From: Rubrivivax sp.
Lineage (GTDB): Bacteria; Pseudomonadota; Gammaproteobacteria; Burkholderiales; Burkholderiaceae_C
Direction: 5' to 3'
DNA length: 64,000 nt
NCBI GenBank assembly: GCA_024641945.1
Contig: JAHECD010000005.1
Span: 1,537 to 65,536 of the forward strand
Shown: positions 1 through 64,000 of the stretch, piece after piece
How positions within the stretch are numbered: the stretch's first letter is position 1
How the letters are laid out: each line of letters starts with the position of its first letter
Made by a program: the position numbers and the translations under genes
Notes under the pieces: model-generated
Seen by the model: only the letters and a program-made list of their open reading frames with translations
What the model was told of the DNA's origin: nothing
The model's database searches: none

Positions 1-427
1 TGGAAATAAGCACGCCGCGTTCTCCGGTGGCCTCGGGCACGTTCTTGCACATCGCCTCGGCGGCAAGCCGGATCATGTTGAAACTGCCGATCAGGTTGAC
101 GGTGATGGTCTTGCTGAAGACGGCCAACGGATGAGCACCGTCCTTGCCGACCGTCTTGACCGCCGGTGCGATGCCCGCGCAATTGACGAGGCCCACCAGC
201 TTGCCTGCAGCCACGGCCGCTATCACGACAGCCTGGCCATCCGCCTCCTGGCTCACGTCGCACTTGACGAAGACGCCGCCGATCTCTGCCGCGAGGGCCT
301 GTCCCTTGTCGGCCTGAAGGTCAGCAATGACGACCTTGGCGCCCTGGGCCGCCAACATGCGCGCCGTGCCTTCGCCGAGGCCGGAGGCCCCACCAGTGAC
401 GATGAATACCTTGCCTGCGATGTCCAT
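1..427 (-). CDS. 3-hydroxyacyl-CoA dehydrogenase type II (SDR family), 3' end runs off the window
   Basis: Manual translation from ATG at 427: MDIAGKVFIVTGGASGLGEGTARML...VNCAGIA...VNLIGSFNMIRLAA...GERGVLIS; TGxxxGxG Rossmann motif; no stop before base 1. Confidence 0.88.
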   Translation of the reverse strand, partial: MDIAGKVFIVTGGASGLGEGTARMLAAQGAKVVIADLQADKGQALAAEIGGVFVKCDVSQEADGQAVVIAAVAAGKLVGLVNCAGIAPAVKTVGKDGAHPLAVFSKTITVNLIGSFNMIRLAAEAMCKNVPEATGERGVLIS

Positions 428-456
428 GCGAATCCTTTCGGGATCGTTCAGAGTAG

Positions 457-472
457 ATGACGTTGACTTCCA
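457..472. promoter_or_regulatory. Possible LiuR-type (MerR family) operator
   Basis: ATGACGTTGACTTCCA, a degenerate match to the TTKACGTnnACGTMAA palindrome, about 30 bp upstream of the acyl-CoA SDR start. Confidence 0.3.
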
Positions 473-522
473 TTTTGGCGCCAAAGAATCGGTCCATCGG
501 TCCATCGGCCGATCGGAATGAC

Positions 523-546
523 GAAGGCCGCCCGTGGGCGGCCTTC
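523..546 (-). terminator. Hairpin downstream of adk, likely terminator
   Basis: GAAGGCCGCCC-GT-GGGCGGCCTTC, an 11-bp inverted repeat 20 bp after the adk stop. Confidence 0.6.
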
Positions 547-566
547 ATTGGCAACGCAGGGCGGGG

Positions 567-2090
<1,524 letters not shown>

Positions 2091-2094
<4 letters not shown>

Positions 2095-2312
2095 GGCGCC
2101 GGTGCAGCGGGCGCAGCGGTCGGCGAGTCCGGATCGTAGCTTCGTGCCTCGGGCTCGAGCATCACCGGGATGCCATCACGGATCGGAAATGCGAGGCGGT
2201 CGGCATGGCAGGCGAGCTCGGCCTGGCGGTTGTCGGCGTCGCGCAGCACCGTCAACGGGCCCTTGCAGACCGGGCAGACCAGCAGGTCGATCAGTCGGTG
2301 GTCGATGGTCAT
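2091..2312 (-). CDS. Trm112/YcaR family protein
   Basis: [14 protein letters not shown]...[12 protein letters not shown]; typical position between lpxK and kdsB. Confidence 0.92.
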
Positions 2313-3352
2313 GACGATATGGGCGCTTTCTTCAGCGGCGCGAGCCAGGCGCGCAGCGACTCGAGGGCTTCTTCAGGCAACTCGAAGTCTAACGTCACGA
2401 CCAGAATCGACCCGGCATCCGGTGCGTCCGGCCGCAGCTTGACGGCGTCCTTCTCGGTCACGATCACCCGCGGTGTGGCCGGTGGCCAAGGTCGCGGGTC
2501 GAACGATGCATGGTCGGGCAGCGGCAAGCGCTTGATGTCGAGGCCGATCGACTCGAGCATGGTGAAGAAGCGTTCAGGTTCGGCCAGGCCCGCGGCCGCA
2601 AGAACAGTGTGGCCCCGCAGCGCCGCGAGCACCTGTGGACTCGGCGCCGCCCCGGCCCACCAGTCCTGCAGCGGCAATGCGCCGCTCAGTCGACGCCGCG
2701 CGAGATGGCCCGCCCAAGGCGCGCTGGGCGCCGCTGCGTTGTAGATCACCGCGCTGCGAGGTGGTGGCCGAATGTCCATGGGCTCGCGCAACGGGCCGGC
2801 CGGCAGCAGGTGGCCGTTGCCGATGCCGCGCCCGTCGAACACGATGACCTGTGTGTCACGCTCAAGCGCCAGATGCTGCAATCCGTCGTCCGAGATCACG
2901 ATATCGACCTCCGGGGACTGCTGACAAAGCTTGCGCGCGGCCTCGGCACGGCGCCGACCGGTCCATACGGGCACGCCCGTGCGACGTCGAATGAGAAGTG
3001 GCTCGTCACCACACTGCGCGGCGGTCGTGTCGTTCGTCACCCGCAGTGGTGCCGTAGCCGACGAGCCGTGCCCGCGTGACACCACGCCGGGCGTCCAGCC
3101 GTCGCGACGCAGGGCCTCGACAAGTGCCATCACCGTGGGGGTCTTGCCAGCGCCGCCCACGATCAGGTTGCCCACGACGACCACCGGCACCGGCGCCCGG
3201 TCGACCTGCTGCAGGCCCAGCTTGAATGCGAGCTTTCGGGCGTACCAGAGTCCCCGGTAGACCCAGGACAGTGGCAGGAGGATCGCCGCCAACGCGGTCA
3301 GCTGCGGCTGCCACCAGGCCCGCTCGACCGCCGCGCGGATCGCCGAGCGCAT
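2309..3352 (-). CDS. lpxK: Tetraacyldisaccharide 4'-kinase
   Basis: [52 protein letters not shown]. Confidence 0.96.
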
Positions 3353-3364
3353 CGGAATACGCGC

Positions 3365-3790
3365 TCAGCGGCCGCTGGCCGAGGTCTGCGCCGCGAAAGT
3401 CAGCCTGGCGAGGCCGGCCCTTCGTGCAGCGTCGAGCACGTTGATGACCGACTGGTGTGCCGCCATCGCGTCGGCCGAGACGATGACGATGGCGTCGGCG
3501 TGTCCATCGGCGGCCGCCACCAGCGCGGCGGTGAGCGCCTCGACGTCGCGACTGTCGATCGGTTTGCGGTCGATCATGTAACGGCCTTCACTGGATACCG
3601 AGACGATGACCTCGCGCGGCCGTTCCTGCAGCTTTTCCGCGTTGGCCGTCGGCAGAGTCACCTGCAACTCGGTAAAGCGCGAGTACGTGGTCGACAACAT
3701 GAGGAAGATGAGGATCACCAACAGCACGTCGATGAACGGGATCAGGTTGATCTCCGGTTCCTCGTCGCGTTGGCTGCTTCGAAACTTCAT
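3365..3790 (-). CDS. exbD: ExbD/TolR biopolymer transport protein
   Basis: EINLIPFIDVLLVILIFLML transmembrane motif with the conserved Asp. Confidence 0.92.
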   Translation of the reverse strand: MKFRSSQRDEEPEINLIPFIDVLLVILIFLMLSTTYSRFTELQVTLPTANAEKLQERPREVIVSVSSEGRYMIDRKPIDSRDVEALTAALVAAADGHADAIVIVSADAMAAHQSVINVLDAARRAGLARLTFAAQTSASGR

Positions 3791-4434
3791 GTTGCGGCCG
3801 CGGCGCGCTGCACGGTGAAGCGGAGCAGCTGCGGCACCATGCGCTCGGCCGCCAGTTCCATCGTCAGCCGATAGTTGTTCACCACGCTGCGAAAGTAGCG
3901 GTTGAACATCAGGGCCGGGATCGCCACGATGAGGCCGAAGGCCGTGTTGTAGAGCGCCACCGAGATGCCGTGGGCCAACTGCGCCGGGTTGGCCACCCCC
4001 GACGCGCCGGGTGCTTGCGCCCCAAAGATCTCGATCATGCCGACCACCGTACCGAGCAACCCCAGAAGGGGCGCCGCGGTGGCGATGGTGCCGAGGGCAT
4101 TGAGATAGCGTTCCAGCCGATGGATCGCCTCGCGACCGGCGATCTCGAACGCCTGGCGCAGCGCACCCTCGGTCATGCGCGGATCGGCCACGACGGCGCG
4201 CAGACCTGCTGCGAGGACCCGACCCAGCACCGAGTTCTCCGACAGCTTGTTGACGACATCAGCCGGTGGCAGATTGGAGCGGGTGACCGACATCACCTCG
4301 TCCAGCAACGTACTTGGGGCGACTCTCGGGCGCCGCAGGCTCATGAATTTCTCCATCACCAAGGCCAGTGCCACGACGGAGCAGATGATGAGGGGCCAGA
4401 TCGGCCAGCCGGCGGCTTGTATGATCGAAAACAC
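3787..4434 (-). CDS. exbB: MotA/TolQ/ExbB proton channel protein
   Basis: IATAAPLLGLLGTVVGMI, GISVALYNTAFGLIVAIPA; GTG start; overlaps exbD by 4 nt. Confidence 0.92.
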   Translation of the reverse strand: MFSIIQAAGWPIWPLIICSVVALALVMEKFMSLRRPRVAPSTLLDEVMSVTRSNLPPADVVNKLSENSVLGRVLAAGLRAVVADPRMTEGALRQAFEIAGREAIHRLERYLNALGTIATAAPLLGLLGTVVGMIEIFGAQAPGASGVANPAQLAHGISVALYNTAFGLIVAIPALMFNRYFRSVVNNYRLTMELAAERMVPQLLRFTVQRAAAAT

Positions 4435-4525
4435 AGGGGATCCCGGGCGAACTCAGCAGCGGTGGATTATGTCCGATGGCGTCGCGTGGCCTGTACCAGG
4501 CCGGCAGATGTTGCCAAGGTCAGCG

Positions 4526-4560
4526 TCATCCACCGTTTCTGTGGATAACTTTGTGCATAA
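4526..4560. promoter_or_regulatory. Cluster of three DnaA boxes (DARS-core-like geometry)
   Basis: TCATCCACC (4526-4534, 2 mismatches), 5-bp spacer, TGTGGATAA (4540-4548, perfect reverse complement of TTATCCACA), 3-bp spacer, TGTGCATAA (4552-4560, 1 mismatch). Confidence 0.7.
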
Positions 4561-4643
4561 GCCGACCACGATGTGCGGAAGTCCGCATGGTTGTTCGCCG
4601 TCGCTTTGTTTGCTTGTTGTTTGATCAGCAAAAAATCAATATG

Positions 4644-4656
4644 AATCAATCACTTA
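4644..4656 (+). promoter_or_regulatory. IHF binding site consensus
   Basis: AATCAATCACTTA matches WATCAANNNNTTR exactly, with an A-tract (4630-4635) on its 5' side, in an AT-rich patch. Confidence 0.65.
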
Positions 4657-4753
4657 AGTCGATGTGACTGAACGATGACCATGATTGGCTCGATTGAGGC
4701 GCGCAAATGCACGCTTGTGGAGTTCTCACCCCGCATCGGTGGGGGTCTGCGAC

Positions 4754-6073
4754 GTGTCTGCGTCTGAATCCGGCGGCGCATCGGCCGTGTCCTGGACGGT
4801 TGCCGGGCTTCTGGGGGCTGTAGCCGATACCCTGGCGGTCCGATTCGGTGCGCTCTCGGTGAATGGTGAGTTGAGCGGCTTTGTGCGGGCGTCAAGCGGG
4901 CACTGCTATTTTTCGCTGAAGGATGCCGACGGACAGCCCGGCCTGATCCGCTGCGCCATGTTCAGGCGATCCGCATCTTTGCTCGACTTTCAGCCTGCCG
5001 ATGGTCAGCGCGTGGAGCTTCGCGGTCGAATATCCGTCTACGAGGCGCGTGGCGAACTTCAGGTCGTCGTCGAAACATTGCGCCGCCAGGGGGCAGGTAC
5101 CTTGTACGAGGAATTCCTGCGCTTGCGGGCCAAGCTGGCGACGCAGGGCCTTTTCGATGAATCGCGCCGCAGGCCGATCGAGGCCAATCCGTCGGCCATC
5201 GGCATCATCACCTCCCTGGGTGCGGCCGCGCTGCACGACGTCGTGACGGCACTGCAACGCCGCGCGCCGCATGTGCGCATCGTCATCTACCCGAGCCCGG
5301 TGCAGGGCGCCGAGGCACCGGCGGCGCTGGCGGCAGCACTGGCCATGGCGGGCTCGCGCAACGAGGTCGATACGCTGTTGCTGGTACGGGGCGGAGGCTC
5401 GCTGGAGGATCTCTGGTCGTTCAACGACGAGCGCGTCGTGCGTGCGGTGTCGGCGTCTGCCATACCGGTGATCTGTGGGGTCGGACACGAGACGGACGTG
5501 ACGCTCAGCGACTTGGCCGCCGACCTGCGCGCAGCCACGCCAACGGCCGCGGCCGAATTGGCGGCCCCTGCGGTGCGCGACCTGATGGCCGCGCTGGATC
5601 GGCGCGGCGCCGGGCTCGTTGCTGCCGTTCGGCGCGCGCTCGACCGCCAGGCGCAACGCGTCGACATGCTGGCCCAACGCACGGGGCGGCCGGCCGCCGC
5701 CATGGCCCAACAGCGGCAACGGGTGCATGGCCTGGGGCTGCGGCTCAGCGGTGCCGCGTCCCGCAGTGCGCAGAGGGCAGGGCAGCTGCCTCCGGCACTC
5801 GCGCACAGGTTGCTTCATGCGGGCAGGCAGACGCTGGCACGGGGCGCCGACAGACTTCAGGTCTTGTCAGCGCGCCTTGTCGCGGCGCACCCACAGCAGG
5901 TGTTGAACCGCGGATATGCATGGGTCGTCGATTCCCGTGGGGTTCCTGTCATGCGCGTGGCGGGCTTGACCATCGGCGATGAATTGAGTGCCGTGTTTGC
6001 GGACGGACGTGCACGCGCCACCGTGGAAGAAGTCGACGTCGTATCGTCCACGGGACCGCTTTTGCCGCCATGA
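4754..6073 (+). CDS. xseA: Exodeoxyribonuclease VII large subunit
   Basis: SGHCYFSLKD OB-fold, IGIITS...AALHDV, LLVRGGGSLEDLWSFNDE, GVGHETD, ATPTAAAE; start uncertain (GTG 4754 chosen within ORF 4685..6073). Confidence 0.94.
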   Translation: MSASESGGASAVSWTVAGLLGAVADTLAVRFGALSVNGELSGFVRASSGHCYFSLKDADGQPGLIRCAMFRRSASLLDFQPADGQRVELRGRISVYEARGELQVVVETLRRQGAGTLYEEFLRLRAKLATQGLFDESRRRPIEANPSAIGIITSLGAAALHDVVTALQRRAPHVRIVIYPSPVQGAEAPAALAAALAMAGSRNEVDTLLLVRGGGSLEDLWSFNDERVVRAVSASAIPVICGVGHETDVTLSDLAADLRAATPTAAAELAAPAVRDLMAALDRRGAGLVAAVRRALDRQAQRVDMLAQRTGRPAAAMAQQRQRVHGLGLRLSGAASRSAQRAGQLPPALAHRLLHAGRQTLARGADRLQVLSARLVAAHPQQVLNRGYAWVVDSRGVPVMRVAGLTIGDELSAVFADGRARATVEEVDVVSSTGPLLPP

Positions 6074-6181
6074 CCGGGCCGCCCCCACGGCTGGCGCGGA
6101 CACATGCGCTGCCTACAATGGGTGTCTCGTACCTGCGCAGAGAGATTCCGAACTTGCGCGCCAACAACCGAGAGGAACACC

Positions 6182-6763
6182 ATGGAACATACCTTGCCGG
6201 CATTGCCATTCGCCATAGATGCACTCGCCCCGCACTACAGCCGCGAGACCCTCGAATACCACCACGGCAAGCACCACAACGCATATGTGGTGAATCTGAA
6301 CAATCTCCAGAAGGGCACCGAATTCGAATCGATGGCGCTCGAGGACATCGTGCGCAAAGCGTCGGGCGGCATCTACAACAATGCGGCACAGATCTGGAAT
6401 CACACTTTCTTCTGGAACTGCATGAAGCCGGCTGGCGGTGGCGAGCCCGGCGGCGCCCTGGCAGCGGCAATCAATGCCAAGTGGGGCAGTTATGCCGCCT
6501 TCAAGGAGGCGTTCGTCAAGTCGGCGGTGGGCAACTTCGGTTCCGGCTGGACCTGGCTCGTCAAGAAGGCTGACGGCAGCGTCGACATCGTCAATATGGG
6601 CGCTGCCGGCACACCACTGACCACGGCCGACAAGGCACTGCTTACGGTGGACGTGTGGGAGCACGCGTACTACATCGACTATCGCAACCTGCGCCCGAAG
6701 TTCGTCGAGACATTCCTCGACAAACTCGTCAACTGGGATTTCGCGGCAAAGAACTTCGGCTGA
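6182..6763 (+). CDS. sodB: Superoxide dismutase [Fe]
   Basis: [27 protein letters not shown]; AAQ pattern typical of the Fe form; RBS GAGGA before ATG 6182. Confidence 0.95.
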
Positions 6764-6812
6764 TCACGCCCGCGTGACCCGGCGCAAGGTAGGGCGCCGG
6801 GATCACGTCGAG

Positions 6813-7283
6813 TCAGCGTGTGAATGGCGGCCCGGACAACCTGAAGCCCGCTTTCAGGCCGTGCCGGGCAAACCAGCCTTGATTCATCTCGAGCACGAAC
6901 CGCACTGGTTTCGATGAACAGTGCGAGTCGTCCGAGCGCGGTTGCATCTCGACGACGTTGACGATCGTGCCGTCGTCGGCAACAAATGCCGCCGCCAGCG
7001 GCAGCAGCGTGTTCCGCATCCAGAAGCAGCGCGGCTCCAGCCCGTCGAAGACAAACAGCATGCCCTCGTGTTGCGCCATCGAGGTTCGCATCATCATGCC
7101 GATCTGTTGTTGCTGCGGCGTTTTCGCCACCTCGGCGACGATGTTGTGCATGCCGGCATTCAACGTCACGGTGGGCAATCGCGGCTGAGGAATATCCTGC
7201 GCACGCGCGGGAAACGCCGCCGAGCCTGCTGCAAGCAGCAGCGCAGCCAAAATGCGTGTCCATGCGGAGTTGATGGTCGTCAT
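6813..7283 (-). CDS. DUF192 family exported protein
   Basis: Signal peptide; GMMMR...GMLFVF...FWMRNTLLPL...VLEMNQG signature. Confidence 0.88.
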   Translation of the reverse strand: MTTINSAWTRILAALLLAAGSAAFPARAQDIPQPRLPTVTLNAGMHNIVAEVAKTPQQQQIGMMMRTSMAQHEGMLFVFDGLEPRCFWMRNTLLPLAAAFVADDGTIVNVVEMQPRSDDSHCSSKPVRFVLEMNQGWFARHGLKAGFRLSGPPFTR

Positions 7284-7360
7284 GCGTTGGGTGTCCGGTG
7301 TCGGCGATCATTATCGAACGCACCGCACCCGGTAGCCGCAGACATTCACCTTAGCCTTCG

Positions 7361-9682
7361 ATGAGCCTCGCTTCGACCGACACTGCCGACCTGCACGAGG
7401 CCGACGCTGCAGCATCGGCGTCGGATGCGGCCCGCTCAAGTGCGTGCAATGCGCCTGTCGACGACCCGATCGAAGTGCTGCGATTCACGCGCTTCGAAAG
7501 TCAGGCCGCTGGCGGCGTGCGGCACGGGGTTTCGTCGCTTCAGTTGTCGGGCATGTATTGCGCCGCCTGTGCAGGACTGATCGAGTCGGCGCTGTGCTCC
7601 GTGCCGGGTGTGCTCGAGGCCCACGTCAACGCGGCCTCGCAACGAGCGACCGTCCGCTGGGACCCCGGCCGCACCCAACCTTCGACGCTGCTGTCCGCGG
7701 TGCAGGCAGCGGGCTACGGCGCCGTGCCCGACGCTGCCCAGCCGGCGCGCCTGCAGCGCCGCGCGCAGCAGCGTGCCACCCTCTGGCGCCTGTTCGTCGC
7801 GAGCTTCTGTGCAATGCAGGTCATGATGCTGGCGACGCCGAGCTACGTGTCGGCGCCGGGCGAACTGGATCCCAATCTGCGCCAGTTGCTCAACTGGGGC
7901 AGTTGGGTCCTGAGCCTGCCGGTGGTGTGGTTTGCCGGTCTGCCGTTCCTTCAGGGGGCCTGGCAATCGTTGCGGATGCGACGCATCGGCATGGATGTTC
8001 CCGTGGCACTCGGGATCCTCGTCACATTCGTCGCAAGTACCGGAGCCACGTTCGACCCCAACGGCATCTTCGGGCACGAGGTCTACTTCGATTCGCTCAC
8101 GATGTTCGTGGCCTTTCTCTGGGTGGGGCGCTGGCTCGAAATGAGGGCGCGGCACCAGGCGGCGCAGGCACTGGAGTCGGCGCTGACGGGCATGCCGGCG
8201 ACAGCGCTGCGTGTGTCCGAAGACGGCACGGTGACTGAAATCAGTGCGGCACGTCTGAAACCCGGCGACCGGGTGCGCGTCCCGACCGGCAGTGCCATTC
8301 CCGCTGACGGCCCGCTCCTGACGGCGACCGCAGGCGTCGGGGAGGCATTGATCACCGGCGAGTCGCAGGCGGTGGCCAAGCGTTGCGGAGACGGGATGCT
8401 GGCTGGAAGCGTCAACCTCGGCGCACCGCTGGAGATGACGGTCGATCGCGTTGGCGCCGACACCCGCCAAGAGGCCATCGTGGCGATGATCCGCGAAGCC
8501 ATGGGCCAGCGCCCGGCCGCCGCGCGACTGGCCGATCGATGGGCCGGACCTTTTCTGTGGGCCGTGCTGCTGCTTGCGGCGGGCTCGGCGGCAGTGTGGA
8601 GCATCATCGACCCCTCGCGTGCTCTTTGGGTTGGCGTGGCGGTTCTCATCGTGACTTGCCCTTGTGCGCTCTCGCTCGCCACGCCGGCCACGCTGGTGGC
8701 TGCGGCCGGCGGGCTGGCGCGGCGTGGTGTCCTGCTGCGACGGGTGGACGCCCTCGAGGCCTTCGCCGAGAGTCGCCACGTCTTCATCGACAAGACCGGC
8801 ACGCTCACCACGGGAGCCCAGCATCTCGAAGAGGTGCGCGTCGTGTCCGGGGCACCGGTGGGCCTCACGACCACCCGGGCCTTGCAGATGGCGGCGAGCC
8901 TGGCACGCTGGTCCTCGCATCCTCTGTCCTTGGCGCTCGTCGCCGCGGCAGGTCACGGCACCAGCGCGCAGCCTGAATGGCGAGGCCTCACGGAGACCGC
9001 CGGGTCCGGTCTGCGGGCACATGACGAGAACGGCATCGAATGGCGCCTGGGGTCCGCGGCATGGGTTGGTGCCCAAGACGGCGACACCTTGGGTGCCGTT
9101 TGGCTCGGCCGATCCGGGTGCCCTGCGGCGGCGTTCCGCTTCGAGGAGATGCCACAGGTGGACGCAGCGGCCACCGTGGCTGCGCTGCGAGCCTCGGGCA
9201 TGCACGTCACGCTGCTGTCAGGCGACACGCAGTCTCGTGCTCGCCGTCTGGCCGCGATGGTCGGAATCGACGATGTCGCCGCCAGTGCGACGCCGGAAGA
9301 CAAACTCGCCGCTTTGAAGTCAGCGCAGGCTGGGGGGGCGCGCGTCGCCATGGTGGGCGACGGTTTGAACGACGGTCCGGTCCTGGCGGCGGCCGACGTG
9401 TCGCTTGCGATGGGACATGGTGCGCTGGCGTCCCGCCAGTCAGCCGATGCGGTGATCGTTTCCGGCCGGCCGGCTGGGATTTTGGACATGCATTTGACGG
9501 CGCTGCACACGGTGCGCATCGTGCGGCAGAACCTGCTCTGGGCCGTTATCTACAACGGGGCGTGCATTCCGCTGGCGATGACCGGCTGGCTTCCGCCCTG
9601 GGCCGCGGGCCTGGGGATGGCGGCAAGTTCGCTGCTCGTCGTTCTGAACGCGCAGCGCGCTGCGGCTAGCAGGCTGCCCTGA
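7361..9682 (+). CDS. ccoI: Heavy-metal (Cu) P1B-type ATPase of the cbb3 assembly locus (CcoI/FixI)
   Basis: GMYCAAC HMA motif, TGES, CPC, DKTGT, GDGLNDGP; directly upstream of ccoS-ccoN. Confidence 0.92.
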   Translation: MSLASTDTADLHEADAAASASDAARSSACNAPVDDPIEVLRFTRFESQAAGGVRHGVSSLQLSGMYCAACAGLIESALCSVPGVLEAHVNAASQRATVRWDPGRTQPSTLLSAVQAAGYGAVPDAAQPARLQRRAQQRATLWRLFVASFCAMQVMMLATPSYVSAPGELDPNLRQLLNWGSWVLSLPVVWFAGLPFLQGAWQSLRMRRIGMDVPVALGILVTFVASTGATFDPNGIFGHEVYFDSLTMFVAFLWVGRWLEMRARHQAAQALESALTGMPATALRVSEDGTVTEISAARLKPGDRVRVPTGSAIPADGPLLTATAGVGEALITGESQAVAKRCGDGMLAGSVNLGAPLEMTVDRVGADTRQEAIVAMIREAMGQRPAAARLADRWAGPFLWAVLLLAAGSAAVWSIIDPSRALWVGVAVLIVTCPCALSLATPATLVAAAGGLARRGVLLRRVDALEAFAESRHVFIDKTGTLTTGAQHLEEVRVVSGAPVGLTTTRALQMAASLARWSSHPLSLALVAAAGHGTSAQPEWRGLTETAGSGLRAHDENGIEWRLGSAAWVGAQDGDTLGAVWLGRSGCPAAAFRFEEMPQVDAAATVAALRASGMHVTLLSGDTQSRARRLAAMVGIDDVAASATPEDKLAALKSAQAGGARVAMVGDGLNDGPVLAAADVSLAMGHGALASRQSADAVIVSGRPAGILDMHLTALHTVRIVRQNLLWAVIYNGACIPLAMTGWLPPWAAGLGMAASSLLVVLNAQRAAASRLP

Positions 9683-9696
9683 CGAGAGCCTTGCCG

Positions 9697-9924
9697 ATGG
9701 ACATCCTTTACCTGCTCATTCCGCTGTCTGCCGTCCTCGTGCTCGTGATCATGGGCATCTTCGGCTGGGCGCTGCACGCCGGGCAGTTCGATGATCTGGA
9801 GCGCGAGGGTGAGCGATTGCTACAACACGAGGAATGGCCGGTTGACGAAGGTCAAGCGGCCGATCCTGCGGTGCAACAAGAATCGCCGACTATTGATGAT
9901 CGAGTGAAGGCAGGAGGTTCCTGA
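9697..9924 (+). CDS. ccoS: cbb3-type oxidase assembly protein CcoS with a polar C-terminal extension
   Basis: [11 protein letters not shown]...[16 protein letters not shown] signature; stop overlaps the ccoN start (TGATG). Confidence 0.9.
9842..9855. promoter_or_regulatory. FNR/FixK-type box for the ccoNOQP promoter, inside ccoS
   Basis: TTGAC-GAAG-GTCAA, a TTGA(T/C)-N4-(A/G)TCAA palindrome centred about 75 bp upstream of the ccoN ATG. Confidence 0.75.
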
Positions 9925-11366
9925 TGGCGCAGAACAAATCGGCAGGCGCGGCGGCGGTCTATACGGACAACGTCGTGCGCCTGTTTTCGCTGGCCGCCGT
10001 CTTGTGGGGCGTGGTCGGCATGTTGGTCGGCGTGATCATCGCGTCGCAACTCGCGTGGCCCGAGCTCAACTTCGGCATCCCGTTCCTCAGCTATGGTCGA
10101 CTGCGCCCGCTGCACACGAACGCGGTGATCTTCGCGTTCGGTGGCTGCGCGCTGTTCGCGACCTCGTACCACGTCGTCCAGCGCACCTGCCAGACGCCGC
10201 TGTTCCTGCCCAAGCTGGCGATGTTCACTTTCGTCGGCTGGCAGGTCGTGATCCTTGCCGCGGCCGTCTCGCTGCCGCTCGGCATGACACAAGGCAAGGA
10301 ATACGCCGAGCTCGAATGGCCGATCGACCTGCTGATCGCCGTCGTATGGGTCGCCTATGCGGTGGTGTTCTTCGGCACGGTCGGCATCCGCAAGGTGCGC
10401 CACATCTATGTCGCCAACTGGTTCTTCGGCGCCTTCATCATCGCCGTTGCGCTGCTGCACATCGTCAACAGCGCCGCCATTCCGGTCAGCCTGACCAAGA
10501 GCTACTCGGCCTACGCCGGCGTGCAGGACGCGATGGTGCAGTGGTGGTACGGCCACAACGCAGTGGGCTTCTTCCTCACGGCGGGTTTCCTCGGGATGAT
10601 GTACTACTACATCCCCAAGCAGGCCGAGCGCCCGGTCTACTCGTACCGTTTGTCGATCGTGCACTTCTGGGCGCTGATCTTCACCTACATGTGGGCGGGC
10701 CCGCACCACCTGCACTACACCGCGCTGCCCGATTGGGCGCAGTCGATCGGCATGATCTTCTCGCTCGTGCTGCTCGCGCCGAGCTGGGGCGGCATGATCA
10801 ACGGCATCATGACCCTGTCGGGTGCGTGGCACAAACTGCGTGACGATCCGATCCTGAAGTTCCTCATTGTCTCTTTGTCGTTCTACGGCATGTCGACCTT
10901 CGAGGGGCCGATGATGTCGATCAAGACCGTGAACGCGCTGAGCCACTACACCGACTGGACGGTCGGCCACGTGCACAGCGGCGCCCTTGGCTGGGTCGGC
11001 CTGATCTCGATGGGCGCGCTGTACCACCTGATCCCGCGCATGTACGGCAAGAAGGAGATGTTCAGCACGCGTGCGATCGAGCTGCACTTCTGGATCGCCA
11101 CCATCGGCATCGTCCTGTACATCGCCGCGATGTGGATTGCCGGCGTGATGCAGGGCCTGATGTGGCGTGCGCTCAACCCCGACGGCACGCTCGTCTACAG
11201 CTTCGTCGAAAGCGTGAAGGCCACGTACCCCTTCTACGTGATCCGCGTCGGCGGGGGGCTGCTGTACCTCGGCGGCATGTTGATCATGGCCTGGAATACC
11301 GTGATGACCGTCCGTGGTGGCAAGGCCGCCGTCGCCCCGGTGCCGGCCGTCGTGGCACACGCCTGA
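9924..11366 (+). CDS. ccoN: cbb3-type cytochrome c oxidase subunit I
   Basis: [46 protein letters not shown]. Confidence 0.98.
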
Positions 11367-11384
11367 GCCGCAAAGGACACCATC

Positions 11385-12008
11385 ATGGCAAACCACAACG
11401 CCCATCCCAGCGGTCACGAGAAGATCGAGACCAGCAATTTCCTGATGATCGTGCTGATCCTGGTCGCCGTCGCAATCGGCGGTCTGGTCGAGATCGTGCC
11501 GCTGTTCTTCCAACGGTCGACGACCCAGCCGGTCGAGGGACTCAAGCCGTACACCGCGCTGCAGCTGGCGGGCCGCGACGTCTACATCCGCGAGGGCTGC
11601 TACAACTGCCACTCGCAGATGATCCGGCCGTTCCGTGCCGAGACCCTGCGCTACGGGACCTTCTCGAAGGCCGGCGAGTTCGTCTACGACCACCCGTTCC
11701 AATGGGGCAGCAAGCGCACCGGGCCGGACCTCCAGCGCGTCGGTGGCAAATACAGCGACGACTGGCATCGGCTGCACCTGACATCGCCCCGGTCCCTGGT
11801 GCCGGAGTCCAACATGCCCGCCTACCCGTGGCTGGAGGCCTCGGCGCTCGATCCGGCGGATCTGGCGCCCAAGATGAAGGCACTGCGTATCGTGGGTGTG
11901 CCGTACAGCGACGACGAAGTGGCCAAGGCCGGCGAGGAGGTCAAGGGCCGCACCGAGCTCGATGCCGTCATCGCCTATCTGCAGGTGCTCGGCACCGCAG
12001 TCAAGTAG
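11385..12008 (+). CDS. ccoO: cbb3-type oxidase subunit II
   Basis: [30 protein letters not shown]. Confidence 0.97.
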
Positions 12009-12023
12009 GGACGGAAGCACATC

Positions 12024-12182
12024 ATGGACATCAATGACCTGCGCAGTGCCGTCACGGTGCTGAGCTTGCTTCTCTTCGTGGGGATCATCGTCTGGACGTG
12101 GCAGCGTGCGCGCCGCGATGCATTCGAAGAGGCTGCCCTGTTGCCCTTCGCGGACGACGAATCGAACGGAGACCTGTCATGA
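12024..12182 (+). CDS. ccoQ: cbb3-type oxidase subunit IV (52 aa, not in the ORF track)
   Basis: Manual translation MDINDLRSAVTVLSLLLFVGIIVWTWQRARRDAFEEAALLPFADDESNGDLS; one TM helix plus AALLPF; lies between ccoO and ccoP. Confidence 0.9.
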   Translation: MDINDLRSAVTVLSLLLFVGIIVWTWQRARRDAFEEAALLPFADDESNGDLS

Positions 12183-13093
12183 GCGATTTCTTCTCGAGTG
12201 GATGGTCGATCTACATCGCCGGGGTCACGATCCTCGGGCTGATCGCCTGCCTGGGTCTGCTGATCATCGCCAGCCGGCGCAAGGTCATGGCGAACGACAA
12301 CACCACGGGCCATGTCTGGGACGAAGACCTGCGCGAGCTGAACAATCCGCTGCCACGCTGGTGGATGTACCTGTTCGTGCTGACCGTCGTCTTTGCCGCG
12401 GTCTACCTCACTTTCTACCCCGGCCTCGGCAGCAATGCCGGGACGCTCAAGTGGACGAGCGCCGGGCAGCATGAAGTTGAAACCGAAAGGCACCTTGCCG
12501 CCATGGCACCTGTGTACGCCAAGTTTGCGACGATGGGTGCCGCAGACCTCGCCAAGGACAGCACGGCGATGGGCATCGGCGAACGCTTGTTCCTGAACAA
12601 CTGCTCGGCATGCCATGGCTCCGATGGACGCGGCAGCAAGGGCTTCCCGAACCTGACCGACCAGGACTGGCTCGGCGGCATGGGCATCGACTACGTCGAG
12701 AAGACCATCAAGGAAGGGCGCACCGGCATGATGCCTCCCATGGCCGCCGCCGTGGGTGGACCCGAAGACGTCAACAACGTCGCCCAGTACGTGCTCAGCC
12801 TGTCCGGCAGTGCGCATGATTCCGTGGCCGCCAGTCTCGGCAAGAGCAAGTTCGCAGCCTGCGCGGCTTGCCACGGGCCCGAGGGCAAGGGCACTCAGGC
12901 GCTCGGTGCGCCCAACCTCACCGACAAGACGTGGTTGCACGGGTTCGGCCAGAACGCGATCCTGGCGATGATCAACAACGGCAAGACCAACGTGATGCCG
13001 CCCCAGGCCTCCCGCCTGACGACGGAACAAGTACACGTGCTGGCGGGATACGTGCTGAGCCTGTCGCAGGCCACGTCCGTGGCGGCGAAATAG
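12179..13093 (+). CDS. ccoP: cbb3-type oxidase subunit III (diheme)
   Basis: TTGHVWDEDLRELNNPLPRWW; two CxxCH motifs (CSACH, CAACH). Confidence 0.97.
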   Translation: MSDFFSSGWSIYIAGVTILGLIACLGLLIIASRRKVMANDNTTGHVWDEDLRELNNPLPRWWMYLFVLTVVFAAVYLTFYPGLGSNAGTLKWTSAGQHEVETERHLAAMAPVYAKFATMGAADLAKDSTAMGIGERLFLNNCSACHGSDGRGSKGFPNLTDQDWLGGMGIDYVEKTIKEGRTGMMPPMAAAVGGPEDVNNVAQYVLSLSGSAHDSVAASLGKSKFAACAACHGPEGKGTQALGAPNLTDKTWLHGFGQNAILAMINNGKTNVMPPQASRLTTEQVHVLAGYVLSLSQATSVAAK

Positions 13094-13100
13094 GGCCGCG

Positions 13101-14540
13101 ATGACGGCACGCGTCTCTGCGCCGGAGGACGAAGACGCGGTTGTCGCCGTCGTTTCGCTGTACCAGAAGGCGCAGAAGATCTACCCGCGGGCGGTGAGCG
13201 GGTGGTTCATCAAATGGCGCTGGGCGCTTGTATTCATCACCCAACTGGTCTTCTATGGCCTGCCCTGGCTCGAGTGGAACGGCCGACAGGCCGTGCTCTT
13301 CGACCTCGCGGCTCGACGCTTCTACATCTTCGGCCTGGTGCTGTACCCGCAGGACTTCATCTACCTGACGGGTTTCCTGGTCATCAGCGCCTACTCGCTG
13401 TTCCTTTTCACCGCAGTCGCCGGGCGACTGTGGTGCGGGTATGCGTGCCCACAGACGGTCTATACCGAGATCTTCATGTGGATCGAACGCAAGTTCGAGG
13501 GCGACCGCGTCGCGCGCATGAAGCTCGACGCCGCGCCGTGGTCGTTCGAAAAGCTGTGGCGCAAAGGGGGCAAGCAGGCGGTCTGGATTGCGCTCGGGTT
13601 GTGGACCGGGTTCACGTTCGTCGGCTACTTCACGCCGATCAAGTCGTTGTGGGGCGAGGCGTTCACGCTGTCGTTCGGGCCCTGGGAATGGTTCTGGGTC
13701 CTGTTCTACGGCTTCGCGACGTACGGCAACGCCGGCTGGATGCGCGAGCAGGTCTGCAAGTACATGTGCCCGTATGCGCGATTCCAGAGCGCGATGTTCG
13801 ACAAGGACACGCTGATCATCAGCTACGACCAACAGCGGGGCGATCCGCGCGGCACGCGGGGCCGCAAGGCCGACCCCAAGTCGCTCGGGCTGGGCGACTG
13901 CATCGACTGTGGCCTGTGCGTGCAGGTCTGCCCGACCGGTATCGACATCCGCAACGGGCTGCAGTACGAGTGCATCGGTTGCGCCGCGTGCATCGACGTC
14001 TGCGACGGCGTGATGGACAAGATGAACTATCCGCGCGGGCTGGTGCGCTACGCCACACAGAACAGCATGGCCGGCGGCTGGTCGGCGGCGCAGATGTGGA
14101 AGCGCGTTTTCCGACCGCGCGTGCTGGTCTATACGTCGATCCTCGTGGTCATCGTGCTGGCACTGTTGACCAGCGTTGCACTTCGCTCGCCATTCCGGGT
14201 CGACATCGTGCGCGACCGCGGCGCGCTGGCGCGCATCGTGGACGAGGGCGCGATCGAAAACGGTTACCGACTGCAAATCATGAATTCGGCCGAGCAAACG
14301 CAGCACTACGTGGTGACCGTCAGCGGTATCGACGGGGCACGCATCATCGGCCGCACCGAGGTCGATATCGGCGCAGCCGAAGCGCGGTGGCTGCCACTGG
14401 CGGTACAGATCCCGCAGGCGGCCGCAGAAAAGGCTGGTACGGGCGCCCATGCCATCACGTTCGCCATCGAGCGACAGGCGCATGGGTCCGAGTCTGGTGT
14501 GAACATTTCAGAGAAGTCCACGTTTGTCATTCCGAGGTAG
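13101..14540 (+). CDS. ccoG: Cytochrome c oxidase accessory protein CcoG (4Fe-4S, cupric reductase)
   Basis: GRLWCGYACPQT, CKYMCPY, CIDCGLCVQVCP and CIGCAACIDVC ferredoxin motifs. Confidence 0.96.
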   Translation: MTARVSAPEDEDAVVAVVSLYQKAQKIYPRAVSGWFIKWRWALVFITQLVFYGLPWLEWNGRQAVLFDLAARRFYIFGLVLYPQDFIYLTGFLVISAYSLFLFTAVAGRLWCGYACPQTVYTEIFMWIERKFEGDRVARMKLDAAPWSFEKLWRKGGKQAVWIALGLWTGFTFVGYFTPIKSLWGEAFTLSFGPWEWFWVLFYGFATYGNAGWMREQVCKYMCPYARFQSAMFDKDTLIISYDQQRGDPRGTRGRKADPKSLGLGDCIDCGLCVQVCPTGIDIRNGLQYECIGCAACIDVCDGVMDKMNYPRGLVRYATQNSMAGGWSAAQMWKRVFRPRVLVYTSILVVIVLALLTSVALRSPFRVDIVRDRGALARIVDEGAIENGYRLQIMNSAEQTQHYVVTVSGIDGARIIGRTEVDIGAAEARWLPLAVQIPQAAAEKAGTGAHAITFAIERQAHGSESGVNISEKSTFVIPR

Positions 14541-14543
14541 ACC

Positions 14544-14786
14544 ATGAGACGAACAGAACCCTTGGCCGTACATCAAGGTTCGGAACCCTGGTGGCGCATT
14601 CCGATGGTCTGGCTGGTGATCGGCGGGCCCGCCACCGTCGTCGTGGCCGCGCTCGTGACTGCCGTGATTGCCGTTCGTGGCGCGGATCCCGTACTACCCC
14701 ACGAGGAAGCCAAGTCCTTCGCGGAGACGCCGGCGCTCCAAGCGCGCAACCACGCCGCGGCCCCCGAGGCCGACAAACCGAGGTAA
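14544..14786 (+). CDS. Short FixH/CcoH-like protein
   Basis: PWWRIPMVWLVIGGPATVVVA single-TM motif directly after ccoG. Confidence 0.7.
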   Translation: MRRTEPLAVHQGSEPWWRIPMVWLVIGGPATVVVAALVTAVIAVRGADPVLPHEEAKSFAETPALQARNHAAAPEADKPR

Positions 14787-14804
14787 CGGGCAGTGGCCGG
14801 TCGG

Positions 14805-15032
14805 ATGGGCAAGACCGAACGGGTGCTGGCTGTGCTGTGGCCGGCCTTCGTGATGGCCGGGGTGCTGGAAGCGCTGGTCTTCGTCGTGGTCGATCCCGAG
14901 TCGCTGACCTGGTTCGGCGGGCCGCCGGTTGAACTCTCGCGGCAAGCCGTCTATACCTTGACGTTCTTCATCTTCTGGGCAGTCATTTCGGCCGCCGGTG
15001 GCGTCAGCGCCATGCTTTCGCGGCGCACCTGA
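14805..15032 (+). CDS. Small two-TM membrane protein at the end of the cco operon
   Basis: LWPAFVMAGVLEALVFVVVDP...YTLTFFIFW; hydrophobic profile and host-like codon use. Confidence 0.7.
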   Translation: MGKTERVLAVLWPAFVMAGVLEALVFVVVDPESLTWFGGPPVELSRQAVYTLTFFIFWAVISAAGGVSAMLSRRT

Positions 15033-15050
15033 GCCCCCCGGTGGATTCGA

Positions 15051-15785
15051 CTAGCAGGCGCTGTTGTTTACAAGCTTCTGCAGCGCCTCATGGTCCAGGA
15101 CGCGAATCTGGCGCTGTTTGACCTCGAGGATGCCCTCGTCCTGGAACTTCGAAAAAGTGCGGCTCACGGTCTCGAGCTTGAGGCCGAGATAACTGCCGAT
15201 TTCTTCGCGCGTCATGCGCAGGATGAGTGCACTCTGCGAATACCCTCGGGCATGCAGGCGCTGCGTGAGGTTGAGCAAGAAGGCGGCAAGGCGCTCTTCG
15301 GCACGCATGCTGCCGAGCAGCAACATCACACCATGCTCACGAACGATCTCGCGGCTCATGATCTTGTGAAAGATGCGCTGCAGGTCGCCCAACTCGCGCG
15401 AAAGGTCCTCGAGTTGGTGAAACGGGATGACGCAGACCGTGGAGTCCTCGAGGGCCACCGAATCACACGCATGGCGATCGGTGCCGATGCCATCGAGCCC
15501 GAGAAGTTCGCCGGACATCTGGAAGCCCGTGACCTGATCGCGGCCGTCTTCCGACGAGACACTGGTCTTGAAGAAACCTGTGCGAACGGCGTAAAGACTC
15601 TGGAAAGCATCGCCCGTGCGGAACAGCGTTTCACCGCGCGTGATGGTGCGGCGGGACGTGATCATTGAATCCAGCCTGTCCATCTGCTCCGGCGACATGC
15701 CTACCGGGAGGCAGAGCTCGCGCAGATTGCAGGTGGAGCAGGCAGCCTTCAGGGGTTCGAGGCGGAGCGGATTGGACGCTGACAT
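15051..15785 (-). CDS. fnr: FNR-type O2-sensing transcriptional regulator
   Basis: N-terminal CSTCNLRELC plus DSTVC (4Fe-4S ligands); HTH REEIGSYLGLKLETVSR. Confidence 0.95.
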   Translation of the reverse strand: MSASNPLRLEPLKAACSTCNLRELCLPVGMSPEQMDRLDSMITSRRTITRGETLFRTGDAFQSLYAVRTGFFKTSVSSEDGRDQVTGFQMSGELLGLDGIGTDRHACDSVALEDSTVCVIPFHQLEDLSRELGDLQRIFHKIMSREIVREHGVMLLLGSMRAEERLAAFLLNLTQRLHARGYSQSALILRMTREEIGSYLGLKLETVSRTFSKFQDEGILEVKQRQIRVLDHEALQKLVNNSAC

Positions 15786-15858
15786 GGTTCGGATCGCGGC
15801 GCCGGTGACGGGACAAAGGGTTCGAGATGGATCGACGGCCCGGCGGCAACAGGCGACC

Positions 15859-15872
15859 TTGCGCCACGTCAA
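15859..15872. promoter_or_regulatory. Degenerate FNR box between divergent fnr and hemN
   Basis: TTGCG-CCAC-GTCAA (TTG-N8-CAA), centred about 70 bp upstream of hemN. Confidence 0.6.
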
Positions 15873-15934
15873 TAGCTCGAGCTGGAGGTTTGGCAGAGTG
15901 TACGCGCATGCCTTACGCACCCCTTGAAGCCACC

Positions 15935-17317
15935 ATGGTCATCCCGGACTCACTGCTACGGCGCCTTGATGTGCCCGGACCGCGATATACCTCCTACCCC
16001 ACGGCGGATCGTTTTGGCGACAGTTTCGGTGCGACGGAGTACCGCCATGCGCTGCGGCAGCGTGCGGGGGGGGCCTCGGTGGGTGGCGCGTCACCCCTGT
16101 CCGTCTATATCCACATTCCGTTCTGCGAGTCGGTCTGCTACTACTGCGCGTGCAACAAGGTCGTCACGCGGCATCACGACCGGGCAGCCGAATACCTGGA
16201 TGCACTCGAGGCCGAGATCGCGTTGCACGTGGAGGAACTCGGTCAGGGCCACCCGATCTCGCAGCTGCATTTTGGCGGCGGGACGCCCACCTTCCTGAGC
16301 GACGCCGAATTGGCGCGCCTGATGGCCGCGCTGACGCGTGCATTCGCGCTGACTCCGCATGCCGAGATATCGATCGAGGTCGACCCTCGAACGGCATCAC
16401 CCGAGCGCCTGCAACGCCTTGCCGAGATGGGCTTCAACCGGCTGTCGTTCGGCATCCAGGACTTCGATCCCGATGTTCAGAAGGCCGTGCACCGCGAGCA
16501 ATCGTATGAAAGCGTGCGCGACCTGGTGCACGCGGCAAGGACGATCGGCTTCGAGTCGATCAATGCCGATCTCATCTACGGCCTGCCGTTGCAGACGGCG
16601 GCCTCGTTCGAACGCACCGTGGCCCAGGTGGCGGCATTGCGGCCGGACCGCATCGCGTTGTACGCCTATGCACATCTGCCCGAGCGCTTCAAGCCGCAGC
16701 GCCGGATCGAGACCGTGCAACTGCCAGCGCCGGAAACACGCCTCCAGATGCTTGGCGGCGCGATCGGCGGGTTTCTGGGCCACGGCTACGCGTACATCGG
16801 CATGGACCACTTTGCGTTGCCCACCGATGCCCTGGCGATCGCCAAGCGGCAGGGCCGGCTGCACCGCAATTTCCAGGGCTACAGCACGCAACCGGACTGC
16901 GACCTGGTCGCGCTCGGCGTCTCGGCGATCGGTCGAATGGGTTCGACCTACAGCCAGAACGCGAAGACATTGCCCGAGTACTACGCGGCCATCGCCCGTG
17001 GGCGATTTCCGACGGTTCGGGGCCTTGCCGCCACGCGCGACGACTTGATCCGTCGGGCAGTGATCATGGCCATCATGTGCCAGGGTCGCGTCGAGTTCGA
17101 ATCGATCGAATTCGCCCATCTTGTGCGCATGCACGAGTACTTCGCACCCGAACTCGAGAGGCTCGAACCGCTTGCAGAAGAAGGCCTTCTCGAAATCGAC
17201 GAGCGCTCGGTTCAGGTGACGGCATTGGGTTGGTATTTCGTCCGCGGCATTGCGGCCGTGTTCGATCGCTACCTCGGCGCCACGTCTTCGCTCACCCGCT
17301 ATTCGCGCATCGTCTGA
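15935..17317 (+). CDS. hemN: Oxygen-independent coproporphyrinogen III oxidase
   Basis: GPRYTSYPTA, YIHIPFCESVCYYCAC radical-SAM motif, HFGGGTPT, YIGMDHFA, RNFQGY. Confidence 0.97.
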   Translation: MVIPDSLLRRLDVPGPRYTSYPTADRFGDSFGATEYRHALRQRAGGASVGGASPLSVYIHIPFCESVCYYCACNKVVTRHHDRAAEYLDALEAEIALHVEELGQGHPISQLHFGGGTPTFLSDAELARLMAALTRAFALTPHAEISIEVDPRTASPERLQRLAEMGFNRLSFGIQDFDPDVQKAVHREQSYESVRDLVHAARTIGFESINADLIYGLPLQTAASFERTVAQVAALRPDRIALYAYAHLPERFKPQRRIETVQLPAPETRLQMLGGAIGGFLGHGYAYIGMDHFALPTDALAIAKRQGRLHRNFQGYSTQPDCDLVALGVSAIGRMGSTYSQNAKTLPEYYAAIARGRFPTVRGLAATRDDLIRRAVIMAIMCQGRVEFESIEFAHLVRMHEYFAPELERLEPLAEEGLLEIDERSVQVTALGWYFVRGIAAVFDRYLGATSSLTRYSRIV

Positions 17318-17338
17318 CGATCCTCGACAATCCGGCGC

Positions 17339-18046
17339 ATGGATCTCGCACTTGTCCTCAGTGCATTCATGCTCGGCATTGCCGGGGCTCCCCACTGCGC
17401 CGCGATGTGTGGCGCCGGTTGCGCTGCTACGGTGCGAAGCTGCAGCAGGAGCGGGTCGCCCGCAAACGCCACCCTGGCGTTCCATCTGGCGCGCATCGCG
17501 GGGTACGCAACCGTTGGTGCGCTGGCCGCGGCCGGCGTCGGAGTCCTGTCGCTGGCGGGCAGCGCGGCTCCGGTCGTTCGTCCGATCTGGACGCTGGTTC
17601 ACGTGGCGGCACTGTCCTTGGGTGTCTGGCTGCTTTGGACGGGGCAACAACCGGCCTTCATGACCCGAGTCGGCCGCAACCGTGGCCCTTCGGGCCCACT
17701 GGTTGCCGCGGACGGCCCAGGGGGCTGGCAACGCGTCACGGGACCTGTCGCAGCCGGGGCGGCCGGTGCAGCTTGGGTGGCGTGGCCTTGCGGGCTTCTT
17801 CAGTCGGCGGTGGTCGTGGCGGCGCTGGCCAATACGCCACAAGCCGGTGCCGCCGCCATGGCTGCCTTCGCGCTGGCGTCGGCCGCCGGCCTTCAATTCG
17901 CCCCGTGGATCGCGGCAACGCTGACACGTGCCAGCGGGTCGGCCATTTGGGCTGTGCGCCTTGCCGGCTTCGCGTTGGCGCTGGGCTCTGCCTGGGCACT
18001 GGGGCACGACGTCTGGGGAAAGGTGCTCGCCTACTGCGGCATCTGA
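17339..18046 (+). CDS. Sulfite exporter TauE/SafE / DsbD_2-like membrane protein
   Basis: GAPHCAAMCG and WPCGLLQS motifs, multiple TM helices; commonly adjacent to cco/hemN. Confidence 0.8.
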   Translation: MDLALVLSAFMLGIAGAPHCAAMCGAGCAATVRSCSRSGSPANATLAFHLARIAGYATVGALAAAGVGVLSLAGSAAPVVRPIWTLVHVAALSLGVWLLWTGQQPAFMTRVGRNRGPSGPLVAADGPGGWQRVTGPVAAGAAGAAWVAWPCGLLQSAVVVAALANTPQAGAAAMAAFALASAAGLQFAPWIAATLTRASGSAIWAVRLAGFALALGSAWALGHDVWGKVLAYCGI

Positions 18047-18149
18047 CCCACGCGGCGTTTGACCTGCTGAAGGCAGAAACAACGATGCCCAGGCGAGCCC
18101 GGGCATCGAGGATCCGCCGGGGCGGAAAACCGCCCCATGACACGACAGA

Positions 18150-18323
18150 TTACTTCTTCTTCTCTTCGGCCTTGGCGGCCGGCTTGGCAGCAGCGGAGGC
18201 GGCACCGGACGCGGCAGCGGCGGCAGGCTTTGCGTCGGCCTTCTTCTCTTCCTTCTTGGCGTCGGCAGCGTAGACGCCGGAAGCAAAGGCGACGGCGATC
18301 AGGGCGGCGAGGATCTTGGACAT
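18150..18323 (-). CDS. Small exported Lys/Ala-rich low-complexity protein (57 aa)
   Basis: MSKILAALIAVAFASGVYA signal peptide then ADAKKEEKKADAKPAAAAASG...KAEEKKK; RBS AAAGG; strongly host-like codons. Confidence 0.8.
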   Translation of the reverse strand: MSKILAALIAVAFASGVYAADAKKEEKKADAKPAAAAASGAASAAAKPAAKAEEKKK

Positions 18324-18380
18324 GAAAAGTACCTTTCGAAAGTTTGCTTGTACGCCTCTCTCTATGGGAGGCCACCCGAG

Positions 18381-18408
18381 AACGGCAGCGGCAGGCGGCC
18401 GGTTGACA
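18381..18408 (-). promoter_or_regulatory. Candidate ECF sigma promoter for the small exported protein
   Basis: Minus strand TGTCAACC-N16-CGTT fits the generic ECF -35 AAC / -10 CGT pattern, about 57 bp upstream of ATG 18323. Confidence 0.45.
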
Positions 18409-18817
18409 GCGCGCCTAAATTGAATCCCCTTTTGATGTAACCCTACGCAACGCAAGCGGCGGAACGGGTGTCGACATCACGCGGGTTGGGGCTGAAGATG
18501 GTCGAGAGGGACATCATGCCGAGGGCTATGTCGGCGTGCGCCGGATTTGCTGAATCGAAGCTGCCGTGGGCGTGCAGGCATCAAAAGGGTTGACCTGCAA
18601 CTTCGTGCGCCTGCGGGCAGTGGTCATCGACCCGATGTGTTTTGGAGTCATGCCCGCGCCGTTGGCCGTGATGACGAAGTTCAACGCGCGTTTGGAACTC
18701 GATTCGGCTCTGCCGAGTGCCGTGAGCCCGCACGAGAACGGCCGGAACCGGCGCGAGGCTTCGCCACTCCGAGCGGAGCCATGAATCCCTTGCTGTACAC
18801 GTTGCCGGCGCAGCCGG

Positions 18818-19543
18818 TCACAAGGCAATGGTGCGCCCGACGTACAGGATCGGTCCGGTGGGACGCCCGATGGTCGAGCCACCTTCCGGTTCGAGCGTGA
18901 TTTCGAACAGCTGTTGCTCGCCCGAGCCCTTCAAGCGCGGCAGGGGAAGCTCCACGATCCGCCCCGCCTGCACGAGGCCCAGGGATGTCGGCCCGACGGC
19001 GCCTTGCGGTTTGGTCCAGAACTGAAGGGACCGGCCGGCCGGAACGGGGCCGGACTTGGCGGCTGGAACGAGTCGCAGGCGGTCGTCGTTCAGCTCGACG
19101 ACCCAGCCGGCGCTTTGCTGGTCCGGACTCTGGAGTACGGCGATGTAGCGGATCTCGGCCGGTGCATTGATGCGCTGAACCAGCAACGTGCTCACGGTGA
19201 TCGCCGCGGCGACGGCCGCCAGACTCAGGCCTTGCCAGAAGGGCAACCTCTGCCACCACGAGTGGGCGACGCCACCAAGTGCTGGCGAAGTCCGTCGGGC
19301 AGCGATTGGCGACGGTATCAAGGCGGCGTCAATGCGTGGCCAAAGTTGCGGATGTGGCTGGACAGGGGGGACGCGTGTGCTCAACGCCAGCAAACGGTCC
19401 TGCCAGGCGTACACCGCCTGTTCGGCGGCCGGGTTGACCGCGAGCGTGGCCTCGAATTCGGCACGCTGGCTGTCGGTCAGGGTCCCCAGCACGTATTCGC
19501 CCGCGTTGTCGTCGATCTCGTCCGAAGATTGCGCATGGTTCAC
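18818..19543 (-). CDS. Anti-sigma factor, RskA family
   Basis: AGEYVLGTL...WQDRLLAL N-terminus, TM helix after WWQRLPFWQG, SLQFW and FEITLEPEGGS...PTGPIL RskA C-terminal motifs. Confidence 0.9.
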   Translation of the reverse strand: MNHAQSSDEIDDNAGEYVLGTLTDSQRAEFEATLAVNPAAEQAVYAWQDRLLALSTRVPPVQPHPQLWPRIDAALIPSPIAARRTSPALGGVAHSWWQRLPFWQGLSLAAVAAAITVSTLLVQRINAPAEIRYIAVLQSPDQQSAGWVVELNDDRLRLVPAAKSGPVPAGRSLQFWTKPQGAVGPTSLGLVQAGRIVELPLPRLKGSGEQQLFEITLEPEGGSTIGRPTGPILYVGRTIAL

Positions 19544-20094
19544 GCCAGGCACTCCTTGAGGCTCGCCAGGCTGCGCCGAATCCACGACTTCACGGTTCCC
19601 AGGGGGGCGTTCAGCAGGCGCGCGATCTGCTCGTGTGTGTAGCCATCGACGAAGGCGTGGATGACACACGCGCGGCGTTCTTTTTCGATGCGCTCGAGGC
19701 AGCGCTCCAGGGTATCGGCGTCCAGTTCACGGTCGTCGGCGCCCGCAGCCAAGGTCTGCTGGAGGTTGGAAACGCCTTCCAGGTCGATCGGATCCATCGG
19801 CACCATCCGTCCGGAATTGCGGATTTCCTTCAGCGCCCGATGGCGGACGATGGTGTAGATCCACCCGCGCGCCGAGCCGAGGCTGGGTTGATACGTCGAC
19901 GCACGTTGCCAGACCTGAAGAAAGGCGTCTTGAAGCACGTCCTCGGCACGGTCGCGGTCGCGCACGATGCGAACCGCCACACCAAGGAGCCAGCGCGCTT
20001 CACGCTCGTAAAGCGCCCGCATCGCATAGCGTTCGCCGCGCGCGCAGGCGAGCACGGCGGCCTCGTAGTCGAAGGGTTGCTTTTCGCTTGGCAT
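19540..20094 (-). CDS. ECF RNA polymerase sigma factor
   Basis: AEDVLQDAFLQVW region 2; GYTHEQIARLLNAPLGTVKSWIRR region 4; overlaps the anti-sigma gene by 4 nt. Confidence 0.93.
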   Translation of the reverse strand: MPSEKQPFDYEAAVLACARGERYAMRALYEREARWLLGVAVRIVRDRDRAEDVLQDAFLQVWQRASTYQPSLGSARGWIYTIVRHRALKEIRNSGRMVPMDPIDLEGVSNLQQTLAAGADDRELDADTLERCLERIEKERRACVIHAFVDGYTHEQIARLLNAPLGTVKSWIRRSLASLKECLA

Positions 20095-20135
20095 GGAATC
20101 GGTCGGATGACTCTATCAGTGCGGCCTCATCGGGT

Positions 20136-20681
20136 TCAGGCGGCCTTCCAGAAAACGTAGTCGGCCTGGTATTTGACGATCTCCTTGCGGCCGAGGGCTC
20201 CAGCGTCACAGGGTAGGGCAGGTGCGATGCCGCCACGCGTCGCCACCCGCTGCACGAAGGAGATACCAGTCATCGCCCCCGTTCCAGTTGCCGGGTTGGC
20301 CTTGACCAGTTGCATCGGAATGTTCCCGGAGCCGCCCGGCGCGACGGCCAATTGCGTGCCCGTGATGGCGGAGCCGTCGCTGGAGGCCCAGGTAGCGGGC
20401 GGACCGAAATAACTACCGAGCTTGCTGCCGCTGCGGCTGTTCAGGTCGGCTTTGGGGCCGACGAAGACCCATTCGAAAGCGCCCGCCATCGTCGCCTTGG
20501 TCCGGCACTCGTAGGTGATCTCGCCCACGCCCACGGTCTCCATCGCCACCCGATGGCCTGCGGGCACGCGGACCGCGTCCGGGATGCCCATTTGCGAATG
20601 GGTCGAAGAGGGGGCCGATGCACAGGCAGAAAGAAGTCCTGCGGCAGCGGCCGCAGTCAAGGAAAGGCTGTGCTTGTTCAT
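20136..20681 (-). CDS. DUF3455 family lipoprotein
   Basis: Lipobox LLSAC; GVGEITYEC, WVFVGPKADL, PATW, VQRVATRGG.AP...YQADYVFW. Confidence 0.8.
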   Translation of the reverse strand: MNKHSLSLTAAAAAGLLSACASAPSSTHSQMGIPDAVRVPAGHRVAMETVGVGEITYECRTKATMAGAFEWVFVGPKADLNSRSGSKLGSYFGPPATWASSDGSAITGTQLAVAPGGSGNIPMQLVKANPATGTGAMTGISFVQRVATRGGIAPALPCDAGALGRKEIVKYQADYVFWKAA

Positions 20682-20722
20682 CGCGGAGCTCCAATCGGGA
20701 TCAAAGGGGGTTGGCAAAGTGG

Positions 20723-20750
20723 CCGGGGTACACCGGGGTAAACCGGGGTA
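20723..20750. repeat. Three direct repeats of CCGGGGTA with a 10-bp period
   Basis: CCGGGGTA at 20723, 20733 and 20743 in the divergent DUF3455/clpS intergenic region. Confidence 0.9.
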
Positions 20751-20977
20751 CACATCTCTCACTAGCCGGTATCGGTGTCGCCAGATGCATGGCAGGCGAA
20801 CAATTTTTTGTACGGCTGCCGAGATCCCGGTTTCGTGCCGACCGCGTCTGCCCTTGTGCGGGCTCCCCTTGTCAATGCGGAAATCGGGCCGATATGTCGT
20901 CCGGGGTCGTGCAAGGAGCCACGTTTGGAATCGACCCGACGCCTCAATGTCTTTGGGCCAACTCGATAGAATGAAGC

Positions 20978-21334
20978 ATGCCTGACCAACCCGACGATCC
21001 GACGCCGCCGGCGCCCCCGCCCGTTGGGCCTGGGGACGGCCAAGGCGCGACCGTCGCGGAGCGCCAGACGGCACGAACCAAACCACCTGCGCTGTACAAG
21101 GTCGTCATGTTGAACGACGACTTCACGCCGATGGAGTTCGTGATCCGCGTGCTCCAGCAATTCTTCCAGCATGACCTCGAGACGGCCACGCTGATCATGC
21201 TGAAAATCCACCACGAAGGGCGTGGTGTCTGCGGCGTCTTCACCAAGGACGTCGCCGCGACCAAGGTCGAACTGGTGCTTGCCGCGGCGCGGCGAGACCA
21301 ACACCCGCTGCAATGCATTATGGAGGCCGCATGA
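20978..21334 (+). CDS. clpS: ATP-dependent Clp protease adaptor ClpS
   Basis: [37 protein letters not shown]. Confidence 0.97.
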
Positions 21335-23640
21335 TTGCGCAAGAACTGGAAGTCAGCCTGCACATGGCGTTTGTCGAAGCGCGCCAGCAGCGGCACGAAT
21401 TCATCACGGTCGAGCACCTGCTGATGGCATTGCTCGACAACCCTTCGGCAGCCGAGGTTTTGCGGGCGTGCGCCGCGAACATCGAGGACCTTCGCAAGAG
21501 CCTGGCGACCTTCATCAAGGAGAACACGCCCACGGTCTCCGGCAGCGAAGAGGTCGACACGCAGCCGACACTCGGCTTCCAGCGCGTGATCCAGCGCGCG
21601 ATCATGCACGTGCAGTCCACCGGCAGCGGCAAGAAGGAAGTGACCGGCGCCAACGTGCTGGTGGCCATCTTCGGCGAGAAGGATTCGCACGCCGTCTACT
21701 ACCTGCATCAGCAGGGTGTCACACGGCTCGACGTGGTGAACTTCATTGCGCACGGGATCAAGAAGACCGATCCACCCGAGACGCCGAAGTCCAACGAGGG
21801 CAATGGTGCGGACGGCGAAAAGGAAGAGGGTGCCGAGGCGTCGTCCAAGGGCAGCCCGCTCGACCAGTTCACGCAGAACCTGAACCAGCTCGCCCGCGAC
21901 GGCAAGATCGACCCGCTCATTGGACGCGAGCATGAGGTGGAGCGCGTGATCCAGGTTCTCTGCCGCCGGCGCAAGAACAATCCGCTGCTCGTCGGCGAGG
22001 CCGGCGTCGGCAAGACCGCCATTGCCGAGGGCTTGGCGTGGCGCATCACCCAGGGTGCGGTGCCCGAGGTCCTGGCAGAGTCCACGGTCTACGCGCTCGA
22101 CATGGGCTCGCTGCTCGCTGGTACCAAATATCGAGGTGACTTTGAACAGCGCCTGAAGGGTGTTCTCAAACAGTTGAAGGAACAGCCGCATGCGATCCTG
22201 TTCATCGACGAGATCCACACGCTGATCGGCGCCGGTGCGGCATCGGGCGGCACGCTGGATGCGAGCAATTTGCTGAAGCCGGCTCTCTCCAACGGCACCA
22301 TGAAGTGCATTGGCGCGACCACCTTCACCGAATACCGCGGCGTGTTCGAGAAGGATGCCGCGCTGTCGCGCCGTTTCCAGAAGGTCGACGTCGTCGAGCC
22401 GACGGTCGAGCAGACGATCGAGATCCTCAAGGGCCTCAAGTCGCGATTCGAAGATCACCACAGCGTGAAGTACGCGGTCGGCGCGCTGCAGGCCGCTGCC
22501 GAGTTGTCCGCCAAATACATCAACGACCGGCACCTGCCCGACAAGGCCATCGACGTCATCGACGAGGCCGGTGCCGCGCAGCGCATCCTGCCGAAGAACA
22601 AGCAGAAAAAGACGATCACGCGTGCCGAGGTCGAGGACATCGTGGCGAAGATCGCGCGCATCCCTCCTGCGAGCGTGTCCAGCGACGACCGAAGCAAGCT
22701 GAAGACTCTTGATCGCGACCTGAAGAGCGTGGTGTTCGGGCAGGATCCGGCGATCGATGCGCTGGCCGCCGCGATCAAGATGGCGCGCTCCGGCCTCGGC
22801 AAGGGCGACAAGCCGATCGGCTCGTTCCTCTTCAGCGGCCCCACGGGCGTGGGCAAGACCGAGGTCGCCAAGCAGTTGGCCTACATCCTCGGCATCGACC
22901 TGATCCGCTTCGACATGTCGGAGTACATGGAGCGCCATGCCGTCAGCCGTCTGATCGGCGCGCCGCCCGGGTACGTCGGCTTCGACCAGGGTGGCCTGAT
23001 GACCGAGGCGATCACCAAGAAGCCGCATTGTGTGCTGCTGATGGACGAGATCGAGAAGGCCCATCCGGATGTCTTCAACGTGCTGCTGCAGGTCATGGAC
23101 CACGGCACGCTGACCGACAACAACGGGCGCAAGGCCGACTTCCGCAACGTCATCATCGTCATGACCACCAATGCCGGTGCCGAGACGATGAACAAGTCGA
23201 CGATCGGCTTCACCAACTCGCGCGAACGCGGCGACGAGATGGCCGACATCAAGCGTCTGTTCACGCCGGAGTTCCGCAACCGCCTCGACGCCATCGTCAG
23301 CTTCCGTGCGCTCGACGAGGACATCATCCTGCGGGTGGTCGACAAATTCCTGTTGCAGCTCGAGAGTCAACTCGGCGAGAAGAAGGTCGAGGCCACATTC
23401 ACCGACGGCCTGCGCAAGCATCTTGCCAAGAAGGGATTCGATCCGTTGATGGGCGCACGCCCGATGCAGCGGCTGATCCAGGACACGATCCGGCGCGCAT
23501 TGGCCGATGAGTTGCTCTTTGGTCGCCTCGTCGACGGCGGACGCCTGACGGTCGATGTCGACGACAAGGGCGAGGTCCTGCTGGACATCCAGCCGCCGCG
23601 CAAGAGCGACAAGCCGAAGACCGAGCCGACGCCGGCCTGA
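21331..23640 (+). CDS. clpA: ATP-dependent Clp protease ATP-binding subunit ClpA
   Basis: [12 protein letters not shown]-domain; Walker A GEAGVGKT and GPTGVGKT; [18 protein letters not shown]. Confidence 0.98.
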
Positions 23641-23696
23641 CCGTGCCGTGTGGCCCCGGATGGGGCGACACGGCGCTGGCCCAGGTGCTCGTTGCC

Positions 23697-24500
23697 TCAG
23701 CCGGCGGCCCGGGCAGCCGATGCCGGATCCTGCGCGTAGAACTGCGCGAGCAGCGCGTACAGCGCCGGGTGTTCGGCATGGAGGTCCCGCGGCGAGACGA
23801 AGAACGCCTCGCTCGCGACGGCGAAGAATTCCTCTGGTGCCTCGGCACCGTACGAATCCAGTGCCGTGGTCTCGTCGCTGTCGATTCGCCCGCAGAACTT
23901 CGCATATTCGTCCGACAGCGTGCGCTGCCATGCCGTGCGGCTGATCCTCGTGGGCAGCCTCGGCACGCCGTCGGCAACGCCGTTCGCCATGTCCAGCACA
24001 TGCGCGAACTCGTGGATGACCACGTTGTAGCCGATGTCCGCCGTGCTGCCAGATGCACGCACGTCACGCCAGGACAGCATCACGGGCCCACCCTGGACGG
24101 CTTCGCCGGCGAGCACCTCGTCGTATTCGTGCACGATGCCGTCGTCGTCGGTCGCGTGGCGCCGGGCGACGGCTTGCCCCGGGTGCACGACGATCCCGAC
24201 GAATCCGTCATAGGCCTCCAACCCGAGGTGCAGGACCGGCAGGCAGGCCTGGGCGGCAATCGCCACGGCCATGTCGTCAGTGACGGCAAGGCCGTGCGCC
24301 CCGGAGAATTCCTTGCGGTCGAGAAACAGGCTCGTCATTCGACGCAATTTGGCGATGTCGTCTGCGCCCAAGGCCTGCAGGAACGGGAAGCGCTTCAGTG
24401 TTCTTCGCCACGTCATATCCGGTATCGGCCGTCGCGCGACGGCGGCCCGGTCGCGGCGGCGCCGCCACCATGCGAGGCCAGCGGACAGGCTCAGCGTCAC
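23697..24500 (-). CDS. M90 family zinc metallopeptidase (MtfA-like)
   Basis: IAAQACLP, GEAVQGGPVMLSW, NVVIHEFAHVLDM (HEXXH), EFFAVASEAFF. Confidence 0.9.
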   Translation of the reverse strand: MTLSLSAGLAWWRRRRDRAAVARRPIPDMTWRRTLKRFPFLQALGADDIAKLRRMTSLFLDRKEFSGAHGLAVTDDMAVAIAAQACLPVLHLGLEAYDGFVGIVVHPGQAVARRHATDDDGIVHEYDEVLAGEAVQGGPVMLSWRDVRASGSTADIGYNVVIHEFAHVLDMANGVADGVPRLPTRISRTAWQRTLSDEYAKFCGRIDSDETTALDSYGAEAPEEFFAVASEAFFVSPRDLHAEHPALYALLAQFYAQDPASAARAAG

Positions 24501-25264
24501 GGCGCTGCGTCGGGCGGTAGGCGGTGCAGACCTGCAGCATCGAGCCGGAGCACCTGGGCCCGAGGCGGGCTGGCGTCGAGATCCCAGTCACTGAGAACGT
24601 GCCGCGTGAAGCCAGGGCGCAGCATGCCGCTGCCGGGCCGATGGGTGTGGCCATGGATCATTTCCGTCGCCGCGTATTCGCGAAGCCAGTCGACAGCGGT
24701 CGACGGGTCTACATCAGCCCAGGTGGCCGTGTCGGGCGATATATCCTTGCGCATCTGGCTTTCGGCGCGGATTTGCTGTGCCAGCGCCGCGCGCTGCTCG
24801 ATCGGCAGGGCGAGAAAGTTGCGTTGCCAGGCGCCACCGCGCACCATGCGCCTGAACGCCTGGTAGTCGACGTCGGCGATGCACAACTCGTCGCCATGCG
24901 TGAGCAGCAGGCGTTTGCCATGGGCATCCAGCAGCGTCGGGTCCATCAGGGGCACCAAACCGCACGCTTGCAGCATGTCTGCGCCGAGCAGGAAATCCCG
25001 ATTGCCGGCCATGAAATGGATCCGGCGATGCCGGGACGCCTCGGCCATGACTTCGACGCAGGCCCGCTCGAACGGGCGCCACCGGGTGTCGTCGCCAATC
25101 CAGACGTCGAACAGGTCGCCCAGGATGAAAACCGCCTGCGCCGGCGTCTTCGCCATGTGCGCACGCCAGGCGTCGAACGTGCGTGGCGTCGTCGCGCTCA
25201 GGTGCAGGTCAGAGATGAAGTCGACCGCGTGCCAGCCTTCGTCGGCACGCAGGTCTGCGGGCAC
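24497..25264 (-). CDS. lpxH: UDP-2,3-diacylglucosamine hydrolase
   Basis: FISDLHL, LGDLFDVWIGDD, GNRDFL, THGD, IHGHTHRP; follows ppiB; start uncertain (GTG 25264 chosen). Confidence 0.92.
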   Translation of the reverse strand: MPADLRADEGWHAVDFISDLHLSATTPRTFDAWRAHMAKTPAQAVFILGDLFDVWIGDDTRWRPFERACVEVMAEASRHRRIHFMAGNRDFLLGADMLQACGLVPLMDPTLLDAHGKRLLLTHGDELCIADVDYQAFRRMVRGGAWQRNFLALPIEQRAALAQQIRAESQMRKDISPDTATWADVDPSTAVDWLREYAATEMIHGHTHRPGSGMLRPGFTRHVLSDWDLDASPPRAQVLRLDAAGLHRLPPDAAP

Positions 25265-25275
25265 GGCCGTGGGGC

Positions 25276-25779
25276 TCAGGCGATCTCCACCGCGCGATCG
25301 ATCGTGACCGCCTGCAAAGGCACGTCGTCGTGGAAGCCGCTGCGCCCGGTCTTCACGCCCTCGATGCGGTCCACCACGTCGTTGCCCGCGACCACCTTGC
25401 CGAATACGGCGTAGCCCCATCCCTGCGGACTTTCGGACTTGAAATTGAGGAAGCCGTTGTCGGCCGTATTGATGAAGAACTGCGCCGTGGCCGAATGCGG
25501 GTCGCTGGTGCGTGCCATCGCAACGGTGTACTTGTTGTTGAGCAATCCATTGCCGGCTTCGTTGGCAACCGGCGCGAGAGTCGGCTTTTGTTTCATCGCG
25601 GTGTCCATGCCGCCGCCCTGGACCATGAAGCCCTTGATGACACGGTGAAAGACGGTGCCGTCGTAGTGGCCCGCGCGAACGTAGGCCAGAAAATTTTCAG
25701 TGCTGGCAGGGGCCTTCACGTCGTCGAGTTCGAGGCGGATCGCGCCTTCGCTGGTTTGCAGTTCGACGGTTTTCGTCAT
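25276..25779 (-). CDS. ppiB: Cytoplasmic peptidyl-prolyl cis-trans isomerase (cyclophilin)
   Basis: [39 protein letters not shown]; no signal peptide. Confidence 0.95.
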
Positions 25780-25780
25780 G

Positions 25781-26356
25781 TCATTTCTCCAGAGTGGCTT
25801 GTTTGATGGTGACCGGCATCGTGGGTACGTCGGTCATCTGCGCGCGGGTCGTTGTCGGCACGACCTTGATTCGGTCGACCACGTCCATGCCCTCGACGAC
25901 CTTTCCGAAAACGGCATAGCCATTGCCGTCACGCGAGTTTGCGGCGTCGAGGAAGGCGTTGTCGGCGACGTTGATGAAAAACTGCGCGGTGGCAGAGTCA
26001 GGTGCGCTGGTGCGGGCCATCGCGACGGTTCCGCGCTGGTTGTTCAGGCCGTTGCGGGCTTCCAGCGGGATTGGTGCCCGTGTGGGCTTCTCGGCCATCT
26101 TGGCGTCCATGCCGCCGCCCTGGATCATGAAGTTGTCGATCACGCGGTGGAAGATCGTGCCGTTGTAGTGGCCTGCCTTGACGTATTGGACAAAGTTGTT
26201 CACCGACTTCGGCGCCTTCTGTGGGTCGAGCTCAAGCACGATATCCCCAGCGGTCGTGGCCAGGCGCACACGCTGCGCCCACGCCGGGGCGCAGCCCGCA
26301 GTGATTGCCAGCGCGGCAAGCACGATGACGAGTGGGCGAGAAGTCGAGCGGCTCAT
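25781..26356 (-). CDS. ppiA: Periplasmic cyclophilin
   Basis: Signal peptide plus [14 protein letters not shown] and [18 protein letters not shown]. Confidence 0.93.
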
Positions 26357-26383
26357 GGCGAAAAATCCTTCAAATGATGTCGT

Positions 26384-26893
26384 TCACGGCGGCGCGCGCA
26401 GCAATTCACGCGCCAGCCGCAGCTTGCGGACAAGCGCCGCATCGCTGGAATCCGTGCCCAGCGACTCCCACAGCCGCACTGCGAGCCGCACGTAGACGTC
26501 GCCGAGATTCTCGCGTGCGTTGCGGTGCTTGGGGTCGTTGCGCAGCGCACTTTCGAGCGCCACGCGAGCCTGGTCGAGACGGCCGGCCGCAGCGTGCAGC
26601 ACGGCGACATTGTTCAGCGGATCGGGCAGTTCCGGGAAGTCCTGGCTGAGTTGGATGAAGACCGCCATCGCTTCGTCGGGGCGCTTCAAATCGGTCAGCA
26701 ACACGCCCTTCGCAAAGCGCAGCTGGGCATCTGTGGGCCGCTGAGACAACGCCTTGTCGACGAGAGTCAGCGCACCGATGGTGTCCCCGTTGGCAGCGAG
26801 GCGCTCGGCGTCTGCCAGATCGTCGGCGCGAGCGCTCGACGCGCCCGATGCAAGCGCGACCAGCAGGAGGGCAATGATCGTCGGTCGTGTCAT
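26384..26893 (-). CDS. Exported tetratricopeptide-repeat protein
   Basis: Signal peptide; TPR-like helices with FPELPDPLNNVAVL and ARENLGDVY. Confidence 0.85.
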   Translation of the reverse strand: MTRPTIIALLLVALASGASSARADDLADAERLAANGDTIGALTLVDKALSQRPTDAQLRFAKGVLLTDLKRPDEAMAVFIQLSQDFPELPDPLNNVAVLHAAAGRLDQARVALESALRNDPKHRNARENLGDVYVRLAVRLWESLGTDSSDAALVRKLRLARELLRAPP

Positions 26894-27045
26894 GGAAGAT
26901 CGTCGAGCGCTGGCCGGTGGGGAAGTCGCATCCCATGGGGATTGGGGGAAAGGGCGCCGCTATACTGAAATGAGATTCTATCGGCGCCCATCGCCCACGC
27001 AGGCGGTTGCGCGCAGTTCCCCTGCCGCAGCAGCGGCCCTCCCGA

Positions 27046-28419
27046 ATGACCCTGCACGTTTTCAATACGCTGTCGCGCAGCGTCGAGCCGTTCCATCCCC
27101 TCGAGGCAGGGCATGTGCGCATGTACGTCTGCGGCATGACGATCTACGACCTGTGCCACATGGGGCACGCGCGCATGATGATGGCGTTCGACGTGGTCTA
27201 CCGTTGGCTGCGAGCCAGTGGCTATGAGGTGACGTACGTTCGCAATATCACGGACATCGAGGACAAGATCATCCGGCGTGCGCTCGAGCGCGGCATCACG
27301 ATCCGTGCGCTCACCGACGAGATGATCGCCGCCATGCGCCAGGACATCGGTGCCATCGGCATCGAGCCGCCGACACACGAGCCGCGGGCGACGGACTACG
27401 TGCCGCAGATGCTCGACCTGATTGCTCAATTGGAAAAGCGTGGTCTGGCCTACCGGGCGGCGGGCGGTGACGTCAACTTCGCCGTTCGCAAGTTCCCGAG
27501 CTATGGTCGCCTGTCGGGAAAATCGATTGACGAGTTGCGTGCTGGCGAGCGTGTCGCGGTCCAGGACGACAAGCAGGATCCCCTCGACTTCGTCCTTTGG
27601 AAAGCCGCCAAGCCGACCGAACCGGCCGATGCCGTTTTCGACGGCCCGTACGGGGCGGGCCGACCCGGCTGGCACATCGAATGCTCGGCGATGAGTTGTG
27701 CACTGCTCGGTGAACCGTTCGACATCCATGGCGGCGGGATGGACCTGCAGTTTCCTCATCACGAAAACGAGATCGCCCAGAGCGAAGGCGCCAGTGGACG
27801 GCCGTTCGTCAAGTATTGGTTGCACAACGGCTTCCTCAACGTCGACAACGAGAAGATGTCCAAGTCGCTGGGCAACTTCTTCACCATTCGAGACGTGCTC
27901 GCGCGTTACGACGGCGAGACGTTGCGCTTCTTTATGCTGCGCACGCATTACCGCAGCCCGTTCAATTTCAGCGACGTGAATCTCGACGACGCGCGCGGCG
28001 CCTTGCGCCGGCTGTACGGGGCCCTCGATGCAGTGGACGCGACAACGATTGACATCGACTGGCGCGTGCCGGCCGCAGCCCGCTTTCGTGCCGCGATGGA
28101 CGATGACTTCAATACGCCGGGTGCGGTGGCGGTTCTGTTCGAACTCGCGGCCGACGTGCACCGCGACCGGTCCGTCCCGTCTGCCTCGTTGCTGCGTGCA
28201 CTTGGTGGCGTGCTCGGGGTTCTTCAACAGGCGCCGCGGGCATATCTGCAAGGCGGTTCGGGACTCGACGAAATGGCGATTCAGGCGCTCATCGACGAGC
28301 GCGCCCAGGCCAAGAAGACGCGGGATTTCGCCCGGGCCGATCGCATTCGTGCCGATTTGCAGGCGCAGGGCGTCGAGTTGAAGGATTCGGCGCAGGGCAC
28401 CACCTGGGTTCGCGCCTGA
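27046..28419 (+). CDS. cysS: Cysteine--tRNA ligase
   Basis: [18 protein letters not shown] (HIGH-like), [24 protein letters not shown]. Confidence 0.98.
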
Positions 28420-28428
28420 CACAAGCCG

Positions 28429-29088
28429 ATGTCCGTCTCGAATCCCCAGGCCGATCTGCCCGTTCCTGATTTCTGGGATGACGCCTGCCGGCATCTGAAG
28501 CGGCGCGACCGTGTTCTCAAGCGCCTGATCCCCCAGTTCGGCGAGGCGAGGCTGCAAAGTCGCGGCGACGCTTTCACTACGCTCGCCCGTTCAGTGGTCG
28601 GGCAGCAGATCTCCGTGAAGGCCGCACAGTCGGTGTGGACGCGTTTCGTGGCGTTGACCAGTGTGCCGGGCGCAGCCTTGATGCCGGCAGCCGTCAAGGC
28701 GCTGGCGCCGCAGCAATTGCGGGAGGCCGGCCTCTCGGCCCGCAAAGCCGAGTATCTGCTCGACCTGTCGCGCCATTTCTGCGACGGCAGGGTCCACGTG
28801 GACCAATGGCGCGAGATGGACGACGAAGCCATCATCGACGAACTCGTCGGCATCCGCGGCATCGGCCGCTGGACGGCGGAGATGTTCCTGATCTTTCACC
28901 TGATGCGTCCTGATGTCCTTCCGCTCGACGACCTGGGGCTGCTCAAAGGCATCAGCGTCAATTATTTCAGTGGTGAGCCGGTTTCGCGCGCCGAGGCGCG
29001 CGAAGTGGCCGAAGCCTGGACCCCGTACCGCTCGGTGGCCACCTGGTACCTGTGGCGGAGCCTCGATCCGCTGCCGGTAGACTATTGA
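28429..29088 (+). CDS. DNA-3-methyladenine glycosylase II family (AlkA-like, HhH-GPD)
   Basis: SVVGQQISVKAA, GLSARK, IRGIGRWTAEMFLIF..RPDVLPLDD, W.PYRS. Confidence 0.9.
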   Translation: MSVSNPQADLPVPDFWDDACRHLKRRDRVLKRLIPQFGEARLQSRGDAFTTLARSVVGQQISVKAAQSVWTRFVALTSVPGAALMPAAVKALAPQQLREAGLSARKAEYLLDLSRHFCDGRVHVDQWREMDDEAIIDELVGIRGIGRWTAEMFLIFHLMRPDVLPLDDLGLLKGISVNYFSGEPVSRAEAREVAEAWTPYRSVATWYLWRSLDPLPVDY

Positions 29089-29112
29089 TCCCTACCGACG
29101 CATGATGCATCG

Positions 29113-30084
29113 ATGAGCAAGCGACATTTCCTGGACTTCGAGCAGCCGATTGCCGAGCTCGAATCGAAGATCGACGAGCTCCGCTACGTCCAGTCCGAGT
29201 CTGCCGTCGACATCTCCGACGAGATCGGCCGGCTGGGCCAGAAGAGCCAGCAGCTCACCAAGGACATCTACTCGAGCCTGTCTCCATGGCAGGTGACACA
29301 GATCGCCCGCCACCCGCAGCGCCCCTACACGCTCGATTACGTGGGCGAGCTCTTCACTGAATTTCACGAGTTGCACGGCGACCGCGCCTTTGCCGATGAC
29401 CAGAGCATCGTCGGGGGACTCGCGCGTTTCAACGGGCAGGCGTGCATGGTGCTGGGCCATCAGAAGGGGCGAGATACCAAGGAACGCGCCGCACGCAACT
29501 TCGGCATGTCGCGGCCCGAGGGTTATCGCAAGGCGTTGCGGCTGATGCGCGTGGCGGAGAAGTTCGGTTTGCCGGTATTCACGTTCGTCGATACGCCTGG
29601 CGCCTACCCTGGCATCGGCGCGGAGGAGCGCGGTCAGAGTGAAGCCATTGGCCGCAACATCTTCGAGATGGCGCAGCTCGAGGTGCCGATCATCACCACG
29701 ATCATCGGCGAAGGCGGCTCGGGCGGTGCGCTGGCCATCAGCGTGGGCGACCAGTTGCTCATGCTGCAATATGCGGTGTATTCCGTGATCTCGCCCGAAG
29801 GGTGCGCTTCGATCCTGTGGAAGACCTCCGAGCGCGCGGCAGATGCTGCCGAGGCGCTGGGCATCACCGCGCACCGGCTCAAGGCGCTGGGCGTCATCGA
29901 CAAGATCGTCAGCGAGCCGGTCGGCGGCGCCCATCGGGACCCCAAGCAGATGGCGTCGCAGCTCAAGCGCGCGCTGAACGATGCCTTGCGCCAGGTCGCC
30001 GACTTGAAGCCGAAGGAATTGCTGCAACGGCGCTATGAGCGCCTGCAGTCCTACGGCCGCTTCACCGACACCAAGGACCGTTGA
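29113..30084 (+). CDS. accA: Acetyl-CoA carboxylase carboxyltransferase alpha subunit
   Basis: [47 protein letters not shown]. Confidence 0.98.
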
Positions 30085-30088
30085 CACG

Positions 30089-31399
30089 ATGCCGCTTCGG
30101 ATCGCGGTGGCCGCAAGTGGCGGGCGCGATTCGACCGCATTGCTGCATGCCACCGCGCGCGCTGCGCGGGGCCTGGGCGTCGAAGTCCACGCGCTGCATG
30201 TTCACCACGGCTTGATGCTTCAGGCCGATGCCTGGTGGACGCACGTAGAGTCACAGTGCCGGCGTTGGCGCGCGGGGGGCCTGCCCGTACGTTTCCATGG
30301 CCAACGTCTGGACGGGCAACCGATGCCTGGCGACAGCGTGGAAGCCTGGGCACGGCGCGAGCGGTATGCCAAGCTGGCGGGACTGGCCAGGTCTCTCGGC
30401 ATCGACTGCGTGCTGCTCGCGCACCACCGGCGCGACCAGGCCGAGACGTTCTTGCTTCAAGCGCTGCGCGGGGCCGGCCCGCTGGGGCTGGCGGCCATGC
30501 CGACGCACGCTGTGCGAGACGGGATTCGATGGTCGCGGCCCTGGCTCGACATGCCGCGCGAGGCGATCGATGGGTATGTGGCCCGGTACCGCCTTGGGCA
30601 TGTCGATGACGCGAGCAACCGGGACCCACGCTATCTACGCAGCAGGATGCGGCAGGCACTGTGGCCCGTCTTGGCAGCGGCCTTCCCGCAGGCGGAAGCC
30701 ACCCTCAGTGCGGCGGCACGTCGCGCGCAGGAAGCCGCCGCCTGCCTGACCGAGTTGGCGGATCTGGACATGCACACCTGTGTGGATTCGAAGGATCGGC
30801 TCGACGTCGTGGCTTGGCGCCAGCTGTCCGGGCCGCGGGGCGCCAACCTGTTGCGAAACTGGCTGCCAAGATTTACAGGCGATGGTGTGCCGGACAGCCT
30901 CGTGGCAAGGCTGGCCGACGAGTTGCCCGTGGCAAGGACGTCCTGCGTTTGGCCGCTGCATGACCTCAACCTGCGGCTTGACCGTGGTCTGTTGTCAGTC
31001 GTTCCTGCGGACGAAAAACGCGTTGTCGGGCCGGCATCGATGCCGATCGACCTGAGCCGTCCCGGTTTGCTCCCCACGCCAGCTTGGGGGGGCACGTTTC
31101 TGGTCCGCGACGCCGGCGTCGGGCAGGGCATTTCGTGCGCGCGGCTGGCAGCGGCCGAACTGCGTGCGCGCCGTGGGGCGGAGCAATTCCAGGGGAACCC
31201 CCGTTCCGTGCCTCGCAGCCTCAAGAAGCACTACCAGGCCGTCGGAGTCCCCGCGGCCGAACGCATGGCGCCGCTCGTGTATGTGGGTGGCGCCCTGGCC
31301 TTCGTCCCGGGGCTCGGCATCGACGCACGTCAGATGGCGTTGCCGGGAGAGCCAGGCTGCGAACTGGAGTGGGTTCGCGGGCCTGCGCCCCGCGATTGA
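30089..31399 (+). CDS. tilS: tRNA(Ile)-lysidine synthetase
   Basis: AASGGRDS PP-loop, HVHHGL, AHHRRDQAET, C-terminal SLKKHYQA.GVP. Confidence 0.93.
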   Translation: MPLRIAVAASGGRDSTALLHATARAARGLGVEVHALHVHHGLMLQADAWWTHVESQCRRWRAGGLPVRFHGQRLDGQPMPGDSVEAWARRERYAKLAGLARSLGIDCVLLAHHRRDQAETFLLQALRGAGPLGLAAMPTHAVRDGIRWSRPWLDMPREAIDGYVARYRLGHVDDASNRDPRYLRSRMRQALWPVLAAAFPQAEATLSAAARRAQEAAACLTELADLDMHTCVDSKDRLDVVAWRQLSGPRGANLLRNWLPRFTGDGVPDSLVARLADELPVARTSCVWPLHDLNLRLDRGLLSVVPADEKRVVGPASMPIDLSRPGLLPTPAWGGTFLVRDAGVGQGISCARLAAAELRARRGAEQFQGNPRSVPRSLKKHYQAVGVPAAERMAPLVYVGGALAFVPGLGIDARQMALPGEPGCELEWVRGPAPRD

Positions 31400-31486
31400 G
31401 CCTGTTGCAGCGCAGCTAAAATCCCGGGTTCTGTCGGATCCGCGGGACGAATACCTCGCGGCCGGCGTCAACGCACCGCACACGTC

Positions 31487-32758
31487 ATGGCATTGATCGT
31501 CCACAAGTATGGCGGCACCTCGATGGGGTCGACGGAACGCATTCGCAGCGTCGCCCAGCGCGTGGCCAAATGGGCCCGGGCCGGCCACCAGATCGTGGTC
31601 GTACCTTCCGCCATGAGTGGCGAGACCAACCGGCTGTTGGGGTTGGCCAAGGAATTGATGCCACAGGCCGACAGCGCCGAGGCGCAGCGCGAACTCGACA
31701 TGATCGCCGCGACGGGCGAGCAGGTGTCGGTGGGCCTGCTGGCGCTGGCCTTGCAGGCGCAAGGGCAGGGAGCCGTGAGCTACACCGGTTGGCAGGTGCC
31801 GGTGAAGACCGATTCGGCCTATACCAAAGCCCGCATCCAATCGATCGACGACGCGCGCATCCGTGCCGACCTGGATGCGGGCCGCGTGGTCATCGTCACC
31901 GGGTTCCAGGGCATCGATTCGCAGGGCCACATCACCACCCTCGGGCGTGGCGGAAGTGACACATCGGCCGTCGCGGTGGCTGCCGCGATGAAGGCCGATG
32001 AATGCCTCATCTACACCGACGTGGACGGCGTGTACACCACCGATCCACGCATCGTGCCCGAGGCGCGCCGCCTGGCGACCATCAGCTTCGAGGAGATGCT
32101 CGAAATGGCCAGCCTGGGCTCCAAGGTGCTGCAGATCCGATCGGTCGAATTTGCAGGGAAGTACCGGGTGCCGATGCGTGTGCTGTCGAGCTTCACGCCC
32201 TGGGACATCGACATCGCGGAAGAGGCCCGGTCGGGCACGTTGATCACCTTCGAAGAGGACGAGAAGATGGAACAGGCCGTCGTATCAGGCATCGCGTTCA
32301 ATCGCGACGAAGCCAAGGTCACCGTGCTCGGCGTGCCGGACAGGCCAGGTATCGCGTACAGCATTCTCGGCGCCGTGGCCGAGGCCAACATCGATGTCGA
32401 CGTGATCATTCAGAACGTGTCGCACGACGGCAAGACGGATTTTTCCTTCACCGTCCATCGAAACGACTACCACCGCGTGCTCGACCTGCTGAACAACAAG
32501 GTCGCACCGTCGACCGGCGCAGCGTCGGTCACGGGCGACCCGAAGATCTGCAAAGTCAGCATCGTGGGCATCGGCATGAAGAGCCACGTCGGCGTCGCGG
32601 CACGCATGTTCCGCACGTTGAGCGAGGAGGGCATCAACATCCAGATGATCTCCACGAGCGAGATCAAGACCAGCGTCGTGATCGACGAGAAATACATGGA
32701 ACTCGCGGTGCGCGCGCTCCACAAGGCGTTCGATCTGGACGCACCCCTGCCCGCCTGA
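31487..32758 (+). CDS. lysC: Aspartate kinase
   Basis: KYGGTS, TTLGRGGSDTSA, YTDVDGVYTTDP, two ACT domains. Confidence 0.96.
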   Translation: MALIVHKYGGTSMGSTERIRSVAQRVAKWARAGHQIVVVPSAMSGETNRLLGLAKELMPQADSAEAQRELDMIAATGEQVSVGLLALALQAQGQGAVSYTGWQVPVKTDSAYTKARIQSIDDARIRADLDAGRVVIVTGFQGIDSQGHITTLGRGGSDTSAVAVAAAMKADECLIYTDVDGVYTTDPRIVPEARRLATISFEEMLEMASLGSKVLQIRSVEFAGKYRVPMRVLSSFTPWDIDIAEEARSGTLITFEEDEKMEQAVVSGIAFNRDEAKVTVLGVPDRPGIAYSILGAVAEANIDVDVIIQNVSHDGKTDFSFTVHRNDYHRVLDLLNNKVAPSTGAASVTGDPKICKVSIVGIGMKSHVGVAARMFRTLSEEGINIQMISTSEIKTSVVIDEKYMELAVRALHKAFDLDAPLPA

Positions 32759-32804
32759 GGCATTCGCTGTACCGCGCAGCGGTTAGAATATTTAGCTTCG
32801 TGCT

Positions 32805-32897
32805 GGAGTCGTGACCGAGTGGCCGAAGGTGCTCCCCTGCTAAGGGAGTATGTGGGCAAAACCTGCATCGAGGGTTCGAATCCCTCCGACTCCGCCA
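32805..32897 (+). tRNA. tRNA-Ser (anticodon GCT)
   Basis: Acceptor GGAGTCG/CGACTCC, discriminator G, CCA; anticodon arm CTCCC-CTGCTAA-GGGAG; long variable arm; GGTTCGAATCC T-arm; TAGAAT -10 at 32784. Confidence 0.97.
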
Positions 32898-32913
32898 GAT
32901 GACCTTATGAATG

Positions 32914-32934
32914 GGCCCCGCAAAGGGCCTTTTT
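32914..32934 (+). terminator. Rho-independent terminator after tRNA-Ser
   Basis: GGCCC-CGCAAA-GGGCC followed by TTTTT. Confidence 0.7.
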
Positions 32935-33023
32935 CATTGGCGAACGGACGAACACAGAACTCCGTGCGGCAACCTGGCGCTGGTACAGGCCTCGCTGGGC
33001 GCGCGTCGACGTTGTAGCCGTCC

Positions 33024-34544
33024 TTATCCGCTCAGCTGGCGCCAAAGCGACGGCTCGAGCGTGGCCGCCGACATCAGGCCGCTCATGAAGGCCGCCTGCA
33101 CCCCCGGCCCGGCGACGTCCTGTCCCGCAAGAAGAAGTCCCGGTACGGGCGTTCGAAGCCTCAAGGCGTCGCTGACCAGGCGCTCGACGGACATCTCCAC
33201 GCCGTACATGGACCCGTCGACCGCGCGCACGAAGCGCTGCTGCGTCAGCGGCGTGGCGGCCTCGTGGAAGCGCACCATCGGCGCCAGCGTGGGGAAATGG
33301 CGCTCGAATTGCCCGAGCAGCCTCTGTGCGACCCACGCCTTGAAGGCGGGGTAGTCGTCGGCCGAATGCTGTTTGTCGAGCCACGGCGCGAAGGCGGCGC
33401 GATCGACGACGGCGAGCGCCTCGGCCGTGGGTGGCCCTTGCCACGCAGGGTCCTTCAACGATGGGAAACTGACGAACAGACCCGGTGCGTCCTCGTCTGC
33501 AGGCTGCCGCCACAATTGGCCGATATCGTTGCTTTCATAGATCCAATGGTTGGCCGACGTCGCGCCGGCACCGACGATGTCACCCTCGAGCCCAAGATAG
33601 AGTGCCACGAAGCCTGGTCCCGGCTCGAGCGCGCTTGCCTTCTGACGCCACTCCCCGGCGACCGACCCGTCCAGGCAGGACAGCGTGTTGGCGACGCCGA
33701 TGTCGGAGATCACGTGCTCGGCACGCTCCACGGTCACCGACCCAGCGCGCAACACCTCGACCCCGACCGCACGGCCCTCCTCGACGAGGATCCGGCGCAC
33801 GTCGGCACCAAGACGGCATTCGCCGCCTGCACTTCGCACGGTCGGCAGCAACGTCTCGGCAAAACGCGCGGGGCCACCGACCGGGAAGTAGGCGCCACCG
33901 TCGTACGCCCCGGTTACCCATGCATGTTCGATGAACGGTGCAATCGCTGGCGGCGCACCATAGTCGGCCCATCGGGCACCGAGCACGGCGCGCAACTGCG
34001 GGTGGGCGATGTCCGCAAGTAGATCCGCCAGCGTGCGACCTGACCAGGCGTCGGCCTGTCGGCCGCGCAGAATGCGAAAGCCCCAGCCGATCCATGCCGG
34101 AAGCTGGTGCGACGCCATCAACGTGGTGCCGGCCTTGCGTGCTTCGTGGCACGCGTGGAACCAGCGGTCGATCGACGCCGTCTCGCTCGGAAAGCGCTCG
34201 TGAAGTGCCGCGCGGTAGGCGGCCTCCGGGTGCGAGATGCCGAATTCGAAGTCAGGCAGCCGCACGACATCGTATGGATTGGCGCACGGCGCGAATTGCA
34301 GCGTGCCGTCACCGAGCCAATCCAGCAGTCGCCGAAACTGGCTCTCAGGGCCGTCCTGCGGACCGACGCCGCTGACGTAGTGAACACCCGTGGCAAAGAC
34401 CCATTCGTGTCGACGAAACACCTGGGTTTGTCCGCCCGCCACGGTGTGCTGTTCGAGCAACAGGACACGCCTGCCGCGTTTGGCGAGCGCTGCCGCGGCC
34501 GCCAAGCCGCCGATGCCGGACCCGATCACGATGACATGCCACAT
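33024..34544 (-). CDS. FAD-dependent oxidoreductase, phytoene desaturase / all-trans-retinol 13,14-reductase-like
   Basis: VIVIGSGIGGL...LLLEQH..AGG dinucleotide-binding motif, FATGVHY, EAATPLT, LLLAGQDV..PGV.AA..SG; substrate unknown. Confidence 0.82.
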   Translation of the reverse strand: MWHVIVIGSGIGGLAAAAALAKRGRRVLLLEQHTVAGGQTQVFRRHEWVFATGVHYVSGVGPQDGPESQFRRLLDWLGDGTLQFAPCANPYDVVRLPDFEFGISHPEAAYRAALHERFPSETASIDRWFHACHEARKAGTTLMASHQLPAWIGWGFRILRGRQADAWSGRTLADLLADIAHPQLRAVLGARWADYGAPPAIAPFIEHAWVTGAYDGGAYFPVGGPARFAETLLPTVRSAGGECRLGADVRRILVEEGRAVGVEVLRAGSVTVERAEHVISDIGVANTLSCLDGSVAGEWRQKASALEPGPGFVALYLGLEGDIVGAGATSANHWIYESNDIGQLWRQPADEDAPGLFVSFPSLKDPAWQGPPTAEALAVVDRAAFAPWLDKQHSADDYPAFKAWVAQRLLGQFERHFPTLAPMVRFHEAATPLTQQRFVRAVDGSMYGVEMSVERLVSDALRLRTPVPGLLLAGQDVAGPGVQAAFMSGLMSAATLEPSLWRQLSG

Positions 34545-34617
34545 TCATGACTCTCGGTTGACCGCCGGGATCAGTCTCGGGGATCGGGCGCAGGCCGCAA
34601 CTGATTGAAATCAATCC

Positions 34618-35391
34618 TCAGTCTGCACGGTCCAGCAGGCCGACGCCGCTGTCGTCCTTGAGAGCCGTGCCACTCAAACGCAGCCGCAGCGACTGCTGCA
34701 GCAACCACGCGATGCGGCCGGCTGCTCGTTCGGGCGGCAGCCCTGCGGCGCGGATGTTGCTGACGCAGTTTCGTTGCGCATCGACACGTCCGACTTCGGG
34801 CGCGTAGGTGAGGTAGGCGCCCAGGCTGTCGGGGGCGCTCAGGCCGGGCCGCTCGCCGATGAGCATCAACGCCGTGCGTGCACCCAGCAGTGCACCGATC
34901 TCGTCGGCCAGCGCCACACGCGCCTGCGTCGCAACGACCGGTGGGGCCCAGCGCAGCGTGCCGCCCAGGGCCCCGTGCAGCGCGCGCATCAACGTCGGCC
35001 CGTGCGTCTTCACCGCCAGCGCCGACAGGCCGTCACCCAGCACCACGACCACATCGAACGGCGACGGCGGCCGGTCGATGGCCTGCAACTGCCGCACGCC
35101 GTCCGCCGCCAGGCGGCGGCCGAGGTCGGGGCGCCTGAGGTACTCGTCGCGTGTCGCTGCACGGCTGCAGACCTGGACCGTGGGCCAGCCTTCGGCCTGA
35201 AATTGCGAGCACAGTTCGGCGGCGTCCAGCGGCAAGTGCACGGCGTCACGCGCCTGGGCATGATCGGCCGCGAAGCGCAGCACTTCCGCCGTTGGCAGGC
35301 CGGTGCCGCTGCGGCCCAGCGCGATGCGCGCCGGCGTATGGCGGCGCAGTTCGAGCCAGGGATCGGCCTCCGCAGCAATCGGCAGCTTCAT
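34618..35391 (-). CDS. eutC: Ethanolamine ammonia-lyase small subunit
   Basis: TPARIALGRSG, HAQARDAV, YLRRPDLGRRL, DGLSA, LIGERPGLS.PDSLGAYLT, RNCVSNI. Confidence 0.96.
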   Translation of the reverse strand: MKLPIAAEADPWLELRRHTPARIALGRSGTGLPTAEVLRFAADHAQARDAVHLPLDAAELCSQFQAEGWPTVQVCSRAATRDEYLRRPDLGRRLAADGVRQLQAIDRPPSPFDVVVVLGDGLSALAVKTHGPTLMRALHGALGGTLRWAPPVVATQARVALADEIGALLGARTALMLIGERPGLSAPDSLGAYLTYAPEVGRVDAQRNCVSNIRAAGLPPERAAGRIAWLLQQSLRLRLSGTALKDDSGVGLLDRAD

Positions 35392-36785
35392 CGGGGTGCT
35401 TCGAGCAACCGTGCGACCGACGACACCAACGTTGGCACCGAGGACGCGGGCAGCAAGGTGCCGGCGCCATCCGTGATACCCATGCGCTGCAACCAGGCTT
35501 CGAATTCCGGCGCACGCTTCAGCCCCAGCAGGCGGCGCACGAACAATGCGTCGTGGAACGAGGTGCTCTGGTAATTGAGCATCACGTCGTCTGCGCCGGG
35601 CACGCCCATCACGAAATTGACCCCGCTGGCCGCCAGCAGCACGAGCAGGTTGTCCATGTCGTCCTGGTCGGCTTCGGCGTGGTTGGTGTAGCAGATGTCG
35701 CAGCCCATCGGCAGCCCGAGCAGCTTGCCGCAGAAGTGATCCTCGAGCCCGGCGCGCACGATCTGCTTGCCGTCGTACAGGTATTCGGGGCCGATGAACC
35801 CGACCACCGTATTCACCAGCAAGGGCCGGTAGCGCCGTGCCACCGCATAAGCGCGGGCTTCGAGCGTCTGCTGGTCGACACCGTGGTGAGCGCCGGCCGA
35901 CAGGGCGCTGCCCTGACCGGTCTCGAAATACATCACGTTGTCGCCCAACGTGCCCCGCCGCAGCGACAACGCAGCGGCATGTGCCTCTTCGAGCAGCGCC
36001 AAATCGATGCCGAAGCTCCGGTTCGCGGCCTCGGTGCCTGCAATCGACTGAAACACCAGGTCCACGGGCGCGCCAAGCTCCAGTGCCCGCATCGTGTTGG
36101 TGACGTGCGTCAACACGCAGGCCTGTGTCGGGAGCTGGTGCTGCTGGATCAATTCGTCGAGCAATTGCAGCAGGCGCACGAGCTCCGGCACGCTGTCGGC
36201 CACCGGATTGACGCCGATGACGGCGTCGCCGGCGCCGTACATCAGGCCGTCCAGCACGCTGGCCAGGATGCCTGCCGGGCTGTCGGCCGGATGGTTGGGC
36301 TGCAGGCGCAATGCCAGGTGGCCAGGCAGGCCCAGGGTGTCGCGAAAGCGTGTCACGACATGGCAGCGGCGGGCCACGGAAATCAGGTCTTGATTGCGCA
36401 TGAGCTTGCTCACGGCGGCCACCATCTCGGGCGTCAGGCCCGGCGCCAGTGCGGCCAGCACGTCCGGCGTCGTCGCATCGGCGAGCAGCCAGTCGCGGAA
36501 GTCGCCGACCGTCAGATGCGCGACCGGCGCGAACGCCTGCGTCTCGTGGTCGTCGATGATCAACCGCGTGACGGCGTCCTCTTCGTACGGGACCACGGCC
36601 TGTTGCACGAACACCTTGAGAGGCAGGTCGGCAAGCACCTGGCGTGCTGCGATCCGCTCACGCGCACTGTTCGCGGCCAGCCCAGCGAGCTGGTCGCCCG
36701 ACCGCGCTGGCGTGGCCTTGGCCAGCAGGTCGCGCAGATCGGCGAAATGAAAGCGTTCGCCACCGACCGTGGCTGCATGCGTCAT
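35388..36785 (-). CDS. eutB: Ethanolamine ammonia-lyase large subunit
   Basis: LLAKAT.ARSGD.LAG, RLQPNHP, GDAVIGVNP, MYFETGQGSALS, VNTVVGFIGPEY, GLEDHFCGK, GCDICYTNH. Confidence 0.97.
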   Translation of the reverse strand: MTHAATVGGERFHFADLRDLLAKATPARSGDQLAGLAANSARERIAARQVLADLPLKVFVQQAVVPYEEDAVTRLIIDDHETQAFAPVAHLTVGDFRDWLLADATTPDVLAALAPGLTPEMVAAVSKLMRNQDLISVARRCHVVTRFRDTLGLPGHLALRLQPNHPADSPAGILASVLDGLMYGAGDAVIGVNPVADSVPELVRLLQLLDELIQQHQLPTQACVLTHVTNTMRALELGAPVDLVFQSIAGTEAANRSFGIDLALLEEAHAAALSLRRGTLGDNVMYFETGQGSALSAGAHHGVDQQTLEARAYAVARRYRPLLVNTVVGFIGPEYLYDGKQIVRAGLEDHFCGKLLGLPMGCDICYTNHAEADQDDMDNLLVLLAASGVNFVMGVPGADDVMLNYQSTSFHDALFVRRLLGLKRAPEFEAWLQRMGITDGAGTLLPASSVPTLVSSVARLLEAPR

Positions 36786-37089
36786 CGGCCCATTGTGCCG
36801 ATGATGTGCGCGGCACTTTCAACGCATGCTGCATGCATGTGCTGGCAGGGCCGGATCATCGCGCCGCCTGATGTCCGCGCGGTGGGATCGGGGCGAAGGG
36901 AGCCGAGCGTGCGCGGGACGCAAGTGCGGCACGGGCGACCCGGCCACCGGCCCTGGCGGGCGGAGCCGGCTGCCAAGCATGCCGTCGCTGCCGACTGTGA
37001 ACTCTCGGCATCTGCCGGCCTGGGATGACAGGAGCGGCCGGCGACAACCCGCCGGCCTTCTGGAGAGCCGACGAGCTGCCGTCGTCAGT

Positions 37090-37542
37090 TCAAAGCGCGG
37101 CGTCCTTGAGCTTCTTGAGTGCGCGCGTCTTGATCTTGACACTTGCCGGCTTGGCAGCGAAGACACGCTCTTGCTTCGTGAACGGGTCGATGCCGGTGCG
37201 CTTTTTCTTGGCCGGCACATTGATGACGTTGACCTTCAGAAGCCCCGGCAGCGTGAATGAGCCCAGGCCCTTCTTGTGCACCGATGCCAACATCGTGGCC
37301 TCGAGCGAAGCGATCACGGCTTTCACGGCCTTGATCTCGACCGCAGCCAATTCCGCCAGATGCGTGACCAGGCTGGACTTGTTGAAGGCACTGGTGATGG
37401 GCTTCACCGAGGCGACCGTCTTGGCCGGTCCGGCAGCCTTGACGGCCTTCTTTGCCGCTGCGGCGGGCTTCTTCGTCTTGGGTGCAGGAGCCGCCGCCTT
37501 TTTCGTCGGTACCTTGCTCGTCGTCTTCTTTGCAGTCGCCAT
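37090..37542 (-). CDS. HU/IHF-family DNA-binding protein with a Lys/Ala/Pro-rich N-terminal tail
   Basis: About 46-aa KKAAAPAPKTKKPAAAAKK tail, then HU fold (KSSLV...FTLPGLLKV...R.GIDPFT.QER.FAAKPAS..IK.RALKKLKDA); TAGAAT on the minus strand at 37596-37601. Confidence 0.88.
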   Translation of the reverse strand: MATAKKTTSKVPTKKAAAPAPKTKKPAAAAKKAVKAAGPAKTVASVKPITSAFNKSSLVTHLAELAAVEIKAVKAVIASLEATMLASVHKKGLGSFTLPGLLKVNVINVPAKKKRTGIDPFTKQERVFAAKPASVKIKTRALKKLKDAAL

Positions 37543-37799
37543 GGGGTCTTGTTTCCTAAAAAATTGAAATGCGGCCGGGTTTCCGGACCGCCGTGATTCT
37601 AGGTGTGTGCCCGTTCGGTGCAGAGAGCTTCCTGCACACGCGACGCGACGGTGTGTCGTTGAAGGCCCTGGCGGCATTCGACGTCGGATATCCGGTCCGA
37701 ATTTCGCCAGTGAGCGCCAAAGGGTCGGCCCCGCCTTGCCGCAGTGTGGAACTGCATTCGAGGACGTGCTCCAGATCGCCGCGCGGCGTGAACGCCGGT

Positions 37800-40136
37800 T
37801 CAGCCCAAACGCCACCAGGAGGGCAACAGCGCGACGACGTCCTCGCGGTGATATCGGTCGTCCAGCAACCAAAGCCATCCCCGGTCCTCGGGCGTCCTCA
37901 ACACGCGGCCCGCTGCCTGCACGACCTTTTGCATGGCCGGAACCAAATCCGCGTAGCCATGTTCGGCGCCGAACAGCTTGGCCACGCGTGCCTGAACGGC
38001 GTCTTGGGCCGCAGACACCGGCGGCAGGCCCAGTGTTGCAATGAAGGCACCGATCAGCAATGCACCCGGCAGGTCCACGCCTTCGGCAAACAATCCACCC
38101 AGCACCGCAAAACCGATGCCGTTGCCATCGGGCTCGAAGCGGGCGAGGAAGGCCTGCCGCGCCGAGGCACTCATGCGCCGATCCTGCCGCCATTGCATGA
38201 TCTCCGGCCGTCGTGCGGCCAATGCCGCCGCGGCCTTCTCCAGGTAGTCGAAGCTGCTGAAGAATGCGAGGTAGTTGCCCGGATGTTCGTCGAACTGGCG
38301 TGCCATCACGTCCAACATTCGCGTCATCGAGCGGTCGCGGTCGGCCAAGCGCGTCGAGACTTCGCTGGCCACCTGTACGACCAGATGCTCGGCAGGGAAT
38401 GCCGGCGGCACGTCGATCCACGCCGTGTTCTCGGGCAGCCCCAGCATCTTGATCGCAAAGTCGGGTGGCGCGAGCGTGGCCGAGAACAACGTGACGCTGT
38501 ACAAGGCCGCAAAGCGCTGGCGCAAGAAGCACGCCGGTGCCACATTGCGCACCCGCAGCGTTGCATCGGGCCCACGAGGCTCGACATCGCCATCGGACTC
38601 GATGCCGGTGCTGGTGCTGGAGCGGGTCTGCACTTCGAGCAGCGAGTGATCGCTCAATGCCTCGACGAGCTTGAGGAGGCGTTGCAGTTCGAAGTGGAAG
38701 TCGAGCAGCGGGCCGACCGCCAGCGGCTGCCGATGAAAGTGCGCCGACAGCGCGCCGGCGGCATCCTGCATCGCCTGCACAAAGGTGTCGGGCGCGGTTT
38801 CGAGTACCGCATAGGGCGACGCGGCACTTGCAGCCAGATCTTCCGTCGATCGCGTCAAGGTCACCAGCGATGCGCCGATCCCTGCCGATGCGATCTGCGC
38901 GGCCGCGCGCATCTGGCTCGCGCGAAGCTCGCCGCTGTACATCTGCCGCGCGCGTTCGACCAGGTTGTGCGCCTCGTCGACCAGCACCGCCAGCTTCCAG
39001 TCCAGCGCCTGCACCAGGCCCCACAGCTGGCCGTTGGGGTCGAACAGATGGTGCACGTCACCCACCAGCACATCGGCCCAACGCAACAATTCCTGGCCCA
39101 GGTAATACGGGCAGATGCCGTGCTCCAAGGCGATGCGCCGCTGCGCATCGGCGTCGAGCCAGCCTTCTGCGATCGCCTGCTCGCGTGCAGCGGGCAAACG
39201 GTCGTAGAAGCCTCGGGCGAGTGTGCAGGCGGCGCCGTGGCAGGCCTTGTCGGGGTGCTCGCAGGCCTGGTCCTTGGAGACCATCGCCAAGATGCGCAGC
39301 GCTTGACCTGTGGTCCCGGCGCGCAGCGCGTCCAGCGTCTCCAGGGCCGCAAGCCGCCCTGTCCCCTTGCAGGTGAGGTAGGCGAGCTTGTCGATGCCAT
39401 GGCCCGGCATCGCACGAAGAAGGGGGAACAGTGTGCCTATGGTCTTGCCGATGCCGGTGGGCGCCTGCGCCAGCAGGCATCGGCCCTTGGCTGTTGCGCG
39501 GTACACCGCCTCGGCCAGTCCCCGCTGGCCATCGCGAAAGGCGGCGCGAGGAAAGGCCAGCTTCGTCAACGCGGCATCGCGAGTTGCGCGGTGCCGGGCC
39601 TCCTGCTCTGCCCATTCGGTGAAATGCGCACAGCGTTGTGCCAGTTCGGCATCCAGTTGTTCCGCGCCGAAGACTTCCCGAAGTTCCACTTCGGTCTGGG
39701 ACTCGACATCGAAGTAAACCAGCGCCAGCGCAATCTCCGAAACGTGGCGTGTGCGGCAGAACAGCGCGCCATAGGTCTGCAGTTGTGCCCAATGCAGATG
39801 GCGTCGGTTCTCCGGAATCTCGTCGGGATGGCCGCGGATCGTCTTGATCTCTTCAAGGCAACGGCGGCGCGGGTCATAGCCGTCGGCCCGGCCGCGGACT
39901 TGCAGCTGCCCGCAGGTGCCTTCGAGGGCGATCTCGGTCTCGTAGTCCTGGCCGCGTCGGCTCACCACGGTGTTCTGGCCCTTGAGACCTTCGAGCGCCG
40001 TGGCCGACGGCGTGAAGCGCCGGTCCAGGTCGCCGCGCTTGGCGGTGAACTCGCAAAGACTGCGCACGGACACCGTGTACGACCAGGACGTCTTGTCTAC
40101 GGCGGCGACGGCGGTGTGCGGCGTGGAACTGATCAT
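37800..40136 (-). CDS. Fe-S DinG/XPD(Rad3)-family helicase with an N-terminal PD-(D/E)XK nuclease domain
   Basis: GRADGY...EEIKT...QLQTY nuclease motifs; QAPTGIGKT Walker A; C-x6-C-x4-C...CPY Fe-S ligands; VDEAH; QAAGRVLR motif VI; start ATG 40136 or GTG 40145. Confidence 0.9.
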   Translation of the reverse strand: MISSTPHTAVAAVDKTSWSYTVSVRSLCEFTAKRGDLDRRFTPSATALEGLKGQNTVVSRRGQDYETEIALEGTCGQLQVRGRADGYDPRRRCLEEIKTIRGHPDEIPENRRHLHWAQLQTYGALFCRTRHVSEIALALVYFDVESQTEVELREVFGAEQLDAELAQRCAHFTEWAEQEARHRATRDAALTKLAFPRAAFRDGQRGLAEAVYRATAKGRCLLAQAPTGIGKTIGTLFPLLRAMPGHGIDKLAYLTCKGTGRLAALETLDALRAGTTGQALRILAMVSKDQACEHPDKACHGAACTLARGFYDRLPAAREQAIAEGWLDADAQRRIALEHGICPYYLGQELLRWADVLVGDVHHLFDPNGQLWGLVQALDWKLAVLVDEAHNLVERARQMYSGELRASQMRAAAQIASAGIGASLVTLTRSTEDLAASAASPYAVLETAPDTFVQAMQDAAGALSAHFHRQPLAVGPLLDFHFELQRLLKLVEALSDHSLLEVQTRSSTSTGIESDGDVEPRGPDATLRVRNVAPACFLRQRFAALYSVTLFSATLAPPDFAIKMLGLPENTAWIDVPPAFPAEHLVVQVASEVSTRLADRDRSMTRMLDVMARQFDEHPGNYLAFFSSFDYLEKAAAALAARRPEIMQWRQDRRMSASARQAFLARFEPDGNGIGFAVLGGLFAEGVDLPGALLIGAFIATLGLPPVSAAQDAVQARVAKLFGAEHGYADLVPAMQKVVQAAGRVLRTPEDRGWLWLLDDRYHREDVVALLPSWWRLG

Positions 40137-40426
40137 GGCCCACATTGTCGGCAGCGGAACGAGTCCTTCACGGTCGGGCTACTTTTGGGCGCCGGGTACG
40201 ACACAGGCGAGCCCGTGGCCGGTGCAGCCGACACCGCTGCGGCGGACGCGAGCGGCGAACCAGAGCGTGCCCGAAGTGGCGGCCCGGTATCCGGTCCCGC
40301 ACTCATTCTTGGCACTGCGCAAGGATTGGCCCGAGCGCCGGCAAGCGGCGTTCGCCATCCAGCGCGCTCATCACCGGGGCGTCAGCGCATCGCTGATGCG
40401 GCTTTGGGGGGATTCGAACCACCCGC

Positions 40427-40503
<77 letters not shown>

Positions 40504-40558
40504 TGGCACGAATTCTAGGACGCGAGCACGGCAGCAGGGGCTGCCTGCGCTCACCGAG

Positions 40559-41251
40559 TCATCGGCGCCGGTACTGCGTCTTTCCGAAGAGGATTTCGCG
40601 CGCCTTGTCGCCGGTGACCGGCTTTCGAAGGTCGGCGAGCACTTCCACGCCGCGTTTGACGGCCGGTCGTGCCCCGATCTCGTCGAACCAGCCCTTGAGG
40701 TGAGGGTAGTCGGTCCAGTCGATACCCTGGTTCTTCCACGACCGCAGCCAGGGGAAAACCGCGATGTCTGCGATGCTGTACTCGGCGCCGCCGATATAGC
40801 GGCTGCGTGCGAGACGCCGGTTCATCACGCCGTAGAGTCGTCGAGCCTCGTTGGTGTAGCGATCGATCGCGTACGGAATCTTCTCCGGCGCGTACACGCG
40901 GAAGTGGTGGGCCTGCCCGAGCATCGGCCCGACGCCGCCCATCTGGAACATCAACCACTCGAGCACTTCGTACTTGCCGGCAGTGTCTGCCGGAAGGAAT
41001 CGCCCGACCTTGGCCGCCAGGTACAGCAGGATCGCACCGGACTCGAACAGAGAAATGCTCTTACCGCCCGGCCCGTCCGGGTCCGTCATGGCCGGGATCT
41101 TGTTATTGGGGCTGATGGCGAGGAATTCCGGGGCAAATTGCTCACCGGCGCCGATATCGATCGGGTGCGCGCGGTACTCCAGCCCGCACTCCTCCAGCAT
41201 GATGTGAACCTTGTGACCATTGGGTGTCGGCCATGAGTACAACTCGATCAT
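40559..41251 (-). CDS. Glutathione S-transferase / disulfide reductase, YfcG (Nu-class)-like
   Basis: WPTPNGHKV, ISPNNKIPA, LFESGAILLYLA, WLMFQMGGVGPMLGQ, YSIADIA. Confidence 0.92.
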   Translation of the reverse strand: MIELYSWPTPNGHKVHIMLEECGLEYRAHPIDIGAGEQFAPEFLAISPNNKIPAMTDPDGPGGKSISLFESGAILLYLAAKVGRFLPADTAGKYEVLEWLMFQMGGVGPMLGQAHHFRVYAPEKIPYAIDRYTNEARRLYGVMNRRLARSRYIGGAEYSIADIAVFPWLRSWKNQGIDWTDYPHLKGWFDEIGARPAVKRGVEVLADLRKPVTGDKAREILFGKTQYRRR

Positions 41252-41289
41252 GCTCGGCTCCTGTTCTGACTGCGCGACCACTCTAAACC

Positions 41290-42027
41290 ATGCTCGGATC
41301 GATCAGAAGATGGCTGGGAGCTGCCGCTTCGGCCCGCGATGGCTGGGGCGGGCTCACGTCATGGGCGGCAGACCACGGCTATACGTTCCGCGGTGTGCGG
41401 CGGAGTGACGGGTTCGTGATCGATGGCCGGCTCGGTGCCACACCGTGGCGGCTGGAGTGGGGCGCGTCCCAGCGTGTCTACGTCACCGGCAACGAACTGC
41501 GCATCCGTGCCGAACTCGGCGTCCTGCCCGATCTGCAAACCCTCGTGCTCAACCGCGTGCTCCAGGAAGCGATGGAGAAGGACGTCTTCAATCAGTATGT
41601 CGAAGGTGTTCAGACGCGGATCGATACCCACACGCCGCCCGAGATGCGCTGGCTCGTGATGTTTCCGCAGTTGTCCGATGCGGAGCTCAAGGAACTCGGC
41701 AACCGGTGGGCGGCCGTTTCCAACCTGAAGACCTGGCTCGAACGCTGGCTCGACGGGCCCTTGGCGAACATGCTCGAGCAGGTGCCGGGCGGGCCGGCAG
41801 ATCCGCTGGTCTTGATGGTTTCCCGTGGCCGGCTGGTGCTGCGCACCGGACTGACCGATCCCGATCCCGCATCGCTCGATCGCTGGCTCGTCTTGTTCGA
41901 ATGTGCGCTGCGCGAGGCCTTGCGGGTCTGCTCCGACTTTGCGGACGCCCACGGGCAGAGCACACGTCCCAGCCTCTGGTCGCCATCAGTGATGGCGGCC
42001 GAAGACATCGAAGCGACAACACACTGA
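41290..42027 (+). CDS. Hypothetical protein
   Basis: 245-aa ORF with host-like codon bias filling the gap between GST and ACAD; WRLEWG.SQR.Y and PPEMRWLVM segments; no family recognised. Confidence 0.75.
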   Translation: MLGSIRRWLGAAASARDGWGGLTSWAADHGYTFRGVRRSDGFVIDGRLGATPWRLEWGASQRVYVTGNELRIRAELGVLPDLQTLVLNRVLQEAMEKDVFNQYVEGVQTRIDTHTPPEMRWLVMFPQLSDAELKELGNRWAAVSNLKTWLERWLDGPLANMLEQVPGGPADPLVLMVSRGRLVLRTGLTDPDPASLDRWLVLFECALREALRVCSDFADAHGQSTRPSLWSPSVMAAEDIEATTH

Positions 42028-42152
42028 CCGTCGCAGGGCCGGGAGGGCACCCACCAGTACGTGGGTGCAGCCGGCGTCCGCATCTCGACAGCCATGCCGC
42101 ACCAAGCGACGGCCACCGGGGCGCCAGGCCGCGGCGGCGTGGCGCCCGGTCC

Positions 42153-43370
42153 TCAGGCCGCGTGGCGACCGAGTTCGATCTTCGCGATCGCGTTGCGGTG
42201 CACTTCGTCCGGGCCGTCGGCAAATCTCAACGTACGTGCCTGGGCATAGAAGTAGGCGAGCGGGAAGTCCTGGCTGACGCCGGCGCCGCCATGCACCTGC
42301 ATCGCCCAGTCGATCACCTGGCAGGCCATGTTCGGCGCCACGACCTTGATCATGGCGATCTCGGCCTTGGCCGCCTTGTTGCCGGCGACGTCCATCATCC
42401 AGGCGGCCTTGAGCGTGAGCAGGCGGGCCTGGTCGATGAGGCAGCGGGCTTCCGCGATGCGCTCTTGCGTGACGCCCTGCTGCGCCACCGTCCGGCCGAA
42501 CGCGGTGCGCGACGATGCGCGTTTGCACATCAGTTCGAGCGACCGCTCGGCCAGCCCGATGAGCCGCATGCAATGGTGAATGCGTCCGGGGCCGAGTCGC
42601 CCCTGGGCGATCTCGAAGCCGCGGCCTTCACCGAGCAGGATATTGCTGGCCGGCACGCGCACGTTGTCGAAATCGACTTCCATGTGCCCATGCGGTGCGT
42701 CGTCGTAGCCCATCACGCTCAACGCGCGCAGCACCTTCACCCCCGGCGTGTCCATCGGCACGAGCACCATCGACTGCTGCGAATGGCGCGGCGCCTGCGG
42801 GTCGGTCTTGCCCATGAAGATCATGATCTTGCAGCGCGGATCGCCAGCGCCACTGGTCCACCACTTGCGACCGTTGATCACGTAGTCATCGCCCTGGCGT
42901 TCGATGCGTGCCTCGATATTGGTGGCGTCCGACGACGCCACGGCAGGTTCGGTCATCGCGAAGGCACTGCGGATCTCGCCCGCCAACAGCGGCTCGAGCC
43001 ATTGTTTCTGATGCGCTGCGCTGCCGTAGCGCACCAGCACTTCCATATTGCCCGTGTCGGGTGCCGAACAGTTGAAAACCTCGCTCGCCCAGGGCACGCG
43101 GCCCATCAATTCCGCGAGCGGGGCATATTCCTGGTTCGTCAGGCCGGCACCACGGTCACTTTCCGGCAGGAACAGGTTCCAGAGGCCGGCGGCCCTGGCC
43201 TTGGGTTTGAGTTTCTCGATCACCTGCAGCGGTGTCCAGCGGCGCCCGGCCTGCGTATTGGCCTCGAGTTCCTGCCACCAGGCGGCCTCGGCGGGGAATA
43301 CGTGTTCGCGCATGAACGCGTCGACGCGCTCGCGCAGTTCCTGGGTTCGTGGTGAATAGTCGAAGTCCAT
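42153..43370 (-). CDS. Acyl-CoA dehydrogenase (ACAD10/11, LvaC-like)
   Basis: [62 protein letters not shown]. Confidence 0.93.
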
Positions 43371-43381
43371 CTCTTGTCTCC

Positions 43382-44458
43382 TCAGGCTTTTCGAGCAAAC
43401 GTCCAGCCCAGTTCGGCCAGGGGCCGTGCGCCGGCGCCGGCTTCTCGAGCCTCTGCGCTGGCGGCCGTGCCGTCGACCACCCGCTTGGCAATGCCTTGCA
43501 GGATCGCGGCGATTCGGAACAGGTTGTACGCCAGGTAGAAGTTCCAGTCTGCCGCCAACGCGACAGGGTCGCCACGCCCCGTGCGTTCGCAATAGCGGCG
43601 CACGTACTCGGCTTCGGTTGGAATGCCCAGGCTCGCGATGTCGCGCCCGCCGATGCCGCGTCCCATGGTGTACGGGATATGCCAGGCCATGCAGTGGTAA
43701 CTGAAGTCCGCCAGCGGGTGACCGAGCGTCGAAAGCTCCCAGTCGAGCACGGCCAGGATGCGTGGTTCGGTAGGGTGGAATATGACGTTGTCGAGGCGAT
43801 AGTCGCCGTGCACGATGGACACCTGGGCCTCGTCGCGCGCGCTGTCTGGAATATGCGCCGGCAGCCATTCGATCAGTCGGTCCATCGCCTCGATCGGTTC
43901 CGTGACCGAGGCCCGGTACTGGCGGCTCCAGCGGCCGATCTGGCGCTCGAAATAGTTGCCCGGCTTGCCATAGTCCGCAAGCCCCACCGCCGCCGGGTTG
44001 ACCAGATGCATCGCCGAGATCACGCGGTTCATCTCGTCGTAGATCGCGGCCCGCTGTGAGGTCGACAGGCCTGGGAGCGACTGGTCCCACAGCACACGTC
44101 CTTCGACGTATTCCATGACATAGAACGCGCGCCCGATGACCGACTCGTCCTCGCACAGCACGTGCATGAGCGCTACCGGCACGGCGGTGCGTTGCAATGC
44201 CCGCATGACACGGAATTCGCGCTCGATGGCATGCGCCGACGGCAGAAGCCGCGCCACCGGTCCGGGCTTGGTGCGCATCACGTACGAGCAACCGGGTGTG
44301 TCGAGCTTGTAGGTCGGATTGCTTTGGCCGCCCTTGAATTGCTGCACCTGCAACGGTCCCGCAAAGCCATCGAGATGGGCCGCCAGGTAAGCCTGCAGGG
44401 CCTCGATATCGAAGGCGTGGGAGCCGCTGACGGGTTTGGTACCGGTGAATTTTTCCAT
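43382..44458 (-). CDS. APH-family phosphotransferase (ACAD10/11 kinase domain, LvaA-like)
   Basis: [39 protein letters not shown]. Confidence 0.92.
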
Positions 44459-44484
44459 GGCGTTCGTTGGAGGGTTGGCGCAGG

Positions 44485-45189
44485 TCAGCGATCGGCGATC
44501 GCCATCAGCTTGTCGCGCGAAAGAACGACCAGGCGGGTCGGCTCGACCCGGACCACGCCTTCGCGCTCGAAGCCCTTGAGCTCCTGGTTCACGCGCTGGC
44601 GCGAAGCACCGAGCAATTGGGCCAAATCCTCTTGCGCGAGTTGCAGGCCGATCCGGATCTCTGCACCTTGCTCGACACCGTAGCTCCGTGCCAGCAGCAG
44701 CAGTTGCTTGGCCAGGCGTGCTTGCAGCGGGCGCGAATTGAGATCTTCGTAATGATCGAACATCAGCCTCAGCCGGCGGCAGTTCAGGCGCAACAACGCG
44801 TCGTAAAGTTCGACGTGCTGAGAAAGCAGATCGTGAAAGTCGGGCTTGCGAACGACGAGAAGCGTGGTTTCGCCGTGGGCATCGGCATCGTGTGTGCGCG
44901 GCAGCCCGTCGAAAAGCGCGATGTCGCCGAACCAAGTGCCGGGATCGACGTAGGTCAGCGACACCTGCTTGCCCGACAGCGAGACCGAGCTCACGCGGAC
45001 CGCGCCGCGCGCCACGCCGCACCACTCCGCTGCGGGTGCCCCGCGGGCCGCCAACGGCGCGCCGTCGGCCAGGCGCCGAACCAGCGAGCGCGAAAGAATG
45101 GCCTGCTGGAGCGCCGGCGACAGGCGAGAGAACCATCCACCGGTCTCGATGTTCTGGCGCTCGTCGGGGGTCAGTGGTGGCGTGATCAT
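44485..45189 (-). CDS. Crp/Fnr family transcriptional regulator
   Basis: cNMP-binding [17 protein letters not shown]; [19 protein letters not shown]. Confidence 0.92.
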
Positions 45190-45445
45190 TGAAGGTCCCT
45201 CGAAAAGAGGCGAAGCAGCCGGGGCGCCGCGATCACGGCGGCGCGGGCCAGGCCGCGTCGTACGGCGGTGCGGTGTCGATTCGCGTGGTGCTGCGTGGCG
45301 CACCGGGTGCCGCCATGCCGCAGTCCGGCCCGCTCATGAAGGATTTTGTCATGCGGTGAAGACAGCCCAATTCAGAGGAAGTCGCCGCAAAGTCGCATGC
45401 TAGAGTCGTTTCACGATCATCTCATCGCATTTTTTCGCCCTGCGC

Positions 45446-47395
45446 ATGCACCAGCGCCTCCTCACTTGTCTGTCTGTTTCGATCGCTGCCGCGTTCGGCA
45501 GCGGCGCAGCTTCGGCAGTTGGTTTCGGCCGAGCGAGTCCGTCGGCCAGCCTCGGAGCACCGCTGGATTTCAGCGTGCCACTCAGGCTCGAGACCGGCGA
45601 AATCCTGCCGGACGAATGTGTGGCGGCCCAGGTCGTCGCAGGCGACGCCGCGCTTGCCAACGGCGTCGTCTATGCGACGCTCGAGTCGGCCGGGCCGGCG
45701 CGCAGCCTGCGTGTCCGAACTTCCGTGCGAATTGACGAGCCGATCCTGGCGGTCACCGTGACGGTCGGATGCGATGTCAAGGTTTCGCGAAAATTCACCC
45801 TGTTTGCCGACCCGCCCGGACTGAGCACGGGCTTGCCGGCCGTCGTGGCTCCACCGGCGGTTGTGGCCGATGCCCCGGCGGCGCTGCCGGTGATCGCCCC
45901 TTCGGCCATGCCAGCGCGCCCGGCGGCTGCGCGGGCCGGTCCGGCGCGTATCGACCGCGCACCCACCCGCAAGGTCGTCAGAACCGCACCCAAGGGCGAC
46001 GACGCATTGGTCCCGCGTTCGGGCAGCCCGGCCCAGGTCGTCGCCACGGAGCCCGGCCCGGCCGCCGCTTCGAAGTCGTCCGCCCCGCGGTCGTCGGCAC
46101 GTCTGCGCCTGGACGCACCGTCAGTCACCTTTGCCGCCGACCAGGCTGCCGAAGCCGCATGGCAGCAGCGCGAGGAGTTGCTCGCAGCCGTTCGCGCCGC
46201 GACCACGGTGGCCCAGGTCGCTGCCGATTCCGCGTCAACCCGCGTCGCGGCGATGGAGGCATCGGTTGAGGCGCTCAAGCGCGACGCCAAGGCCCAGCGC
46301 GACGCCGTCGCGCGTCTTCAGCAATCGCTGTCCGAGGCGGACGACCGTGGCCGTTGGACGCCCTGGCTGTTGGGTGCCGTGATTGCGCTGCTCGGCGCCG
46401 CCGGTTGGCTGTACACACGGCTGCGCCGTGCCGAGAAGCTCAAGCAATCCGACTGGTGGCAAGCACCTGCAGCGTCCGGCGCAGATGCACCGGCGGCTGT
46501 AGAGACGCCGCCTCCGAATCCCGACGTTGGCTCGGTGTCCCCTGCTGCGCCTGTGCAGCCCCTGCCGGCGGCACCGGTCTCCGTTCCGACGGCCGCTCCG
46601 GTGGTCACGGCCAACGTGGGCGGAAACGCCGTCGCCGAGGACCGTTCCGGAGGGATGACGCAGCATACCCAGCCATTGCCGGCGGGATTCGTGGTGCCGG
46701 ATTCACCTTCGCGCGACGTGTCTATCGAGGAGCTGCTCGACATCGAGCAGCAGGCCGAGTTCTTCATCGTTCTGGGCCAGGACGATGCAGCCGTCGACCT
46801 GCTGATGGGTCATCTGCGAAGCACGGGTGGCTCCAGCCCGCTGCCCTACCTGAAGCTGATGGAGATCTACCATCGCCGAGGGGACCAGACCGCGTACGAG
46901 CGCATCAGGGTGCGGTTCAACGATCGGTTCAACGCCGTTGCGCCGGACTGGTCGAGCGACTTGAACGCGGGCCGCTCGCTCGAGAGCTACCCCGAGATCA
47001 TGTCCCGGATCGAAAACGATTGGTCGCGCCCCGTCGACGTGATGGCCGATCTCGAGACGTTGCTCTTCCGGACAGACGGCAACGAGTTGTTCGATCTGCC
47101 GGCATACCGCGACGTGCTGTTCCTCTTCACGCTGGCACGCGACGTCCAGGAGTCGATCCAGCACGAGGCCCCGCAGGTCGACGTACTCCTGCCGCTGTTT
47201 CGCGTCGGGGCCGTCGAAGTGGCCGAGCCCGAAGTCACGACGCCGAGCCAGCATGGCGAGCTTCGCCTCACGCTGGTCGAAAGACCCAAGGCTGCGCCCG
47301 AGCCGCAGTTGGAAGTGGCCGCACCCGCGGCCACCGACGATGCCTTGATCGACATCGGGTTCCTCAAGGACAGCGGCCCGGAACAGCGGCACTGA
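45446..47395 (+). CDS. FimV/HubP-like polar organiser protein
   Basis: Signal peptide; S.LGAPL...RIDEPIL..TV.VGC...RKFTLFADPP N-domain; Ala/Pro linker, coiled coil, one TM helix; cytoplasmic EELLDIEQQAEFF..LGQ..AV.LL...P.PYLKL helical domain. Confidence 0.75.
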   Translation: MHQRLLTCLSVSIAAAFGSGAASAVGFGRASPSASLGAPLDFSVPLRLETGEILPDECVAAQVVAGDAALANGVVYATLESAGPARSLRVRTSVRIDEPILAVTVTVGCDVKVSRKFTLFADPPGLSTGLPAVVAPPAVVADAPAALPVIAPSAMPARPAAARAGPARIDRAPTRKVVRTAPKGDDALVPRSGSPAQVVATEPGPAAASKSSAPRSSARLRLDAPSVTFAADQAAEAAWQQREELLAAVRAATTVAQVAADSASTRVAAMEASVEALKRDAKAQRDAVARLQQSLSEADDRGRWTPWLLGAVIALLGAAGWLYTRLRRAEKLKQSDWWQAPAASGADAPAAVETPPPNPDVGSVSPAAPVQPLPAAPVSVPTAAPVVTANVGGNAVAEDRSGGMTQHTQPLPAGFVVPDSPSRDVSIEELLDIEQQAEFFIVLGQDDAAVDLLMGHLRSTGGSSPLPYLKLMEIYHRRGDQTAYERIRVRFNDRFNAVAPDWSSDLNAGRSLESYPEIMSRIENDWSRPVDVMADLETLLFRTDGNELFDLPAYRDVLFLFTLARDVQESIQHEAPQVDVLLPLFRVGAVEVAEPEVTTPSQHGELRLTLVERPKAAPEPQLEVAAPAATDDALIDIGFLKDSGPEQRH

Positions 47396-47448
47396 GCGCC
47401 GGCGGCGATTTCGCCGCGGCAACCGGCGCGCGAGCCGCTGCAATTCCG

Positions 47449-48609
47449 TCAGAGCTTGGCCAGACGCGAAAGCGCTTCGTTCAGCGTGTCGTCCTTCTTG
47501 GCAAAACACAGTCGGGCGATGCCTTGCTCGAAGCCGCCGTCGTAGAAGGCCGACAGCGGGATGGCCGCAACGCCGACCTCACGCGTGAGCCACTGGCAGA
47601 AGTCGGCCTCGGGCAGGCTGCTCACAGCGCTGTAGTCCACGCACTGGAAATAGGTGCCCGCCGTATGCAAGGCCTTCAGGCGGGTCTTTCCGATGCCTGC
47701 CGCGAAGAGATCGCGCTTGCGCTGGTAGAACGCCGGCAGGCCGAGATACGGGGACGGGTCGCCCATGTAGCTCGCGAGTCCATGCTGCATGGGTGTGTTC
47801 ACGGTAAAGACGTTGAACTGATGCACCTTGCGGAACTCGGCCGTCAGCGGCGCTGGCGCGGCGACCGTGCCGATTTTCCATCCGGTGACATGGAAGGTCT
47901 TGCCGAAGCTCGACACGACAAAGCTGCGCGCCGCGAGTTCGGGGATCGACGAAGCACTGACGTGTGGCGTGCCGTCGAACACCATGTGTTCGTAGACCTC
48001 GTCGGAAATCAGCAGCACGTCGGTCGGCGCGAGCAGCGCCGCGAGTTGCAGCATTTCGGCGCGGGTCCAGACCGTGGCACTCGGGTTATGCGGAGAGTTG
48101 ACGATGATGGCGCGCGTCCGCGTCGACAGGGCGCCGGCGATGGCCGCGAAGTCCGGGCGAAAGGTGCGCGGGGTGAGCGCGACGCGGACCACGGTGCCAC
48201 CGGCCAGCTCGACATTGGGCGCATAGCTGTCGTAACACGGCTCGAGGACGATGACCTCGTCACCTGGATGCACGCAGCACAGCACGGCGGTCAGAATGGC
48301 CTGCGTCGCCCCTGCGGTGACCGTGATTTCGGTGACGGGGTCGTAGCGGTATCCATACAGTGACTCGATCTTGCCGGCGACGACTTCGCGCAGCGGCATG
48401 ATCCCGGGCATTGGAGGGTACTGGTTCAGGCCCTCGCGCATGGCGCGGGTGACCTCGTCGACCAGGCGGGCGTCGCAGTCGAAGTCAGGGAAACCCTGGC
48501 CGAGATTGACGGCCTTGCACTCGGCGGCGAGCGCCGACATCACGGTGAAGATCGTCGTGCCGACGTGCGGCAGCCGGCTGGGGAGGGCAGGTGTGCGAAG
48601 GTGGCTCAT
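47449..48609 (-). CDS. PLP-dependent aminotransferase class I/II (YbdL-like)
   Basis: VGTTIFTVMS, NLGQGFPDF, NSPHNP, ISDEVYEH, SSFGKTFHVTGWK. Confidence 0.92.
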   Translation of the reverse strand: MSHLRTPALPSRLPHVGTTIFTVMSALAAECKAVNLGQGFPDFDCDARLVDEVTRAMREGLNQYPPMPGIMPLREVVAGKIESLYGYRYDPVTEITVTAGATQAILTAVLCCVHPGDEVIVLEPCYDSYAPNVELAGGTVVRVALTPRTFRPDFAAIAGALSTRTRAIIVNSPHNPSATVWTRAEMLQLAALLAPTDVLLISDEVYEHMVFDGTPHVSASSIPELAARSFVVSSFGKTFHVTGWKIGTVAAPAPLTAEFRKVHQFNVFTVNTPMQHGLASYMGDPSPYLGLPAFYQRKRDLFAAGIGKTRLKALHTAGTYFQCVDYSAVSSLPEADFCQWLTREVGVAAIPLSAFYDGGFEQGIARLCFAKKDDTLNEALSRLAKL

Positions 48610-48623
48610 GGGGGGACCGCGGG

Positions 48624-49568
48624 TCAGAGTTCGTAATTCTCGGCATCGCCGCGCATGGCGCGCTGGATGAGTGCACGCGTGAGGCGGTCGGACAGCAGCT
48701 CGGCGAAGGTCAGGACGAATTCGCGCAGGTAGACGCCGCGCCGGAAGGCCACGCGCGACACGTTGGTGCCGAACAGATGGGCCGCAGGGATCGACACGAG
48801 GTCGCTGTCGGGGCCGTCGTCGCGCACCGCCATCTCGGCCACGATGCCGATCCCCAGGCCAACCCGCACATAGGTCTTGATCACGTCCGAATCGAGCGCC
48901 TCGAGCGCGATCTCGGGTTTGATCCGGGCGCGTGCAAATGCATCGTCGATGCGCGAGCGGCCGGTGACGGTGCTGTGATACGTCACGAGCGGCTCGCTGG
49001 CGATCTGCTCGAGCGTCAATCGCTCGGTGCCCGCAAGGGCATGCCCGCGTGGCAGCACGACCACATGGTGCCAGTCGTAGCACGGCAAGGTGATGAGCCC
49101 GTCGTGGTTCTGCAGAGACTCGGTGGCCAGCCCAATGTCGGCGGTCTCCTCGAGCAGCATGCGAGCCACCTGGTCCGGCGTTCCCTGATGCAACTCCACC
49201 TGCACTTGTGGGTAGCGCCGGCGCAGCAGCGCCACCGGCGAAGGCAGCACATAGCGTGCTTGTGTGTGCGTGGTTGCGATCGACAGCGTGCCGGCCTCCT
49301 GCTTGCTGAACTGTTCGCCGATGCGCTTGAGGTTGCCGACTTCGCGCATGATGATGTCGATCGACTTGAGCACCTGCTCGCCCGGCTCCGTCACGCGCCG
49401 CAGGCGCTTGCCGTGCCGCATGAAGATGTCGATGCCGAGTTCTTCCTCGAGTTCGAGGATCGCTTTGCTGACGCCGGGTTGCGACGTGAAGAGCGCCTTT
49501 GCCGTCTCGGTGAGGTTCAGGTTGCGGCGTACCGCCTCCTGCACGTAGCGGAACTGGTGCAGATTCAC
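48624..49568 (-). CDS. cysB: CysB/Cbl family LysR regulator
   Basis: MNLHQFRYV...LNLTETAKALFTSQPGVSK, IATTHTQARYVLP, ALDSDVIKTYV. Confidence 0.93.
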   Translation of the reverse strand: MNLHQFRYVQEAVRRNLNLTETAKALFTSQPGVSKAILELEEELGIDIFMRHGKRLRRVTEPGEQVLKSIDIIMREVGNLKRIGEQFSKQEAGTLSIATTHTQARYVLPSPVALLRRRYPQVQVELHQGTPDQVARMLLEETADIGLATESLQNHDGLITLPCYDWHHVVVLPRGHALAGTERLTLEQIASEPLVTYHSTVTGRSRIDDAFARARIKPEIALEALDSDVIKTYVRVGLGIGIVAEMAVRDDGPDSDLVSIPAAHLFGTNVSRVAFRRGVYLREFVLTFAELLSDRLTRALIQRAMRGDAENYEL

Positions 49569-49942
49569 GATGACTGATCGAGCGTGGCGGCAGCCGTGCG
49601 TGCCATGGCGTCGATCACCGGCCCGGTTTCGCCAATGGCTGCCTGCAGATTCCAGCGGATGGCGGGATGCCGCGCACGCAATTCCTCCAGCAGCAGTGGC
49701 AGGTCGCGCCGCAGATGACCACCCGTACCGAGGAACATCGGCTGCACCACGATGTGATCACACCCGGCTGCGACGAGCGCGTCGCCGGCCTCGAGCAGGG
49801 TCGGCGACATGAATTCGAGATACGCCAGCACCACCGTGGCATGCGGCCGCTGCCCGCGCACCTGGGTCGCCACGGCCTCGAACGGGGCCGCCCAGCGCGC
49901 ATCGCGGGCGCCATGGGCAAACAGGATCAATCCGTCGCGCAT
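49565..49942 (-). CDS. Single-domain sirohydrochlorin chelatase (CbiX/SirB family)
   Basis: ILFAHGARD, AYLEFMSP, PMFLGTGGHLRRDLP. Confidence 0.88.
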   Translation of the reverse strand: MRDGLILFAHGARDARWAAPFEAVATQVRGQRPHATVVLAYLEFMSPTLLEAGDALVAAGCDHIVVQPMFLGTGGHLRRDLPLLLEELRARHPAIRWNLQAAIGETGPVIDAMARTAAATLDQSS

Positions 49943-49956
49943 CGAATTCCTTCCAG

Positions 49957-51063
49957 CTACCGGTACCTGACGAGCCAGGCGAACGCACCGAGGGACAGCA
50001 TCAGATAGGCCAGCGCCGGCGCCGCCGCCGCAATCCAGGGAGTCCAGTCACGGAGCACGCCCACATGCCCGGCGACATTGTTCAGCAGCACGAAGCTGAT
50101 GCCGAGCATGATGCCGCCGAACACCTTGAAGCTGATCCCGCCCGAGCGTGCCTGCAGGTAGGCAAACGGCAACGCGAGCGCCACCATCACGAGGCACGCG
50201 AACGGGTACAGCGCCTTCTTCCAGAATTGGATCGCATAGCGTTGCGAAGCCTGCTCCTGCGCGCTCAGATGGGCGCTGTAACGCCAGAGCTCGACCGTCG
50301 TCATGGTTTGAAGCGGCAGTACGGCGGCAGCGACGACGTCCGCAGAAAGGGTGCTTTGCCAGTCGAGCGTGGCAAGCGTCTCGTGCCCCACGGCGGACCG
50401 CGCGGCCGACTCTGCGGGCCAGCGTGTCACCGTGACGTCGGAGAGCGCCCAGAGGCCATCGCCCGCGACGCGGCCTTCCTTGGCCTGCACGCGCGTCACC
50501 AGCCGCCCGTCGGCATCGAATTCGAAGATCCGGATCGACTGCAAGGCGCCGGCACCGCGCGCTGCACCCACGTTGATCGATACGCTGTGTTCGCCCGAGT
50601 CCGTCGGGCGGCGTTCCTTCAGCCAGGCGCCCGCGCGCCCGAGAGACAGACCACCTGCCCGTGCTTTCAGGATCACGGCCTGGCGCTCGCTCATTGGCGT
50701 GATCCAGTCGCCGATGGCGAATGTCGCCAGGCCGAAGACAAGACCCAGCAGCGCCAGCAGCCCGAGCGCGCGGCCCGGACCGAGCCCGCCCGTGCGCAGG
50801 ATCGTGAACTCCGACGACTGCGCCATCCGCGACAGCGCATAGATCGTGCCGATGAGCACGGAGATCGGCATCAGCTCGTACAGGTGTCCAGGGATCTCCA
50901 GGGCCGCAGAAATGGCTGCATTCAGCGCCGAGAACCCGGGCCGCCCACGGTCGTTCAATTCGTCGACGAAGTCGATGAAGAAGAACAACGAAAGGAATGC
51001 GAATGCGACGAAGGCCACCGACCCCGCGATATCGTTGTAGAGCAGCCTGCGCACCGTCTTCAT
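49957..51063 (-). CDS. lptG: LPS export ABC transporter permease LptG
   Basis: SSEFTILRTGG, WLKE, IRIFEFD, LALPFAY; follows lptF. Confidence 0.93.
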   Translation of the reverse strand: MKTVRRLLYNDIAGSVAFVAFAFLSLFFFIDFVDELNDRGRPGFSALNAAISAALEIPGHLYELMPISVLIGTIYALSRMAQSSEFTILRTGGLGPGRALGLLALLGLVFGLATFAIGDWITPMSERQAVILKARAGGLSLGRAGAWLKERRPTDSGEHSVSINVGAARGAGALQSIRIFEFDADGRLVTRVQAKEGRVAGDGLWALSDVTVTRWPAESAARSAVGHETLATLDWQSTLSADVVAAAVLPLQTMTTVELWRYSAHLSAQEQASQRYAIQFWKKALYPFACLVMVALALPFAYLQARSGGISFKVFGGIMLGISFVLLNNVAGHVGVLRDWTPWIAAAAPALAYLMLSLGAFAWLVRYR

Positions 51064-52157
51064 GCGGCGCCCGCCCGCTGCTGCCCGCCCAACTTGAGGG
51101 TCGTTCCGTGTTCGCGCCACCATAGCAATGCCAGCGACATCAAGAAGACCCCGCCATGAAGCCCGGCCAGGGTGGCCCCCATCGTCACACGCCCGACGGC
51201 CACCCAGTTTTGCGACAGCGATACGAGGTTGAAATAGACGATGAATCCGAGCAGGGCAAAGATCAGATTCCAGTTGCCCGGCCGGCGCGGGTTGGTGGCG
51301 GCCAGCCCGACCCCCATCAGCAGCAGATTGCCCGAAGCCAGCACGAGGCCGAAACGCCAGGCGAGCTCACCTTGGCTGGCTCGCGACGCGTCGCGCACGA
51401 GGTCGAGCGTGGGCATCGCCTTCGGTGGTTGAGCCGCAGCCCGATTGATCTGCGCTTCATCGGCAAGCACGCGATAGCGGTCGAACCGCGACAGCGAGTT
51501 CTCGCCCGTGGCGGCATTGCTCTCGTTGCGCTGGCCCCGCTCGAGCACCAGGAACCGGTCTTCACCGTCCGGCTCGAGCCGGCCACTGCGCGCGGACGTG
51601 ACACTCTCGACGTCGTGCTGGCGCGTCAGGATGAAGACATTGCGTGCGTTGATGCCGTCCGGACTCTCGCGCTCGACGAAGAACACCCGCTGGCCGTCGG
51701 CCGACGTCTGAAAGACACCGGGAGTGACGCGAGACAGGTCGGAGCGCTGCGCGTACCGGTCGCGCAGTTCGGTGCTCTGCCGGTTGACCCAGGGCCAGAT
51801 CACGAGCATTGCAGCCGCCACCACCAGCAACACCGGCAGCGACGTCCACAGCACCGGGCGCACGAAACGAGACAGGCCGACGCCGCTGGAAAACCAGATC
51901 ACCATCTCGCTGTCGCGGTACATGCGGCCCAGGGTGACCACCACCGCCACGAACATCGACAGGCTGAGCATCGTCGACAGGTGCCCGAGCGCCGTGTATC
52001 CGAGCAGGAGCACGACGTCCTGAGGGGCCACCGCGCCACCGGCCGCCAGCCCGAGCGTGCGAATGAGGAACATCGTGATCACGATGGTCAATATCACCAC
52101 CAGGGTGGCGGCGAACGTCCGCGCAAGGTCCTTCCTGACGGTTGAATCGAATAACAT
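51060..52157 (-). CDS. lptF: LPS export ABC transporter permease LptF
   Basis: MLFDSTVRKDLAR, RMYRDSEMVIW.SSG, PGVFQTS, LERGQR; start at ATG 52157. Confidence 0.93.
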   Translation of the reverse strand: MLFDSTVRKDLARTFAATLVVILTIVITMFLIRTLGLAAGGAVAPQDVVLLLGYTALGHLSTMLSLSMFVAVVVTLGRMYRDSEMVIWFSSGVGLSRFVRPVLWTSLPVLLVVAAAMLVIWPWVNRQSTELRDRYAQRSDLSRVTPGVFQTSADGQRVFFVERESPDGINARNVFILTRQHDVESVTSARSGRLEPDGEDRFLVLERGQRNESNAATGENSLSRFDRYRVLADEAQINRAAAQPPKAMPTLDLVRDASRASQGELAWRFGLVLASGNLLLMGVGLAATNPRRPGNWNLIFALLGFIVYFNLVSLSQNWVAVGRVTMGATLAGLHGGVFLMSLALLWWREHGTTLKLGGQQRAGAA

Positions 52158-52184
52158 CTTTGGCTTTGAGAAGCAGGACGAATT

Positions 52185-53642
52185 ATGGACTTCAACACGC
52201 AAGTCGCTCCGCTCGGCGGGCTTTCGAAGGTCGAAACCGATGCGCTGTTGGTGGTGCTCGCTGGCACGAGCGTGCCTGTGGGTCTCGACAAGACGGTGGC
52301 TGCGGCGCTGAAGGCCGCCACCGACGCGGGCGACCTGACGTCCAAGCCGGGGCAGACGCTCGTGCTGCACCACGTGGCGCGAATCCAGGCTGCGCGGCTC
52401 GTTTTCGTCACTTCCAACAATGCTTCGCCCAAGGCGTTCCAAAAGGCCGTGGGTGCTGGTCTGGCCGCACTCAAGACGGGCGGCAGCAAGCACGTGGCCG
52501 TCGCGCTGGCCGGCGCCGACGTGACGCCGGCACACGCCGAGGCACTCGCGCTGGCGGCTGCCGAGGCGGTGTACGTCTACAGACATACGAAACCCAGCGC
52601 TCCCGCCGCGGGCCCGCTGTCCAAGGTCACGATGCTGTGCACCGCGGCGGCAAAACCCGACGTCGATATCGGCCTCACGCGCGGCGCAGCAATTGCCGAG
52701 GGCGTGACGCTGGCGCGCGAGTGCGCCAATCGCCCTGGCAACCACTGCACGCCGAGTTATCTCGCGTCGGAAGCGCGGCGTCTGGGCAAGGGATTTGGTT
52801 TGAAGGTCGAGGTGCTTGACCGCAAGGATGTCGAAAAGCTCGGCATGGGCGCGTTCCTGGCCGTCGCGCAGGGGTCGGACGAGCCGCTCAAGTTCATCGT
52901 CGCCCGCTGGCAGGGTGCCGGCAAGGCCGAGGCCCCCGTGGTCCTGGTGGGCAAGGGAATCACCTTCGACACCGGCGGCATCTCCATCAAGCCCGCCGCC
53001 GAAATGGACGAGATGAAATTCGACATGGGGGGCGCTGCCAGCGTGCTGGGCACATTGCGTGCCGTGGCGCAATTGAAGGCCAAAGTCAACCTCGTCGGCA
53101 TCATCGCTGCCTGCGAGAACATGCCCAGCGGGCGCGCCGTCAAGCCCGGCGATGTCGTCCGCAGCCTTTCCGGCCAGACGATCGAGATCCTGAACACCGA
53201 CGCCGAGGGCCGGCTCATCCTTTGCGACGCGCTGACCTATGCCGAACGTTTCAAACCCGCCGCGGTGGTCGATATCGCCACGCTCACCGGTGCCTGCGTG
53301 ATCGCGCTCGGCCACCATCGCAGCGGACTGTTCAGTGCCGACGATGCACTCGCCTCCGAGCTCGTGGCGGCCGGCGATGCCGCGCTCGACCCGTGCTGGC
53401 GCATGCCAGTCGACGACGAGTACGACGAGGCGCTGAAGAGCAATTTCGCCGACATGGGCAACGTCGGTCCGCGCGCCGGTGGATCCATCACCGCCGCGAT
53501 GTTTCTCAAGCGCTTCACGGGCAAGTATGCGTGGGCGCACCTCGACATTGCCGGCACCGCCTGGAAGTCCGGCCAGGCCAAGGGATCGACCGGGCGCCCC
53601 GTCGGGTTGCTGACGCACTTCGTGCTGTCCCGCGCGCGTTGA
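52185..53642 (+). CDS. pepA: Leucyl aminopeptidase (M17)
   Basis: VGKGITFDTGGISIK, MKFDMGGA, NTDAEGRL, ATLTGA. Confidence 0.97.
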   Translation: MDFNTQVAPLGGLSKVETDALLVVLAGTSVPVGLDKTVAAALKAATDAGDLTSKPGQTLVLHHVARIQAARLVFVTSNNASPKAFQKAVGAGLAALKTGGSKHVAVALAGADVTPAHAEALALAAAEAVYVYRHTKPSAPAAGPLSKVTMLCTAAAKPDVDIGLTRGAAIAEGVTLARECANRPGNHCTPSYLASEARRLGKGFGLKVEVLDRKDVEKLGMGAFLAVAQGSDEPLKFIVARWQGAGKAEAPVVLVGKGITFDTGGISIKPAAEMDEMKFDMGGAASVLGTLRAVAQLKAKVNLVGIIAACENMPSGRAVKPGDVVRSLSGQTIEILNTDAEGRLILCDALTYAERFKPAAVVDIATLTGACVIALGHHRSGLFSADDALASELVAAGDAALDPCWRMPVDDEYDEALKSNFADMGNVGPRAGGSITAAMFLKRFTGKYAWAHLDIAGTAWKSGQAKGSTGRPVGLLTHFVLSRAR

Positions 53643-53649
53643 CGCATTC

Positions 53650-54108
53650 ATGCCGGCGATCGAGTTCCGCACCGGCATCGACGACAAGGTCTTGTATGCC
53701 TGCCGCTGGCTGCGCAAGGCCGCGTCATTGGGGGAGCGGGTACGCGTGATCGGTCCGCCAGACGGGCTGCACCAACTGGATCAGCTGCTTTGGACCGGTG
53801 ACGCGAACGACTTCGTCGCCCACTATTGGCTGCGCACGGGGGGCCGCCTGCCGGCGGGGATCGAGCGGACGCCACTCTGGCTCGGTGACGGCGAAATTCC
53901 GCCACCGGCCCCGGTCCTGCTGCTCAACCTGGGTGCCGAAGTGCCCGACGCCCTGGACGGCTACGTGCGAGTGGTCGAGTTGGTGTCCACGGCGGCGGAC
54001 GATGTGCAGGCCGGACGCGCGCGCTGGGCCACCTACCGCCAGCGCGGCCTCGAACCCGAACACCGCAAGGCCGAAGCCGGCCCGACCACGGATCAATCGT
54101 CGGCATGA
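53650..54108 (+). CDS. holC: DNA polymerase III chi subunit
   Basis: IEF.TG..DK..YACR.LRKA, LDQLLW...FVAH, LLNL, RVVELV, GRARW..YR.RG; follows pepA. Confidence 0.9.
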   Translation: MPAIEFRTGIDDKVLYACRWLRKAASLGERVRVIGPPDGLHQLDQLLWTGDANDFVAHYWLRTGGRLPAGIERTPLWLGDGEIPPPAPVLLLNLGAEVPDALDGYVRVVELVSTAADDVQAGRARWATYRQRGLEPEHRKAEAGPTTDQSSA

Positions 54109-54326
54109 ACCCAACCGCGCTCGCGCATGCAGGTCTCGACGAGGCTGCGACGTGATTCCGCCGCTTCGACGCAGTCCGACAGATCGCGCCGCGAGACGGT
54201 GCCACCGCGGTCACCGCGCAGATCTTTCCAAGCCATCGAATCCATGGTGGGGGCGACGTTGGCGCAGGCACCGAGCCATGCGGCAACCGTCAAGAGGGCC
54301 ATCGTCCTGCCCTTGTTCGTCCGCAT
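54093..54326 (-). CDS. Small putative lipoprotein
   Basis: Lipobox WLGAC; C-terminal DC..AA.....VETCMRERGW; converges on holC with a 16-nt overlap; start uncertain. Confidence 0.6.
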   Translation of the reverse strand: MRTNKGRTMALLTVAAWLGACANVAPTMDSMAWKDLRGDRGGTVSRRDLSDCVEAAESRRSLVETCMRERGWVHADD

Positions 54327-54411
54327 CGTGGTCACTCCGCGGTTCCCCCTATGGAAGCCTTGCGGCGAATCATACAATCGCGGTTTTTTGAAGTTCCGGA
54401 GGAACATTCCT

Positions 54412-55617
54412 ATGAAGAATCAGTTCTTGGCCCTGTCGGTCGTCTCGGTGGCTCTCCTGGCCGCCTGCGGAAAGAAGGAAGAAGCTGCACCGGCTGCGGC
54501 TCCAGCCGCCGCGCCGGCATCGGTCGCAGCGGCGCCCGCGGCGCCGTCGGTCATCAAGATCGGCCACGTCGGTCCGACGAGCGGGGCGATTGCCCACCTG
54601 GGCAAGGACAACGAAAACGGCGCGCGCATGGCCATCGAGGAGCTCAACGCCAAGGGCCTGACGATCGGTGGGACCAAGGTCACGTTCGAGCTGCTGGCCG
54701 AAGATGACGCTGCCGACCCGAAGCAGGGCACTGCGGCCGCGCAGAAGCTCGTCGATGCCAAGGTCAATGGCGTGATCGGCCACTTGAATTCCGGCACCTC
54801 CATTCCCGCGTCCAAGATCTACAGCGACGCCGGCATCCCGCAGATCTCGCCCTCGGCGACCAATCCCAAGTACACCCGCCAGGGCTACAAGACGACGTTC
54901 CGCGTGGTCGCCGACGACGTGCACCTGGGCGGCACGCTCGGCAAATACGCAGTGACCGACCTGAAGGGCAAGGCCATCGCCGTCATCGACGACCGCACGG
55001 CCTATGGCCAGGGTGTCGCAGACGAGTTCGAGAAGGGCGTCGCCGCCGCCGGCGGCAAGGTCGTGGGCCGCGAATTCACCACCGACAAGGCCACGGACTT
55101 CACCGGCATCCTGACCGGTCTGAAGGGCAAGAAGCCCGACGTCGTTTTCTTCGGCGGCATGGACGCCGTGGCCGGCCCGATGCTGCGCCAGCTCAAGCAA
55201 CTCGGCATCAAGGCCAAGTTCATGGGTGGCGATGGCATCTGCTCGGGCGAACTGCCCAAGCTGGCCGCGGGGTCGATGGGTGACGGCCAGGTGGTCTGCG
55301 CCGAAGCCGGCGGCGTCGAAGGTGAGTCGAAGGTCGCCATGGACGACTTCAAGGCGCGCTTCAAGGCGAAGTTCAACGCCGATGTGCAGATCTATGCACC
55401 GTATGTCTACGACTCGGTCAACGTCATGGTCGCTGCGATGCAGAAGGCCGACTCGGCCGATCCTGCCAAGTACCTCCCGGAACTGGCCAAGACCGACGGC
55501 TACAAGGGTGTGACGGGCACGATCGGCTTCGACGAGAAGGGCGACATCAAGAATGGCGCCCTGACGCTGTTCACCTACAAGGGTGGCAAGCGCGAGCAGA
55601 TCGCCGTCGTCCGCTGA
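54412..55617 (+). CDS. livK: Branched-chain amino acid ABC transporter substrate-binding lipoprotein (LivK/LivJ family)
   Basis: Lipobox LLAAC; IGHVGP.SG..AHLG, EDDAADP, GHLNSGTSIPAS, ISPSAT, DDRTAYGQG; no livHMGF adjacent. Confidence 0.9.
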   Translation: MKNQFLALSVVSVALLAACGKKEEAAPAAAPAAAPASVAAAPAAPSVIKIGHVGPTSGAIAHLGKDNENGARMAIEELNAKGLTIGGTKVTFELLAEDDAADPKQGTAAAQKLVDAKVNGVIGHLNSGTSIPASKIYSDAGIPQISPSATNPKYTRQGYKTTFRVVADDVHLGGTLGKYAVTDLKGKAIAVIDDRTAYGQGVADEFEKGVAAAGGKVVGREFTTDKATDFTGILTGLKGKKPDVVFFGGMDAVAGPMLRQLKQLGIKAKFMGGDGICSGELPKLAAGSMGDGQVVCAEAGGVEGESKVAMDDFKARFKAKFNADVQIYAPYVYDSVNVMVAAMQKADSADPAKYLPELAKTDGYKGVTGTIGFDEKGDIKNGALTLFTYKGGKREQIAVVR

Positions 55618-55634
55618 TCCTGCGGGTCAACGTG

Positions 55635-55668
55635 ATGAAAGGGCGCCCCGCGGGGCGCCCTTTTTCAT
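55635..55668. terminator. Bidirectional intrinsic terminator between livK and glgX
   Basis: ATGAAA-GGGCGCCCC-GC-GGGGCGCCC-TTTTTCAT. Confidence 0.85.
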
Positions 55669-55695
55669 TTCTACGAGGGATCGCCTGCGCCGGCG

Positions 55696-57768
55696 TCAAC
55701 CGATGGCGAGGCGAAACATCTGCAGGCTCCCCGCCAGCACCTTGGCCCTGGATTCGCAAATCCGCGCCCATTGGTCTACGGGTTGCGCCGAGTCGAGCAG
55801 GCACGACCATCGGCCCGCCGGCAGGTTGAACTCGACGTCCACCGGCTGCGCGTTGACGAGCAGGGCGATCGGCGCGCCAGGCAGCCCGGGCTCGCCGATC
55901 AGGACTGTCAATGCGCGGTTCGTGCCGTCGTGCCAGTCATCGGCCGACAAGGCGTTGCCGTCGGGTTGGCGCCATTCGAGGTCCGGTCGATCTGCTGTGC
56001 GGGCGAGGCCGTCGTACCAGCGGCCGTCCAGCGGCATCAGGTCGCGGCGCAAGCCCAGCACACGGGCCGTGAAGTGCGTGAGCGACTCGTCCGCCTGCGT
56101 CCAATCCAGCCAACTGGTTTCGTTGTCCTGACAGTACGCGTTGTTGTTCCCTTGCTGCGTGTGGCCGATCTCGCTGCCGGCCGCGATCATCGGTGTGCCT
56201 TGGGACAGCAGCACGCAAACCAGCAAGGCCCGCTGCGCGCGGGCCCGGCACTGCTGAACCGCTGGGTCATCGCTCGGACCTTCGTGCCCGCAGTGCATGC
56301 TCAGGTTGTGCCCGTGGCCGTCGCGGTTGTTCTCGCCATTGGCCTGGTTGTGCCGACGGCTGTAGCTGACCAGGTCGCGTAACGTGAATCCATCGTGTGC
56401 GGTGACGAAGTTGACGCCGGCGCTGGGCGGACGGCCCCGACCGCGGAACAGGTCCGACGAGCCGCACAGCCGCTGCGCGAACTCTGCGCGTGTACTGGCA
56501 TGCCCCAGCCAGAATGCGCGCATCGTGTCGCGAAAACGGTCGTTCCACTCCAGCCAACCGTCCGGAAAGTCTCCCAGCCGGTACCCGCCGTGCCCCAGAT
56601 CCCAGGGCTCCGCGATCAGCTTCACACGGGCCAACACCGGGTCCTGCGCAATGGCGTGGAAGAACGGGTGATTGCGCTCGAAGCCTTTGGTCGAGCGGCC
56701 CAGCACCGGCGCGAGATCGAAACGGAATCCATCGACGTGAAAGTGCTGCACCCAGTACCGCAGGCTGTCGAGCACGAGCTGCAGCACGCGAGGGTCGCGC
56801 AGGTCGAGCGTATTGCCGCACCCGGACAGGTTCTCGTAGACACCGGGCTGGTCGGCCGGGCTGCGATACCAGCTGCGATTGTCCAATCCACGCCAGCTTA
56901 GATGCGGGCCCCACTCGTCGCTCTCGGCGGTGTGGTTGTAGACGACGTCGAGGATCACCTCGATGCCCGCGGCGTGAAGCGCGCGCACCATCTGGCGGAA
57001 CTCGTCCCTTTGCTGCCGACCGCTGTCGGACGCGGCCAGATGGGGATCCGGGCAGAAAAACCCGAGCGTGTTGTAGCCCCAGTAGTTGACCAGGTGCATC
57101 CGGTGCAGACGTTCCTCGTCAAGATGCTGCTGCACGGGCAGCAGGCTGACCGCCGTGACCCCCAGCCGTGTCAGGTGGCCAATGGCGGCGTCGCTGGCCA
57201 GGCCGGCGTAGGTGCCGCGCAACGCCTGCGGAACACCGGCGTGCAACATCGTGAATCCGCGAACCTGCAATTCGTACAGCACCGTGCGGTCGACCGGCGT
57301 ACCCGGCGGCACATCGCCGGTCCAGTCGAACGTGTCGTCCGTGACGCGGGCCTTGAGCGCATACAGGGCGTTGTCGCGGGTGTCCGGTTGCCGCGGATCG
57401 GCGCGGTCGAAGCCGAAGTGCTCGTCGCGCCACTGGAAGTGGCCGACGATTTCACGCGCCCAGGGATCGAGCAGCAACTTGTGAGGATTGAAGCGGTCAC
57501 CCTCGTGCGGGGCCCAGCGCCCGTGCGCACGCAGTCCGTAGATGAGCCCGGCCGCTTCACCGTGCACGAAGCCGTGCCAGACATCGCCGGTGCGTCCTGG
57601 CAGCGCCGCGCGCAGAACCTCGTTCGCGCCGGAGGCGTCGAAGAGACAGAGCTCGAGCGCCTCGGCATGTGCCGAGAAGACCGCGAAATTGACCCCGCCG
57701 TCGCGCACCGTGGCCCCAAGCGGCCACGGCGTTCCGGCGGACAGCGGCTCAGCGCCGTCCCTGGACAT
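55696..57768 (-). CDS. glgX: Glycogen debranching enzyme
   Basis: PWPLGAT, KLLLDP, NYWGYNTLGFF, DVVYNH, DGFRFDL, IAEPWD, NFVTAHDGFTL, GNNNAYCQDN. Confidence 0.96.
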   Translation of the reverse strand: MSRDGAEPLSAGTPWPLGATVRDGGVNFAVFSAHAEALELCLFDASGANEVLRAALPGRTGDVWHGFVHGEAAGLIYGLRAHGRWAPHEGDRFNPHKLLLDPWAREIVGHFQWRDEHFGFDRADPRQPDTRDNALYALKARVTDDTFDWTGDVPPGTPVDRTVLYELQVRGFTMLHAGVPQALRGTYAGLASDAAIGHLTRLGVTAVSLLPVQQHLDEERLHRMHLVNYWGYNTLGFFCPDPHLAASDSGRQQRDEFRQMVRALHAAGIEVILDVVYNHTAESDEWGPHLSWRGLDNRSWYRSPADQPGVYENLSGCGNTLDLRDPRVLQLVLDSLRYWVQHFHVDGFRFDLAPVLGRSTKGFERNHPFFHAIAQDPVLARVKLIAEPWDLGHGGYRLGDFPDGWLEWNDRFRDTMRAFWLGHASTRAEFAQRLCGSSDLFRGRGRPPSAGVNFVTAHDGFTLRDLVSYSRRHNQANGENNRDGHGHNLSMHCGHEGPSDDPAVQQCRARAQRALLVCVLLSQGTPMIAAGSEIGHTQQGNNNAYCQDNETSWLDWTQADESLTHFTARVLGLRRDLMPLDGRWYDGLARTADRPDLEWRQPDGNALSADDWHDGTNRALTVLIGEPGLPGAPIALLVNAQPVDVEFNLPAGRWSCLLDSAQPVDQWARICESRAKVLAGSLQMFRLAIG

Positions 57769-60187
57769 GCCAGATGTCGCGTGCGTATTCGGCGATCGTG
57801 CGGTCGGACGAGAAGGGTCCCATACCGGCCACGTTGGCGATGGCCTTGACGGCCCACGCCTGCGGGTCGCGGAACAGCGCATCGACGCGTCCGTGTGCAT
57901 GCAGGTAGGCGTCGAAGTCGGCCAGCAGGCGGTAGTGGTCGCTGTGCAGCAGCGCGTCCACCAGCGGCCGGTATCGCTGCACCTCGTCAGGCGAGAAGGT
58001 GCCATTGCCGATCGCATGCAGCACCGCCTGCAATGCGGGGTTGGCGACGGCGATCGCCTGCGGGTCGTAGCCGCCGCTTCTTGTGGCGGCCACCTCGTGG
58101 GTCTTGAGGCCGAAGATGAAGATGTTGTCGTCGCCGACGGCCTGGCGGATCTCGATATTGGCGCCATCGTCGGTGCCGATCGTCAGCGCGCCGTTCAGCG
58201 CCAGCTTCATGTTGCCGGTGCCCGAGGCCTCGGTTCCCGCCGTCGAGATCTGCTCCGACAGGTCGGCTGCCGGCATGATGACCTCCGCCACCGACACGCC
58301 GTAGTTGGGCACGAATACGATCTTCAGCCGGCCGGCAATCACCGGGTCGTTGTTGACCACGCTGCCCACGTCGTGGATCAGACGAATGATCTGCTTCGCC
58401 ATGTGGTAACTCGACGCCGCCTTGCCCGCGAAGACCACCGTACGCGGCACCCAGTCGGCACCCGGGTTGGCCAGGATCGCCTGCCAGCGGTGCACCACGT
58501 GCAGCACATTGAGGAGTTGCCGCTTGTACTCGTGGATGCGCTTGACCTGTACATCGAACAGGCTCGAAGGGTCGACGGCGATTCCGGTCGTGCGAAGAAT
58601 CGTCGCGGCCAGCCGCTCCTTGTTGGCATGCTTGACCTGCATGAATTCCTGCCGGAACTTGCTCGAGTCGGCATGCGCATTGAGACCCCGCAGCAGGTCG
58701 AGATTGCCACGCCAATCGGTGCCGATGGTCTTGTCGATCAGTGCCGACAGCCCGGGGTTCGCCTGTGCGAGCCATCGACGCGGCGTCACGCCGTTGGTCA
58801 TGTTGGTGAAGCGGTCGGGCCACAGGCTCGCGAAGTCGGCAAAGATCGTCTGCACCAGCAGTTCCGAGTGCAGCGCCGACACGCCATTGACCTTGTGGCT
58901 GCCGACGATGGACAGGTGCGCCATGCGCACACGGCGTTCGTCGTGCTCGCCGATCAGCGACAGGCGCTGCAGGAAACCCATGTCGCCAGGGCGGTGCTTG
59001 GCGGCCGCGTCCAGGAACTCCTGGTTGATGCGATAGATGATGTCCATGTGGCGCGGCAGCACGTACTCCATCAGCGCCACCGGCCAGGTCTCGAGTGCCT
59101 CGGGCATCAGCGTGTGGTTCGTGTAGCTGAAGACCTTCTGCGTCTGTGCCCAGGCGAACCGCCACTCAAATCCATGCTCGTCGACGAGCAGCCGCATCAG
59201 TTCGGCCACGCCGATGGCGGGGTGCGTGTCGTTGAGATGGATCGCGACCTTGTCCGACAGATTGACGAGCGAGCCGTGCTCGGCGATGTGGCGCGACAGG
59301 ATGTCCTGGATCGACGCGGAGGTGAAGAAATATTCCTGCTTCAGGCGCAGTTCGCGCCCGGCCGGGGTGCTGTCGTTCGGGTAGAGCACCCACGAGATGT
59401 TCTCGAAGGCGTTCTTGAACTCGGCCGCGCGTGCATAGTCGCCTGTGTTGAAGGCGTGCAGGTCGATGTGCGCCGGCGCCGCGGCCTTCCACAGGCGCAG
59501 TGTGCTGACGCGCTCGGTGCCATGGCCAGGCACCACCATGTCGAACGCCTTGGCGTTGACTTCGACCGCGTGGTGCCAGATCGGCGGCTTGCCGGCCGCC
59601 ACCGGTGGTTCGACATGACCGCCAAAACGCACCGGAAAGGCGCATCCTGCACGCGGGAATTCCCACGGTGTCCCATCTTCGAGCCACGGATCGGGGTGCT
59701 CGACCTGGCGTCCGCCGACGATCGACTGGGCAAACATGCCGTATTCGTAGCGGATGCCGTAACCGAACGACGGCAGGCCGAGTGTGGCCATCGAGTCGAG
59801 GAAACACGCGGCCAGTCGCCCCAGGCCCCCGTTGCCGAGCGCGGCGTCGGCCTCCTGGCCGGCGATATCTTCCATCGTGGCGGCATGCCGCTGCACGGCG
59901 GCCTGTGCGTCGGCTTCGAGGTTCAACGCGGCCAGCGCATTGCCCAGGGTGCGGCCGATCAGGAATTCCATCGACAGGTAATAGACCCGGCGCGCCTTGG
60001 CCGTACGGTCGGCCGCGTCGGTGGCGACCCATCTCCGGGACAGTTGCTCCCTGGCGAGCTGCGCCACGGCGCGCATCAGATCGCCTTTGGAGGCTTGCGA
60101 CGGCTCGACGCCCAGCGACTGCAGGAGTTGCCGATCGACGGCAATGGGGAGGGGCGCGGCCGGTGCGCTGGCGTTTTCGTGTTTCAT
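57749..60187 (-). CDS. glgP: Glycogen/starch phosphorylase
   Basis: YLSMEFLIGR, LGNGGLGRLAACF, IHLNDTHP, YTNHT.MPEALE, KRIHEYKRQ, EASGTGNMK PLP site. Confidence 0.97.
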   Translation of the reverse strand: MKHENASAPAAPLPIAVDRQLLQSLGVEPSQASKGDLMRAVAQLAREQLSRRWVATDAADRTAKARRVYYLSMEFLIGRTLGNALAALNLEADAQAAVQRHAATMEDIAGQEADAALGNGGLGRLAACFLDSMATLGLPSFGYGIRYEYGMFAQSIVGGRQVEHPDPWLEDGTPWEFPRAGCAFPVRFGGHVEPPVAAGKPPIWHHAVEVNAKAFDMVVPGHGTERVSTLRLWKAAAPAHIDLHAFNTGDYARAAEFKNAFENISWVLYPNDSTPAGRELRLKQEYFFTSASIQDILSRHIAEHGSLVNLSDKVAIHLNDTHPAIGVAELMRLLVDEHGFEWRFAWAQTQKVFSYTNHTLMPEALETWPVALMEYVLPRHMDIIYRINQEFLDAAAKHRPGDMGFLQRLSLIGEHDERRVRMAHLSIVGSHKVNGVSALHSELLVQTIFADFASLWPDRFTNMTNGVTPRRWLAQANPGLSALIDKTIGTDWRGNLDLLRGLNAHADSSKFRQEFMQVKHANKERLAATILRTTGIAVDPSSLFDVQVKRIHEYKRQLLNVLHVVHRWQAILANPGADWVPRTVVFAGKAASSYHMAKQIIRLIHDVGSVVNNDPVIAGRLKIVFVPNYGVSVAEVIMPAADLSEQISTAGTEASGTGNMKLALNGALTIGTDDGANIEIRQAVGDDNIFIFGLKTHEVAATRSGGYDPQAIAVANPALQAVLHAIGNGTFSPDEVQRYRPLVDALLHSDHYRLLADFDAYLHAHGRVDALFRDPQAWAVKAIANVAGMGPFSSDRTIAEYARDIWHVQGRR

Positions 60188-60322
60188 GGTGGATGCACCG
60201 GAATGGGATGATGGATTCTGCCGTGCCTGCATTGCGGTACCTCAGAGGGTCGGAAAGCGATCACGTGCAAATTTCGTGCATGCTTCGGGCAAAGGTGCCC
60301 AGGCACCCGAAAAGGAGACGAA

Positions 60323-61612
60323 ATGACCCCGCATGATCTTGCCCAGAGCCTCGACCTTCCCAAGCGTGCCATCGCACTGGTGCTGGCCGGCGGGCGCGGC
60401 AGTCGCCTGAAGAGCCTGACCGACAGTCGCGCCAAGCCTGCGGTGTATTTCGGCGGCAAGTTCCGCATCGTCGATTTCGCCCTGTCCAATTGCCTCAATT
60501 CAGGCATCCGGCGCATCGGCGTCATCACGCAATACAAGAGCCACAGCCTGCTGCGCCACCTGCAGCGCGGCTGGGCGTTCCTGCGGCCGGAGATGAACGA
60601 GTTCGTCGACCTGCTGCCGGCGCAACAGCGTGTGGACGAAGAAAGCTGGTACCGGGGCACCGCCGATGCGGTCTACCAGAACCAGGACATCCTGGCCGCT
60701 TACGGCGCCGATTACGTGGTCGTGCTCGCCGGCGACCACATCTACAAGATGAACTATGCCGTGATGCTGGCGGATCACGTGGCCATGGGCCGCGACGTCA
60801 CGGTGGGTTGCATCGAGGTCGACCGCATGGAGGCCAAGGCCTTCGGCGTGATGGCGATCGACGAGCGCCGCAACATCACCGAATTTGCGGAAAAGCCTGC
60901 GGACCCGCCGGCCATGCCGGGCAAGCCCGATCGCGCGCTGGCAAGCATGGGGATCTACATCTTCAATGCCCGATTCCTCTACAAGGAGCTCGAGCGCGAT
61001 CTTGCAGACCCGACGTCGAGCCACGATTTCGGCAAGGACATCATCCCCCGCGCCGTCAAGCTCGGAAAGGCGGCGGCGCACCCGTTCGAGCTGAGCTGCG
61101 TCGGCAAGCGCATCGGTGCCGAACCCTACTGGCGCGATGTCGGCACGATCGATGCGTACTGGGACGCGAACATCGACCTCACGGCCACCGATCCGTTGCT
61201 CAATCTCTACGACACACGCTGGCCGATCTGGACCTACCAGCCCCAGCTGCCCCCCGCCAAGTTCGTGCACAACCAGGACGACCGTCGTGGCGTGGCGATC
61301 GAGTCCACGGTCTCGGGTGGTTGCATCGTCTCCGGGTCGATCTTCCGCAGCCTGTTGTTCTCCCAGGTGCGTGTGCACTCGTATGCATCGGTGAGCTGGA
61401 GCGTGCTGCTGCCCAGCGTGACCGTGGGAAGGGGCGCGCGGCTTCACCGTGTCGTCGTCGACCGCTCGTGCAACATCCCCGACGGCATGGTGATCGGCGA
61501 AGACGCCGAAGACGACAAACGTCGCTTCTACCGCACCGAAAGCGGGATCACGCTCGTGACGCGCGAGATGATCGCTGCGGTCACGGAACGGCAAGAAATG
61601 GCAGGATCCTGA
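60323..61612 (+). CDS. glgC: Glucose-1-phosphate adenylyltransferase
   Basis: [54 protein letters not shown]. Confidence 0.98.
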
Positions 61613-63066
61613 TGCGTGTACTTCACGTTGCCGCGGAGGTCTTTCCGCTCGTCAAGACCGGCGGCCTGGCCGATGTCGTGGCGGCATTGCCGGTCGCACT
61701 GGCCCATGCGGGTGCCGACGTCCGACTCGTCTTGCCCGGCATGCCGCAGATGCTCGACGCGGTCCTGCATGCCAAGCCGGTCATCGACCTGGGGGCCTGC
61801 TTCGGTGCGGCCCGTGTGCGCCTGCTGCGGGGTCGCATGCCCGGCACGCAGCTGCCGGTGTACCTCGTCGATGCGCCGCTCCTTTATCGGCGTGGCGGCG
61901 GGCCGTACCAGTCGGCCGACGGGGCCGAATGGCCCGACAACCTGCAGCGCTACGGCCTGCTGGGCTGGGTGGCCGCACAGCTTGGTGCGGGAGAACTCGA
62001 CGCCGGCTGGCGCCCCGACATCGTGCACGCGCACGACTGGCATGCGGCACTTTCGTGTGCGTACCTTCGCGCGCATGCGTCCGATGCGGTGCGGTCCGTC
62101 TATACGGTGCACAACCTCGCGTACCAGGGTCTGTTTCCGCACGAGGACAGCGCACTGCTCGGCCTGTCGTCCAACTTCATGTCGGCCGACGGGCTCGAAT
62201 ACCACGGCCAGCTGTCGTTCATGAAGGCGGGCCTCAAGTTTGCCGACCGCATCACCACCGTGAGCCCGACCTATGCCCGGGAGATTGCCACGCACGAGTT
62301 CGGCTGTGGCCTCGATGGTGTCATCCGCGGGCGCGGCAATGTGGTGTCCGGCATCCTCAACGGCATCGACCCGGAGGTCTGGGATCCGGCGGCCGACACC
62401 GCCGTCGCGCAACGGTACAGCCTCGATCAACCGGAGGGCAAGGCCGTGTGCAAGGCGGCCTTGCAGAAGGAATTCGGCCTGCCCGTCGATGCGTCTGCGC
62501 CGCTGCTCATTGCGATCAGCCGCCTGTCGTCGCAGAAAGGTCTCGACCTGATCCTCTCGGCGCTGCCGCAGTGGGTCGAGCAGGGTGCACAACTGGTCGT
62601 GCAGGGGGCGGGGGACGCAGCGCTCGAGGCAGCGTTCCGCATGGCGGCGGCGGCGCATCCCGCCCACGTGGCGGTGCACATCGGCTACGACGAGAACCGC
62701 GCGCATCGCCTGATGGCCGGTGGCGACATGATCGTGGTGCCGTCCCGTTTCGAGCCCTGCGGGCTGACGCAGCTCTACGGCCTGCGCTACGGCACGCTGC
62801 CGATCGTGCGCCGGGTCGGAGGCCTGGCCGATACCGTCGTCGATGCGCACACCGCCACGCTCGCGGATGGCACGGCCACCGGCTTCGCGTTCGACCATGC
62901 CAGCGCGTTCGACCTGGGGGCGGCCGTGCTTCGAGCGATCGCGGCGTGGCGCGACAAGGCCGGCTGGCGCACGATGATGGCCCGCGCGATGGCGGAGGAC
63001 TTTTCCTGGCAAGGCCCGGCCATGCAATACCTGAAGCTCTACGAGGAGGCGCGCCATGGCGACTGA
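61612..63066 (+). CDS. glgA: Glycogen synthase
   Basis: [43 protein letters not shown]; TGATG coupling to glgC. Confidence 0.97.
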
Positions 63067-63946
63067 CGGTACGTCGCGACCCCCCCAGCGGCTGGGTGTC
63101 ATCGGCGGCAGCGGGCTGTACGACCTTGCAGGCCTGACCGATACCCGCTGGGTTTCAGTGGACACCCCTTGGGGGCCGCCATCGGACGAAATCTTTCTCG
63201 GCCGACTCGGCGATGCCGAGCTGGCCTTCCTGCCGCGCCATGGCCGCGGCCATCGGATTCCGCCCACCGAGGTGAACTACCGCGCGAATATCGCGGCGCT
63301 CAAGTCGCTCGGCGTGACCGACCTGCTTTCGCTCAGTGCCGTGGGCGGGATGCGGGCCGACCTGCCACCCGGCACGTTCGTCGTCGTCGACCAGTTCATC
63401 GACCGCACGACGCAGCGCGCCAAGAGTTTTTTCGGCACCGGCATGGTGGCGCACGTCTCGATGGCCCACCCGGTGTGCAGCCGGCTGGGAGACCACGTGG
63501 CGCGCTCGCTGGGCGGCGGCGACACCCCCTGGGTGCGCGGGGGCACCTACCTCGCGATCGAAGGCCCGCAATTCAGCACGCAGGCCGAGAGCGCGCTCTA
63601 CCGCAGCTGGAACTGCAGCGTCATCGGCATGACCAACGTGCCCGAAGCGCAACTCGCACGCGAAGCCGAAATCTGCTACTGCTCGGTCTCGATGGTGACC
63701 GACTTCGACTGCTGGCACCCGAATCACGACGCGGTCACCGTGGACGCGGTGATTGCGGTGCTGCTCGGCAATGCCGAACGTGCGCGCGGCCTCGTGGCGT
63801 CGCTCGCCGGCACCATCACGGCCGACGCCCAGGGCGCCGCGTGCGGTTGCCGTCAGGCGCTGGGGCAGGCGCTGATCACCGCGCCGTCGGCGCGCGATCC
63901 GGCGTTCGTCGAGCGGCTCAAGTTCATCGCTGCGCGGGTGCTGTAG
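63056..63946 (+). CDS. mtnP: S-methyl-5'-thioadenosine phosphorylase
   Basis: [42 protein letters not shown]; overlaps glgA by 11 nt. Confidence 0.93.
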
Positions 63947-63950
63947 GTTC

Positions 63951-64000
63951 ATGTTCGTGCAAGGGCGGCCGATGCGCACCGTCTGGCCCGTATACGGCAG
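63951..64000 (+). CDS. Probable start of methylthioribose-1-phosphate isomerase (partial)
   Basis: ATG 4 nt after the mtnP stop reads MFVQGRPMRTVWPVYG, similar to the M.I.G..YRTIW N-terminus of MtnA; only 16 codons visible. Confidence 0.5.
   Translation, partial: MFVQGRPMRTVWPVYG

What the first reader, a model, noticed from the sequence alone, without database searches (positions are those of the whole stretch)
4526..4656. DARS-like element (three DnaA boxes plus an IHF site) between exbB and xseA
Seen: TCATCCACC, 5 bp, TGTGGATAA, 3 bp, TGTGCATAA, followed about 84 bp later by an exact IHF consensus (AATCAATCACTTA) with an upstream A-tract, all in an AT-rich patch of a GC-rich genome. Weaker boxes lie at 4461 (GGTGGATTA) and 4572 (TGTGCGGAA). 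Established: E. coli DARS1/DARS2 regenerate DnaA-ATP through a three-box core with box I opposed to boxes II/III, and DARS2 also needs IHF and Fis; datA likewise combines DnaA boxes with IHF. As I recall it, the DARS1 core in the uvrB promoter has these same 5-bp and 3-bp spacers; this needs confirming by alignment. Inference: a non-origin chromosomal DnaA control locus in a betaproteobacterium, where I know of no characterised example.
Basis: partly seen in the sequence, partly recalled or inferred. Interest (0 to 1): 0.72.

Follow-up and report, generated by a model that had tools for sequence, protein, structure and literature searches.

The report
DARS-type DnaA/IHF control module

Summary
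Window 4526-4560 reads TCATCCACC-5-TGTGGATAA-3-TGTGCATAA. This is the same 9-5-9-3-9 layout, with box I opposed, as the E. coli DARS1 and DARS2 cores fetched here. An exact IHF consensus (4644-4656) lies 83 bp past box III.

It is not oriC. dnaA and two perfect boxes lie on another contig, GC skew does not switch in the window, and in complete relatives the module lies 0.09-2.2 Mb from dnaA.

The 5-Mb genome has only two such cores. The second lies between hemE and priA and has the same IHF site (85 bp) and distal box.

The core pattern occurs in 267 of 401 genomes of the order, against 0 for a reversed control, mostly at these two syntenic sites. The composite also occurs in many Gammaproteobacteria, including upstream of uvrB, the DARS1 position.

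Best reading: a DARS-family DnaA-reactivating element whose activity is untested. Main rival: a datA-like element, because the IHF-centred distances (83/59 bp) match E. coli datA (84/56 bp). One point counts against an identical mechanism: DnaA Gln208, needed for DARS action in E. coli, is Ser here.

The parts
4526..4534 (+). DnaA box I (TCATCCACC), opposed to boxes II and III. It has 2 mismatches to TTATCCACA. C at position 2 also occurs in the datA box read here as box 4, and a final C occurs in E. coli DARS2 box I.
   Evidence: The family consensus at this position is tTaTCCACA. Box I has 3 or fewer mismatches in 14 of 23 related exbB-xseA loci.
4540..4548 (-). DnaA box II (TGTGGATAA on the + strand, a perfect TTATCCACA on the - strand), 5 bp from box I.
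   Evidence: It is one of only 5 perfect boxes in the genome and is nearly invariant in relatives.
4552..4560 (-). DnaA box III (TGTGCATAA), same direction as box II, 3 bp from it.
4610..4630 (.). Conserved spacer motif TTGC...GCA with a T-rich centre, followed by an A6 tract (4630-4635). It may be a Fis-type site or the 5' half of the IHF footprint. Function unassigned.
   Evidence: Information peaks in the family alignment. The genus alignment shows TGCC-N9-GGCA-like sequences.
4644..4656 (+). IHF-binding consensus AATCAATCACTTA (WATCAANNNNTTR), 83 bp past box III.
   Evidence: Same strand and an 82-88 bp gap in all 145 modules collected. It is kept with 2 or fewer mismatches in all genus relatives.
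4716..4724 (-). Distal DnaA box IV (TGTGGAGTT; degenerate, same direction as II and III), 59 bp past the IHF site and about 30 bp upstream of the likely xseA start.
   Evidence: CTGTGGAGTTC is conserved across the genus. A box with 2 or fewer mismatches lies 50-79 bp past the IHF site in 120 of 145 modules, against 7 of 145 at control offsets. The family consensus is TGTGgAtaA.
4526..4724 (+). The whole four-part module: core boxes I-III, spacer, IHF site, box IV.
3787..4434 (-). exbB/tolQ-family gene, first of the exbB-exbD-lpxK cluster, transcribed away from the module.
4754..6073 (+). xseA (exonuclease VII large subunit). The likely start is GTG 4754, not the first possible TTG at 4685.
   Evidence: TIGR00237 match with E 9e-122. 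In-frame GTG at 4754; this codon lines up with the GTG/ATG column in the genus alignment.
4464..4477 (-). Motif GATTATGTCCGATG, conserved across the genus. It is probably the exbB promoter -10 region (CATAAT on the minus strand) and is not part of the DnaA module.

Best explanation
Window 4526-4724 is a non-origin, cis-acting DnaA/IHF platform of the DARS family.

Shown:
- It has three DnaA boxes in the exact DARS-core layout: box I opposed, then 5 bp, box II, 3 bp, box III.
- It has an exact IHF site 83 bp past box III.
- It has a fourth DnaA box 59 bp past the IHF site, in the same direction as II and III.
- The module is under selection as a unit. It recurs with the same distances at two syntenic sites (exbB-xseA and hemE-priA) across the order and at other sites in Gammaproteobacteria, including upstream of uvrB, where E. 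coli DARS1 lies.
- The genome encodes DnaA, a near-threshold Hda homologue, IHF alpha and beta, and a Fis homologue.

Inferred mechanism:
- After Hda-dependent hydrolysis, ADP-DnaA binds the perfect box II and recruits protomers to box I (head-to-head) and box III (head-to-tail), as proposed for E. coli DARS1.
- IHF bends the DNA sharply at 4644-4656. This folds box IV back onto the core, because the two arms are of similar length, and stabilises or regulates the oligomer.
- The strained head-to-head pair releases ADP, and apo-DnaA rebinds ATP. This raises ATP-DnaA for the next initiation at oriC, which probably lies next to dnaA on another contig.
- The second copy at hemE-priA would act as a DARS1/DARS2-like partner.

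The direction of the effect (reactivation rather than inactivation or titration) is inferred from the core layout only.
For: - Layout identical to E. coli DARS1 and DARS2 (PMC6868365).
- Only two such cores in the genome, and their box II sites are 2 of only 5 perfect DnaA boxes.
- Both cores carry AATCAAnnnnTTA, 83 and 85 bp past box III on the same strand, and a distal box at +59 and +70.
- Conservation at the same locus in 23 of 26 related loci.
- The core pattern occurs in 267 of 401 genomes of the order, against 0 for the reversed control.
- Boxes II-III plus an exact IHF site occur in 114 of 401 genomes, against 0 for the control.
- The IHF gap is confined to 82-88 bp in 145 modules. It was 82-87 bp in all but one of the 80 listed hits of a public-genome scan that allowed 73-93 bp.
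- The same composite lies in the Kosakonia orthologue of the E. coli DARS1 region (71% identity over 540 bp) and directly upstream of uvrB in Tolumonas and Aeromonas.
- The E. coli DARS2 IHF sites lie on the same side at a similar distance (about +75 to +103).
- It is not the origin.
- An Hda homologue is present at 193 bits, just under the 194.8-bit cut-off. IHF alpha and beta and a 78-aa Fis are present.
- DnaA Leu290, Phe239, Lys243, Arg285 and Arg334 are conserved.
Against: - There is no functional data of any kind.
- DnaA Gln208, which E. coli needs specifically for DARS-dependent ADP release (PMC6868365), is Ser here and Ser, Ala or Arg in six other genomes of the order.
- Box I is unrecognisable (6-9 mismatches) in 8 of 23 related exbB-xseA loci, all in the same genus, although boxes II-III, the IHF site and box IV persist there. 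The most strongly conserved part is therefore not the DARS-specific head-to-head pair.
- The IHF-centred distances match datA (84/56 bp), an element with the opposite effect.
- Box IV sits about 30 bp before xseA and could simply be an operator.
- Distance from dnaA is not conserved among complete relatives (4-98% of the half-genome).
Confidence: 0.55

Rival explanations
1. datA-like element. The module assembles ATP-DnaA head-to-tail on boxes II-III and on box IV, brought together by the IHF bend. It promotes hydrolysis of DnaA-bound ATP, or simply titrates DnaA, and so restrains initiation rather than promoting it.
For: Read on its reverse strand, E. coli datA is TCATCCACA-3-TGTGAATAA-84-TATCAATAGGTTA-56-TGTGGATAA. 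This has the same IHF orientation and almost the same arm lengths as here (83 and 59 bp), with the IHF site between DnaA boxes of one direction, as the datA review describes (PMC5742627). Lineages that lost box I keep boxes II-III, the IHF site and box IV.
Against: The opposed box I with a 5-bp spacer followed by two tandem boxes is the DARS hallmark, and it is the majority state across the order. The pair read here as datA boxes 3 and 4 has a 3-bp spacer and no third box. Established DARS1-position loci (upstream of uvrB) carry the same whole module.
Confidence: 0.2
2. The sites are mainly a transcriptional operator. DnaA, helped by IHF, regulates xseA and/or the exbB-exbD-lpxK cluster, and priA at the second copy. 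This would couple DNA-repair and restart genes to the replication cycle, with no catalytic effect on DnaA's nucleotide state.
For: Box IV lies about 30 bp upstream of the likely xseA start. Modules sit next to DNA-metabolism genes: xseA and priA here, uvrB in Aeromonas and Tolumonas. From general knowledge, DnaA is a known transcription factor and the DARS1 region overlaps the uvrB regulatory region.
Against: The module keeps its internal distances whatever its neighbours are. It faces the repair gene with opposite ends: box IV faces xseA, while box I faces priA. Among 120 named loci, 57 lie next to neither gene pair. No sigma-70-like promoter was detected in 4380-4820. A simple operator does not need a 200-bp, four-part layout with helical-scale spacing.
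Confidence: 0.12
3. It is the replication origin, or a second origin.
For: It has DnaA boxes, an IHF site and an AT-rich patch.
Against: dnaA is on another contig with two perfect boxes upstream of it. GC skew stays positive across the window with no switch at 4.5 kb. There are two modules per genome. In seven complete relatives the modules lie 0.09-2.2 Mb from dnaA. The module has only four boxes and no 13-mer repeat array.
Confidence: 0.02

Closest known systems
E. coli DARS1 (bioD-uvrB intergenic region)
   Same: Three-box core with box I opposed, 5-bp and 3-bp spacers and a perfect box II. DARS1-position loci in Kosakonia, Tolumonas and Aeromonas carry the whole composite found here: core, 84-86 bp, exact IHF site, then a distal box in the same direction. 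In E. coli itself the site 86 bp from the core is degenerate (TTTTAACTGGTTA, 2 mismatches), and TGGGGATAA follows further on.
   Different: The flanking genes differ (exbB/xseA here, not uvrB). E. coli DARS1 is reported to need no protein activator (PMC11724364), whereas here the IHF site is exact and conserved. The organism's DnaA has Ser where E. coli has Gln208. The activity is untested.
E. coli DARS2 (ygdT/rppH-mutH region)
   Same: Same core layout. The IHF sites IBS1-2 lie on the box III side at about +75 to +103, and the best 13-mer there is on the same strand. There is a second copy per genome. A Fis homologue is present in this genome.
   Different: In DARS2 the Fis sites and low-affinity boxes lie beyond the IHF site, and the next strong box (TTATCCACA at +176) has the opposite direction. 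Here a box in the same direction lies 59 bp past the IHF site, and no Fis site is established.
E. coli datA (glyVXY-queG region)
   Same: The IHF site lies between DnaA boxes of one direction, with arms of 84 and 56 bp against 83 and 59 bp here, and the same IHF orientation. An opposed box abuts the proximal box (PMC5742627).
   Different: datA has a two-box head-to-head pair with a 3-bp spacer, not the I-5-II-3-III triad. datA inactivates DnaA, the opposite of DARS. My box numbering in datA is inferred from the review's description.

Membership tests
DARS (DnaA-reactivating sequence) | Three 9-bp DnaA boxes, with box I oriented opposite to boxes II and III | tested here: met
   PMC6868365.
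DARS (DnaA-reactivating sequence) | A 5-bp spacer between boxes I and II and a 3-bp spacer between boxes II and III | tested here: met
   Window: gtttc and ctt. DARS1: attcc and cca. DARS2: ttttc and agt.
DARS (DnaA-reactivating sequence) | Intergenic, outside oriC | tested here: met
DARS (DnaA-reactivating sequence) | Core conserved in relatives at a syntenic position | tested here: met
   23 of 26 related exbB-xseA loci keep boxes II-III. 14 keep box I with 3 or fewer mismatches, and 8 have lost it. The core pattern occurs in 267 of 401 genomes of the order.
DARS (DnaA-reactivating sequence) | Same sequence module as loci at the established DARS1 position (upstream of uvrB) | tested here: met
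   Kosakonia, Tolumonas and Aeromonas.
DARS (DnaA-reactivating sequence) | DARS2 type: an IHF site beyond box III at a fixed distance, required for activity | tested here: met
   The presence and the fixed distance of 82-88 bp are shown. Whether it is required for activity is not testable here.
DARS (DnaA-reactivating sequence) | DARS2 type: a Fis-binding site beyond the IHF site | tested here: inconclusive
   A 78-aa Fis homologue is present. The only candidate is a conserved G/C-flanked, T-rich motif between the core and the IHF site. Nothing recognisable lies beyond the IHF site.
DARS (DnaA-reactivating sequence) | DnaA residues needed for DARS action in E. coli (Gln208 at the head-to-head interface; Leu290) | tested here: not met
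   Gln208 is Ser here and Ser, Ala or Arg in six other genomes of the order. Leu290, Phe239 and Lys243 are conserved.
DARS (DnaA-reactivating sequence) | Promotes ADP release from ADP-DnaA and raises ATP-DnaA and initiation in vivo | not testable with these tools
   Needs biochemistry and genetics.
datA (DnaA-ATP hydrolysis locus) | An IHF site between DnaA boxes of the same direction, at optimised distances | tested here: met
   Box III, 83 bp, IHF site, 59 bp, box IV here. datA reads 84 and 56 bp.
datA (DnaA-ATP hydrolysis locus) | All essential boxes share one direction (head-to-tail assembly only) | tested here: inconclusive
   The module has in addition a widely conserved opposed box I, but 8 related loci have lost it.
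datA (DnaA-ATP hydrolysis locus) | Stimulates hydrolysis of ATP bound to DnaA; represses untimely initiation | not testable with these tools
   Needs biochemistry and genetics.
oriC | Origin context: next to dnaA in this group, a GC-skew switch, an array of many boxes plus an unwinding element | tested here: not met

The most novel reading that the evidence does not exclude
The four-part module (opposed box I, 5 bp, box II, 3 bp, box III, about 84 bp, IHF site, about 60-70 bp, box IV) may be the ancestral non-origin DnaA control element of Beta- and Gammaproteobacteria. E. coli DARS1, DARS2 and datA would then all be derived versions of it. For example, datA's TCATCCACA-3-TGTGAATAA-84-IHF-56-TGTGGATAA equals the module minus one core box and its spacer. 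In Betaproteobacteria the unreduced module could switch between recharging and discharging DnaA, depending on IHF occupancy and on whether ADP- or ATP-DnaA fills it.
Probability: 0.2. Interest if true: 0.85.

Novelty: new member of a known kind. Interest (0 to 1): 0.7.

Why it matters
According to the papers I could search, control of the ATP/ADP state of DnaA by non-coding chromosomal sites (DARS1, DARS2, datA) is known experimentally only in E. coli. Sequence conservation has been reported for eight close gammaproteobacterial relatives (Kasho 2014, Fig. S10) and Vibrio cholerae.

A DARS-type module conserved at two syntenic sites across the Betaproteobacteria, and present in Pseudomonas, Acinetobacter, Haemophilus and Xanthomonadales-type genomes, would make this an old and general layer of replication control. 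It also gives precise test objects: a 200-bp fragment with four defined sites.

The fixed IHF distance and the distal box link the DARS and datA layouts. The non-conserved Gln208 predicts either a co-evolved head-to-head interface or a different mechanism.

Tried and rejected
- **oriC:** rejected. dnaA is on another contig with its own perfect boxes, there is no GC-skew switch, there are two modules per genome, and complete relatives place the modules 0.09-2.2 Mb from dnaA. No cluster of 3 or more near-consensus boxes within 400 bp exists anywhere in the genome.
- **Fur box, because exbB genes are often iron-regulated:** the best match in 4430-4760 has 8 of 19 mismatches. Rejected.
- **Sigma-70 promoter or terminator scan of 4380-4820:** nothing found. 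Uninformative in a 65% GC organism.
not conserved as DnaA boxes.
- **Distance from dnaA as a way to tell DARS-like from datA-like:** not conserved. The exbB-xseA site lies at 33-98% and the hemE-priA site at 4-88% of the half-genome.
- **Orientation relative to the expected fork direction:** differs between complete genomes. Not pursued.
- **Literature searches for DARS in Betaproteobacteria, Burkholderia or Pseudomonas, and for 'DARS-like':** no description outside E. coli-proximal Gammaproteobacteria. Fujimitsu 2009 itself is not held.
- **A paper on a UV-induced DnaA-dependent origin (PMC12000880):** irrelevant.
- **Naming the organism:** the one named-genome scan went on the pattern search. 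The closest named loci are MAGs labelled Burkholderiaceae.
- **First flank-gene pass on GC-rich gammaproteobacterial loci:** it picked spurious ORFs. Only the uvrB, ttcA and lytic transglycosylase neighbours were confirmed later.
- **Correction:** my notebook entry miscounted the related loci as 26/29 and 17. The correct counts are 23 of 26 loci with boxes II-III and 14 with box I at 3 or fewer mismatches.

Full report
**1. What is in the sequence**

One search shows the spacer between an exbB/tolQ-family gene (3787-4434, minus strand; followed by exbD and lpxK) and xseA. One search identifies these genes: xseA matches TIGR00237 with E 9e-122, and sodB follows xseA.

The spacer reads TCATCCACC (4526-4534), gtttc, TGTGGATAA (4540-4548), ctt, TGTGCATAA (4552-4560). 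An exact IHF consensus, AATCAATCACTTA, lies at 4644-4656, which is 83 bp past the third box. An A6 tract precedes it. The region 4550-4700 is 39-44% GC in a window that averages about 65%.

The xseA reading frame can be opened at TTG 4685. However, an in-frame GTG at 4754 appears to line up with the start-codon column in relatives. The non-coding spacer therefore probably runs from 4435 to about 4753.

**2. Comparison with E. coli**

I fetched the MG1655 regions.
- DARS1 reads TTATCCACT-attcc-TGTGGATAA-cca-TGTGTATTA.
- DARS2 reads TTATTCACC-ttttc-TGTGGATAG-agt-TGTGAAGAA.

The window element has the same order, the same orientations (box I opposed to II and III) and the same 5-bp and 3-bp spacers.

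**3. More than chance**

- In the 64-kb window, single boxes are not enriched: 4 with 1 or fewer mismatches against 3.2 expected. Two of the four are adjacent here.
- The whole 5.02-Mb assembly has only 5 perfect boxes. Two lie upstream of dnaA on contig C134, one is isolated on C117, and two are box II of two three-box cores.
- Only two places in the genome fit the 9-5-9-3-9 layout with 5 or fewer mismatches in total. One is this locus. The other is C153:13261 on the minus strand.
- The pattern CCAC-N6-TGTGGAYAA-N3-TGTG matches 267 of 401 genomes sampled across the order (118 of 168 genera), usually 1-3 times per genome. The same pattern read backwards matches none.

**4. Not the origin**

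- dnaA is on another contig, with two perfect boxes and one near-perfect box upstream of it.
- GC skew is weakly positive all along the window and does not switch at 4.5 kb.
- In seven complete or near-complete genomes of the order, the cores lie 0.09-2.2 Mb from dnaA.

**5. A four-part module, present twice**

The second core, CTGTCCACT-gcttt-TGTGGATAA-cat-TGTGGGCAA, lies between hemE and priA. One search confirms both genes. It carries AATCAACAACTTA 85 bp past box III on the same strand.

Across loci from many families, an exact WATCAANNNNTTR lies 83-86 bp past box III on the same strand in 25 of 57 cores. In 145 modules collected later the gap is 82-88 bp, although 80-90 bp was allowed.

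A fourth DnaA box, in the same direction as II and III, follows the IHF site. Counting boxes with 1 or fewer mismatches, its start clusters at two offsets, 58-60 and 67-71 bp past the IHF site. Taking the best box found 50-79 bp past the IHF site in each module, 73 of 145 have 1 or fewer mismatches and 120 of 145 have 2 or fewer. At control offsets the figure is 7 of 145.

In the window this box is TGTGGAGTT (4716-4724, offset 59). It is degenerate, but CTGTGGAGTTC is conserved across the genus. In the hemE-priA copy it is TGGGGATAA at offset 70.

A family alignment projected onto window coordinates shows information peaks at exactly these places:
- box I, consensus tTaTCCACA;
- boxes II and III;
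- a TTGC...GCA motif at about 4610-4630;
- the IHF site;
- box IV.

**6. Conservation at this locus**

The divergent exbB-xseA arrangement is conserved across the order. Of 26 exbB loci, 23 hold TGTGGAYAN-3-TGTGnnnAA in the spacer. The three exceptions are a truncated contig, a rearranged locus without xseA, and one locus that has lost the element.

Box I has 3 or fewer mismatches in 14 loci, including all five from other families, where it has 0-1 mismatch. It has 4 mismatches in one locus. It is unrecognisable in 8 loci, all in the window's own genus. At a fixed position, 3 or fewer mismatches of 9 has a chance of about 1% by my binomial calculation.

The genus alignment shows that even the loci without box I keep boxes II-III, an IHF site with 2 or fewer mismatches, and box IV. 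The window's copy has all four parts.

**7. Wider distribution and the link to established DARS loci**

I scanned one genome per prokaryotic species for core plus IHF site, with 73-93 bp allowed between them. In all but one of the 80 listed loci the gap is 82-87 bp.

Named carriers include many Burkholderiales: Acidovorax, Comamonas, Rhodoferax, Hydrogenophaga, Rubrivivax, Massilia, Herbaspirillum, Thauera, Methylotenera and Thiobacillus. They also include Gammaproteobacteria: Pseudomonas, Acinetobacter, Haemophilus, Aeromonas, Tolumonas, Kosakonia, Stenotrophomonas, Methylobacter and Woeseiaceae.

Of the 120 loci, 33 are at exbB-xseA and 30 are next to priA.

The Kosakonia hit is the orthologue of the E. 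coli DARS1 region, with 71% identity over 540 bp. The Tolumonas and Aeromonas hits lie directly upstream of uvrB. All three show core, 84-86 bp, exact IHF site, then a box in the same direction further on.

E. coli DARS1 itself has a degenerate 13-mer (2 mismatches) at exactly +86, with TGGGGATAA beyond it. In E. coli DARS2, the footprinted IBS1-2 (Kasho 2014) lies by the PciI site. That places it about 75-103 bp past box III on the same side. By sequence layout, the window element therefore belongs to the same family as the DARS loci.

**8. The datA complication**

Read on its reverse strand, E. coli datA is TCATCCACA-3-TGTGAATAA-84-TATCAATAGGTTA-56-TGTGGATAA. I assign boxes 4, 3, IBS and 2 from the review's description. 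The IHF orientation and both arm lengths nearly equal those of the module (83-86 bp and 58-61 bp).

The module thus combines the DARS-specific triad with the datA-type arrangement of an IHF site between boxes of one direction. With a sharp IHF bend, box IV would fold back onto the core. This follows from arm lengths of roughly 75-85 bp on either side and is an inference.

This makes a datA-like role (inactivation or titration) a serious rival. It also suggests a common origin for the three E. coli elements, which is speculative.

**9. Trans-acting factors**

The genome encodes:
- DnaA, 51% identical to E. coli DnaA;
- an Hda homologue at 193 bits, just under the 194.8-bit cut-off;
- IHF alpha and beta, and a 78-aa Fis next to purH.

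DnaA Leu290, Phe239, Lys243, Asp269, Arg285 and Arg334 are conserved. [quoted passage not shown] Either the head-to-head interface has co-evolved or the mechanism differs.

**10. Literature**

Kasho 2014 states that the DARS2 core is conserved among Gammaproteobacteria related to E. coli. Its Fig. S10 covers Shigella, Erwinia, Salmonella, Yersinia, Vibrio, Photorhabdus, Shewanella and Aeromonas. [quoted passage not shown] One review notes DARS-like sequences in V. cholerae.

Searches for DARS together with Burkholderia, betaproteobacteria or Pseudomonas, and for 'DARS-like', found no description of such an element outside that group.

Earlier notes of this scan report the same kind of module in other genomes, at xseA/exbB and upstream of priA. 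They are AI notes and I did not count them as evidence. My own results agree with them.

**11. Verdict**

This is a conserved, non-origin DnaA/IHF platform with the DARS core layout, one of two in the genome. I am about 90% sure that it is a selected DnaA- and IHF-binding control element. I put about 55% on its net effect being DnaA reactivation, about 20% on a datA-like role and about 12% on a mainly transcriptional role. These roles are not mutually exclusive.

It is a new member of a known kind in a lineage where none has been described. The fixed IHF distance, the distal box and the link to datA are the added points.

Noticed in passing
own genome contig C153:13163-13295 (locus L068 3587-3797, minus strand): A second complete module lies between hemE and priA: CTGTCCACT-5-TGTGGATAA-3-TGTGGGCAA, 85 bp, AATCAACAACTTA, 70 bp, TGGGGATAA. 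Box I faces priA. This site is syntenic across the order and also occurs in Xanthomonadales-type genomes.
   Followed up: yes
E. coli MG1655 datA, locus L191 1745-1927: On the reverse strand datA reads opposed box, 3 bp, box, 84 bp, IHF site, 56 bp, box. This is nearly the same IHF-centred geometry as the module. datA equals the module minus one core box and its spacer, which may point to a common ancestry of datA and DARS.
   Followed up: partly
window 4464-4477: GATTATGTCCGATG is conserved in nearly all genus relatives, about 30-45 bp upstream of exbB. It is probably the exbB -10 region (CATAAT on the minus strand).
   Followed up: partly
window 4610-4630: A TTGC...GCA motif with a T-rich centre (TGCC-N9-GGCA in most genus relatives) is conserved family-wide between the core and the IHF site. 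It could be a Fis-type site or part of the extended IHF footprint. Unexplained.
   Followed up: partly
window 4705-4745 and the same place in L009, L016, L021, L022: In relatives, box IV is flanked by a GC-rich inverted repeat (GGCGCGG ... CCGCGCC). In the window it is imperfect (ATGCACG ... CCCGCAT). It could be a stem-loop in the xseA leader or chance in GC-rich DNA.
   Followed up: no
own genome contig C134:5673-6311 (upstream of dnaA): Two perfect DnaA boxes (5734, 6268) and two one-mismatch boxes (5673, 6303) lie upstream of dnaA. This is the likely dnaA promoter and oriC region.
   Followed up: partly
G093:C1:5094453 and 5094918; G269 contigs C5 and C14; G248:C1:79740-79776; G328:C1:229670-229706: Some genomes of the order carry tandem modules 290-465 bp apart (two at hemE-priA in G093). 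Others carry palindromic double cores in which boxes I and II are both perfect and a box III follows on each side.
   Followed up: partly
own genome C134 (DnaA); loci L208-L212 and L214: The DnaA residue equivalent to E. coli Gln208 is Ser, Ala or Arg in the seven Betaproteobacteria examined, although their genomes carry DARS-type cores.
   Followed up: yes
own genome contig C117:48187: A lone perfect DnaA box (TGTGGATAA), the only one of the five in the genome that lies outside dnaA-upstream and the two modules.
   Followed up: no
loci L011, L014, L015, L020, L023, L024, L027, L030: Eight species of the window's genus have lost box I at the exbB-xseA site while keeping boxes II-III, a near-consensus IHF site and box IV. 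I did not check whether they keep an intact triad at hemE-priA.
   Followed up: no
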